The notes: generated by a model not told the origin, from the letters alone. Positions 1 through 63,998 are shown, numbered from the whole stretch's first letter. The stretch: 63,998 nt of DNA, filler included, from Neoconidiobolus thromboides FSU 785 (GCA_025603075.1; 6 parts of 6 records of this genome joined end to end with filler, not necessarily neighbours in it), one strand, 5' to 3'. Numbers and translations are program-made.

Positions 1-63
1 ACTATATAAACAATATAAAGTTTATAAATTTTAAAAACACTTAAATATTAAAAAAACCCAAAG

Positions 64-453
64 ATGCAATTCAAATCTATCTTATTCGCTGTTGCTACCC
101 TTCTTTCCATCAACGCTGAAAAATGTCCAGCTAAAAACGATAACTGTGGGGATGTAAGTTTACCACCAAACAGTGGCTTAACCATGGACGCTACTCTTTA
201 CTCAGAATCTAACTTCAAAGGTGAATTTAAGAAAGTTGTAGTTAATGGAGCTTATGGATGTGTCAATGATGTTCCTGATTTTACTATTAAATCTTTATTA
301 TCATCAGGTAGCACCCAAGTTACTTTACACTATGGTAAAGACTGTATTGGTCATGTAATTAGTCAAATGCAAGGTGGATCATTTGATTTAGACTCTAAGA
401 AAGGATGCCCAGGTTCTATCTTTATCAAACATAATCGTTATGGCTCTTGTTAA
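64..453 (+). CDS. Small secreted Cys-containing protein, possible beta/gamma-crystallin-like fold
   Basis: 129-aa single-exon ORF; signal-peptide-like N-terminus MQFKSILFAVATLLSINA; 6 Cys; LYSESNFKG resembles the crystallin Greek-key Y/FxxxxF/YxG motif. Confidence 0.7.
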   Translation: MQFKSILFAVATLLSINAEKCPAKNDNCGDVSLPPNSGLTMDATLYSESNFKGEFKKVVVNGAYGCVNDVPDFTIKSLLSSGSTQVTLHYGKDCIGHVISQMQGGSFDLDSKKGCPGSIFIKHNRYGSC

Positions 454-640
454 ATAATTAAATTGTATATAATGTATTCATTTAAGTTTTTAAGAAACTT
501 TTTAACTATAAAACAATAGGCTAATATTTTGTTGTCAAATGTTTAAAAGAATATAACTTTTATTTTTTAAAATACTTTACAAATAATAAACTATCTTATA
601 ATATAAAAAATTCTAAAAATAAATACATCTAACCTTTTCT

Positions 641-1927
641 CTAATCGGATGTCCTATAAAAGCGCTCATAGTTAGTGATAGGTACATGACACCTTGGGCA
701 TGGTGGATTTGAGTCATTAGAAGAAACCAAAATTGATAAACATTGGTAACACAACAGATGATTACAATTTAAAGAATAAGCAAGTTGACATCTACAATTC
801 AAAGCTCCAATAAAATTTGGATGATAACTATTACTATTATTCATAATTATTTCCTCCTGCGTCATACCCTCATGATTGCTCTGACTAGTATCATGACTTT
901 CCAAGTTTTTATAATAATAACAATACGCACACGTGGACGTTGGTAACTCGCTTAATATCTTTTGATTTTCTGCTGAATACATGCCTTCTTTTTCATTACC
1001 TCCAAACTTGAACAAGATTTTTTTCAGCTTGTTGCTCAACTTTGGTAAATTAATCAAGGGGGCTATGAATAATAAAAATTCTGCAAACCCATCCCACACC
1101 ATCTGTCGATTTAAAAATTCAAAATTTAACTGCCTTATACCTGCTTTTCTGGCTGGTACTAATCTCAGACCAAGTATTCTTTCAATAATACCTCGGTATC
1201 TAAATAAAATAAATATATTTTAAAACCAAGACAGTAAAATGAAACCCACCTTCCGTTATAAATAAAATGCAAAAAATGAATTAGATTGATCAATTTGACC
1301 CATTTTTCTAAAGAACTTATAGCCTTATAAATTTTGTACTTTGTAGTCTGACTATTAACTTCGTCTCCCCATCCCCCGCCTACTCCTGAGTTTAACCACT
1401 TACTCCAGAGATATTGACCACCAATCGTTAACACGCCATAGAGTGATACTTGTAATAAAGTGGGGTCCGAAATCGAAGTGGTAGTAAAATTTTTAGCTGA
1501 AGCAAGAGTAAATAAAAAAGATGTAATCAAAAAAAATAATTTTACGTGAAAAATCATTTTGAAACCTCAGGTTTTGCAACATGGCGCCGTAGCTAGCTTT
1601 AAACTTACCACGGAAAGAAAAATAAAACAAAACACTTTGAAGCCCTAGAACCAATTCTGGTTCATACATAGTTTTGATATCACTCTATAAAAAGCAAAAC
1701 TATTATTTTAAACTTTATAGGCTTTAGTAATTGGTTACCTTGAACAATGAGACTGCAGTAAATAGCTTCGTTGATAAAATCTCTTTTAATTCATTATCTA
1801 ACAAATCAGCATCTAGCTGTGCCACTCTGGAGACTTTTAAATCTACATTTTTCAAATCCACAATTTCCTTAACGCTTTCTTCTTTCTCTACTTCATTGTC
1901 TTTGGCTTCCCAGTAGTTATTACTCAT
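641..1927 (-). CDS. PEX2: Peroxin-2, peroxisomal RING E3 ligase (multi-exon)
   Basis: RVAQLDADLLDNEL; ASYGAMLQNLRF; LYGVLTIGGQYLW; VWDGFAEFLLFIAPLINL; C-terminal RING CAYC...CNHLLCYQC...CPRC; GT-AG introns link the ORF fragments. Confidence 0.93.
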
Positions 1928-2471
1928 TGCTGTGTGTTAAAAAATCGTCCGATTTAATGTTAGTAGATAAAAACTGTTTTTTAAAATGATATTAAAAATT
2001 CAGTGAATTAAAAGGCAACTTCATTTAAAACTCAGGTTAAACCAATTATAATTAGCTTTTACATGCCAAGCCAATGAATGAAAATTAGTCTAAAAAAGGT
2101 TAAAATGGACCTAATTTTCAACTAGAAATTAATAAAGTAAAACTTTGACTTTGAAAAGCATATATTTGTCACAAAACAACCCTTTTTAGACTTAAATTAG
2201 TATTCATAAATAGAAAGACGCTATTTATCTATTATAAAATTATGAACCAAAACCAAAGAACTCTGGTATCTCAAGAGCAATTTACCTCCCTAGCTTTAAA
2301 AACCATGCTATTTCAACATTTGAAAAATAATAGTCACAGCCTCACTTTTAACCAATAAAGTTTAAATTTTTAACCATGATGAAGTCATCAATCATTTGAA
2401 ATAGAAATGTGTCAAAAAAATAAACTACATTTTTAATATTTTTATCAAAAAATACAACCGAAAGATTCATA

Positions 2472-4066
2472 ATGACACGTACGTTTGTAATTGGAGTGGG
2501 TATGACGAAGTAAGAATACATAAACTTTATATACAGGAGCTAAATCATGCTAGGTTTGAACGCTTTGGAAAGCGTGAAGATTGGGAGTATCCAGGTATTT
2601 TTAACTAAATAACTAACCATTTAACTAGAGCTTTTCATTAGAAATCGCAAAAGAGGCCATAGAAGAAGCATTGAAAGATAGTGAGTTGGGAATCAATGAT
2701 ATCGAGGCCGCCGTTGCCTCTTATTGTTACGGTGACTCTTGCTGTGGTCATCGAGGTCTAAGAGGTAAGTGCAGGAAATTTTATAATTTATTAAAATATG
2801 CTTACAGTAAAATTAATAGAGGTGGGACTTACAGGGATACCTGTATTCAATGTGAATAGTAATTGTTCCTCAGGCTCAAGTGCCTTATATTTAGCAAATA
2901 CCTTTTTAAAGTCTGGAAAGGAGTGCATGCTAGCGTTTGGTAAGTATAAAAGTAGATGAAATCAAGTTATTCATATTAATTTATTTTTTAAAGGGTTTGA
3001 GAAGATGGAGGTAAGAAGCAAGCATAACGAATATTAGTTTTTAAAGTTTATTTTTATTTTAGCGTGGTCTTTCCATGAAATACCCTAACTTCCCACAGCC
3101 AACTGCACCCCATTACTTAGCCCATGACGATTTGATCGAAAAATTAAACTTGCCTCCAATCAACAAGCACCCCAAATTAAATGAAATGACTAGTGGAGCC
3201 ATGACTATGTTCACTTCCGCTGGTTTGGAGTATATGCGCAAATACAATGTATCCAAAGAAGTGTTAACAAAGATAGCACACAAAAATCATTTACACTCAG
3301 TTTATAACGCAAAAGCATGTTTCAATCAAGAGTTTACTTATGAGCAGATTACAAATCCTAAGATGCAACTAACGGATTTAATCTACTCTGCAATGGCTGG
3401 ACCTACTGTAAGTTTCAATTTGACTATTGTTATTATTAATTAAGCTCTTTTTAGGCTGATGGTGGTGCAGCAGCCGTCCTGGTTACTGAAAGTTACCTAA
3501 ATAAAAATCCACATCTTAAAGAAAAAGCGGTGGAAATTTTAGACATGGAAATGTTGAGTGATACTGCAAATTTCAATGATTCTTTTGCAAATATTGTTGG
3601 ACTCAACTTAGCTAAAGAAGGTGTTAATAGAATTTTCAAAAGACAAAATCAATATTCTATCAAAGATGTTTCAGTAATTGAATTACATGATTGCTTTACG
3701 CCAAACGAATTTTTATTGTATGAGGCACTTGGCCTATGTGATGAAGGCAAGGCGGAGAAATTGGTTATGGAGGAGATGAAAATGATCCAATGTAAAGGCA
3801 AAGGCAGATTGATGCAGTTCAAAAATCAAGTGGTTGTTAATCCTTCTGGGGGCTTAGTTTCCAAAGGTCATCCCTTAGGTGCTACAGGTTTAGCTCAATG
3901 CTATGAGCTTTGTAATCAATTAAGATCTAAAGTGGAACCTGAGCGTCAAGTACCTAATCCCAAATTAGCTCTTCAACACAATGTTGGCATTGGAACAAGC
4001 TGTGTACTGTTTTTGTATAAAAAATATTTACCTTTAACTAAGAATCACAGTTTAAATAAACTTTAA
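2472..4066 (+). CDS. SCP2: SCPx-type (SCP2-like) thiolase without SCP2 domain, probably peroxisomal (multi-exon)
   Basis: MTRTFVIGVGMTK start; GIPVFNVNSNCSSGSSA active-site Cys; IELHDCF; VNPSGGLVSKGHPLGATG; QHNVG; ends in -NKL, a PTS1-like tripeptide. Confidence 0.9.
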
Positions 4067-4078
4067 TTTTGATTTTTA

Positions 4079-6410
4079 TTAAGATACAAAAATAGGCGTA
4101 TTCTTTTGGATTGAAGTTTTTAAACTGAAAGTCGAATTTACATATTCAAAAAGCAAAATTGAGTTAGAGGTTAAAATCAATAACAATGGGGTACTTTCAC
4201 TATCCTCACTCTTGAAAAACTTAAAGTCTAAAATAGCCCCCATTTGTTCAAATGTGTCGTTTTTTAGCACAAATTTTATAGGCTCGACTTGTTCTTCATC
4301 AATTATGGTATTACTATTACCATCTTCAATAGCTGGTAATCTATAGATTAAAATCTAATAATTTTAGTTTCAACGCCATCTTGTTGTAGTTATCATATTA
4401 CTTACTTCTTTTCTCAGTTCATCTCTAGCACAAAAATAAGCATGATCAGTAAAAAATAAATACGTTTTGGGCATAGAGGTCTCTTGAAAGTACCCCTTAA
4501 GATCAGCTACTTTGTTAAACTGAACTTCATCTAAATGATTGGTAATATTCACCATGGAAGTGATACTCAATATACTACTATGTCTATTAAACATTAACTT
4601 ACCAATAATATGATTTGTTGTTTTTAATGCTGAATCTCGAAATGAAGCCAAAATCATTTTCTTTTCATGGTCATATGTTAATGAGTAGCATGAACAGTTT
4701 AAGTCTTTTTTATCAATAATTTTTTTACATAATTTAGTCGCATTATAGTGGTTATTATAACTAATGTTCCCTTCAAAATTTAAATCCCATAAATAAACCC
4801 CATCAATATTAGCACCAATCAAATACTCGAATTGGTTGAGTTCAACAAAATATAAAGAATGAATTGGCGCTTGACTTGTGATTTCGGGATAATGCAGTAT
4901 TCGGGTAGGCTCTTGGCATAAAATTGAATTGTAATCAAACTCTACTATTTTTGAATTGCCGCACCCTGCATAAATAAAATGTTTTTGCTTTGAATTAAAA
5001 CAACATGACCATCCTTGGCCTGGTAACTTAAATTTATGGTTGATTTTTTGTTCCATAGGGTTGCTTAAGACCATAGTACTATCGAAGGACACTGTTAATA
5101 AACGAATGACAGTTCCAATTTCTTGAGTTTTAATATCTCTCAACTGACTATTATGTAAGCGATAAGAAAATTGTACATTTGTTTGGTTTAATTTGATGGT
5201 AGTGATACCAAAATTCGTCGGATCAAATTTACGCCCAACAAATATTATCTTCTCATTATTACTAACATCCATTACCCTCGTGATATTTGACTAGATAACA
5301 GTTAGAACCGATTGTCATATGCTTATGATTTTTACTCTTACTTCATTGGATACTTCAACTTTTGCTTTGAACCTAAAAATAGCACTATTTAGACCTTTAT
5401 GTTTACTTGGTATAATGATCTCATAAGGTGAAATTATAGCCACACTATCTACTTCAATTATATCTGTTGGTATTATATCACCAAAAGATTGACAGTTTGC
5501 AACTTTTCTATAATAATAAATAAAATTAATTAATTAATAAAGATAAAAAAGTTACCGATTTAATTCTTGAATAACTTTACGTGCTTTAGATAGTTCTCTC
5601 TAAATAAAGAACGTTTAGTTTTACTTGCTCTTCAATTTAATTTAATTTAATTTAATTTACCTCTATCATATCTTTACTTAGCTTCACCTTATTCAACTCA
5701 CTCTGCACCAATTCTATTTGGGTCCTTGCCATTTCTGCTTTTTTTAAGGCAGAATCTCTTTCAGTTACATCCAACGCTTTGAGATTGTTGATATACAATG
5801 ATCGTATTTCTTTATCTTTGTAATATACGCTAGATGAAATTAGTAAAGGACTCAATTTAAATAAAAAAACTATACCCACAGAATGGACATGGTGCTAAGT
5901 TTAATCCACGATCAAGTGCTTTGGTCTGAAACCAACGTTTAACACAACTGTGAAGATATTAATTATGGTTTTTTGAAGCAGTATTTTATTACCTTTTGCC
6001 AAACACATGGCCGCAAGGGAGGCAGGATATCTGATGTTCTCCAGAGTTTGTCCAGTCTGAGTAACATATTGAACATGTGTTTGAGTCTTCTTCTTCATAC
6101 TCTCTCTAAAAAATTAATATTAATTATCTAAAATTTTATACCTATGTAAGCTTACAGCCCGTTTCAGTCTATTACTTTGAGAATTATTACTATCCTCTGT
6201 ACTTAAATCAACCTTAGTATCAGTAATATTACTTGGCACTATCTCTCTCCTTTGAATCCTTTGAAATTCAATATCATCGTCATTGAGTTGGATGGAATCG
6301 AGGTCAATCAAGTTACCGTTGTCATTTGTATAATTGAGTGTAATGTAATTAAGAAGGCTTTCTGTTTCATTGTCAACATGTTGATTCCCTCCACTGTCAT
6401 TAAATTCCAT
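4079..6410 (-). CDS. RFWD3: RING-finger / coiled-coil / WD40 E3 ligase, RFWD3-like (multi-exon)
   Basis: RING CSICYSDWTNSGEHQISCLPCGHVFG at ~6070-5990; coiled-coil exon 5652-5879; WD40-like region HNSQLRDI, LLTVSFD, GWSCCFN, IYAGCGNSKIVEFD. Confidence 0.8.
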
Positions 6411-6504
6411 AGTATCGTTAAATAACTTAAAAGTATTGAACCAGAATAAAAAGTAAAAGAAATTTTGTTTTTGTTTTTTTATTTCCAATTTACCAATTTT
6501 GTCA
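6411..6504. promoter_or_regulatory. Probable bidirectional promoter between RFWD3-like and ATE1
   Basis: Only 94 bp between the two divergent ATGs. Confidence 0.55.
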
Positions 6505-8105
<1,601 letters not shown>

Positions 8106-8121
8106 GTATTAGATTAATTTA

Positions 8122-10498
8122 TCAGACATAAAGAGAATCAAGCTCCTTTTCATATTTTTTATAAACATTGCTTCTCTTTAATTTAAAACTAGGAACCTAT
8201 TAGTATCACTATTATACTATATTATGATTATTATAGTTTACCTATCTGTTAATTCCCCACCTTCTATAGTAAACGGGGTCGTTATAAGCATAATATTGTT
8301 TGGTATCTCATAGCTATAAATAATGAGATCAGAATACTTTTATAATTAATTCATTATTATCCTATTACTTATTTAAACCTAGTTTCAGCCCATGTTCTTT
8401 AATTGAATTTAAAAATGCTTGTTTAATTTGATATTCGTCTTGATTTTTAAATTTTAGTTCAAACTTTTCAATATCTGGTTTAATCAATACAACCACATTC
8501 CTTCTTTCCTTTTTACCATAAATAACACTCTGTTCAATCAACTCATGTTGATTTAAAATATTTTCTATTCTTTCTGGGCTTATAAATTCGCCTAATAACA
8601 GTATATATTTTACTTTCATAAGTTAAAACTACAAATATAACGCTTACCATTAGCCAATTTAAAAATACTGGACTTCCTATCAATAATAAACAATCTATTT
8701 TCGTCATCAAAATAGCCGATATCTCCTGTATAAAACCAATTTTCATTATCAAAGGCCTCTTTAGTTGCGACTGCGTTTTTGTAATATTCTTTAAATACGT
8801 TTGGCCCTTTAACTAGAATCTCCCCTCTTGGGTATGGCTTATCTTTAACATAATAATTCATTGAAGGTACATCGATTAGTTTCACTTGAATTCTATAAAA
8901 TTAGCTTAAGTTAACTACTATATATTTACAAATTACTGCAACCCTGGGAACCCTACATGCCCTGAATTTTTATCCTCTAAATCTGTGACAGAAATCAAGC
9001 TCGAAGTTTCGGTTGAACCATAACCTGACAGATGTTATTTCTTTTCTATTGAATATACTAGTGGAATTACCTTGTTTTATATTAACTGCTAAACAAACCT
9101 TCAACACATCTAAAGCTCTTTTATCTATTGGAGCTGAGCCAACGCCTAGAATTTTTACATTGCCCCCTATAGCATCTTTAATTTTGGTCAGAAACAAGTT
9201 ATCATAAACCGAAGTAACACCAAGCCCATTATAGTAGTTTGCCAGTTTGTATTGAACAAACTTGTTAAATAGCTGTGCGGAGTAAGTGTTTTGATTCAAA
9301 TTGAATTGTACTTGGTCATAAATTTTAGTCAGTATGGCTGGCACACAGTTTAAAATACTGGGTTTTAATTGTCTTATATCAGTTAAAAAGTTTTTGATGT
9401 TGCCTGAGTAGAAGCCAATCGCTACTTTATAGTGCATCATTGTGATAAATGTGGAACGCTCAAAACAATGCGCTAAGGGCAGATATGAGAAATATACCTA
9501 ATGAGATAGTAGGAAGTCCAAATTCAAAATATATATGATAGTCATTCACCTACTTTCGATTTCAACTTTAATTTTGAAAATTCTCTATAACTGGTAATCA
9601 AGTTACATGTATAGTTGTGGTGCGTATTCACTACTCCTTTTGGGTTACCCGTAGAACCACTAGTATAGCAAATTGTATAGACACTATCTTCTTTACTTGG
9701 ATTGAGTGGTAATTTTTTTATTTTGCCTTATTTATTTATACTATATTGTTAAAAAATATACTATACTATACTTACCTAGCTCTTCCACTTCCTTAAAATC
9801 CATCAACATAATACCACTTCCATAGGTCTGTTCCATCCATAATTTCAAATTTGGGTCTGTAAAATCCATATTAATCAACAACTTAACACCAAACAGCTCA
9901 ACCTTTAAGCTCAATAATTTGACCAAATTCACTTGATTTGTAATCAAAACTTCCACCTCAGAATGCCGAAATATATACTCTAACTGCTCTTTACTATAAG
10001 TATTATAAACTCCGACACAGGTCAAATTTTGAAATGTGAAACTTAAATCCGAGATAGTCCATTCGATTCGATTATTGCTGTAGACACCAATACTCTTTAT
10101 TGCTTTATTGATATATAGCTGATGGTTATTAATCATATTCATAAGACCAGAGCTGAAGTTCAAAACTCTTTGGTAAATCTGCTGATACGTTTGGAAACTG
10201 TAATTTAAATACTCGTCCCCATCCTTGGTCCTTTCTCCCAAAAAGGAGGCGTTTGGGGCCTCTTTTAAAGCTGGAATTCAAGGAATATAATTTACATTAT
10301 TTAAATTTAGACAACAAAAGTAAAGCCTTACCTTTTATAAACACATCATAGACAGTGGTTGGAAAGTGGGGCAACTCCTTCATGCTTTCTTCATCCTTTC
10401 GATAATAAATCTCTAACAAAAGGATATAAGTCATCACAGTTATCAGCTATCCCCAACAAAATCTTACTACTACTCTGTATTTCACTTTGATCTGTCAT
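8122..10498 (-). CDS. Long-chain fatty acyl-CoA synthetase (FAA/ACSL family; multi-exon; start uncertain, 10394 or 10498)
   Basis: AMP-binding motif ICYTSGSTGNPKGV; ISYLPLAHCFER; KLIDVPSMNY...PYPRGEILVKGPNVFKEYYKN; WFYTGDIG; IIDRKSSIFKLANG; TDSFKLKR near C-terminus. Confidence 0.92.
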
Positions 10499-11585
10499 TT
10501 CTTTTTTATTCTTTTTTATTTCTCGCTTTATATATATCTTTCCATTATTTTTTACCCCACATTTTTGGTTTTAGATTACTCCTTTTTATACACTCATTAG
10601 TTTCATAGTCACTAAAAATAAAGTAGATGGTAGTGATAGCATTTAAAAAAATATACAATATTTTATTCAAAGAATTCGGTTGTCAATGACTAAATCAAAT
10701 ATTTAATTGTTTAAACATTTTTTATACAAGAGTGTTGTAATAACTATGGTATATTAGAAAAGCTTAAAAATTGCTTTAAATTTAATCAAAAATAATATAT
10801 TAAAATAATATATTAAAATAACACTACTAATTATTTAAATTAGACCTTATGATATCAAAATTTTTATAACTTTTTAAAAGCAAAATATACGTAGGTAAGT
10901 AGTAATTATTTTTTAGGTCTTAAAAGAATAGAATTCACAAGTATGAAAAGGCTACTCTCAAATCTAGATGGGCTATATTATTTAGATTTATATTCTGCTT
11001 TGTAGATAGCAACCCAGATTTGGAAGAGTATTATACTATCAGTTGAAAGAGCCAGGATGTTATCGGAAAAAAGCTTCTATTATAAAAGAATAGTACGAAA
11101 CTCTTTAACCATTAAAATTTTTTTAGGTGGTATAAATGAATCACACACCCTAGGGCCAATTGAGGATAAGTTGGGTTCTCAGTGGTTTTGTTTATATTTT
11201 ATTTAGAACGAATAATTATTCTCAAAAAAGCTGGCATAGAGAAAGTTTTTTAAATGGGGTCAGAAAGCCTTAAAGCTTTTCACCATCTTTATCTCTTTCC
11301 CCGATTATTTTTTAATACACACTAATAAAATTTACTTGAATGTACTATTTGTTTTTCAAAAATAGGCTAACATTAAAGATATTTTTTGCATTAATTATAG
11401 GTGTTAACTTGGCAATAATTCCTTTAACTTCGAAACTTAGAGATAGAAAAAACAACTAAGAATATGTATGTGATGCTCATTCCTTTAAATTTGATAAAAT
11501 ATAATATAGATACTTAATAATATATCATTTTTATTTAAGAGTCATGTATAAATAATTCGGGTAATACCAATATCTCTATCGAAAT

Positions 11586-12086
11586 TTAGCGAATATAAGG
11601 AAGTATAAAAGAACATAGTAAATTCGAGAGATTGATATAATAATGGTTTGTAAATGTTAGCTTTATATGATTAGATAACGCAATTATCTGATCAAGTAAA
11701 TCTTTTATACGAGTTAGATAGATAGGTAGAAGATGGTATAGGTTCAAAGTTGGTAAATGACATAAGGTTAATGAGCATACAATTAAAAGAGGTAGTTTAT
11801 AAAATGGGACCGTTGAATTTTGTTTCAGAAATTCAAGGTCGTGTTTACATAGTGAGGAAGTAATATCATTATTGTTTATAAAATAATAATGATTAATCAA
11901 ATGTATATCTGTATCTATAGTCTCATATTCAAAACATTCGATAATGTTAATGTTGTTTAGATGTGGACTCACTTCACTTAATATTTTATATAAAGAACTG
12001 AACATGGGATATAGCTCAATCCTATCATTAAAAGTACTTGAATTTGAAGCACAGTTACATATTGAATCGGCTCCTTTAATAAACAT
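11586..12086 (-). CDS. Hypothetical protein (~166 aa from ATG at 12086)
   Basis: Long stop-free ORF in very AT-rich DNA; no recognisable motif. Confidence 0.4.
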   Translation of the reverse strand: MFIKGADSICNCASNSSTFNDRIELYPMFSSLYKILSEVSPHLNNINIIECFEYETIDTDIHLINHYYFINNNDITSSLCKHDLEFLKQNSTVPFYKLPLLIVCSLTLCHLPTLNLYHLLPIYLTRIKDLLDQIIALSNHIKLTFTNHYYINLSNLLCSFILPYIR

Positions 12087-12854
12087 AATGGATTTAATAT
12101 AAAAGAAAAAACATTTTGTATTTATCTGCACTATTTATGTTCAATGTTTTACTTTTTATAATATAAATAATTAAAAAGAAACCTAAAATTACGGTTTTTA
12201 AAAATCGGATTTTTCTAATTAGAATTAATATTCCCTAAACAAAGAATAATGTAATAGCATCAAATATGATAACTACAACATATAACAATATATTAAGAGG
12301 TTTAAAAGAACTTTTTACTTTAAAAGCAATTAGACAAATTGCAGTTTAAATGACTAAAACTTCTTTTATTAAAAAATTATAGCTCATATTTAAAAGATAC
12401 TTATCTTTGGAAATAACATTTAAGCGAATATCTATAAAATTTAATCCTTTTAATAAATATGGTTTAAAATTTTATCAATAAGATAAGCATGCCGGAAACC
12501 CAATATAGAACGTGCTTTGAGTTTAATTCTGAAATCTTTTTAATTTGTTCTATATTGCTATTGAAAAATGATGTAGTCCAAATAAGTGTGAAATGAACCA
12601 TCTGGTAAAAATATATTTCTTTTTATAGAATCCTCTAATATATGAGCCTGCTTACTAACCTTAATTTCTTTTTTCATATATATCAAGGTTAACTAAATAT
12701 TGAGCCTTGTAATTTATCATAAAAAAGATGTTTTGGATCAACATGGTCTAAGTCGATTTTTCTATTAACTGTTTTCGATTTCAACTACTATCTTACTTTT
12801 ATTTTGTGAAAGCAAACACTTTACTGCTTTCCTTTAACAGGTATATTTATAGAC

Positions 12855-12954
12855 ATAGGGATGTATTTCTTTAAGAATTTTAATAACAATCTTTTCACTC
12901 AAATAGCACTTAAAAAATGAAAAAAAGTGATGAAGTTAAAAAATCACCCCCACA
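12855..12954 (-). mobile_element. MITE family A copy
   Basis: Matches consensus TA-TGGGGATG...AGCGCT...CATCCCCA-TA. Confidence 0.75.
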
Positions 12955-13481
12955 TCCTAGCTTCTAAGAAGTATTTTTACCATTCTTTAAATTACAACTG
13001 TTGTGTTAATGGTCATTTATAAATCACATTTTTATCACCATATAAGCTACTGGAAGTTCCAATATTAGTATTATATTAAGAAAACTTAGCTAAAAATCCG
13101 AATTTTTGTCTTCATAAAATCTTTATTAATAAAACAATTCATAACTTAGAGCAAAAATTAATATGAATACTAAGAATGAACGAAACCATATATATTTAGA
13201 TATACCTGTAAACTTAATTATACATATTCGCTTGTTGACTTTATTTTAGTTTTTATCCATCAAAGTTAATTTTATAATAGAGTAACATGAACTATGGAGG
13301 TTAAAGCGATAAATAGGTTTTAAATATATATGATCATTTAAAAATCATTAAAATTCTGCAATTATTATTTCTAGCTTATATTATAATTTAACTTGAATTG
13401 AGTAATAAACATTGTAAACCCTTTTTTGTTCTACCTTTATCTTAAGAATGCATCTGAATATTATAAAAAGTTATAACGAAC

Positions 13482-13588
13482 ATATGGGGATGTTTTTTTT
13501 GGCTTGATTACTTTTTCCACCTTCCAAGCGCTATTTAAGTGGAAAAATCGTTAGTAAAATTGTTAGACACAAAAATACATCCCCATAT
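13482..13588 (+). mobile_element. MITE family A copy (intact TIRs)
   Basis: ATATGGGGATGT...ACATCCCCATAT. Confidence 0.85.
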
Positions 13589-14133
13589 ATTTATAATTTA
13601 AAAAATAAAGTTGAAAAATAATTATTCTGTTCATGAAAGACTTACACTTATTTCTCAAATGGAACACATCAAATAGATGGAATTATCAACAAACATAAAT
13701 ATATAATATATTAAGCTGTAGCTTACGTTTTTGACTAATTACAATGTTAGAATGTGACAGTACAAAATAATGGTAAAAAAAATAAGCACAAAAGCTCTAT
13801 TTTGATTCTAATAAACTTAAATAGATCAACAATTAATTTAGTAATAGAAGCGTTCTAATACGTTTGCCTATACTTTTTTCATTCTATTTTTATATACATG
13901 ATTTATAGATAACTCATATGAACATATTTTGTTTTTTAATAATATTTCGATTTCAAAGGTTTCCCTATACTTTTTTATTTAAATCAGATTTCAAATTTAT
14001 ATCAATACAAAATAAAATTTCATAACAGTTATTATTTTAGCAAAGACTAAAATCCATGTAATCCTAAAATTTTACTAGGGTTAATATAGTAATAATTAAC
14101 TTTTTCTAATTAAAACTAATATATATTTTTATT

Positions 14134-14232
14134 TGAGAATGTATTTTTGGGTTTAAGAATTTCACTGACAATTTTTCCACTCAAATGGCGCTTAAAAGAT
14201 GGAAAAAGTGATGAAGTCAGAAAAAACATCCT
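14134..14232 (-). mobile_element. MITE family A copy
   Basis: Matches consensus, eroded ends. Confidence 0.7.
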
Positions 14233-14745
14233 AATTTACTAGTTTTAAATTTTAAAAATCAAAATCTAAAATAGAGTAAATCAAGATTTTGGGTAAAGAA
14301 AATAGAAATATGGCGTAAATAACATAACTGTTAAAATGGTGATCGATTTTTTTTATAAAAATAGCTAAATTATTTATCAAAACCCAATTCTAAATAAAAA
14401 ACTGAATTTTTATTACAATTAAAAGTTTGAAGATGGTAGCTTAATCAGTAAGCAGTCCAGGCCAAATAAAAGAATAAGAAAAGGGGGCAGAATTAGAACA
14501 GAAAACAAAACATACTAGTCAATTATTAATATCCGGCTCAACCCAAAACTTTAGTAACAGTGTGTTTGGTATCAATTTATAAAAATATTAACAAAATATG
14601 CTCTATTCATAAATGGCCTATCTATCAATATTTTAATCCATTAGTACTAATCAAGGAACATAAAAGGTTGGGCATAAAATAAAATGAAGCGAGTATACAA
14701 AGCTGCTATATTAATTTTGTTTTAAAAGCAATAGATTAAAAAGCA

Positions 14746-16693
14746 CTACAGCGGTAAGTATTTGGGATATTCATAAGGTTGTGTAATACTAACTGCAGGT
14801 CCAGATGAAAGTTGATTATCAATTGAGTAGTCTTTGATACTGCGGCTAAGGTAATGACTGGGTGAAGAAGATGACGGTGTAGTCATACTTATTAACTGTG
14901 GGTTAGGACGACGAACTAACCTTGACAGTAAAAGGTCAATAGTACAAAAGTTGTTATCATTCACTGAAAATTCACGATGTACGCGTGATTGTATATGCTA
15001 TAAATAGATTAATGATTGTTTAGATAAGATTTTAGATGAATTTACCTCTTCAATATCATTGAACTTGGTTTTGCAATTTTCGCAATATCCTGGTTTCTTA
15101 ATATTGTTAGGGGCAGGGGCTGCAGAAGCTTTTAACCTTATTGGATGAGGAATTGGTGGTAGAGTCTTTGGTATAATAGCAGTCTAAATATTAATTATCA
15201 AGAATTAAAATATGGAAAAGGAATTACTTTTTCATATTGCAAATGCGAGTTGGGCAATGCAGATAATCTTTTACTTTCATGAGTAGAAGGATCATTATTA
15301 TCAACGTTACAAAACCTTTTAGAAATTACAATAGGATCTATAATACTATCTAAAAGATCATTATTCCCTATATTTATTGGTGGTAAGACAAGACTCCTTG
15401 TTGAATTTGATAGCCTTGAATGAGTGAGCTTGCTAAGTGCGGCTTCAGCTCTTCTTTTTTCAGTACCGTTTATATTCTTTTTTTTTGATTGGCATTTTAT
15501 AAATGGGCATCGTGTTGATGGAACAATATAAAGCTTTGGCCAAGGTATTTCATTGGCATCTTTACTAGGTGAATATTCAGCAGCTACTGCGGGTCTATAA
15601 TGACCAGTTGCATCTTCAACTAAAACAAAAGGATGTTTAAAGAAATGAAAATCTGATTTCTTTAATGTTGGTTTTTCATAACTCATAATTTTTATGCTTG
15701 GAATATGAATAGTGTTATTATCATAACATCTAGTAAGTCCAAAGTGGTGTTGTGAAGGCGTTGGGGGTGGCAACATTATAGCTAAGAAAATAATTAGAAA
15801 CATTTCATTTGTTGGTATATAAACCATTTACGTTCTAAAGGGCGTAATTGGCGCCAGCTGTTGTCATTATAATTATGAGTTTTATCATCAAATATTGGCT
15901 TGTAACTAATTCCAGATGGTTCTGCAGGGTCAAGCTAAAATCAATCTTAAAAGGATTTCTACCATAAAAAAATAAATTTACCTCTTTAATTGGTGGTATA
16001 TGAAAATCAAGATGCCCAGAATTAGGCAGCCTGTGATTATAAGTACTATATAATGGAGACACAAAACGAGAAGGAGCGTTTGAGGTTGTAGTCCTTTGAT
16101 ACACACTGTCATTTCTGATCTTATTAATATGGGGATTCAACGAAGTTCTTTCTGAGTTAGGAAGAAATACTATATGGGTAACCAATTCATTACATGTTGC
16201 TTCCACTTTCTAAATAAATAATTAGTATTTAAAGTTGTTAATAAGTATATGTAATTACCCCACCAAGTTTTTCTAAATCAAAAGCAACTTCTCTTGATGT
16301 AACACCATCCAACTGGTTTAAATAGAAATGAAAAGAAGCTAAATAATCCCTATGAGATTTCAACCAAGTGCTGAAATTGAAAACAGCCTGCGATTGTTGA
16401 ATAGCGGATACTTGTAAGAGGTTAAACACTTTTGATCTGCTACTAAACTCACTATTTTTAGGGCTGTTGTACATATTGTTTGCAGGACTCAACAATTGAA
16501 TACGTGGTAATAGTAATTGTGGCATTTGATTATTTGAATTATTATAATATGGCTTGAAGTTTTTTATTGGAGGTAATACAACAGAATCTTCAACTTCATT
16601 GTTATTGTTATACCTTAGTCTATCAATCTCATTGTTGTTACGATCGATATTATTATTGTATCTAGTATTGTTATGAAAATATTGTTGATCCAT
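14746..16693 (-). CDS. DBF4: Cdc7 kinase regulatory subunit Dbf4 (multi-exon)
   Basis: Motif N (FHFYLNQLD...LEKLGG...VTHIV); motif M (FKHPFVLVEDATGHYRP...WPKL); spliced motif C zinc finger KKPGYCENCKTKFNDIEE/HIQSRVHREF. Confidence 0.9.
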
Positions 16694-18352
16694 ATTATGG
16701 ATTGGGAAAGGGTAACTATAAGCTTAATTAAAGCTCAAATATAACTACCACCCAATCACTAAAACTTTAATAAAAGAATTATTGCAAAATTGGAATTGTA
16801 CTTACCCTGCTTAAGTTCCCTAATAAATAACCACCAATCATTCGTCCTCAGCCTCATTCACTAAAACCCGTTCATTCAATCACTTTATAAAGATTTTTTA
16901 ATTTGACCTCTGGTTAGTCACATTTCCGTATGTTCCTGTACAAAAACTGAGCTAGAGTTAGAATGATATAGCGAGTAGGCCAATCAAAAGACTTGAAAGC
17001 TACAAAGAAAACGTTATAAATGGTTTAAGGAGAAAATACAGATTTAATTGATGTGATTCACAATATTTAATCTTTTTTACTCGAAGAATACGGAATGCGC
17101 TTAAAATTCCCAAACAAATTTGCACTAAAACCATTTAACTGGTGCATTTTGAGGGATATTTTCTATAAATAAACTTTCTAACTAGATCAGGTTATAATTT
17201 TAAATGATTCAAGTTGAAACGGATTATTAATTTATTACCACTGCCCCAAAGTTATAAACCATCAACTATGATCATTAAGTACATTTAAGCCAATTACTAT
17301 TCTAGTCGTATGCACTTAAGCCAATAAAATAAAATAGAACGCTATTTATCCCTTATATTAAAATTTTATTTTTGAGGATCATTTATGGAAATATACATAT
17401 AGAAAATATCGAGTTATAGTATCTTTTAACAACTATAAATATCTAGTGTTTTTATTATTTAAACTGATAAATTAAATTTGTTAACTTTTTAATTAAAAAT
17501 AGTATAATTTAAATTTAAAATATGATATTAAGTACTATAGTATCAAAGTTTTTTATTTAAATCTAGTATAAAATCTAAGTTTGGATTCTTATAAATTTAT
17601 TAGACTAACAAATATAAATAAACACATTATAATCAAGTAATTCAAAAACAAGGGTATCATTTAAAGGCTTTAAAGGTGAAAACAAGATTTTTTACATATT
17701 TGAAATACACACAATATTTTCAAATTAAAGCGCTATCTTGAAAATTCTATAATTGTTACACAAAATACTCTCACTATAAAAAAGTGTTTTTTAAAAAGTG
17801 TTTTATTAATAGTTTTAATTGAACTATTTTATCTGTCATTCAAAGTAGTAGCTTTTAGTATTTGTTGTATATATCAAATAATAAAGATGTTAACTATAAA
17901 ATGAAATTATTTTTGCTTACTTTAATTTTTACAACTATTATTAAACAAGGCTATAAAAAAATTCAAAACTTGAATACACATTTTATCATTTATTATGAGA
18001 TAGTTTAATAAATAAACACTTTGATTGATAAATTAGATGATTTCTATTTTTTATAAAATAATTTACCATTTTTATTTAAAGTTTATATTAAATAAAAGTT
18101 ATATTTAAAAATAGCAATAGAAAATATTTTAAATCTCAGTAAGAAAAGGGAACATTTTCTCAATTAAAGTTACGGGATAAGCAACTTTTGAAATTCAGTA
18201 TTTCAAATTCCTTAACTAAATCCCATAGCTTTAAATAAGCCCATTTGCAATGAACTAAATTTATCAAGGATATATTTAACATTGCAACTTTGTTAGTAAA
18301 TAAAAATTTACTGTATACATTAGTTGGCCAATATCATAAGGCTAATTTAAAT

Positions 18353-21300
18353 ATGTCTCGTTATAATCTTCGTCCAGAAGCCGCTTACAAAAGAGCTGAA
18401 GGTTTAAATTTATTGTTTTTATTGACTTATTTTAACATCTTATTATAGAACTCCTTGCAGTTGGAGATGAAACATCAGCTTTACAAATCCTTCAAGAAGC
18501 TTTAGTTCGTATCAATCGTAATGTTACCACTGCTACTCTTGAGCCAGTTGTTGTTAAATTTATTGAGCTTTGTGTCAATCAAAACAAATCCAAGTTTGCA
18601 AAAGATGGATTAATGAGCTACAAAAACTTTGCTCAAAATTTTGACCCATTAAGTATAGAAGTAATATCTATTTATATACACTTACTTGCATTTATCTTTA
18701 ACAATTTTAGAAAGTATGTAAGAAATACATTAATCTCGTAGAAGAAAAACTTGTTGAAGCTCAAGCCAAAGCTGATAAAATTGGTGAAGAGGGTGTGGAA
18801 GATTTAGAAGCATTAGAAACTCCAGAATCTATTTTATTACGAGCAATAAGCTTAGAAGATTCTAAAGAGTTAAGTGAAAGAAATATCGTAACTCCTTATC
18901 TTAAACTTCTTTGGGAGACATACCGCAATATTTTAGACGTCCTTAAGAATAACAATCGTTTAGAAGGGATTTATCAAGTAATTCTCATATCATTTTTCAA
19001 AAAAAATCAATTAATTGTTTTCAAAGGAAGTAACTAACAAAACATTCCAATTCTGTATTGAACACAACCGTAAAAACGAGTTCCGTCGTTTAAGCGAAGT
19101 TCTTCGTCATCATTTAACTAACTTTGCAAAATACGCACATCAATCTCATTCTGTTAATTTAGCAGATCCTGAATCTCTTCAACGTCAAATCTCTATCCGT
19201 TTTGGACAACTTAATACTGCTACTGAATTAGAACTTTGGCATGAAGCTTTCCGTTCAGTTGAGGATATTCATAGCCTTTTATCTAACTCTAAAAATGCAC
19301 CAAAAACTGGAATGATGATAAACTATTACAATAAGGTGACTAAGATCCTTTTTGTAAGTAAAAATTATCTTTTCCATGCTGCTGCTCAAAATCGCTATTA
19401 TTCCACCTTAAAAGCATCTGGAACAAAGGTTTCTACTGAACAAAGACAAGATATTTCTTCTCAAGCTCTTTTATCTGCACTTTCAGTTCCAGTAATTACT
19501 ACTGCCAAAATTCGTTCAGGTCTTTTAGATGTTGATGATAGCAAATCTAAAACTTCACGTTTAACAAACCTTTTGAATCTATCACAAGCTCCAACCCGCT
19601 CTGGAATCCTCAAAGAGCTCCTCGCTGATAATATTCTTGAGCGTGTTCGTTCCGAAATCAAAGCTTTATATAAGTTCCTTGAAGCAGAGTTCCACCCATT
19701 GTCAATTTGTAAAAAAGTCGCTCCAATTTTAAAATCTTTGGAATCAAGACCTGAAGAAGCTAAATACATCCCTGCCTTACGCGAAGTTATCCTTACTCGT
19801 TTATTACAACAACTTTCTCAAGTTTACACTTCTATTAAGGTTGATTCTGTTGTCAAACTTGCTTCTTTATCCTCTTCTTATTCTTATGATGCCACTGCAA
19901 TTGAAAAAATTATCATGAATGGGTGCAAACGTGGGGAGCTTTCAATCAAAATAGATCATGCTACAAAGGCTATAACCTTTGAGTCTGACATGTATAGTAG
20001 CTCTAACACCAAAGTTGATGAAGGAACCCTTCTTCAAAAGACTCCATCTGAGTTGATGCGCACTCAACTTACTTCACTTGCTAAACGTTTACACTGTGCT
20101 GTTAACATGATTGATCCATCAGTACAAGCAGAAAAGAAAGAAGCTAGATTAAATGCAATTTCAAACGCATTAAAATCATCTGAAGAAGAGCACAAGAGAA
20201 TCATCAATCGTCGTGCTATCATTGAACGTCGCAAAGAAATTGCTGAAACTCTTCAAATCCGTAAAGAAAAGGAAGAAGCACGTGAGAAAGCACTTCGTTT
20301 ACAAAAAGAACAAGAAGCCGAACGTCTCCGTTTACTTGAGGAATCCAAGCTTAGAGAAGAAGAGCGTAAACGTAAGGAAATCGAAAGCATTCAACTTGAA
20401 GAAGCTAAGAAATTAGCAGAATCCATTAAAGAGAAGATGAAGATTGAAGTTGAATTAAAGGATCTCAATACTGACAAGTTAATGCAAATCCAAGTTGAAC
20501 ATCTTGAAAAAGAAAAGAATGAAATCCAAAGCAAACTTAAATCTGTTGGTCGTCATCTCGATCATTATGAGCGTGCTTTGCGTAAAGAAGAAATCCCCCT
20601 CCTTGAAGAAGATTACCAACGTCAACTTAAATCTGATAAAGCTTACCATAAAGCTTCACAAAAAGCCATTATTGAACTTAGCCGTGCCAAATATGATGAA
20701 GATATGGCAATCAAAGGACGTTTATCTCGTATTTTAACTTCTTATAACAGCTTCAAAGAGCGTATCACTAATAAGAGGCAAGAAGCTCATAGCATCAAAT
20801 TAGCTGAATTACAAGCCAAATTAAAAGAAGCTAAAGATGCTCGTATTAAAGAGTATAACGATCTAAGAGAGGCTAAACGTGTCGAACTTGAAGAAGAACG
20901 CAAGAAAATGGAAGAAGCTAGAGCATTAGAGCTTAAGAGGGAGCAAGAAGAAAAAGAGCGTCTTGAAAAAGAAAAAATCAGGAAAGCTGAAGAGGAAGCT
21001 TCTAAGGCCGCTAAAGAAGCTGAAGAAAAGGAAAGACGTCGTAAATTAGATGAAATCGCTAGAAAACAAAGGGAGAGAGAAGAAGCCGCTGATGAGAAGA
21101 TTAGAGCTGCACGTGAAGCTGTTAGAAACAGTACAGCTCCTTCAACCAGTTCAAGATCTTATATCCCACCAGGACGTAAAGCTGCCATGGAAGGCCAGAA
21201 TAAGGATGAATCAACTCCTGTTCGTCAACATAGCAATGAAAATGTATGGCGTAGACAAGAGAGTGGTGGTCGTCCAGCTGGAGGGGACCCATGGCGTCGT

Positions 21301-21501
21301 CAAACCTCAGAGGGTAGACCCGGCTTTGGAGCCAAAAAACCAGAACCTACTCAATCTGCCGCTAATCCACCAGCCGTTGGACAAGCCAAAGCAGGCGGAT
21401 GGCGTGCTCGTGAAGCCGAGAGACAGGCTAAGGAAAACAAAGATAAGGAAAGCAAGGGTGATGATGGATTTACCACCATTCGTTCTGCTAAACGTTCCTG
21501 A
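18353..21501 (+). CDS. TIF32: Translation initiation factor eIF3 subunit A (short 5' exons then a long exon)
   Basis: MSRYNLRPEAAYKRAEELLAVG; VTPYLKLLWETYRNILDVLKNN; ATELELWHEAFRSVEDIH; PCI domain, long coiled coil and low-complexity tail. Confidence 0.96.
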
Positions 21502-22619
21502 GCGATTGAACTTTTTCACATTTTAATGTATAGTTCATTAGACCTCAAATCATCTTTTGTCTTAATAGACCAGTAATTAAAAAGTGCTTTTAATTCTTAA
21601 TTTTTTAATTTTCAATTTATAAATATGAATATACAAATTATTGAATATGGGTCGTTATACGATAGTCGATATTAATCATAAAAAAGAATAATTACTAATT
21701 ACAAACCTTTCAAAGTTTGATTACTTATACTCTGTTTGATGCTATAGATTGTAATAATTTTATAAATTAATAAGCAAATTAAGTTTTAAAATTAGGCATT
21801 TGATTTTATATAAAAGTATTTCTAAAGTAGTTTAACTTTTTGAGCCAATCCATTTAGTGAGGGCATAAGGCAGCTATGGTTTAACTTTCTTATAGGAAAA
21901 CTACCTTGGTTTTAGACATAAATAGTATTTGCTGTTACAGTCAATGTCTTTAAATTAATTTTAACCCAAAAAATTAGATTATTTGAAACTACCTTATAAA
22001 AACAACATACAAGGGACCTACGTAAATAGTCAAGGTTTTATACTATTCTAAGATTTAAATAGCTAGTGCTAGGCACATTTCAATAGTAATAAATTGAGTA
22101 GTCTTTAATGGAGTAAAAAGCATAATAAGAGTAATCAATAAGTAAGCTTTATTTAATAATTTAAATACAATATTTGGACACTATCATCGGTGATAACGTA
22201 TTTGTTAAAACAGATTTCGATAAATTATTTATAGATTGTGGGGTCACCCTTATTTTTATCACTTGGTAAATCTATACTTATTTATACTTAACTCCGTTTT
22301 GTGGCAATGTTTAATAAATGAGCATTATTATAACATTAAACCATATTTCTTATATCTGAATAATAAAAGACAGATAATAAATTGGTGTTACTATATAACT
22401 TTTATTCCATTTTTTAAGAATCAGAATAGAATTTGTCCGCCACTAATCATCACATTTAATTGGCACAGTCGCTTTTTTCCGTGTTATGAATTTTATTGGA
22501 ATTCTTTTAACAAAGATAAGAACAATGTATTGTTAAACAAAATTTATTCAATCCCCCTTTCATCCTTAATTTATACTATAAAATAATAATTAAACAAACC
22601 CAATTTATTAAAAATTGAA

Positions 22620-23579
22620 ATGACAGAAGAAGCATCACTGTATACCATTTATTTAGTTTTTCATTTTTCGCAAGTATTGTCGTTTATTTTTGTAACATTC
22701 GCTCTACTTATGGCTTTTACAGTATTTAAGGTCAATGAAAAATTAAACAATAAAATAAACTATAGGCTTTCAATTTTAGTCTTATGTTCTGATATCATCT
22801 TCTTAACATTTCAATTCATCTCAAGATATTCAAATAGTGATGCTGTATGCGTTTTAAGTGCTTGGGGTGTCGTTTTTTCAACTTTAATCTCAATGTTTTA
22901 TACTGTAGTTATAGCTGTTAATTTACAAATCACTTTTATACACAAGGCCTATGCCAATCGATATACAATATGGGCCTATTATACTTGTCCTGCTTTCTTT
23001 GCTCTACTTTTAAGTTTATTACCTGTATTTGTTGGACAAATTGGACTTCATCAAGAAGGAGATACTGTAAGTTGTTGGTACAAAGCAGAAACCAGTGGAA
23101 CAATATGGTCATATACAACCTTTTATGGTTGGATTTTATTTGGAATATTTTACTGTTTCTGCGTTATAACAACCATAATAAGCTTACATTACTTAAGACG
23201 CTATTATTTCAAAAGTGAATTTGCAAACTCTATAGCTAATGGAAATAATAAAAGCAACACAGCCATTTTAAGAGTATTGTTATATCCAGGGGTCCCAGTA
23301 GTATGCTATTTTTGTATCATGGTAAAATTATTCTCAGGGATACAGTCAACAGACTTAACTATAGCTGCTGATTTTTTTCAAAGCTTACAAGGGTTCCTAA
23401 ATTCTATCATCTTTTTAACCTCACCAACATTTCTACAGGAAATTAGATATTCTAAAGTTAAGTTAGCCAGGCAATTAAACGCAAAGATCTCGCTATATCC
23501 TAATTCTAAGTTCATTACTATCTGGACCTTATTATATACTTATCTAACATTGGATACTGAAATAAGTCTATCATTTTAA
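22620..23579 (+). CDS. 7-TM GPCR-like protein (cAMP-receptor-like/Git3-like)
   Basis: 319-aa single exon with ~7 hydrophobic segments; CVLSAW (TM3), SCWY (ECL2), RVLLYP (TM6), QGFLNSIIF (TM7). Confidence 0.8.
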   Translation: MTEEASLYTIYLVFHFSQVLSFIFVTFALLMAFTVFKVNEKLNNKINYRLSILVLCSDIIFLTFQFISRYSNSDAVCVLSAWGVVFSTLISMFYTVVIAVNLQITFIHKAYANRYTIWAYYTCPAFFALLLSLLPVFVGQIGLHQEGDTVSCWYKAETSGTIWSYTTFYGWILFGIFYCFCVITTIISLHYLRRYYFKSEFANSIANGNNKSNTAILRVLLYPGVPVVCYFCIMVKLFSGIQSTDLTIAADFFQSLQGFLNSIIFLTSPTFLQEIRYSKVKLARQLNAKISLYPNSKFITIWTLLYTYLTLDTEISLSF

Positions 23580-23814
23580 AGTTGTATGTATTTTATAAAT
23601 TAATTAAATCTTTGTAATAAATGAATGTTCACCATTTTTTAATTTTTTCTATTTAGTAAGCTTATTACATTTGATTTGTATAAGTGAATTCCAAAATAAC
23701 TATTAATTTTTATTTGATAATAAAAAGATTCCTACATACAAGCTCTTAAATCCCGTTAACTGCTATTTTCTAATATCAAGGATTAACTTATGAAAACCAT
23801 ACAAATTTAATAAA

Positions 23815-24274
23815 GTGCTTTTATTTAATAAACGTTTTGGTGATAATGCGGAATGCATCAACAGAGTTGTTAAAATCGGTGCTAGAACCAATAATATCCT
23901 GTCTACAGATGGTTCGAGATTACTAGAAGACTAAGAACATCCACCAGAAGATATATCAGCACCATCACTTGCGTTGTTATCTAAATATGCATTAGTGAGT
24001 TAATTGAAATCAGTTTCTGAAACAGAAACGCCAAATGAACTTGAGCCATTCTACCTTGAGAAGCTTGGAACCTAGTGGAAATACCAAAGCTACCATTTCC
24101 TGTGATACTAACTGAAATGGATCCATAGCCAGAAGGGCCACCATAGCTACTATCACTTCCATACTAATAAGTCTATAGTTATTAATCGCACTATCAAAAG
24201 AATTTCTGTCAGACAAAGAAGTATAGTCGTATATGCAAATAATATTTCCATCTACATTGGAATTAGAACCAAAT
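23815..24274 (-). pseudogene. Frameshifted relic of a Gly/Ser-rich, possibly secreted protein, cut at its 5' side by an LTR-like insertion
   Basis: Protein-like segments in shifting frames (FGSNSNVDGNIICIYDY; YGSDSSYGGPSGYGSISVSITGNGSFG; QDIIGSSTDFNNSVDAF); abuts the element starting at 24275. Confidence 0.4.
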
Positions 24275-24412
24275 TGTGAAATATCGCTTTGTCAGTCCCA
24301 TGGTTAATTATAACATAACAGTCGCCTAAGCTGTTGTGTTCTCGAGTTCAGAGAAAATCAATCCCATGTTCTTATTTTGATTTGTTATGAGAATTTCTAG
24401 CTCCATCCAAAA
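24275..24412 (+). mobile_element. LTR-like element, 5' part (truncated by gap)
   Basis: Starts TGTGAAATATCGCTTTGTCAG; near-identical to 49617 copy. Confidence 0.8.
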
Positions 24413-24512
24413 NNNNNNNNNNNNNNNNNNNNNNNNNNNNNNNNNNNNNNNNNNNNTTAATTAATTAANNNNNNNNNNNNNNNNNNNNNNNNNNNNNNNN
24501 NNNNNNNNNNNN
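24413..24512. other. Assembly gap with TTAATTAATTAA linker (also 29891-29990, 43596-43695, 48941-49040, 62629-62728)
   Basis: Each gap is exactly 100 nt with the same central six-frame-stop linker. Confidence 0.98.
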
Positions 24513-24824
24513 AATAGACAATACTAATGTAAAATCTATGTAAAATACTATTAAGAAAACTTAGTGGCTTTATTAAATGTTCGAGATATCAGGGAATAAT
24601 TCAGTTAAAAAGCCTCGAACTATTATACTCTGTAAACTCTTTTATACTCTGAAAAGTAGAAATATCAAAATGAGAAGATAATATTCTTTTGGATGGAGCT
24701 AGAAATTCTCATAACAAATCAAAATAAGAACATGGGATTGATTTCCTCTGAACTCGAGAACACAACAGCTTAGGCGATTGTTATGTTATAATTAACCATG
24801 GGACTGACAAAGTGATATTCCACA
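24513..24824 (-). mobile_element. LTR-like element, inverted copy (truncated by gap)
   Basis: Reverse complement matches first ~310 bp of the 49617 copy. Confidence 0.8.
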
Positions 24825-25012
24825 ACATTAATAACAATTGTTTAGAAAAAAATTGTATAAAAACTTGTTAAGTTAGTTATTGTTAAATAAATTATATTTT
24901 ATTTATACTTCAAATTCTACAAAAGATATTATAAAACTTTAAAAGTTAATGGTTTTTGAAAAAAAGTATGGTACATAGAAAACGTTAAAATAGACAAAAC
25001 ATCACTGCACTG

Positions 25013-25117
25013 TATGGGGATATATTTTTGTGTTTAAGAATTTAACTAATAATCTTTTCACTCAAACAACGCTTAAAAAATGAAAAAAGGGATGAAATCA
25101 AAAAAACATTCTCATAT
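25013..25117 (-). mobile_element. MITE family A copy
   Basis: Matches consensus. Confidence 0.8.
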
Positions 25118-25264
25118 TATTTAAAATTTATAAAACAAATCAGTCACTGTTTATCAAAAATATAGCAGCAAATGAAACTTACTAGATCCACATTATATAA
25201 CTATTTATAAACATGTAATTTATTATGATTAATGAATAATAATTTAAAGTATTTGAAAAGAAAG

Positions 25265-25367
25265 ATATGAGGATGTTTTTTTTGGTTTCATCACTTTTTC
25301 CATTTTTTAAGCGTTGTTTGAGTGGAAAGATTATTAGTTAAATTCTTACAAAAATACATCCCCACAT
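25265..25367 (+). mobile_element. MITE family A copy
   Basis: Matches consensus. Confidence 0.8.
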
Positions 25368-25525
25368 CATATTTAAAAATAAATTGCTTATACGCATTAA
25401 AGTAAGTATAATCTTTTAGACTATTAACTATAACATTGATCCAAATTAAAAAATTTCACATAAAAAGGCTCCAAAATAAAGTAGATAAATAAAGTAAAAA
25501 CAATTGATGAAATGAGATTAAAGTT

Positions 25526-25879
25526 TTATTTATACAAGTAAATGATTTGACATTCCTTACTCTTTTGCCTTTTATTTTGAAACCAAATTTGTACCTTCCT
25601 TTCGTCTAAGCTTAAGTATTCGGATAACTGGGCTCTATCAGATTTTGTTGGAAACGGATTGAGCTTGAAAGACTTTAATAATATGTTTTCTTGATAAGCT
25701 GTTTTACGTACCCTTTGACTAGCTTTATATTTCTTAGCTGGAGATTTAATCAAGTCTTCATGGTTAATAAACTTAACAGAGTTACTTGAATTTCCTTTAG
25801 ATGGTATTATTTCGCCTTTTGGACTTAGAATATCATAGAATAAATCTCTTATGCTAGGTAAATTTAATGTTTGGTTCAT
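25526..25879 (-). CDS. Small homeodomain transcription factor (~117 aa)
   Basis: RVRKTAYQENILLKSFKLNPFP...LSLDERKVQIWFQNKRQK helix 3; N-terminal LPSIRDL motif. Confidence 0.88.
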   Translation of the reverse strand: MNQTLNLPSIRDLFYDILSPKGEIIPSKGNSSNSVKFINHEDLIKSPAKKYKASQRVRKTAYQENILLKSFKLNPFPTKSDRAQLSEYLSLDERKVQIWFQNKRQKSKECQIIYLYK

Positions 25880-27285
25880 TTTATTGACATTCACTTTATT
25901 TTTGTTCCTTTTATAGTTTTAAATAAAACTGGTTCAATAACCTCGGGGAATCATTGCTTTCATGGTTCCTATGAACTTTTCTATATTAAGCTTCTAATTA
26001 TAAGTCATAGTACACATCTAACTAATATAATACTTAAATCATATTTAAGCAATCCTTTAATAAAGCTATTTTTAAATATATGAAATCCTTATTTGAATAT
26101 ATACAATCATTTATCATGCAAATATTTTATCACAAATATTTAAAATAAAAAATAAAAAATAAATTTTGTAAATCATACATAATCATTTTGGTCACCTACA
26201 TCCCTTGATTCAATAAATAAGGAACAGCTTATAATTCAAACAAATTTAATATTTAATATTAAAAAATGACATGCATGACCTATTTAATTCATATATATTT
26301 GAATGATCTAATTTAAATTATAATTATGCTTTTATTAAAATATAATATAAATATGCTATCACTAGTAAAAAATAAACGTTTTATATTTCGATAGTGAGAT
26401 TTCTATTATTTAATTCCAATAAAAGTATCCATTAAATTGTGAGTAATTCTAATTTGAACAATAAATCAATAAGTAAAGTACCATGAGCTCTTACTTATTT
26501 ACTAAATTGAATTTAGAATTTTAATAATTTATTTAATGGCTTTAACCTAATGTATTATTTATAATTATAAACATATGTTAATCATCCCTCAAATCAAGTA
26601 GCTAAATATAATAATTAGAATATTTGATAGCGATATAACCTAAACAGGTTAAATGTATAATAATAATTTCGCGTTAAAATAAAACATCAATTAAAAGTGA
26701 ATAATTATATAGTCGTGCATTTCATTTATATTAAATTTTCTCCCTTAAACCTATAAGTATGATTTAGTAGTTATCCTCATATTTAATAGTTTATTGTTCA
26801 AAGCTAAATTCCTTAGTATAAGCTTAGTTTTAGTATTGAATTAGGTTGGCATGTATATTTATTAATATATTGTATCTCATATTAATTTATAAAGTATAGT
26901 AAAAATTTATCTAAGATCAAGGCCAAATTTGGCAACTAGTATTGTGTGTCATTATTTAATTGGTGTTTATCCATTATAATTTTATTTTTTTCACAATTTT
27001 ATATTAGTGATCCATAAATTCATTAACTGGTATATTCAGGTTAATATCCCTTTTATTACTTTCATGACCTCTTTTAGAATATTAATATATTAAACATTCC
27101 GATAGGATCAATATTTTCGACATTTTCAAAATGTATTTCATGACTATTATTTAACTCATTTTGGGCTTTTCGTTTAATTTAGTTTGGTAATCACGTTATA
27201 ATAAGTCTGATAAATCTCCTCAAACTAGTTATACGTTTTAAGATGAACTTTTATTTTTAGCTATCGTTATAAATCCTTTAATAAC

Positions 27286-27390
27286 ATATGGGGCTGTTTT
27301 TTTGGTTTCATTATTTTTCCGTTTTTTAAGCGCTATTTGAGTGGAAAATTTGTTAGTAGAATTCTTAAACACAAAAATACATCCTCATAT
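27286..27390 (+). mobile_element. MITE family A copy
   Basis: Matches consensus. Confidence 0.85.
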
Positions 27391-27639
27391 TTTAAATACC
27401 ACAGCTTTGTAATCTATAAGTATTATTCATGGAATGCCCAATAAAAAATGAAATATGAGTCCCAAGGGTAAGTTGAGATTAAAAAAGTAAAGTCTATATT
27501 AACTTAATATATAAAAACAAATGTAACAATGTTAAAAATGAATAAAAACAAGTGAGCTATCGAGTTATCTATATCATTTCATATTATATATTATATATTA
27601 TATATTATAAAACCCAAATTTCCACAACTTAATAGATAT

Positions 27640-28100
27640 AATAAATAAGCCAATCAAGCTTTTTAGATATATTATGAAGGTAATGTAAAATTTATACAGG
27701 ATTGCAAATAATGATAATTGAAAACACCAAAATTTTAAAAAGTAACACAACATAAAAGATGGGAAGGATTTGTTAAAAATGATTTGCCCGGAATAAATAT
27801 CCTAGGATTTTTTATAAAAATAAAAGGAGGCATTGTTAATCCCAGACCTTAACTCCAGCAAATATTAACATCCATTTAATTCAGAATAACCATAGGACAA
27901 ATACATCTTTGTAATAATTCTATCCACAATATATAAATTAATTTTTGAGTATAAGAGACATCATTGGATTATTAAATTAGATTTTTAATGTTTGTTATGG
28001 TTTTACATATGATCAACTTTATAAAGAAAACTTCCAAACACATGGGAGAAAAAATCACTCTAAGCTTGATATTGGCTGAAAGGATTTTTAAATCTGTTTA
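27640..28100 (-). pseudogene. Possible decayed GPCR-like gene
   Basis: Hydrophobic fragments with stops; YGYSELNGC*Y recalls the GPCR ECL2 CWY motif; ILPIFYVVLLF is TM-like. Confidence 0.3.
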
Positions 28101-28765
28101 AAAGCATGGTACTATAAATATAACGTTTCCAAACACTTAAAAGCAAATAAAAACTATTATTGAATGTCCTATAGCCAATTGTTGATTATGGGAGTATTTT
28201 ACTAATTAAGGAAAAACATTAAGTCTAAAATAGTTTATCACAGATAAGCTGTTATCCAGTATTTAATTTTTTCAGATAGTTTAAAAGGATATTAAACCTT
28301 ACCCAAATATATATAATAAACATGGTAATTGCTACTAAATTTTTTATCTAAATTCTGAACGGATCAAGGACTGCAAAGTACTTTATTTGTAGTGATAAAA
28401 TTATGGTACGGTATCTTTAAAGGTAGATTTTTAATCTCGTTATCCTCGTTTTGAACTTCGTAAATTTAATAAACTACACTGAATTTTATTCAAAGAGCAA
28501 TAGTTATTTTCTTTGGTTATAAGAGTCACGGAAAATTTGACAATTAAGTTAAAAATTAAGATATTTAATAAAAAAAGTATAATCAAATAGATTTTTTCTT
28601 TTTAAATTTAATACGAAAAATTTTTATAAACTTTTTAATTTTAAAAATAGGTTGTCTCAAAGTCCATTTAGTACGAAGCTATTTGATTTCCAAAACATAC
28701 TAAAATATATAAAATGATAAGGCTGGACTGTATCTTTATGTTCATGTCTTTATTTTAAAAATGTC

Positions 28766-28975
28766 ATATGGGGATTTTTTTTTTAGCTTCATCACTTTTT
28801 CCATCCTTTAAGCGCTATTTGAACGGAAAATTTGTTGGTAAAATTCTTAAGCACAAAAATACATCTCCATATGGGGATGTATTTTTGTATTTAAGAATCT
28901 TACTGGCAAATTTTCCACTTAAATAGCACTTAAAAATTGGAAAAAATAATGAAGTCAAAAAAGACACTCCCATAT
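28766..28975. mobile_element. Tail-to-tail MITE family A dimer sharing one TA
   Basis: + copy 28766-28872 and - copy 28869-28975 joined at CATCTCCA-TA-TGGGGATG. Confidence 0.85.
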
Positions 28976-29143
28976 GTTAAAATTATAATAATCATAATAA
29001 TAAAATAAAAATTTGAAATGTATATACAATTTTATAAAGTTTTACTATTCCTAAAAATTAACTGTTTATATAAACGTTGTAATTCATTTAGATTAGTTTT
29101 AACAGCTACTTATAACAACCCAGGGTTTATGGAATTTTGTAAT

Positions 29144-29198
29144 AAAACAAAACAAAACAAAACAAAACAAAACAAAACAAAACAAAACAAAACAAAAC
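29144..29198 (+). repeat. Microsatellite (AAAAC)11
   Basis: Direct reading; the paralogous site at ~29744 has only two units. Confidence 0.95.
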
Positions 29199-29207
29199 AA
29201 AGAAAAG

Positions 29208-29367
29208 ATATGAGGTTGCCTGGATTAGTTTCATTATTTTATCCAATTTTTAGATATTTTGTATTTTAAAAACTTTGCTTAAAATTCCATAAAATCAAAT
29301 CTTTTATTTTAATAAAAGTACCTAGGCACAAGTCCTAAATTATTCTATTATAGCTTAGACTATAAGT
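29208..29367 (+). mobile_element. Family B partial copy
   Basis: ATATGAGGTTGCCTGGATTAGTTTCATTATTTTATCC matches the 48622 arm. Confidence 0.7.
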
Positions 29368-29467
29368 GGCTGTTTTTTTTTATTTCATTACTTTTCCATT
29401 TTTTAAGCGCTATTTAAGCGGAAATTTTGTTAGTAAAATCCTTAAAAACAAAAATACACTCTCATAT
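29366..29467 (+). mobile_element. MITE family A copy
   Basis: Matches consensus. Confidence 0.75.
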
Positions 29468-29990
29468 GTTTTATGTCACTTCTATTAAATATTTGATAAG
29501 TATATATTATATAACTATATAACTATATAATTATATAATTATGTAATTATATAAATAGATCTGTTTGACTTTGTTTTTTATTGAAATAAAAATAAAATGC
29601 AAACTTTCATAACTAAACTTCGAAATGAAATTTTTCAAAAGTTCAATACAATAGGGAGGAGTACAGGATACAAACATTGTAATTCATTCACACCAATTCT
29701 AAGAGCTACTTATAATAACTTAGGGTTTATAGAATTTTATAATAAAACAAAACAAAGAAAAGATATATTATCAAAGTTTACTATCAATAATAATAAACTT
29801 AATCAAGTAATGTATAAAATTAGTGCTTTAAGGGAAACAGGAAATAAAAATCAACAAGTAGCGTTATTATCAACTATAGCTTCAGTATATNNNNNNNNNN
29901 NNNNNNNNNNNNNNNNNNNNNNNNNNNNNNNNNNTTAATTAATTAANNNNNNNNNNNNNNNNNNNNNNNNNNNNNNNNNNNNNNNNNNNN

Positions 29991-30354
29991 TTTATAGTAC
30001 TCTCCATAGGTGTAAGTTTTCTTTAGTCAAAGCAAATTAATTATATTCTAAAAATAAACCATCTATCCAATAGGTAGCTTTAGCTACCTCTTGTCCATTT
30101 CCAAAAAAACCGAGTTAAAGACACAAACCCCTTGTAAACAAGATAGATAAGTATTTCAATCCAGATTCAATTATTAATGGGGATATGATATATCAGATAA
30201 TAACTTTAAAAACCATTTTAGTCTAATCACTTATATAAAGACACCCGGTTTAGGAAATTTAAAAAAATGGTTTATAGAGAAGGGTTTTTAAAACAGCTTT
30301 GTCCAAATGCTTATAAAAATGACTTATAATTAATTTTCCATAGTCATGAAATAG
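29991..30354 (+). repeat. ~364-bp repeat, inverted copy of 43195-43557
   Basis: By eye, 2 substitutions and 1 homopolymer indel between copies. Confidence 0.95.
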
Positions 30355-30558
30355 CAACTATCTCCGTATTAAGAATAGAGCCAATTGTTTAAAATATTCA
30401 AGTATGAATTGACTCATTACTGATACCCAGGTAAATATACACTTTAGTTTTAGAAAGTACCAGAAATCCATAAAAACCTTTAAGGAAATTTTTTATGACT
30501 GGATATCATTAAGAGTTGGTTCACTAAGCTATTGTAAAGTGAATTTAGGTAAAATATC

Positions 30559-30663
30559 ATATGATGATGTATTTTTTGTTTAAGGCTTTTACTACCAATC
30601 TTTCCGCCCAAACAGCGCTTAAAAAATGGAAAAAGTGATGAAGGCAAAAAAACATCCACGTAT
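30559..30663 (-). mobile_element. MITE family A copy inserted in pseudogene
   Basis: Absent from the paralogous site near 42985; flanked by TA on both sides. Confidence 0.85.
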
Positions 30664-30721
30664 TATTTATTTTATCATTGTAGACTATTTATGAGACATT
30701 AGAGCTGTATAAACAAAACAT

Positions 30722-30765
30722 ATCGAACATAGATAAATCGAACATAGATAAATCGAACATGATAA
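30722..30765 (+). repeat. 15-bp tandem repeat x3 (ATCGAACATAGATAA)
   Basis: Direct reading. Confidence 0.85.
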
Positions 30766-31434
30766 AATCAGGAAAAAATGGATCAAACATTAAAATAGAA
30801 AAATATGAGTCAAATATTAGAGTAACAAATAGAGAATACGGTACTGGTTCGTAGTTTTATTGTAGAAGTCATACTTTTTCAAAAGCAGTATGATAAATTT
30901 GAAATAGCGCACTTTATTTAAATTAATATTCATTTAAAGGGAGATGTAACTCTATATAGGGATGAATATTGAGAGAAATGCAGATATGATGAGGATGAAA
31001 AAGAGTATCAATCTGAAGAAGTGATTAGAATAAATCATTCTGGATTAGGAGTCGTAGCTTTCTATGGCAATAATATTGATAAATATATACATCCTTTAAT
31101 TCTTTATACTAACTCTTCTCATGCTTATGGGAATCAAACAGAACCCTGGATTCAAAGTGATTGAAAATATCCTTTATAAAATAGAAGCGCTTTTTAAATA
31201 AAAACAAGCTTTTAGCTGTATATTAATAAGTATCAAGTAAAGTTAGAAAATAAAACTTTTATTCCTTTGTGTATGAAGTATATTTATTATTATTTTAAGC
31301 CATTTAGAATAGTTATACAAAATAGCTTAATATGAATAGCGTTTACAAAACAGCTAAACAAATTAAATCAATTTTTATTTATTTAAAACTTAAAGTTTGT
31401 TCGTTTCCATTATCTATGTTATCGTTATTCAACT

Positions 31435-31539
31435 ATATGGGGATGTATTTTTGTGTCTAAGGATTTTACTAACAATTTTTCCGCTAAATAGTGCTTAAAA
31501 AATGGAAAAAATAATGAAGTTAAAAAAACACTCCCATAT
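31435..31539 (-). mobile_element. MITE family A copy
   Basis: Matches consensus. Confidence 0.85.
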
Positions 31540-31690
31540 GCTATAATTAACATGACTTTTAAAATATTCTTATTTAGCTGATACAAAAATCAATTCGTTA
31601 TTACTATAGTTAATATATACGTTATTTATTTTATTACATTTAATAGTTTCAATTTTTTATTTTTTGATCATTAATTATCAAGTCACAACA

Positions 31691-31788
31691 AGTGGAGATA
31701 TTTTTTTGGCTTTATTACTTTTTCTATCTATTAAGCGCTATTTGAGTGGAAAAATTGTTAGTAAAATTCTCAAAAAAATACATCCCCA
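31691..31788 (+). mobile_element. MITE family A copy
   Basis: Matches consensus. Confidence 0.75.
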
Positions 31789-33022
31789 AGTGTAAAAACG
31801 CCATTTTCTGTTTCAAAATTTTTAGTAAACATTTTTGCTGAATAAAAAATTGACAGTGAAACCAAGGAAAATATTCTTATACGTTGAACATTATTCTTTA
31901 ATAGCATATAAAACACTTCCAATGGTATTTTCATAAACAAGCTACATTATATACCTATTGTCCCAATACATACTATGGAAAAATAAAGTTATTTAAAGAA
32001 TTGTTAAAATTGATATTGTAACACTGTCAGTACTATTTATAGTAATATTAACTATGTTTTATTAATGATTTAATTTTACAAGCTTTTTTAAAAACTCAAA
32101 TGTCATAAAAAGCGATTTATTAAATTTTTAAAAAGGAAGCAATTCTGCATTAACTTTCATAAGTAATTTTCATTGATGAAATATGGAAGAATTATTAAAA
32201 TTGCACCAATAATAAACCCTTTCTTTAAGTTATAAAATTGGTCAAGCCATTAAAAAGTAAATGATGGAAAATTGAACAACCCAATTAATAAATTAGGATT
32301 ATAGCTTTCAAAGTTGACTTGGGGATTTATAGCTATTTATTTTAGAATAAAAATCCGACTATTAAACTGAGTTAGGCGGGCAGCATCGAATTAAATTCTA
32401 AAATTTATCGCTATTTAAAGCACACTTAGATTTAATTACTTTATTAGCTCGCTTTAAATTACATAAGGAGATGTCATAGGTTTTGTAATAATGAATTTGT
32501 ATGATTTATTACCAAATTGATAAAATTTAGGCTTGGGTATATTTACTAATCAAATGATAAAGATGTTAAAATTGATAATCCTAACCAATCAATTTAACAC
32601 CATGACTAGTATATTCCCTCATAATTTGTTATTTTATAACAATAATTAAGGCTTAAACACCTGACTTCTAAACAGCACAATTCCATAAATATTCAATTAT
32701 CTGGAACCTTGCAAAGCTAATATGGAGTACAAATGAAATCATATTGTAGTCTATAGCTCATTCTTCATAGGTTCTAAAAATGGGTGAATCCAAAGTTAAA
32801 TTAACCAAGAAAACATTTGAACATGTCAAAAGAACTAAATATCAAATGGTATTCTCTCCAATTTTAACGCTTTTAAACTAAACTTTCTTAAGTAGAAATA
32901 AATTCAAAATCAACCCTTAAACTGTTTCTTTAACTAATTTGTAGTTTATAGTAATTTATTAAAACATTAAAATTACTATTCTTATTGTTGCGTTCTAAAT
33001 AAATAATCATTGTCAATAAAGC

Positions 33023-34675
33023 ATGCTAATGCAGACCAAGGAGATACTTTCAACAAATTCAATGGGACATAGTGAAAAAGGTTTATATTTAAATACTCAC
33101 TTTGTTCAAGAAAATGAAGGTTCATGGAAAGGCAGTTTTGAAGATCCATATACTATTCAAGAAAGTTTAAGTCCATCAAGTATCAAAATATCAACATTAC
33201 AAAATCGAAATTATTTATCAGCTTCGCCACAGTTTCTTTCACCTATTGATGATTCAATTCAAGAATCAAAACCATTAGCTGTTCCTGGTAAAAACGTTAC
33301 TCAATCCACTTCTTATAATTCAAATTCACCAACAAAAAATTCGCCTTCTAATTCCCCTCCTACTCCTATCAGGGAAACAAATACAATGAAGGTAGATTAT
33401 GATCCAGTCACTGGTAATAAGATGTTAAACCATTATGAAATATTAAAAGAGTTAGGTCGTGGTTGTCATGGTAAAGTTAAGTTAGGTAGAGATACAAGGA
33501 CTCAAGAATTGGTGGTAAGTTATTATTTTGTTATGCTTGTTTTTATTAAGTGCTTAATTTTTTTAGGCTATTAAGATAGTACAAAAAAATACTCGACGTA
33601 GGTTAGGAAGTCGATCTATAATATCAACACAATTAGCTAAAGTTCATAAAGAAATAGCTATCTTAAAAAAATGTGATCACCCAAATGTAGTTGGATTAAA
33701 AGAGGTAATCGATGATCCAACTTCTAAGAAGATATATATGGTATTAGAATATATGGATGGTGGAGAAGTCCATTTCCATGAAAAGGATTCAGATATACCA
33801 ATATTAGATAAAGATACTATACGTCATGTTATGCGTGGTGTTATTTCTGGTTTACAATACCTTCATAATCAAGGCATTATTCATAGGGATATTAAACCAG
33901 CTAATCTATTATGGTCATCAGACGGAACAATAAAAATATCTGACTTTGGCGTTTCTTTTTGTCGTCGTCAACCATCTCTAACATTTAGTCTTGCCTCTGA
34001 ACGACCAAGCTCAACTACTAGTTCAATGGAAGAAAGCTCCGTGCTATCGGCCTCACCATTAAGTGAACTTCAACATTTTCCATCCATGAATTTAATGAAT
34101 CGAAATTCAATTGATGAAGATGAATTAGAATTAGCTAAAACAGCTGGATCACCTGCTTTTTTTGCCCCAGAATTATGTTGGTCTGGTGAAGAAAATTGTC
34201 CACGTCCACGTATCACCTCAGCCATTGATATATGGGCTTTAGGTATTACTCTTTATTGTATGGCTTATGGTAAACCCCCTTTTATGGCAGAATCGGAATA
34301 TGAATTATTTGAAATTATACCGGTCAAACCATTAGAATTTCCAAAAGATATACCATCCGATCCTGAATTAGAAGATCTTATAATTAAATTATTAGAAAAA
34401 GATCCAAGTAAACGATTATCTTTGGAGCAAGCTAAACTTCATCCTTGGATCATTAAAGATTTAGATGATGTAGAACAATATACTAAAGATGGAGATCCAA
34501 GTCAATATCCTAATATTGAGGTTACTGAAGAAGAAGTTAAAAGGGCAGTCACACTTAAAGTAAATTTTAATTTTATTCTTTTATTAATTAAATAATTGAT
34601 TATTTTATTTAGGATCGTATAAGGAAACATTTAAGAAAATTATCTGAATCCTTTATTAAAGTGTTTCATAAATAA
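33023..34675 (+). CDS. Snf1-activating / CaMKK-family Ser/Thr kinase (SAK1/Ssp1-like; multi-exon)
   Basis: TNTMKVDYDPVTGNKMLNHYEILKELGRGCHGKVKL; IIHRDIKPANLL; SDFGVS; AKTAGSPAFFAPELC; IDIWALGITLYC. Confidence 0.9.
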
Positions 34676-35107
34676 GAAATAAGATAGTTTCTATAATCTA
34701 TATTTATTTCAATGATGTTGCCTTAAAAAAAAGAAGACTATTTAATTTATCAATGTTGATGCTTTTATTTTATTGCCGATGTTTCTTCCTATGAACAAAA
34801 AGTGATAATTCTTTCCTCTAATTTTATTTATCCAAGTTTATTAATTGTTATTACTGCCTTTGTAAAATAAAACAATTCAGTTAATTTATAGCTGTGATTT
34901 TAATTTTATAAGTATTTTTATGTTAATTAGAGTAGAGTCTTTAATTATCTCATCAATTGTATTTTATAAGATTCAAAATAGAAATTCAAAAATGAAAATA
35001 TAACCAAAATGATTGGTCCATTGAATTTAAACCACTCCAAAAAAATATTAAAAAATTAATTCAAAAAAAGCAAAAATTAATTTCAACCAAAACCTGAGTT
35101 TTAAAAG

Positions 35108-35866
35108 ATGCCTAACAATAAAAAATTGAATGTTAAAGATATTAAAAAGAAGGAAGGATGTCACCCATATTCTAGAAAAGCAAAGCAATTGGCTAGAGCT
35201 GTTAATCGTATGGATAAATTAGATGGCAAAAAGACCAAAGTTTTAAAAGGTTGGCAAGCAGCTAGTAAGTGTTTTACTATCATTGAGATAAATGAGGTGT
35301 TAATGAAAGTGATTTTTTTTAGTTGCCGATAAATATTTATGGTTTAAATATGCCATGGATGAAGATAAAAAAGTATTGACATTAGTTGAAATTAGAGAGT
35401 TAATTGAAGAGTAGACTTATTATCACTATAATATTATTTAAATTTAAATTTATATAAATAGATATTTAAATCGAGAAGATTCCGATTTAGAATTTAAAAA
35501 AGGCAAAAGTTTCAAAGAAGATATAATAAAGTTAAAACAATTAAAAGACCGTGAAGAATATGTAAAAAATGGGCTTGGTAAGTAAATTTACAACAATAAG
35601 AATCAAAGTATTAATTATGTTCTTAATTATATAGAAATCCCTGATCTCACAAATAAAAATAATGTTCAAACTTTAAAGTAAGTTAACTATTACATGATGC
35701 AACTGTTTTTTATCGATAATATATATATTATAGGGAATGGGATGGGGATTGGAATTCAATAACTAGTATTAAAAAATTAAATATCAAACCAGGAAATATA
35801 AAAGTACAAGAAGCTAAAGAAACTTCAGAAATTCCAAAAGTACAAGAGGTAGAAATGATGGAATAG
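35108..35866 (+). CDS. TMA16: Translation machinery-associated protein 16 (multi-exon)
   Basis: HPYSRKAKQLAR; IPDLTNKNNVQTLK/EWDGDWNSI. Confidence 0.85.
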
Positions 35867-36055
35867 GATAGAATAAATAGTATAGCGTATTAACAATATT
35901 AGGAGATAACCAATAGTAACATTGATAATAAAAGATAAAAAAATAGAATAAATATAAATTAGTATTAATATTATCTTCTTTTAATAATTATAGTTTATAT
36001 AGTTAAAAATTTATGCATATCCAAAAAAAACTCTTCCTAGTTATCTATCAATCTA

Positions 36056-37281
36056 TTAAAATATATGATTTAAAAATTGATTCAATTTTGGTTGATTTAA
36101 AATTAAGGTTTCTTCTTCTGAGTTTTTAGCTTTTCTAATCTCTAATTCTTGATAACTCCCATCTGGATATTGATGAATATAAAAACATGAGGAACCAAAT
36201 GGACATTCCCCTCGCCCTGAATCAAAATAGCGACATGGTATTTGTCTATTTAGAATAAAAAATAATATATTAATAAATCTAAATTTAATATATTATTAAG
36301 TTACTTTAGTTTTGATTTGTAAGCATCAATGATTTTTTCTTTTTCTTCTTTATCAGCTACCCAAATTAATGAAGGGGTTATAAAATATGTAATATCTCGA
36401 CTTAATAAAAGAATTAAATATATTTCATATAAATAATTGAAATGTTGGTTTTTTACCATATAGGACATGATCTAATAACATTATTATCTAATATCGTATT
36501 GGTTCTCCATTGTCTTATACAAGATAAACAAAATGGATGCTCACAATCTAAATATAACAAATGAATAAAGAAAAATAGAAATTTAAAAATACAACTAATA
36601 ACATAAATGAAAACTTACTTAATAAACCGAATCTACCACATTTGGTTGATAATACTTTTTCCATACAAATACAGCATTCTATGTCTTTACTTTCGTCAAA
36701 AGTTTTAATTGGTGTACAGTTTCTTATATGTTCTAAAATAGCGATAATAAGATAAAGATTAAATACAACTAATAATATAAATATTTGTGTAATAATTTTT
36801 TACCTGTGTGTTCAGCATCTGGTTTATCAGGATGTAATATGTAATTGTGACATGAATTACATACTTCCGCATGAGCATTTCGACAAAATTTACCATATCG
36901 GCAGGAGCCTTTTAAGAAAAAGGTACAAATCTTATTTTATATTAAATTATTATCTTAATTATTATTGTAATCAATTCTGTTTCTTTTTATTTTACCTCTC
37001 TTAAATTTTGCTTAGTTGGTTGATGTTCTGATATAGGTACATTCGTTGATGATATTTGTGCATAAGTTAAATAGTCGCTAACATTGTTTTCGGGTATATA
37101 ATAACTTCCTTGGTAGTTTTGATCTAGTTTTTTTGTTTTAGTCATCAAGTAAACAATATATTTATTTAGTCAATAGTATATTAATACTATTCTGTTTTAA
37201 GTTTAAGATACCTCTAATTAAATCATCATTTATGGGCCAGGATATATCATAATTCTCATGTTGTGTAGTATCATAATTCAT
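36056..37281 (-). CDS. MKRN: Makorin-family CCCH/RING E3 ligase (multi-exon)
   Basis: [19 protein letters not shown]; Cys-His motif CNSC...LHP; [12 protein letters not shown]...[18 protein letters not shown]...CP; final [26 protein letters not shown]. Confidence 0.9.
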
Positions 37282-38052
37282 CTTTATAAATTAATAAAAT
37301 TTGTTAGAAAATAAAAACTGTTTTTTTTTTTTTTATTAAGTCTTAAAAGCGAAGATTAATTGCCCAAATAGTTTCTTCATATCTGAAAAAAAGTTCGATA
37401 AACTTAAGGTTGGAAGAATATATCAGTAAAAAAACAAGTTTATATATATTTATAAATCTTTTGATTAATGTTTTCTTCAAAGTGGCTCATTGGTTCTCTA
37501 TCAAAATTGTTTTTCTACTTCCTCATCACAAATATTCCTTCACCATTTATCCAAGACCTAATGTCTGAAATCCCAATAATAAGTTCAAGTTTTATTCGTT
37601 TGTCTCATTTTCGAGCATCTTTATTTGACAATACATCGATCAGATTGAGTTTGCTTTATTAAGTTATTTTCATCTTTCGCTAACAACGCATATATATCAT
37701 ATTCCTCTTATATTAAGTCATATTCTGCCCTCTCTGCTTTTATCCAATCTGACCCTAAATGTTTCATGAATAATGGATATATCTATATAAATATTATCTT
37801 TCAATATGTCTTATCAACACAACCAACCTACTATAATAATAAAAAAGATAAGTAAATTGAATTCTAAACGTTTTAATTTATTTTTGATTTTCTTGGACTT
37901 GTTTTTTCAAATTGTTCTTTTTACATTATTCGATATGAAAAATTTAGCTAAAATAAAATATCAACTATGATTGGTTACTATCAAACTCAATTTGATATCA
38001 TCATAAGCCATCCAAGAAAAAAAATTCATTATTTTTATTAACTTCAAAAAAA

Positions 38053-39188
38053 ATGATATTATTAGAAACCCATAATGCCTTATTGGAAGATACGCTCCGA
38101 AGAAGATTTGAAGCGTAACATAAATTATTCTTTTTTAAAACCTATAACTAACTCTTTTATTTCAGTGAAAAAAGAGAAGCTTTTAATATTCAATTAGTTG
38201 ACTTTGATAAAGTCAAATTTCATATCTCTACTGATGAAGAAAGTAAAGATGTTGTATTAGTATCTTTAAGTTGGGCTTGTTTTAAAGAACTAAGCTCTTA
38301 TGGTGCTGAAGAATTATTAAATGAAAAATATCAAAATTATATTCAAAATCCACCTGAGTCAAGCTATGACTTCACTTTAAAATTTGACTTAAATAACTTA
38401 CCTGAAGATAAAGGTAAATTTTATTTCTTTATAGTTATGCGTAGTATGCTGTTATTAACCTCTAATCTACTATAGAATCCTTAATAAAAGAAGTAGGCAA
38501 ATTAAAAGCTTACTGTTTCTCAGCCCCATTTGACAAAGCATTTCAAGATCAACTCCGAGGCAATAGTAGTTCACCAATGTTAATCAATTATCGTGAAGAA
38601 GAAAAAATTTTTATCCAAGCTCTGGGAGATCGTGTTACTGTTATCTTTTCAACTTATTTTAAAGAAGAAATGGATCAAATTTTTGCTAAAGTTTTTTTAC
38701 AAGAATTTGTAGACGCTAGACGCGACCCTACTGTTCAAAATGCTCCTCAAGTACTTTATTCGAATCGTGAACCACCATTGGAAATTCGTGATATTCAAGG
38801 GGTTATTCCTCAAGATAATGTGGGCTATGTCACTTTTGGTAAGTTTCATTTCAACTCGTTTTTGACTTTTTTTTATAATCGATTATTTTTTATTTCTCTT
38901 TAGTCTTCAATGAACGTCATAGTAAAGATTTAGAAACACGTGAAAAGAGTATCAATATTATACAAACTTTTAGAGATTATTTACATTATCATATTAAATG
39001 CTCTAAAGCTTATATGCATTCTCGTATGCGTGCTAAAGTCAGCGACTTTTTAAAGGTACTGAATCGTTCTGTTCCTGATAAACAAAAAAACGAAAGAAAA
39101 ACTGCTAGGTAAGTTGATATATTATAATTTGTTTGTTGGTTTGCTGATCTTTTTTTAATATAGTGGTCGTACTTTTAATAGAGCTTAA
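38053..39188 (+). CDS. ARPC2: Arp2/3 complex 34-kDa subunit (multi-exon)
   Basis: MILLETHN; [12 protein letters not shown]; DRVTVIFST; [10 protein letters not shown]...[15 protein letters not shown]; [21 protein letters not shown]. Confidence 0.95.
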
Positions 39189-39300
39189 ATGGTGGTTCTT
39201 AGACCATAATTTTATTGCTATTATTAAAACTTTAAGTTCATTGAATATTTTTTTGGTTTGTTAAATTGTTGAATTTCATGTTTTTGCTCATTAAATAAGC

Positions 39301-39406
39301 ATACGGTGATGTTTTTTTAGTTTGATCACTTTTTCTATTTTTCAAGTGCTATTTGAGTAGAAAGATTATTAATAAAATTCTTAAATAAAAAAATACATCT
39401 CCATAT
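39301..39406 (+). mobile_element. MITE family A copy just 3' of ARPC2
   Basis: Matches consensus. Confidence 0.75.
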
Positions 39407-39823
39407 GTTGGTTGTTTTAAATATTATCTATTTTTAATTATTTTAATATAAACAATAATAAAATCATTATGTTATAAATGTTTCAGAAAAAATAATAAAT
39501 TGAAGTTATTAACTTAATATATTAATTTAAAACAAGATGTAATTGATGATAAACAGCGGTATTCATATTAAAATATTAAATAATTGTGAAATAACTTTAA
39601 AATGATTTTTAAAACATTATTGAATATCAAATATTAGTTCAAAATAACAATTGGGATTATGTTTAAATAAATATAACCACATAATTAAATAGTATTAATT
39701 ATATTTAAAAATAATAAGAATCAAAAAACCTCTCAAATTCCAATTAAAAACCCATTACATATTAATAACAATAAATTGAAAAAACAAATCTCAAACAAGC
39801 ATTTTAAATCTATTAGTTTAATT

Positions 39824-40308
39824 CTAATTTTCATATTTAAACTCCAAAAAGCGTTGTATAGGGGATTTAATACTCTCAGCGATACTATAAAAAATAAAAG
39901 TATTATTATTAAATATCAAAGAACAGATTTAATTTCAATAATCATTTACCTCATAAACCCTCTTTTAGAATTTAATCTTTTAGCTGTTTTACAATTATTA
40001 CGGGTTCTTTGGCCATGAACTGGATAACCCATAGCGTGTCTTCTACCAACATAACAATTGATACTTTTTAAACCTTGAATATTTTTATTTTCTTGTCTTT
40101 TCAAATCTTGTTGAATAGTTAATTTTGATAATACTTCTGAAAGTTGATTAATTTTATTTTCATCTAACTCTTTCAATTTACATTCTCTATGGATATATAA
40201 TTGATGACATATCTTTTCGGCTGTCATAGGCCCGATACCATAGATGTAAGTTAAGGCTACTCGAACTACTTTTTTATCCGGTAAATTCACTCCAAATAAA
40301 TGTAACAT
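39824..40308 (-). CDS. SWS2: Mitochondrial ribosomal protein uS13m (probable short second exon)
   Basis: VRVALTYIYGIG; YVGRRHAMGYPVHGQRTRNNCKTAKRLN; GT-AG intron to a terminal exon ending at 39824. Confidence 0.9.
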
Positions 40309-40751
40309 TGTTTATTATTAATATTTTGATTAAAAACGGATTGAGTTTTTAAAATATTTAAATTCAGTTTTTTATGGGAATTAAATTAAACTTGATTTTA
40401 ATTGGCTTAATCAATCAAAAAATAGTGTAAGCTATATTTGCTTAAATGATAACACCATAAACGTTAAATAAAATAATAAGGTGTATATTACTACATGATA
40501 CAACGCTCCTTACTGTAAGGGAGAATCTATAGTATAGATATATAAGCAGCTATTTGTATAAGAATGAGTCATGTAAAACTAATAGTTATTTAAAATGATC
40601 AAAATGAGAGATAAAGTCAATCTAAATGTTTTAAATTCTAACTGACCAATCTGATTAGTTTAAAAACATATAAACCAATCAAACAAAAGTATTAAAGAGA
40701 TTGTATGTAGGTTTGGCTAAGCCTTCTAAAGGCAATACCTCAAAGTAAGCA

Positions 40752-42284
40752 ATGGTCATCACCAAGAAACAAAAACTAAATGTGGAAAAAGAAGGACGGA
40801 GTATAACCCCAAGGATAGATGTAGACAAGGCATTACCATTAATCATCAAAGAAGAAATTGAAGAAGAATTATTACCCATCAGCGAGTTAACACCTAATAT
40901 TTCAAAATTAAGTTATCGACAATTAAAAATTATATTAAAGCATATTTTGATCGGATGTAAATTATTGGTCTTTAAAAAGCATAGGAGAGACGAAGAAGAA
41001 GGAGAATACAGGAAAGCAGAAATTTTATCCGTTAGAAAAAAGGCGTTTGAAGAACAAACTGAAGCTGGTGGTTTAGAGTTTTATGTTCATTATTGTGAGT
41101 TTAATAAAAGATTAGACGAATGGGTGCCTTTTAATCGATTAGATTTGTCGCACCCCATTGAATACCCAAAAGGCACAAAACCACCAACAGGTGGCGTAGA
41201 AGGTTCTCACTCTTTAGATGACTTAGAAAAAACGCTAACTAATGCGGTCCAGTTTAAAACAAATGGTAAAGACTCACCAGCGCTCAGAAAAAAAGACCAA
41301 TTGGATGGAAGTTATTGGGGTGCACCAGGAGAAGAAGAAGAAAAAAGCGCTAAGAAAAAAGAACTTGAAAGGTTAAGAACTTCAGGTTCAATGACCCAAA
41401 ATATTCATGAAATATCTAGGGTCAAAAATTTAAATAATATAGTTATGGGTAAATATGAAGTGGAATCTTGGTACTTTTCACCTTATCCACCAGAAATGGC
41501 TCACTCAGATAAGATCTATTTATGTGAGTTTTGTCTTATACCACTTAAAAATATAACTCAGTTTGGTCGTCATAGAGCAAAATGTACTTTAAAACATCCA
41601 CCTGGAAGAGAAATTTATCGTAGTGGAGACATATCCTTTTTTGAGTTGGATGGTCGACTCCAAAAGAAATATTGTCGATGGTTATGTTTATTGTCCAAAT
41701 TATTTTTAGATCATAAAACCCTTTATTATGATGTGGATCCCTTTTTATTTTATGTAATGACTCAAAACGATGCTCATGGTTGTCATATGATAGGTTATTT
41801 TTCAAAAGAAAAAGAAAGTTTAGAAAATTATAATTTGGCTTGTATTCTAACTTTACCTCAATATCAAAGGAAGGGTTTTGGCCGTTTACTTATACAATTT
41901 AGCTATGAGTTATCAAAAATTGAAAAAAAGGTAGGATCACCAGAAAAACCATTATCTGATTTAGGGTTATTATCTTATCGTGCTTTTTGGACGGATACGA
42001 TTATTGAAATATTATTAAACATGAAAGAAGCAGAACCTAAATCTAGTGTTTCAATTGAAAACCTTTCTTTGATAACTTCATTTACAACTCAAGATATTAT
42101 TCATACTTTATTCTCTATTGGTGCTTTAAGATATTATAGAAATGAATATGTTATTTATTTATCAGATACTTTGGTAGAGTCTTATGCCAAACAAAAAAAC
42201 AAAAAAAGTAAACGCGTTATTCAACCTGGTAAAATTAAATGGCAACCAGCAGTGATCAGCAATCAACCTAAATACTTAAACTAA
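40752..42284 (+). CDS. ESA1: MYST histone acetyltransferase, NuA4 catalytic subunit
   Basis: Tudor-knot FYVHYCEFNKRLDEWV; GSMTQ..EISRVKN; ESWYFSPYP; LCLLSKLFLDHKTLYYDVDPFLFY; ACILTLPQYQRKGFG; GSPEKPLSDLG. Confidence 0.96.
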   Translation: MVITKKQKLNVEKEGRSITPRIDVDKALPLIIKEEIEEELLPISELTPNISKLSYRQLKIILKHILIGCKLLVFKKHRRDEEEGEYRKAEILSVRKKAFEEQTEAGGLEFYVHYCEFNKRLDEWVPFNRLDLSHPIEYPKGTKPPTGGVEGSHSLDDLEKTLTNAVQFKTNGKDSPALRKKDQLDGSYWGAPGEEEEKSAKKKELERLRTSGSMTQNIHEISRVKNLNNIVMGKYEVESWYFSPYPPEMAHSDKIYLCEFCLIPLKNITQFGRHRAKCTLKHPPGREIYRSGDISFFELDGRLQKKYCRWLCLLSKLFLDHKTLYYDVDPFLFYVMTQNDAHGCHMIGYFSKEKESLENYNLACILTLPQYQRKGFGRLLIQFSYELSKIEKKVGSPEKPLSDLGLLSYRAFWTDTIIEILLNMKEAEPKSSVSIENLSLITSFTTQDIIHTLFSIGALRYYRNEYVIYLSDTLVESYAKQKNKKSKRVIQPGKIKWQPAVISNQPKYLN

Positions 42285-42403
42285 GTCTTCTACCACTTTT
42301 TCCTATTCTTTTATCTAACAATTTTAATAAATCTAACTTGTTAAATTGAATTATTATCATTTAAGTGACACTTTTATTCTATAAAGATCATTAATATAAA
42401 AGG

Positions 42404-43194
42404 CTAATGATTCAATGAATTTTGAATCCAAGACTCTGTTTGAAGTCTACAAGCAGAAGGAGAATCAAGATAAATTATTACAGGAGGAACGTACTTATCT
42501 TTATTATTACCATAATAAGCCACAACTCCTAACTCATGGTTATTTGTATTGATTAGTCTTTCATATTTATCTTCATATCCATAACCGTAATCATGTTCAC
42601 TATCATCATATGATCATATATCTCCATTTAAATAAATGTTAATTTTACATAAACTATGCTATTTTAAATTTGCCATACCGCCTTTGAAAAATCGTGATTT
42701 TCATAGTAAAATTATGAACCTATATTATATTCTCTAGTTACTATTTTAACGCTTGATTTAAGTTTTGTTGTATTAATATTCAATTTACTTTCCTCAGTTT
42801 TAGCCATGCTCAATTCTTTTTTTCTTTAGTTAAGTTTGGTTCGTTTTTTTACTTTGTTATATTTAATTCATTCTCTCCTTATTTTATCATATTTGATTCA
42901 ATATCTTCTGATTTAACAATGTTCGAATTATTTGGTTTGTTTAGTTTTGATATTCCATAGATAGTCTATAATCATAAATTATAAACAGTATGATATATTG
43001 TATAAACTCACTTTGCAATGGTTTAATGAGCCAGCTCTTAATGATATACAATCATAAAAGTTTTTGTCAAAAGTTTTTTTCGACTTCTGGTACTTTTTAA
43101 GATAAAGGATATAATTTTGCCTTCCTATTCATACAAACCATTTCACGTTAATTCTCTTAAATGATTACCTTTGTTTCCAATGTAGAATTGACTA
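42404..43194 (-). pseudogene. Decayed gene of unknown family (paralog of 30355-31164)
   Basis: KYQKSKKTFDKNFYDCISLRAGSLNHCKVSL and LGVVAYYGNNKDKYVPPVIIYLDSPSACRLQTESWIQ; stops and frameshift. Confidence 0.65.
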
Positions 43195-43557
43195 CTATTT
43201 CGTGACTATGGAAAATTAATTATAAGTCATTTTTATAAGCATTTGGACAAAGCTGTTTTAAAACCCTTCTCTATAAACCATTTTTTTAAATTTCCTAAAC
43301 CGGGTGTCTTTATATAAGTGATTAGACTAAAATGGTTTTTAAAGTTATTATCTGATATATCATATCCCCATTAATAATTGAATCTGGATCGAAATACTTA
43401 TCTATCTTGTTTACAAGGGGTTTGTGTCTTTAACTCGGTTTTTTTGGAAATGGACAAGAGGTAGCTAAAGCTACCTATTGGATAGATGGTTTATTTTTAG
43501 AATATAATTAATTTGCTTTGACTAAAGAAAACTTACACCTATGGAGAGTACTATAAA
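43195..43557 (-). repeat. ~363-bp repeat, inverted copy of 29991-30354
   Basis: See partner; both copies run into contig gaps. Confidence 0.95.
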
Positions 43558-43695
43558 CGCTTCCCAGGATACCAAATATATCCAAAAACGCCTTCNNNNN
43601 NNNNNNNNNNNNNNNNNNNNNNNNNNNNNNNNNNNNNNNTTAATTAATTAANNNNNNNNNNNNNNNNNNNNNNNNNNNNNNNNNNNNNNNNNNNN

Positions 43696-44439
43696 AGATA
43701 CCGATTTTATTTTAGAAATATCCTCTAAATAGTTCAAAGGAACTTTATTTACTGGATTACCTTCTATCTTTAGTGTTTCAAGTGATTGAAAATTGGAATT
43801 ATTATTGAGAGTTGAAGGTATTGAAAAAGCTTCACTAATAACTATTAGCTTCTTTAATTCTTCAAATAACTCTTTCAACTTACCAAGTCCGTTTAAATTG
43901 GTTGAGATACATTTAATCTTTAATACTTTAAGCTTGTATGGATCAAGTAGATTGACAAAATGGTCTAGATCAACTGGATCATTAACGCTAACTGTTAGCT
44001 TCTTAACCCGAGATAATAAAGCTATATGCTTAAACAAAATAGACTGTTGATTAATTGTAATGGTTAATATCATATTCTTCAAATAAGGTAGTTCTTGTGG
44101 TATTGAATTATTCAATATATCAATATCGGTCAATTATTTATGTTCAATATCCAAAATTACAATGTCTAGACATAAAACTAAAAAGCTCAACTGATCACTT
44201 TTTATCTTCAAATATTGTACATTGTTACTACGATATTCATAGAAAGAATGTTGAACATATGAGTAAGTTGATGAACTCGAATAAACTGAATAACACAAAT
44301 GATTAAAGATAAGCAAGTTGATTTGTTTAAACAATGCTTTGTTTAAAAATCTTAAATCAAACAGTTGATCTGAAGGTAAGAAACTGAAGATAGTGTCAAT
44401 GACAATATCAGATGAAGTATCTAGTTTTAAAGTATTCAT
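43696..44439 (-). pseudogene. F-box/LRR-like gene with one in-frame TAA (44134-44136); 3' end lost in gap
   Basis: F-box-like IDTIFSFLPSDQLFDLRFLNK; same frame continues EHK*LTDIDIL into LxxLxI repeats. Confidence 0.6.
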
Positions 44440-45188
44440 TTTATAGATTGGATAGAAAAACCAAGACATCAAGTTCTCTTTATTTATATCATTTATTATT
44501 ATATATATTACATAAAATTTCATCTTACTTACTTATTTTGCTTATTTAAAGTGATGTAGGGTATATAAAGATTAATTCATCATTGCTTATTTATATCAAT
44601 ATTCAAGCAAACACTTTCATAAAATATTGAATAAACACTTTGAAAATTTGATACACAATTTTAGCTTCTACAATTTTACTTATTTAATATAACCTATAGG
44701 ACTTGCTAAAAGAACACAAAGTAGCATTCCGAAGTTCGCATGTCGTATTAAATAGACTTTTTAATTGTGATGTTATACTGTTTGATCAAATAGAATACCT
44801 TTGACATTTTTTAACTAATAGAGAAATACAAGCATGAATGTCGAAGGTCATAAATGGTATTTCTATCTTGAAAATCTTAAACCCTAGCAGTAAGTATTTG
44901 GTTTGACGTTTTCTGTAAAATATTGTGATTTTGCCTAAGGTGAGTCAAGTTTATATAGGACAGTTTATACAATCTATACAATAATTAATATTTGAAAAAA
45001 TTATCATTTGCTAAAAGTATTGGCTTTTTGAAAAAAGTTTGAGTTAAATCTTAGATTAAAATAGTATTTATTGAATAGAGTTTATTTCAGAAAATCTTGT
45101 TGATTATAAAGCGAGTATGTATCTACAAAACAATAGTTTATCAAGGATGTGCTAAACAGTATGCACTATACTTTTTCGAAAATAGTAT

Positions 45189-45293
45189 ACAAGGCTGTTT
45201 TTTTTTGTTTCATTATTTTTCCATTTTTTTAAGCGCTATTTAAGTGGAAAATTTGTTAGTAAAATTCTTAAACACAAAAATACATTCCCATAT
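45189..45293 (+). mobile_element. MITE family A copy
   Basis: Matches consensus. Confidence 0.8.
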
Positions 45294-46465
45294 ATTAGTA
45301 TTATGACTAACGTTACTAAAATCGATCTCCTTGTTTCAAAATATTTAAAGTCTTGATATTGATAGTTTATACTATATTTTCGATAAAATAAAAAAATTGA
45401 ACCTCAATGAGAGTGAGATTAAGGATATTACTCAATACAATTTGTGTGAATGCAAATTTGTAAAGGGAGTTACAATTGATTGAATTGATAATATTTCATC
45501 TAAAGATTTTTTTACTTCTCGTCTTTGTTCTAAATCCTAAGGTAATTAATTAACTATTTCGAATTAAATAATATGGATGTTAATACTGATCACGAATTGA
45601 TTACTCCTTTGTTAATAGTCACGCTTGTATTACCCCCTAAAAATATTATATTCTTTGGCAAACCAAGACAAGTCTCAATGCTAACTTAGTTGAGTTTAGA
45701 AATGAATCAACGTATATCTTAGAATATTCCATAAACTGACTTCTAGTAAACCTATTTCAGTCTCTTATATTACCTTAGAATTTTAGCTACCTTTTCTGCT
45801 AATTTTTTAATTTTTTATCATTGTAATAAAAATAGGAAATAATTGTAAGAATCTTTTAGTAACTTTGAAATTTAATAGAGCCTTCTTATTGTTGTTATCC
45901 AGTATTCTAATACTTTCAGGCTAATAGTCAATTGGCAATTTGTACGTGAAAGTCTTTTTTCATCTTAAATATCCTTTATAACGTCAATTATCTTCAATTC
46001 CACAGTCAATAGAGCCTTTAGTGTGATAATATTGAGTATAGGCTTTCAATCCTTGAAATTCTCAACTATCACATTTGACGTTCGATATTAAAAACTAATC
46101 TAGTGAGCTTTTTTACGCGATGGGGTTGGCGCCTGTTTTACTACTTGGATATTTTACTATCATGATTAGCATCGAAAACAGTGCTAGATATAATATTTAA
46201 GATTGTTCAAAAAAGACAATTTGCTATTCAGGTATAGGAATAAACCAATTTCTTTAACTATATGTAATTAATCTCTCGAAATTTAAAAGTTCAATAGTTT
46301 TATTTGTAGCTAAAAAAACAATGTGATATTAAATTACTATCAGGCTATTAAATACAATGTTTGAAATGGTATTAAATGAAAGGATGTAGTTTTAAATCAT
46401 TTATTATACAAGAGGCTTTATACAATACCCCAAAGTTTTAACTACTAGAATATTGATTGATTTGT

Positions 46466-47497
46466 TTATCTAACATATTGCTGAATCCATTGCGCATAGG
46501 TATTTACACGAGCAAATACAGAAGGAAAGTCAGGATTAAGACATCTTAAATCTTTGACAAAGGAAGTAACACCAATGATAGTATTTCCAATAACAAGTGG
46601 ACCTCCAGAATCACCTTGACAAACAGCCGAACGACCTTCACGATAACCAGCACATAAATGATGAGGTTTAGACAAACCTTGATAAGCAGCATTACAAGAA
46701 TCAAAAGAATAAACGGGAAGGTTGGCTTCTTGCAATCTTGAAGCTAATCTATACTGATCATTCGGATCCACTCTACCCCAGCCTGCAAATCGGGTTGAAG
46801 CGCCTTCTTGATTACCAGTATTTTGAGTATCAATTTGGTAAAAATTACGTGCACTAACTGGAGTTGCTAATTTCCAAATAGCAACATCATATTGAATATA
46901 ACCGCCAGAACTATAATTGGGATGCTTAATGATTTGGCTTACACGATGTTCGGTATATGAGCCATCTGGTCCACTCTGGGCTTGAGCTTGTGGTTGCTGG
47001 TGCTGCTCTCCTTCTTGAGGCCACCATGGTTGTTGTTCTTGTTGTTGTTCTTGTCCTTGTTGACCACCCCACCATGGTTGTTCTTGTTCTTGTTCTTGTT
47101 GACCACCCCACCATGGCTGTTCTTGCTCTTGTTCACCGCCCCACCATGGTTGTTCTTGCTCTTGTTGATCACCCCACCATTGGCGTCTTTGGAGGTTACC
47201 GCCAGCGTATGCCCATACAGAGACAGAGCCAGGGGAAACTTCAGAACAGTGAGAAGCTGTCAAAACGGTGTTAGCATTGAGAAGGGCGCCGCCACAGGAA
47301 TGCCCGCCATTAACACGTAAAGAAACTAAAGATGGATAGTTAGCCCATGAACCGGTATTACCATTAATAATTCTATTAGTTGGAGTATCGTCTGGCTTTG
47401 TTGAATTTTTATCGGCTGGTGCAGCTTGTGCTGAAGTAGCTAAAATAGCTATGAAAAAAACCTCAAATGCTTTAATTAAAATTTCCTTTTGAATCAT
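46466..47497 (-). CDS. Secreted S1A (trypsin-fold) serine protease with internal Q/E/W-rich repeat insert
   Basis: Signal peptide; activation site R|IING; CGGALL; LTASHC (His); YDVAIWKL (Asp); CQGDSGGPL (Ser); single exon. Confidence 0.95.
   Translation of the reverse strand: MIQKEILIKAFEVFFIAILATSAQAAPADKNSTKPDDTPTNRIINGNTGSWANYPSLVSLRVNGGHSCGGALLNANTVLTASHCSEVSPGSVSVWAYAGGNLQRRQWWGDQQEQEQPWWGGEQEQEQPWWGGQQEQEQEQPWWGGQQGQEQQQEQQPWWPQEGEQHQQPQAQAQSGPDGSYTEHRVSQIIKHPNYSSGGYIQYDVAIWKLATPVSARNFYQIDTQNTGNQEGASTRFAGWGRVDPNDQYRLASRLQEANLPVYSFDSCNAAYQGLSKPHHLCAGYREGRSAVCQGDSGGPLVIGNTIIGVTSFVKDLRCLNPDFPSVFARVNTYAQWIQQYVR
46975..47185 (-). repeat. Coding tandem repeat encoding (Q/E)n-PWWGG units
   Basis: CCACCATGGTTGTTCTTG-like units repeated on + strand; five WW-containing units. 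Confidence 0.95.
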
Positions 47498-48621
47498 TTC
47501 AATTTAGTATCAAACTTAATTGTATATGGATAGCAGTTACATACACTTTTCTTTTATAGCTTTTTTGAGCGCATTTTTGTAGTTTTAAATATTAAGCGCT
47601 TCATATTTCTATGAAGGAATATGAATATGGATATTCATCAGCAGCCCCAGACTTAATAAAGACTATTTCATAAAATCAAATTTTGTTACTATGGATTTTT
47701 AAATTTTTTAAAGTTTTTAATTTAACATATTTTAAAAGCTGCCTGGGCACTTTTAATATATTTGATAAAGTAAATATAAACTGGTAAAGAATAAAATAAT
47801 AGTTTAATTATCTATTTACCAGGTTAAGTAGGTCCATATTATTAAAAAATAGTTTATATCTATTTAGACACGTAAATCATTATTAAACAATAACTTCAAT
47901 TAAATTTAGTTACTATAGGTAAAAACCCTAGGAGTTTGTTACTCAGGTTAAATTGGATCAAAGCGTAAATCTACATTATTATGGAAATGTGTTTATAGCT
48001 TATATTGCACTATATCAATAAGCAAAGCCTTTATTAATAATACAACAGATATGAATTTTTATAAATTGTTTACTTGGGTATATAATGTCTTTCATTTTTG
48101 TTTGTTAAAAATAGTTCAAGTATTCAAGCTATTGATTATAGATAGGAAAAAAAAATATTTCGATTTTTTAACATAATCTTGCTAAAAATATGATCTTTTA
48201 ATTATATGATTTAAATGTTATACTAAATAACCCATAATGTTAATTTTTATAGAAACTAACTTTTTATTAAAAAGAACGATAATTTATCGATCAAATATAC
48301 ATTTTAGTAAAAATATTATTAAATTATTTGATTTAATCAATTTTTCTACTGAAATACTAAACTAAGAACAGCTGCTCGTTTTGCTTGTGATAATGCTTGT
48401 ACTTACAATCAATCAATAGTACTGATATCATATTTAACATTTAACATTTAATATTTGGAACAAAACTACATTATGATCAAACATATAAATAGGCAAATAA
48501 ATGTATAAACTCCTCTATAAAAAAAATGAAGTTTGATCAATCATTTAACGATTCATCATATGAGATATTCAAATATGTAAAGGCAATAGACATACTTAAT
48601 TTATAACTGCTAAATAAGAAC

Positions 48622-48940
48622 ATATGGGGTTGTCTGAATTAGTTTCATTATTTTATCCAATTTTAAAAAAATTTGTATTTTAAAAACTTCGCTTAAAATT
48701 CTATAAAATCACATCTTTTATTAAAACAAAAGTACCCAAACACAGTTCTAAACCATTATATTATAGCTCATACTGTAAGTTAGTTGAATTTCTACTAGAT
48801 CTTAAATACATGTTCTTATAAAGCTTAATTGAGAAATATTTATTATCAACTGCTTTATAACCAACATCGTAGATTTATTATCAAATAAATAAACTACTTT
48901 AATGTTATAATTACATTATTAATATATTGCCAAGTTAATA
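48622..48940 (+). mobile_element. Family B element arm (longer MITE relative)
   Basis: Starts ATATGGGGTTGTCTG; inverted ~90% similar copy at 49048-49365. Confidence 0.75.
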
Positions 48941-49047
48941 NNNNNNNNNNNNNNNNNNNNNNNNNNNNNNNNNNNNNNNNNNNNTTAATTAATTAANNNN
49001 NNNNNNNNNNNNNNNNNNNNNNNNNNNNNNNNNNNNNNNNAGTTATT

Positions 49048-49365
49048 TATTAACTTGGCAATATATTAATAATGTAATTATAACATTAAAATAATTTATT
49101 TATTTGATAATAAATCTACAATATTGGTTATAAAGCAGTTGATAATAAATATTTCTCAATTAAGCTTTATAAAAATATGTATTTAAGATCTAGTAGAAAT
49201 TCAACTAACTTACATTATGAGCTATAATAGAATGATTTTGGAACTGTGTCCGGATACTTTTGTTTTAATAAAAGATGTGATTTTATAGAATTTTAAGCGA
49301 AGTTTTTAAAATACAAAATATTTAAAAATTGAATAAAATAATGAAACTAATTCAGACAACCCCAT
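49048..49365 (-). mobile_element. Family B element arm, inverted
   Basis: Ends CAGACAACCCCAT; see partner. Confidence 0.75.
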
Positions 49366-49440
49366 TTACTAAATGATTCAACTATTTCATCAAGATTTAA
49401 TAAAAAAATAATGGTAGTAAATATTTGCCAGATAATATAT

Positions 49441-49547
49441 ATATGGGGATGTATTTTTATATTTAAGAATTTTACTAATAAAATTTTCGCTTAAATAGTG
49501 CTTAAAGAATGAAAAAAGTAATGAAGTCAAAAAAAACACACCCATAT
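49441..49547 (-). mobile_element. MITE family A copy
   Basis: Matches consensus. Confidence 0.85.
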
Positions 49548-49616
49548 TAATAAAGTAATTATAACATTAAAATAGTTTATTTATTTGATAACAAATCTGC
49601 AATGTTGGTTATAAAG

Positions 49617-50082
49617 TGTGAAATATCGCTTTGTCAGTTCCATGGTTAATTATAACATAACAATCGCCTAAGCTGTTGTGTTCTCGAGTTCAGAGAAAAT
49701 CAATCTCACGTTCTTATTTTGATTTGCTATGAGAATTTCTAGCTCCATCCAAAAGAATGTTGTCTTCTCATTTTGATATTTATACTTTTCAGAGTATAAA
49801 AGAGTTTACAGAGTATAGTTGTTCGAGGCTTCTTAACTGAATTATTCCCTGATATCTCGAATATTTAATAAAGCCACTAAGTTTTCTTAATAGTATTTTA
49901 CATAGGTTTTACATTAGTATTGTCTATTGTATTTATCTTATATAGTCTGTTAGCCTATTGCGTGCTATTCCTCATAATCCAAGTCTATCTTAGCCACATA
50001 AACTAAGACCTTTCGACTTATAGTGTAGTCAACCAGGGAATAGCTGTTTTTGACTCCAAATACTGAATAACCAGATTTCACA
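49617..50082 (+). mobile_element. Probable solo LTR, full length (~466 bp)
   Basis: TGTGAAAT...ATTTCACA inverted termini (TG...CA); TATAAAA at ~49795 and AATAAA at ~49867; no clean TSD. Confidence 0.75.
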
Positions 50083-50157
50083 CCTTTGGAAAAATTAAAG
50101 AAATTTTAGTAAATAGGTTAACTTTGAATAAAAACTTTAAATTATAATAATATAATA

Positions 50158-50264
50158 ACATGGGAGTGTTTTTTTTGACTTCATTATTTTTTCCATTTTT
50201 TAAGCGCTATTTGAGCGGAAAATTTGTTAGTAAAACTCTTAAACACAAAAATACATCCCCATAT
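50158..50264 (+). mobile_element. MITE family A copy
   Basis: Matches consensus. Confidence 0.85.
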
Positions 50265-50752
50265 AAAGATACTTTTGTAGCTCATAGTTTACAAAAATAC
50301 ATTAGTATTATCAACTTTTTATTTAAATATCTTAGATTGTAATACATAAAAATAGAAAAATTTAAACAATTATTGATAAAATTATTAAACAAAAAAATAT
50401 CTTTCTTTGTGTTTGATATAAATAATAAAAATTAAAAAAAGTTTAAACAAATAGTTAGTATAAATTTTTATACTGATCAATGTTAAAACAATTGATTTTT
50501 CTAATTATATGCTTTATGCTATTTTTACTAAACACTTAATAGTATATAATATATAAATACATAGTTCATTTACATTGATTTTAATAAATATTTATAATAA
50601 TCCAAAATTTATGAAATTTTATAATAAAACGAAAAAAAAATCAAACTTTTACATTACTAATGATAAATCTAATTAGGCAATGCATAAAACTAGTCCTTTG
50701 AAAAAAAAAACAAGAAATCAATAAATAGCATTATTATCAACTTAGTTTTAGT

Positions 50753-50857
50753 ATATGGGGCTGTTTTTTTTAGTTTCATTATTCTTCCATTTTTTAAGCG
50801 CTATTTGAGTGAAAAGATTGTAGTAAAATTCTTAAATACAAAAATACATCCCCATAT
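50753..50857 (+). mobile_element. MITE family A copy
   Basis: Matches consensus. Confidence 0.85.
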
Positions 50858-50938
50858 TTTTTTGATAAACATAAAAGTTTTGGATTTAATATAAGTAGAA
50901 ATTAATACGATTACTTAAAAATAGTTAATAATAATAAA

Positions 50939-51040
50939 GTGGGGGTATTTTCTTGGCTTCATCATTTTTCCCATCTTTTAAGCGCTATTTGAGCAGAAAA
51001 ATTGCTAGTAAAATCCTTAAACACAAAAATACACCTCTAA
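50939..51040 (+). mobile_element. MITE family A copy
   Basis: Matches consensus. Confidence 0.75.
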
Positions 51041-51417
51041 ATATTAATATTATAACAACTTGTTAAAAATATAAAAAAATTGAAAATGAGCAAATAAAAT
51101 TACTATACAATGCTTGTTCAATAATTCAACCTATTTTATCAAGATTTAATAAAAACAATAATAATAAATGTTTATCGAGCAATATATAGGTATTTTAGGA
51201 TTTTAATAATTTAAAAAATAGAGCAGTAACTAGACTTATTATTCTAAATATATCCCCTAAATGATTTCAAAAATATAGTAAAAAAGCAAGTTCATGTAGC
51301 GTAATGTACCTAGTACATAAAAATAGGTTATTTAAAAATAAAATACAGCTATAAAAAATAAACAGATAAAAAAATTATACAAATCATATAAATTTTATGC
51401 TAATACTTAAAAAAAAC

Positions 51418-51524
51418 ATACAGGAATGTTTTTTTGGCTTCATTACTTTTCTATCTTTTAAGCGCGCTACTTGAGAGTGGAAAAATTGCTAGTAGAATTT
51501 TTAAGTATAAAAATACCCCCATAT
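51418..51524 (+). mobile_element. MITE family A copy
   Basis: Matches consensus. Confidence 0.75.
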
Positions 51525-51556
51525 TTAATAAAATTACCAAAAAATCAAATAGATTT

Positions 51557-51669
51557 ATATGAGATCTATTTTTATGTTTAAGAATTTTATTAATAACCTT
51601 TCTGCTAAATAGCATTTGCATTTGAAAAATGGAAAAAGTAATGAATGAAGCCAAAAAACATCCTCATAT
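51557..51669 (-). mobile_element. MITE family A copy
   Basis: Matches consensus with small insertions. Confidence 0.7.
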
Positions 51670-52624
51670 AACAGAATTAATAATCTAACTGTTAATAAAC
51701 AAAAACGGATATAGTTTTTAAAAGTATAAAAGAAATAAAAGAAACGAAAATATTAAGTATTTTTTAACATTTACATTTTGTTAAACATAATAATAGATTA
51801 AACTATTATCCAGTATCTGATAAGCCAAAGAAATCTAGTATAATTTTAGTTAAAGTTATAGTTTATAAAAAATAGAAAAAGTAAAAGATCCAACCCCAGT
51901 TCATCTTACAAAAATAACAGAAAACTTAGAGTTTTAATATTCACTAAGCAAGTATAGTTTATAAACTTATTAAGCAGCTAAAAATCCATTAAGTTTTTGT
52001 ATCAGTAGTTATAAAATATCTATAAATATATTTCTTCTTATATAAAATAAATGTCAAAATGATTTTCTAGCTTGATTTTAATAAGTTTTTATATAAAAAG
52101 AAATATATCCAATTTTGTATCGCTATATAACAAAGTTTGATACATTAATTTAAGACTACAGTTATATTTTTAAAATTACAATGCTAAAAATTTGATTTTA
52201 TCATTAAAATAAGGACATAGTTTGTTGTTTGTTTCATTTTCCATTGAAGTGTTATTTGTAAATTAAACAATTACTAAAATTAGCTAATTCAATCAGTTTG
52301 GAACTTCATATGTATTTGTAAAGATAAAAAAAGCTGCTTAAAAATGTATAAACATTTATAAAAAAGGAAACCTAATTTATTTTGTATGAAAATTTAAAAA
52401 ATTGTTACAAGCATCCTAAAATAAAAACATATCAAAATATTACTAGTTTTAATTTTTTTAATAAAACAAAGTCCTGAGTAATTACTTTTTTAAGCAAAAG
52501 CAAGATTTCAAAGTACATTAATTTTTTTATAATTATAAATCATTTGAAAATTAAATGTATAGTATAATAAGTAATATTCGATACCAAGTTTTTATTATTA
52601 TCTTAGATTTTATTAAGAAGTTAC

Positions 52625-52731
52625 ATATAGGGATGTATTTTTATGTTTAAGAATTTCAGTGATGGTTTTTCCATTTAAATAACGCTTAAAAGATAGAAAA
52701 AGTGATGAAGCCAAAAAAAACACCCCCATAT
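52625..52731 (-). mobile_element. MITE family A copy
   Basis: Matches consensus. Confidence 0.85.
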
Positions 52732-53172
52732 GTTTTTAGCTAAACCCTTTTTATATAAAGTTTAAAAACCATATTCTATTTGCTATTTGACAATATTTTG
52801 GATTTAAATTGTGAATTTGTATTGACAGTTAGAGTTGACTTATTTTTCGATTAAGCTAAGCTGAACTAAGTTATACATCTATAGCATGTATTTTGTTTCA
52901 GTCTAACCTAATTTTAAAATTGACTTTACTGATAAAACTATTAATATCCATATCTTGTTCATTTTTACTTGGTTTGTTTATGTTTAATTAACAACATTTT
53001 ACATTTTATATTTATAATAATAAAAATAGTTCAATTACAAACAATAAAACTTTATTAAATTAATATTCTTGTTATTTACCTTTTTAAATTATTCTTTATT
53101 CAAATTAAACACGTTTAGCTATTTAGCACCAAAAATAATGTTTATAAGCTCAAAAGCCTTAAATTTAAATTG

Positions 53173-53262
53173 TATAGATGTGTTTTTTTTTGGCTTCATT
53201 ATTTTTCTATCTTTAGTGGAAAAATTATTAGAAAATTCTTAAACATGAAAATACATCCTCCT
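53173..53262 (+). mobile_element. MITE family A copy with central deletion
   Basis: Lacks the AGCGCT core segment. Confidence 0.65.
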
Positions 53263-54756
53263 CAATGTTTCTATGTGATCAAACAAAACTTTATTAATTT
53301 AATCAAGATTTCCTGAGTTTTGAAATAATATGTGTGTTTTTTAGTTATTCACGTTTTTTTAAAGTTATATTTTTAAAATAGCCCTGTAGTGGCTCCCAAT
53401 ATATAATAAAAGCGTTTTTGTCTACGAAACAAAAGGTTATTTTCTCTCATTTTTCAATTTAATTTTGATTTCAATTTTTAATTACTTTTTTATGGTAATT
53501 TGGTTTAAGACGATTGATATTTACCTTTCCACTTTTAAACTAAGTAAATCTGATACAGCTCTTAAATTAATCCAAAATTTAAATTTGATGGACCAAAAAT
53601 TTTATACTTGTAATTTTAGCTTTAGATAATAAGTCAATTTATTTAATAATTTCATTTTATCTAAATTCAAACTTTCACTTTATAAAGCTTATTCAACATA
53701 ATTTGTTACCGCATTTAAGTTTGATTTTAGTATCAACAATTTTTTTACATTTCACTCTAAAATAAGCTAGTATAAAGCAACTCCCCCACCTAATATCCAA
53801 GTTGGGTTAATATTGAGCTTTATATTGCACTTCTGTTTAAGTTAATTCAGGTTATAAAAATGATGAAACTGGTAACTTAGAAGCAGATCGAGAAAACTAT
53901 TCAATACTCTGAATATTTAAATTTATTCAAAAGAAGATATAAGCAAAAAACCATATACTTTTATTGTTTTTAAAGCAGTTAGCCACAGTTGATTATTATA
54001 TCGCTTTTCAGTTTACCTCCTAGATTTAAAAAATTCCTATACTTTTCAAATTGGAAAATAACTTAGAAAAATTTAATTTGGCTATTTTATTGTAAAGTTA
54101 ATCAAAAATTTTAATTGCTTATTAAAAATTCAGTAAAACAATTTCAAAATTTTCTTTAGTAATTTAGCAAAAGGACTGCTTTTTCTAGAATGTTTCTTTC
54201 TATCCTTCCGCCTCAGACAAAGTCCTCAAATCAAAGGTCATAAACCCAGCAGCAAGCCCTCTCCTCTTCCCCCAGTTAAGTAAAGTCAAAAATCACAAAA
54301 AGCTAGAGGTCGAAACTATATACAAAGCTCCCCCCCACTACCTTTCAATTTTATTTTATTTTTAAAGTGTTTTTTGAGGCTATGAATTTTACATTCTCCC
54401 CTTCCTGGTAAAGTATAATTAAGGAAATTTCTTTAAAGCTCTGGATGGATTTTTTTCCATAAGGACTAAAGGCTTTGTGACCAATATAAAGTTAGGGAGG
54501 GTCATGTATTTAGATTTTTTGGGGCTTTGATTTTATATATAACTATACTTTACTTTGGTTATTAAAAAAAACCAAGTTGGAAATCTTTATAGAATGTAGT
54601 TTTATGAGATTGGATAAGCACTTCATTATTTTCCTTGGATCCATCCACCTCAACTTTTGACATCCAAGCCGCCAACTTTTAAGCTAGGTAAAAAGCTGAG
54701 GGGTTCTACAGTTTAGCACGGTAACAAGATACTGTTAAATAAACCTTGAGTTTATC

Positions 54757-54869
54757 ATATGGGGGATGTTTTTTATTTCATCATCATCACTTTTTCCATT
54801 TTCAAGCGCTATTCATTTGAGGAGAAAGATTATTGGTAAAATTCTTAACAAAAAATACATCTTTTATAT
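54757..54869 (+). mobile_element. MITE family A copy
   Basis: Matches consensus. Confidence 0.75.
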
Positions 54870-55949
54870 TAATCTGCTTTTTATAAAAGAATGGCTTTTT
54901 TCCATTTTAAGAAATAATAGGGGGTGATTGGTTACTTATTTACATGTCAACATTCTCTAATTTTTTAATTAAGATATCTTCTTAAGGTAAGCTGTGAAGC
55001 CCCTGAGACCGAGACTTCTCATCTAACTTGTATTTGGATTATGTCAATTTTAAGACTTAAATCTTTTTCGAATCTAACTTCCTCTCCTGGTTCTGGGACT
55101 ACTGGTCTTCAAACTCAATTTTTTTAAATTTTGTTTTATCTATAATAAACAGTCAGCTGGGGTGGGTAAAGCCTCCTTGCCTAAATAGAGTGAATTTTAA
55201 AGAGTTAGATAGTTTCTTTAGCTGTTTTAGCTTGTGCATAAAGAAGGTAGGGAGGGGGGGTTATAACTCCTCTGAGCAGTTTGACCCAAGTTTAATAAGT
55301 CATTAAATAAATGCTAATTTCTTCAGGTTTTATCATTTTCCCTCTCCTCCTAAATCTTAATAAATATTGTAATTCGCTTTTATGAGAAAAGAAGTTATAA
55401 AATTTGAAACTTATGCACGAAAAAGAACATATAGATCGAGTTTTGTTATACAATGTTCAAATTTTCCATAATTTTTTTGGGAGGATCCACTCGAAACTTG
55501 AGAAACTTAAAATTTTTGGTTTAATTTATAAAATCTTTAAGCTGAAAGTTGAAGTGTGGTTGGGTATATCCTCTCTTCAAAAATACCCAAATCCAACTAA
55601 GTACTTTCCTTGTTGCTAATTTCCTCATTCAGAGTAGATTGTCTCCTATAAAACAAAAAACGAAACAAAAAAACAGGTCTAAACCACCTTACACTAATGC
55701 TTGAGATACTGTTCCTCTCAACAGACCATCAAAATCCCAAAGAAGTATGTAAGAGGATTGGTTTACGGTTTACTGTAATTTTCCAGAAAACCCCCCCTCT
55801 TCTCCCTTCTACTATTCAAAAAAATCAAAAAATACCTTTATTTAAACCCAGTTTTCTATTATACTAAGTTAGCCCCAGGATATAGGGCGAGCATTTTTGC
55901 TAGAAAACTTTTCAGAAGCTATTAATAAAGATCAAAGTGTTATAATAAA

Positions 55950-58690
55950 AAACTTGAAACAAACTTGGGTTACATCTTAGAAATAGCTAAGCCTCCTCTC
56001 TTTCAGCCAAAACCTCACTTTTCTAACCAAAAATGAACACTCTAAAAAAGTCTCTGAATATACTGAAAATAACCCTTGGTTAAAGAATGATAATGAATTA
56101 ATGGAATGGGGGTTGGAAAACAATTAAGCAAGAAGTAAACGATATTACTTTGGTTTATGTATTATTTTAGCTCCAAATTTGACATACTAATATACATAAT
56201 ATCTATATGTCCAAATAAAATGACTTAATTGTAATTGGGAGAGATGATGCAGTAACGATCCTAAAATCCTAAAAAATGAACAAACATTCTAAATCTCAAC
56301 ATTAATAAAATCAATAATAGAAAGCAACACAATTTTATACCAGATGATTATTGATACAAATTATATGCTTTTGTCTTAATAATAATAGAAACAGCATCAT
56401 CTCTAAAAAAATTGTAAAATTAAAATATGAATTTAAGAAAACATAGTCTATATCTACTATATCTTTATCTCATATGTTCCCCAAGTTAGCATAAATGGAG
56501 GTATATAAATAGCTATTATTTTTAACGATATTGGGATATATGATAATTTCAAAAACCGTATTTCAGGACTGTTATTTAGTTATCAATTTAATTTAAACTT
56601 ACAACCCATTTTATTAGTTAGTTTATACTTGCATCAACCTAATTATCAAACTTCTACAGAGTACTTATTATCGAAAGAACAAAGTATAGATTATTCAGAT
56701 AGTTTAATATAAGAGAGGATGCATTTTTGCGTTTAACAATTTTATTAACAATTTTTCCGCACAAATAGCGCCTAAAAAATGGTAAAAATGGTAAAAAGCC
56801 AAAAAAAAACATCCTTTAAAAAGGTATTTGAGATTAATTTTACACTGAGGATTTTGACCAAACAAATGAAATGAAATGAATAGCTTTAAACTACCACCTT
56901 TCTTTATTGCTGACCATATAAATCTTATTTTATTATTGGAATTTATGTATGAGAAAATACACATATCGCGCAAGATTATACTCACGCTATAGTTATAACA
57001 TAATTAATTGATCAAATCCTTTAGTAAACAAATAATACATGGATTGATAATCACTTTACAAATAGTACTTTAATGAAGAACAGGCAAGTAGTAAATAATG
57101 AACCATTTGGTAAATTGTTGAAACAATGAACTAAGGGATTATTAACAATGTTGTTATTAATGCGTTATGTCCCTCTGTTGTTAATTTAGGAGCTTTGGTT
57201 ATCAATTTAAGGAAATTTCCTAAAATAAAAAAAACCTCATTTTATTTATACTTTCCCCTCATTTATAAAGTTTTAGCCAATCTATTGTTTTACAACAGAA
57301 GTAGAAAAATACGTAAAACAATTATGTTTTGGTACATCTGTAGCTTTTAGTAGAATACTCTCAGCAGAATTCATTTGAAATTGAAAGTAAATTTACACTA
57401 GGAATTTTCGTGAAAACAAATAATTTATAAAATTATTGGTAAAGCCACAAAGCCGTATAGATTGATAAACAAAATCCACTATTTTTGGAATTATGTTGTT
57501 ATAAATCTAAATTATAAACCAAACCATCCGGACTGTATTAAGCGGAATACAACGAAAGTAATACATGTTTTAATGGCCTTATAAAAGAATGGTTTTAGCC
57601 AAAGGTTGAAATTGATCATTTCAATCAAAAAACTCCCAAAAAAAATCACCAGGGGGAGAGAATATCAGGAATTCAAACGAGTTTCGGAAAAAAGCACTCA
57701 AAACAATCTTAATGTCCATTTTGTCGAATTTAGTTTCAATCTAATATAAAAGATAGAAGCATCTTTCCAAATTCAATTTATAAAATTAGAAATCATACTA
57801 TACATACATGAAAGATAAAAATTAGTTAGATGTGTAACAATAATGCTTTAGATCAATAGCTTTATCAGAAACCCATTCAAAGTTATTGTTTTCAACTTTT
57901 AGTTAGTCAATATGATCTTAAAATATTTTGTTTTTGACAATCAAGATGGTTTTTATACAAACTTTGGTTTCACTAAACCTAAATCCAAAAACGTTTGTGA
58001 ACCAATTTTAATTTTATGATTGATAATAGAGATGCATTCAAATATCAAAGAAATCCCGTCATTGTTTTTTTTTTGCAGATGTTTCTAAGGTTATAATTCT
58101 GTAACTTGGGGGAAATCTTTAAGTGAAGCTTTAAAAGGCTCAACTTTCCAAAAGAATTTATTGATTTATTGACTTATTAAGTTACTTTGGACAAAAAAAT
58201 GGTAAAATTCAAAACTCACCTTCTATGACCAAATATCAAAATGAATAAACTCCAACATGAGTGGGGACTGCTGGAGAACCAGGGGGATTTTCACTATCTC
58301 TATTGTTGTGGATTATTTTTATTTGACCCATTATTAACTAAACTTGAAAGTATGGGGTTATGTACAAACTAGATTTGGTTTGTATAAACTACTTGGTAAC
58401 AACTGATGATATAGTCATTAATTGGCGAAAAACAGAAGTGTGGGAATAATTTTACAAGAACTTAAAAAGATAAAAAAAAAGGTACACCAGAAAACATGAA
58501 TTTAATTTTCAATTTGTAAAAAGTTATTCCAAATACATTAATATGTAACAAACATTCTAACCAAATACTATTATAGATAATTGGAATTACAAATCAATTC
58601 CAGCAAATAACGAAATGTTTAGATATCTGGGAAGCTGTTTTTTTCGAAATTAATAGCAATTTAGCATTCGAAAGAACTAACACATAAATA
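55950..58690 (+). mobile_element. Decayed non-LTR retrotransposon (LINE) ORF2
   Basis: Broken RT motifs in order: KSPG (~57645), GF...EPILIL (~57966), ADVSK/YNSVTW...LNFPKEFIDLL (~58075-58170), QGD/LSLLLWIIF/DPLLTKL (~58280-58345), TDD (~58402), FRYLG (~58618); weak endonuclease-like NIY/IVIG upstream; left boundary uncertain. Confidence 0.75.
56710..56816 (-). mobile_element. MITE family A copy nested in LINE relic
   Basis: Matches consensus. Confidence 0.7.
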
Positions 58691-58714
58691 TGCATTGTAC
58701 CTAGTAGATATACA

Positions 58715-58803
58715 ATATAGGGGGTGTTTTTTTTGGCTTTCATTACTTTTTCCATTTTTGAGTACTATTTAAGCGGAAAAATTGATAGTAAAATTCTTAA
58801 ACA
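58715..58803 (+). mobile_element. MITE family A partial copy
   Basis: 5' TIR and core present, 3' end missing. Confidence 0.7.
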
Positions 58804-59752
58804 TAATACTAACGTTATATGCCACCATAATTATCATAAACTGGTTAAATCATTTTAGAATGTGTGAATGAAGAATTTTTTACTTGGCTCATTAAACTTC
58901 TTACATCAAAGAATTTAGTAAAATTAAATAACAGGTTTTGAGCCATAGTATTAGCCCGTAAAGTAACAATTTTTAAGCTTAATAAAAAAGTAAAAAACCA
59001 TGAAAATCAAGTTTTAGAAAGAAGCTTAAATAATAAAAGCCTTTTGCTATCATACAATTTCATTTTAAATTAATAGCATTATAAACTGGCCATGTGTTAT
59101 TAATACTGAAATAACAGAGATTGTTGAAGAAACCTCCCAAGCTTTTAGCTAGAAATTAGAAATTAGAAATTAAAATAATATAATATAATATAGTTTGCAG
59201 ACCTTATATTTAAAAAAGTTATGCTATAAAAAGTGCTAAAATTAAGCTTTTAGTATTTATGTTTTAAAACTTCTGGAGAAATGTACTTTTATTGTATTTT
59301 TTAAGTCTTTAATAACTTTATTTTTTCATCTTTCATTTTATTTCTTTACACAGGAAACCCCCCCTTTTTTTTAAGATCATCCCCCTATTTTACTTTTACT
59401 AAAAACAAATGCTCTTGTTCTCATATAATACGATTAGTTAATCATTTATTAATAAGTTTAAAATACATCCAAAATCAGTAGTCATAAATATATCAAAATT
59501 AATCAATCATGTTAGCAATACCTTAACCTTACATCATCGTTACACGATAGCGTTTATGTGCTCTATACTACTGAACTGAAGGGTTCAATAAAAAATATTT
59601 ACTTAGCTTTACAATCCTTTTTAAACATACACTACATTTGCACCACCGGATAAATATAAATTAATAAGAATTAAGATTAAAAATCGACAAACTAATGAAT
59701 GCTATAGTTATGAAATTTTGGGCTATAATTTTTACTTTTTCTATATTAGTAT

Positions 59753-59822
59753 TTGATGATGTATCTCTTTTTTTATTTGAGAATTTTACTAACAGTTTTT
59801 CGACTCAAATAACACTTTAAGA
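59753..59822 (-). mobile_element. MITE family A partial copy
   Basis: Partial match to consensus. Confidence 0.55.
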
Positions 59823-59870
59823 AGCGGGAAGAAGTAGAAACAGGAACCAAGAAACGCCCCACAAATCATA

Positions 59871-59979
59871 ATATGGGGGGATGTATTTTCGTGTTTAAGA
59901 ATTTTACTAGCTAATTTTCCGCTTAAATAGCGCTTAAAAAATGGAAGAAATAATGAAGTTAAAAAAAACACTCCCATAT
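59871..59979 (-). mobile_element. MITE family A copy
   Basis: Matches consensus. Confidence 0.85.
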
Positions 59980-59997
59980 AATAATTAAAACTATGTT

Positions 59998-60109
59998 GAG
60001 TACTTTTAGTTTTCAATAAAGAATTTTATAGAATTTTAAGCAAAATTTTTAAGATATAAAATATTAACAATTGGATAAAAAAACGAAACTAATTCAGAAA
60101 TCCACATAT
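59998..60109 (-). mobile_element. Family B partial copy
   Basis: Reverse complement matches first ~110 bp of the 48622 arm. Confidence 0.6.
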
Positions 60110-60347
60110 ATAGTTTAGTTTAATACAGATGCTAGCCTGATTGCTTTATATAAATTATAGTTTGACTGTTTTAATAGTTTTATATTAAAAACCCAAATAA
60201 ATCTTGTTTTTAAATATAGACTAGTAGCTATTTATGTTTTAAAAACTTTTATATAACTAAGATGAGTTTAAATTTACAGAATAAGATATAAAAAGCTATA
60301 AATTATATACAAGTAAAATAAAAATATCATTACAGAATTTGTATAAA

Positions 60348-60430
60348 ATATGGAGATGTATTTCTGTATTTAAGTTTTACTAGGAATTTTTCCACTCAAA
60401 TAACGTTCAAAAAATGTAAAAAGTAAAAAA
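60348..60430 (-). mobile_element. MITE family A partial copy
   Basis: Partial match to consensus. Confidence 0.65.
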
Positions 60431-60448
60431 GCTGCTATAATTTTTATA

Positions 60449-60556
60449 ATATGAGGATGTTTTCTTGACTTCATTACTTTTTCTATTTTTTAAAAGCCCT
60501 ATTTGAGTGGAAAAATTGCAAGTAAAATTCTTAAACAAAGAAATACATCCCCATAT
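60449..60556 (+). mobile_element. MITE family A copy
   Basis: Matches consensus. Confidence 0.8.
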
Positions 60557-61077
60557 ATCATGAAAATTAGTAGCTTTATTAAAAGTGTAAAATATGAGGG
60601 AATAATTCGACTAAGAAGCCTTTAAGTTATTGTGTTAAAAACTCTACTTCATATTTTAATCAGATTACTATATATATGGAATAATGATAACAGTTATAAT
60701 ATTATTGTAGTTGGTAAATACAGATATTAAAATAAGAGAATATTTTTTGCAATTAGATGGTAAAAATTCCCACAGCAAATCAAAATGAGAGGTTTTAAGT
60801 TAATTATACTTATATACTATATAAAGAATAATTAATTATAATACTGCAATTAGTTTTATAGACAAATTAAATGATTATGTTATAGTTAACTATAAAGCTA
60901 AAAAAGTAATACTTCATACTGATCATTAGAAAACATTAAGCTAGTATAAAATCTGGTTTTGTTTATATTAATAAAGATAATTTAGTCAACTATAAATTAT
61001 ATCCATTGGACTATATCGTCTGATTTAAAAAACAGTATAGATTTAATTGTAATATTAACATTTATAAACTATTTTAA

Positions 61078-61179
61078 TATTGGTGATGTATTTTTGTGTT
61101 TAAGAATTTTACTAAGAGTTATTCTGCTCAAATAGCGCTTAGAAGATGGAAAAGTAATGAAATAAAAAATACCTCCCAT
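61078..61179 (-). mobile_element. MITE family A copy
   Basis: Matches consensus. Confidence 0.75.
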
Positions 61180-61254
61180 GTTAATTTAAATATTGCTAGA
61201 ATTTTAGCCAGTTTGATTAAATAAGTATCTGTTTTATAGAAAAGTTAATGATTA

Positions 61255-61691
61255 TGTGAAATATCGCTTTGTCAGCTCTATAATTGATTATAACATAACA
61301 AGGACTTAATTGTTGTGTTCTCGAATTCAGGCACAATCAATCCCGAGCTTTTATTTTGGCTTTCTATGAAAATTCTTGTCATACAATTCTGAAAGACACT
61401 ACCTCCCCACTTTAATACTCATACTTATTGAAGTATAAAGGAGATTCTTCAACATGATAACTCCAGGCTTTTTAGTTGAATTATTTCCTGATATTGTATA
61501 TTGTACCTTTAACAAAGTCACTAAATCTTTCTGGTAGTATTTTACATGGATTTTACAGTAGTATTGTCTATTCTATTCGTCTTACATACTCCGTAGCCTA
61601 TTGCATACTATCTATCCTTCATAACTCAACCCTATCTTAGTTACATGAACCAAGACCTTTTGAATCCAACCACTGAGTACTAGATTTCATA
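61255..61691 (+). mobile_element. Probable solo LTR, diverged full-length copy
   Basis: TGTGAAATATCGCTTTGTCAG start, ends AGATTTCATA; colinear with 49617 copy. Confidence 0.7.
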
Positions 61692-62224
61692 ATATAAAAA
61701 CTATTTATCGTTAATTTATACTTAATTTTTTTGTAAATCCACATAATAATATTTATAATGTTATTTAAATAATCAAAAATCAAAAATCAAGAATTTTGTT
61801 TACATAACCTAAAGAATTAAACTGAATTAAAAAAAATTGTATTAATTACATTGATAAAAGTTTAAATAATAATAATGTTTTCAATAATTTGCTATTGCTT
61901 ATCAACACTCTACCTATTTTAAAAAAATTCAAAATTTATGAGGGTTAAAACTATGCCAAATATAATTAAGTATAATTACATTACTATTAAGTGTTTTAAA
62001 TTTAAATATCCAAAGCAAACCTTATTAATTATGGTTACATAAATATAATTATTAATAAAAAATATATTTATATTATATCTAATAATAGCACTTTAAATGA
62101 TTTTAAGTTGCCTTATAAAATATCTATTATCTAAACCAGATATAAACTAAACATTTTGAAAACTGCTGGTATATGTACAGTTATGCTTTAAATGCTTATT
62201 TTTTATAAAACATAGCTATTAATT

Positions 62225-62328
62225 ATTTGGTGATGTGTTTTGTATTTAAGGATTTTCCTAATAATTTTTCCGCCTAAATAGCGCTTAAAAGATAGAAAAA
62301 GTGATGAAGTCAAAAAAAACATTCTCAT
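62225..62328 (-). mobile_element. MITE family A copy
   Basis: Matches consensus. Confidence 0.8.
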
Positions 62329-62522
62329 TTTATAACTTAAGTATTTTAAAAATATCGAGTTAAATATTTCTTATTTAAACAAAGCTTATAAGTAACCTAA
62401 AATCTTAGTATTATCACTAAAATCCTATACATTATACTGAAACCTCAAGTATTATTAAATATTGACATATTTAGTATTTAGACACTTGAAAGGTTTTGCT
62501 CATTTACTCATAATATAAATAA

Positions 62523-62628
62523 AATATGGGAGTGTTTTTTTTGATTTCATTATTTTCTCCATTTTTTAAGCCCTATTTAAGCGGAAAAATTCTTAGTAAA
62601 ATTCTTAAACACAAAAATACATCCCTAT
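62523..62628 (+). mobile_element. MITE family A copy ending at gap
   Basis: Matches consensus. Confidence 0.8.
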
Positions 62629-62728
62629 NNNNNNNNNNNNNNNNNNNNNNNNNNNNNNNNNNNNNNNNNNNNTTAATTAATTAANNNNNNNNNNNNNNNN
62701 NNNNNNNNNNNNNNNNNNNNNNNNNNNN

Positions 62729-63386
62729 ATGATGAACAATATGCTAGAATGTTTAACTTTTATGCAAACAACCTACTTATGATTATTTGTATGGTTTATT
62801 TACTGACAATTGTGATTTTAGTTACTGGTAAAATATACCAAGGATTAACTTTAATAAAAAAGCAAAAAGTGACGATAGACGCGACCCAATCGCCTGAAGC
62901 TATCAAAAATATCAAACTATTTGCTTCAAGAATGTAAATTTTACACTATTTTATTTAAGTACATTAAAATAGTATTTAGTTTGTTATATCCTATAATTAT
63001 GATCTTCACTCATCTCGGGTTAGTATTGACCAAATCGATTTATGATTTTGGTGGTAAGATTTCTCTAGGCGCAGATACATTTGCATATATTTCTGGGGGG
63101 CTTCTAGGAACACTTAATTTTATTGCGTTTCTTCTTGATCCAAGTGTGCATTTGGCATTTAAAACTATATATTACAGAATTGTTAAAAAACAGGAGATTA
63201 GTAAATCGGATTCAGATAAATCAAGTAAGATCAATCGATTTTGACTAATTAATATATTAATTTTTATTAGATTATAACGATGCTTTTGAGCTAAATGCAC
63301 TTGAAAATATCGAAAAGGAAGATTTTAACTTCAAAGCTGAAGGCCTCGGATCTATTCATTACTCTAAATTTATTAAAAGCTTATAA
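62729..63386 (+). CDS. 3' part of a 7-TM GPCR-like gene (5' end in gap; two introns)
   Basis: TM5-like segment, ASRI/LLYPII (TM6), GTLNFIAFLLDP (TM7); same pattern as the 22620 gene. Confidence 0.7.
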
Positions 63387-63869
63387 CAAAACTTATGATA
63401 GATTTTTTAGCTCTATTTTGTATATCAAATTGAGTTACAATTTATTCCAATATTGTCCTTGTTAAAGGTGAGATACAATGCTGTACTCCAAGAAAATATT
63501 TTACCCAATGAGAACGCTCAAATACAAAGCAGTTGCTATTACCATTGGCCTTAGCTCTTAAATTGTAATCACTCAATTCCTTGGTATAGAATATTATATA
63601 TCTAAACTTAGACCTTGTATTTAAAACTGTATTCTATTTAAAATACTCTGATTATAGAAAAATCAAAATTACAACACTTTGAATATTAATGTCAGATTAA
63701 ATATAATGTTAATTTACAATATGATTATAATATTTAGTTCTATGTAGTCACTTTATCTATAAAAACATAATAGACTACCTCATTAAATGTTTATCAAAAT
63801 TTTTATCAAGATTTTCTACTCCAATATCTTATTGTTCTCTTAATCTACTTATTAACAATTAAATACTAT

Positions 63870-63998
63870 TGTGAGATATCGCTTTGTCAGCCCCATGGTT
63901 AGCTATAGCATAACAATCGCCTAAGCTGTTGTGTTCTCGAGTTCAGAGAAAATCAACCCCACGTTCTTAGTTTGATTTGATATGAGAATTTCTATCTT
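63870..63998 (+). mobile_element. LTR-like element, 5' part (runs off window)
   Basis: TGTGAGATATCGCTTTGTCAGCCCCATGG...; matches other copies. Confidence 0.8.

Follow-up and report, generated by a model that had tools for sequence, protein, structure and literature searches.

The window analysed here, 63,998 nucleotides of Neoconidiobolus thromboides FSU 785 (GCA_025603075.1) in six parts joined end to end with filler, contains the complete gene of a secreted, probably elastase-like S1 protease whose catalytic domain is interrupted by a low-complexity insert of 71 residues. N. thromboides, formerly assigned to Conidiobolus, is an insect-associated member of the Entomophthoromycotina. We consider it probable (roughly 0.6) that this insert is translated and forms an intrinsically disordered expansion of the 70-80 loop, remade by repeat slippage and kept as a flexible exosite or tether. 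The size of the insert, its regular Trp-Trp punctuation, its site inside the S1 barrel and its persistence across a clade of paralogs are unusual.

The gene encodes a member of peptidase family S1

The ORF scan found the gene as a single exon of 343 codons and a stop; its product begins with a signal peptide and a short propeptide and contains a full S1 protease domain, which Pfam recognized (Table 1). P0001, the public model from N. thromboides FSU 785, was 100% identical to the ORF across the parts that the two share. The gene is carried by a 5245-nt scaffold (43696-48940) that is very AT-rich, with flanks of 19-30% GC. No ORF of at least 50 aa was detected by the scan in the flanks at 44524-46465 (about 1.9 kb) and 47498-48940 (about 1.4 kb), and the protease gene is thus isolated on a small scaffold. 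At one end of this piece, positions 43696-44523 on the minus strand hold two ORFs of the same frame, 44134..44523 and one running to 44133, split by one TAA at 44134-44136. By eye, the N-terminal part of this pair resembles an F-box, and a faint LRR_9 match (E=0.29) was obtained for the second; the locus could be a pseudogene or could hold an unrecognised small intron, with the gene running past the edge of the piece.

Table 1. Features of the protease gene and its product, in positions of the window.
Feature	Position	Strand	Basis
S1 (chymotrypsin-fold) protease gene, single exon, complete, secreted product	46466..47497	-	ORF, Pfam PF00089, P0001, Foldseek
Signal peptide, residues 1-25, ending AQA (cleavage site predicted from sequence alone)	47423..47497	-	Hydrophobic N-terminus; helix 3-21 in model
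Propeptide, residues 26-42, ending Arg42, followed by mature N-terminus IINGNTG	47372..47422	-	Aligned to trypsin R/K↓I(V/I)(G/N)G activation site
Catalytic His83 (chymotrypsin His57)	47249..47251	-	Invariant column
216-nt stretch, codons 94-165, GT..AG intron in public 271-aa model, probably a mis-annotation	47003..47218	-	P0001 compared with ORF
Arg104-Arg105, dibasic, N-terminal edge of insert, candidate kexin site	47183..47188	-	(K/R)R-Q in all four Q-rich members
Low-complexity insert, residues 106-176	46970..47182	-	Absent from insert-less relatives in alignments; pLDDT <50
Catalytic Asp204 (chymotrypsin Asp102)	46886..46888	-	Invariant column
Catalytic Ser297 (chymotrypsin Ser195), within GDSGGP	46607..46609	-	Invariant column

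The product matched the Trypsin profile with E=8.5e-41 and 140.6 bits against a cut-off of 20.6; the match fell into two stretches with the insert between them, and no other Pfam domain was reported. In an 18-sequence alignment the catalytic residues stood in the order of the chymotrypsin triad, and Cys68, 84, 268, 282, 293 and 319 were all invariant, pairing by alignment as the disulfides 42-58, 168-182 and 191-220. The segment TNR↓IING was aligned with K↓IVGG of trypsin, i.e., with an activation site of the Ile16 type, and by this alignment the zymogen activation site is intact. AlphaFold2 modelled the core as a confident two-barrel trypsin fold (pLDDT 84-98), with residues 21-43 below pLDDT 50. 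In Foldseek the model scored against solved trypsins with target-normalised TM values of 0.85-0.91 and E-values down to 7e-22, and a phmmer search of PDB sequences split the query into residues 40-102 and 185-340. By every testable criterion (profile, triad, fold, activation site and disulfides), the protein is therefore a member of peptidase family S1. The original prediction of an S1-fold protease with a repeat insert between the catalytic His and Asp, and with intact triad and activation site, was borne out by the ORF, which reads as claimed with small shifts of the insert boundaries (46970-47182 instead of 46975-47185).

The fold of a trypsin is probably not accompanied by its specificity. 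Alignment to salmon and hamster trypsins gave Ala189/Val190/Val216/Ser226 for the S1 pocket, in place of the Asp189 with Gly216/Gly226 that characterizes a strict trypsin cutting at Arg/Lys, and with Ala at residue 189 trypsin specificity is unlikely. The pocket residues are encoded at 46607-46640 and 46520-46570 on the minus strand. The pocket of this protein, named 'trypsin-like', probably is elastase-like, with a preference for small hydrophobic P1 residues, and among the next-best matches of the related protein P0004 many were elastases and chymotrypsin C. The acidic ligands of a trypsin calcium loop were also missing, Glu70 and Glu80 being replaced by Gly and Tyr in an alignment that is approximate at the loop edges.

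The insert is a Trp-punctuated repeat placed by alignment in the 70-80 loop

The polypeptide runs from LTASHC, which holds His83, through GGNLQRR into QWWGD-QQEQEQ-PWWGG-EQEQEQ-PWWGG-QQEQEQEQ-PWWGG-QQGQEQQQEQQ-PWWP-QEGEQHQQPQAQAQSGPDG, and from there into the HPNY strand and YDVAI, which holds Asp204; the part between LTASHC and the stretch of five (Q/P)WW motifs reads ...VSVWAYAGGNLQRR. The five motifs are spaced by (E/Q)n and GG and are followed by a Q/P/A-rich tail ending in SGPDG. The insert contains 28 Q, 12 E, 10 W and 10 G, lacks Lys and Arg, and has a net charge of -13. Tandem Repeats Finder reported periods of 33/39 nt in 3.4-4 copies with about 80% matches, and shorter sub-periods of 3, 6 and 12 nt, all multiples of 3. 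The score of 164-166 against a threshold of 50, together with 10 Trp in 71 residues, indicates a repeat beyond chance. The open frame was discarded as proof of coding because all six frames are open across this low-complexity stretch, which makes openness weak evidence.

When residues 104-172 were searched without the rest of the protein among 5.8 billion proteins, no match was obtained at E<=0.01; the inserts of the paralogs were too divergent to score even in this search. Pfam and the protein search likewise gave no described repeat or binding domain for residues 104-176, and a feature search with the insert in a protein atlas returned trypsin clusters only (scores <=0.74). Two candidates suggested by the look of the sequence, the PWWP domain (from the motif) and membership of the Pir repeats (from the layout of a Kex2 site and Gln-rich repeats), were ruled out, as Pfam matched neither and the segment has no predicted fold.

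In alignments with trypsins and fungal relatives, the extra residues follow the counterpart of chymotrypsin strand 64-69 and precede the strand leading to HPNY, and in the protein they lie between the strand ending near residue 97 and the GPDGSYTEH strand. The alignments, the AlphaFold2 model and Foldseek thus agree with the predicted placement of the insert in the 70-80 loop of the S1 domain. This loop forms exosite I in thrombin and the calcium loop in trypsin. Residues 100-154 were modelled with pLDDT <50 and no secondary structure, a value expected with or without disorder since the AlphaFold2 alignment contained only four sequences over the insert; the prediction is backed by the composition, and the insert is probably disordered.

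The annotated intron is probably a gene-prediction artefact

The public model P0001 has 271 aa, lacks codons 94-165 and joins GSVS directly to HQQPQ across an annotated GTATGG...GCAG intron. As most of the insert is removed in this way, and the original prediction had depended on its staying in the mRNA, splicing was examined. On the alternative reading, splicing would take the stretch out of some or all of the transcripts, as a genuine intron or as an exitron, meaning an intron-like segment within coding sequence; the GT..AG ends of the stretch, its length divisible by 3 and the low expression in the runs examined, which leaves room for a minor spliced form, are what would favour this. The protein speaks against it, since excision would drop Val94, invariant among the relatives, and half of the confident core strand 92-97. 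So does the composition: the 216-nt stretch has 51% GC compared with 40% in the rest of the coding sequence and 22-26% in the flanks, whereas the one real intron that was located in a neighbouring locus is 45 nt long, starts with GTAAGT and has 18% GC.

The splice sites themselves are unremarkable. Skipping the insert in frame is possible through 17-26 GT..AG pairs per paralog, since Gln CAG codons supply the AG ends, and a homology-guided predictor can always find such a pair. The paralogs described below, P0002 (324 aa), P0003 (339 aa) and P0129 (302 aa), were annotated in the same set as single-exon genes that retain their inserts, and length arithmetic indicates that 9 of the 11 complete gene models near the paralogs are intronless.

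In the RNA-labelled runs, contigs pass through both annotated sites unspliced and without mismatches. One exact-match contig (47094-47284) covers the 5' site, reaching 66 nt into the exon and 125 nt into the insert, and another (46919-47158) covers the 3' site, reaching 84 and 156 nt to either side. The 47218>47003 joint was found in none of the Logan contigs over 46380-47580 from four RNA-labelled runs, whose library type is a guess, whose depth over the insert is 2-3, in which DNA carry-over is possible and whose contigs drop rare forms. Three RNA-labelled runs from a single study contained the 31-mers of the insert at shares of 0.50, 0.46 and 0.18, compared with 0.20 for the whole gene; the run with the assembly's own species label contained none of the insert's words. 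Taken together, removal of the stretch as a real intron or exitron appears very unlikely. The public intron is probably a mis-annotation, and the insert, which preserves the frame as originally claimed, is probably kept in the mRNA.

The insert is also not an artefact of assembly, another possibility raised with the original prediction, since its exact 31-mers were present in four DNA-labelled runs that include other samples and studies. Two of these runs, flagged as possible sources of the assembly, contained the full share, and the other two, from other samples and studies, contained shares of 0.86 and 0.59. Furthermore, an RNA-labelled contig (run X2, 46919-47158) was otherwise identical and 6 nt longer, with an additional TTGTTC (plus strand) at 47077 that encodes one extra Glu-Gln. 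This is an in-frame length variant of the type made by repeat slippage, and the repeat number probably varies between isolates.

In addition, very deep contigs (word depth 500-2300) of the RNA-labelled runs X1-X3 and X6 were aligned at 46585-46625 and 46831-46912. Their matches, which include mismatches, are confined to the short conserved segments GDSGGP and DVAIWKL, beyond which the contigs continue into unlike sequence; this indicates that other trypsin-family genes are highly expressed in those libraries and the insert-bearing gene barely (depth 2-4).

An enlarged loop persists in one clade while its content turns over

The search of paralogs for repeat variation, suggested along with the original prediction, uncovered enlarged loops of differing content at the same site in four further proteins. 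The N. thromboides protein P0002 has QWWP/PWWP (PWWPQQQQ) with Q and P runs and a charge of +3, and P0003 of the same species has PWIPQEQQPQM units and a charge of -2. P0129, also of N. thromboides and 41-46% identical to the query, has about 35-45 residues rich in S/N/E, with no Q repeats and no dibasic site. P0004, from a 1567-nt Logan contig, has an insert of about 115 residues that is Q/G/N/P-rich with Tyr and Phe. An HMMER search of 1.84 billion representatives returned mostly multi-domain polyserases and one new member, P0129; beyond it, neither this search nor the one made with P0004 gave any further insert-bearing member of the clade.

The locus of P0129, the fourth paralog, is at L003:3001-3909 (+) on N. 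thromboides scaffold MU626678.1. In its product GDSGSP replaces GDSGGP, CARHMED replaces CAGYREG and further conserved positions are altered. A cytochrome P450 gene (L001:6411-7724, -) adjoins the gene of P0002, and a tyrosinase gene (L002:10971-12692, +) lies 2 kb downstream of that of P0003. Tyrosinase and trypsin are both families reported to be expanded in the insect-pathogenic Entomophthoromycotina, the trypsin-domain genes greatly so, with 43-204 copies (PMC10079182).

When the insert was masked for the tree, all five insert-bearing proteins grouped in one clade with support of 100/99. The insert-less P0147, P0005 and P0006 were sister to it, and P0004 and P0129 sat on long branches (1.2-1.4). 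A single insert-bearing clade with such branches indicates that the loop was enlarged once and then stayed so for long while its content changed. For the three close paralogs, dN/dS of the mature core was 0.09-0.12 (about 0.1), i.e., strong purifying selection, and the insert had a dN of 0.35-0.54 compared with 0.06-0.09 for the core, a 5-7 times higher value, with many in-frame indels. The dS of the insert was saturated and alignment-dependent and was set aside, and positive selection was therefore not inferred.

These rates bear on the explanation that the insert is a neutral passenger, in which the loop would tolerate nearly any length or sequence and slippage-prone runs of Gln and Glu codons would expand and drift with no function. 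The radical difference of insert content between paralogs with cores 75-80% identical, the span of net charge from -13 to +3, the faster substitution of the insert, the non-repetitive S/N/E-rich insert of one paralog and the empty result of the insert-only search all speak for it. Against it, all members of the clade have kept an enlarged loop over branches longer than 1 substitution per site, and four of them repeat the pattern of aromatic residues (W, W, W/I and Y/F) beside Pro in a Q-rich setting. We hold this explanation possible, at odds well short of even. If it were true, the insert would be an ordinary low-complexity expansion.

No dibasic site separates the repeats

The insert opens after Arg104-Arg105, and a basic pair followed by Gln is found in all four Q-rich members. 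The original prediction had offered, as one reading, an excisable peptide released at this site to yield repeated WWGG peptides. Kex2-processed repeats would have KR or RR bounding each unit; here a lone RR precedes the first unit, neither the junctions between units nor the stretch after the last one has any, and the C-terminal end has no conserved site. The excisable-peptide reading is therefore poorly supported, and the lone site gives no set of repeated WWGG peptides.

A single cut is a separate proposal. A kexin-type convertase of the secretory pathway would cleave after Arg104-Arg105 and leave a two-chain enzyme whose second chain starts Gln-rich, and a second cut near Ala/Val/Ile by the end of the insert might release an insert peptide. 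The recurrence of the pair in the Q-rich members agrees with this, as does its place at the start of a low-confidence and presumably exposed segment. However, the insert-less relatives carry basic pairs one aligned position away (NVRRHDL, NIKRHDL) in a short structured hairpin, and a pair at a nearly identical position without any insert means that RR need not be a processing signal. In addition, P0129 has no such site, and no disulfide would link the two chains, as the six Cys pair within each part. Such processing is thus doubtful.

The loop may serve as a flexible exosite or tether

The explanation that we favour, a flexible exosite or tether remade by slippage, starts from a zymogen made for secretion, in which a signal peptide is followed by 17 residues of propeptide and the R↓IING site; its intact catalytic domain presents a long, acidic, Trp-studded loop at the position of exosite I. 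The loop would have been enlarged once, in the ancestor of the small clade made up of the four N. thromboides paralogs and one contig. The insert would be tolerated because both of its anchor points neighbour each other on the surface; both ends of the loop leave the folded N-terminal barrel facing away from the catalytic cleft, which would make folding and catalysis compatible with a flexible appendage of 35-115 residues. Since the enlargement, in-frame slippage of repeats in codon-multiple units, together with fast substitution, would have remade the content into (E/Q)n-PWWGG in this protein and into PWWPQQQQ, PWIPQEQQ, Y/G/Q-rich and S/N/E-rich forms in its relatives, and the catalytic core has meanwhile stayed under strong purifying selection. 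The appendage may then have been kept because it anchors the enzyme to an insoluble substrate or to the wall of the fungus itself, with contacts made by aromatic residues spaced by polar linkers.

Retention across the clade and the recurrence of aromatics beside Pro in a Gln-rich spacer suggest a weak, multivalent docking or tethering role for the loop. The content of the insert is not conserved between relatives, and a neutral passenger fits this as well; that reading is nearly as good as a docking or tethering role. What relates to the adhesion or condensation tag of the original prediction is confined to the predicted lack of structure and the composition of aromatics with Q/E/G, and as the insert-only search recovered a module of this kind from no other protein, nothing suggests a reusable binding tag.

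A stronger version would make the enlarged loop a selected, fast-diversifying targeting module inside the catalytic domain, whose aromatic stickers (Trp-Trp, Trp-Ile and Tyr), set on Gln/Glu/Pro/Gly spacers, tether the paralogs to different insoluble substrates or drive self-association. The candidate targets would be insect cuticle protein, chitin and the fungal wall, and the differing charge of the paralogs (-13 to +3) would tune the target. We regard this version as unlikely. If true, it would mean that an S1 protease can gain substrate targeting with no additional binding domain.

The S1 proteases belong to the most thoroughly studied enzymes. A clade in which a loop of 35-115 residues without predicted structure is kept at the classical exosite would offer a simple natural setting in which to ask how much disorder a catalytic barrel tolerates and whether loops of low complexity are able to direct an enzyme to its substrate. 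In practical terms, the analysis points to a probable mistake in public annotation, where the 271-aa model lacks a core strand, and to a wider hazard, as repeats with Gln CAG codons lend themselves to false in-frame introns.

Comparison with known systems

A literature search on trypsin inserts in Conidiobolus or Entomophthoromycotina and on low-complexity inserts in calcium loops found nothing specific. The original statement that no such insert had been described in an S1 protease thus held for the literature searched, but paralogs with similar inserts were already present, unremarked, in public protein sets.

Among solved structures, the protein resembles the Fusarium oxysporum trypsin 1TRY and the Saccharopolyspora erythraea trypsin 4M7G/5DK1 in fold (TM 0.87-0.91), triad, three disulfides and a signal peptide followed by a short propeptide. 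It differs from them, with their short 70-80 loop and Asp189, by about 70 extra loop residues and by its Ala189/Val190/Val216/Ser226 pocket. The insert-less P0147, P0005 and P0006, from Entomophthoromycotina and related metagenomes, are closer, with 40-49% identity, SFV..CLNP and elastase-like pocket motifs, and differ in having the short loop only (..RHDLR and 8-10 residues).

S1 proteases have repeatedly used the 70-80 loop for docking of substrates or cofactors away from the active site, and the insert shares its structural position with exosite I of thrombin and the calcium loop of trypsin. The loops of thrombin and trypsin are ordered and about 10 residues long, whereas the loop described here is long, has no predicted structure and, by alignment, has Gly and Tyr in place of Glu70 and Glu80.

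As for the content of the insert, surface loops of enzymes in the AT-rich genomes of eukaryotes such as Plasmodium and Dictyostelium commonly carry in-frame, fast-evolving, slippage-prone inserts of homopolymers or short repeats that the fold tolerates. Those inserts are mostly Asn/Lys or pure Gln/Asn, whereas here a regular Pro-Trp-Trp punctuation is present and the GC content of the insert is above that of the rest of the gene. Cereal prolamins and glutenins are alike in having Q/P/G runs with regularly spaced aromatics, and the fungal Kex2-processed repeat proteins are alike in having a dibasic site ahead of the repeat region. Both differ from the protease in that no homology to them was found, that no dibasic site separates its repeats and that its repeat region lies inside an enzyme domain and does not form a protein by itself.
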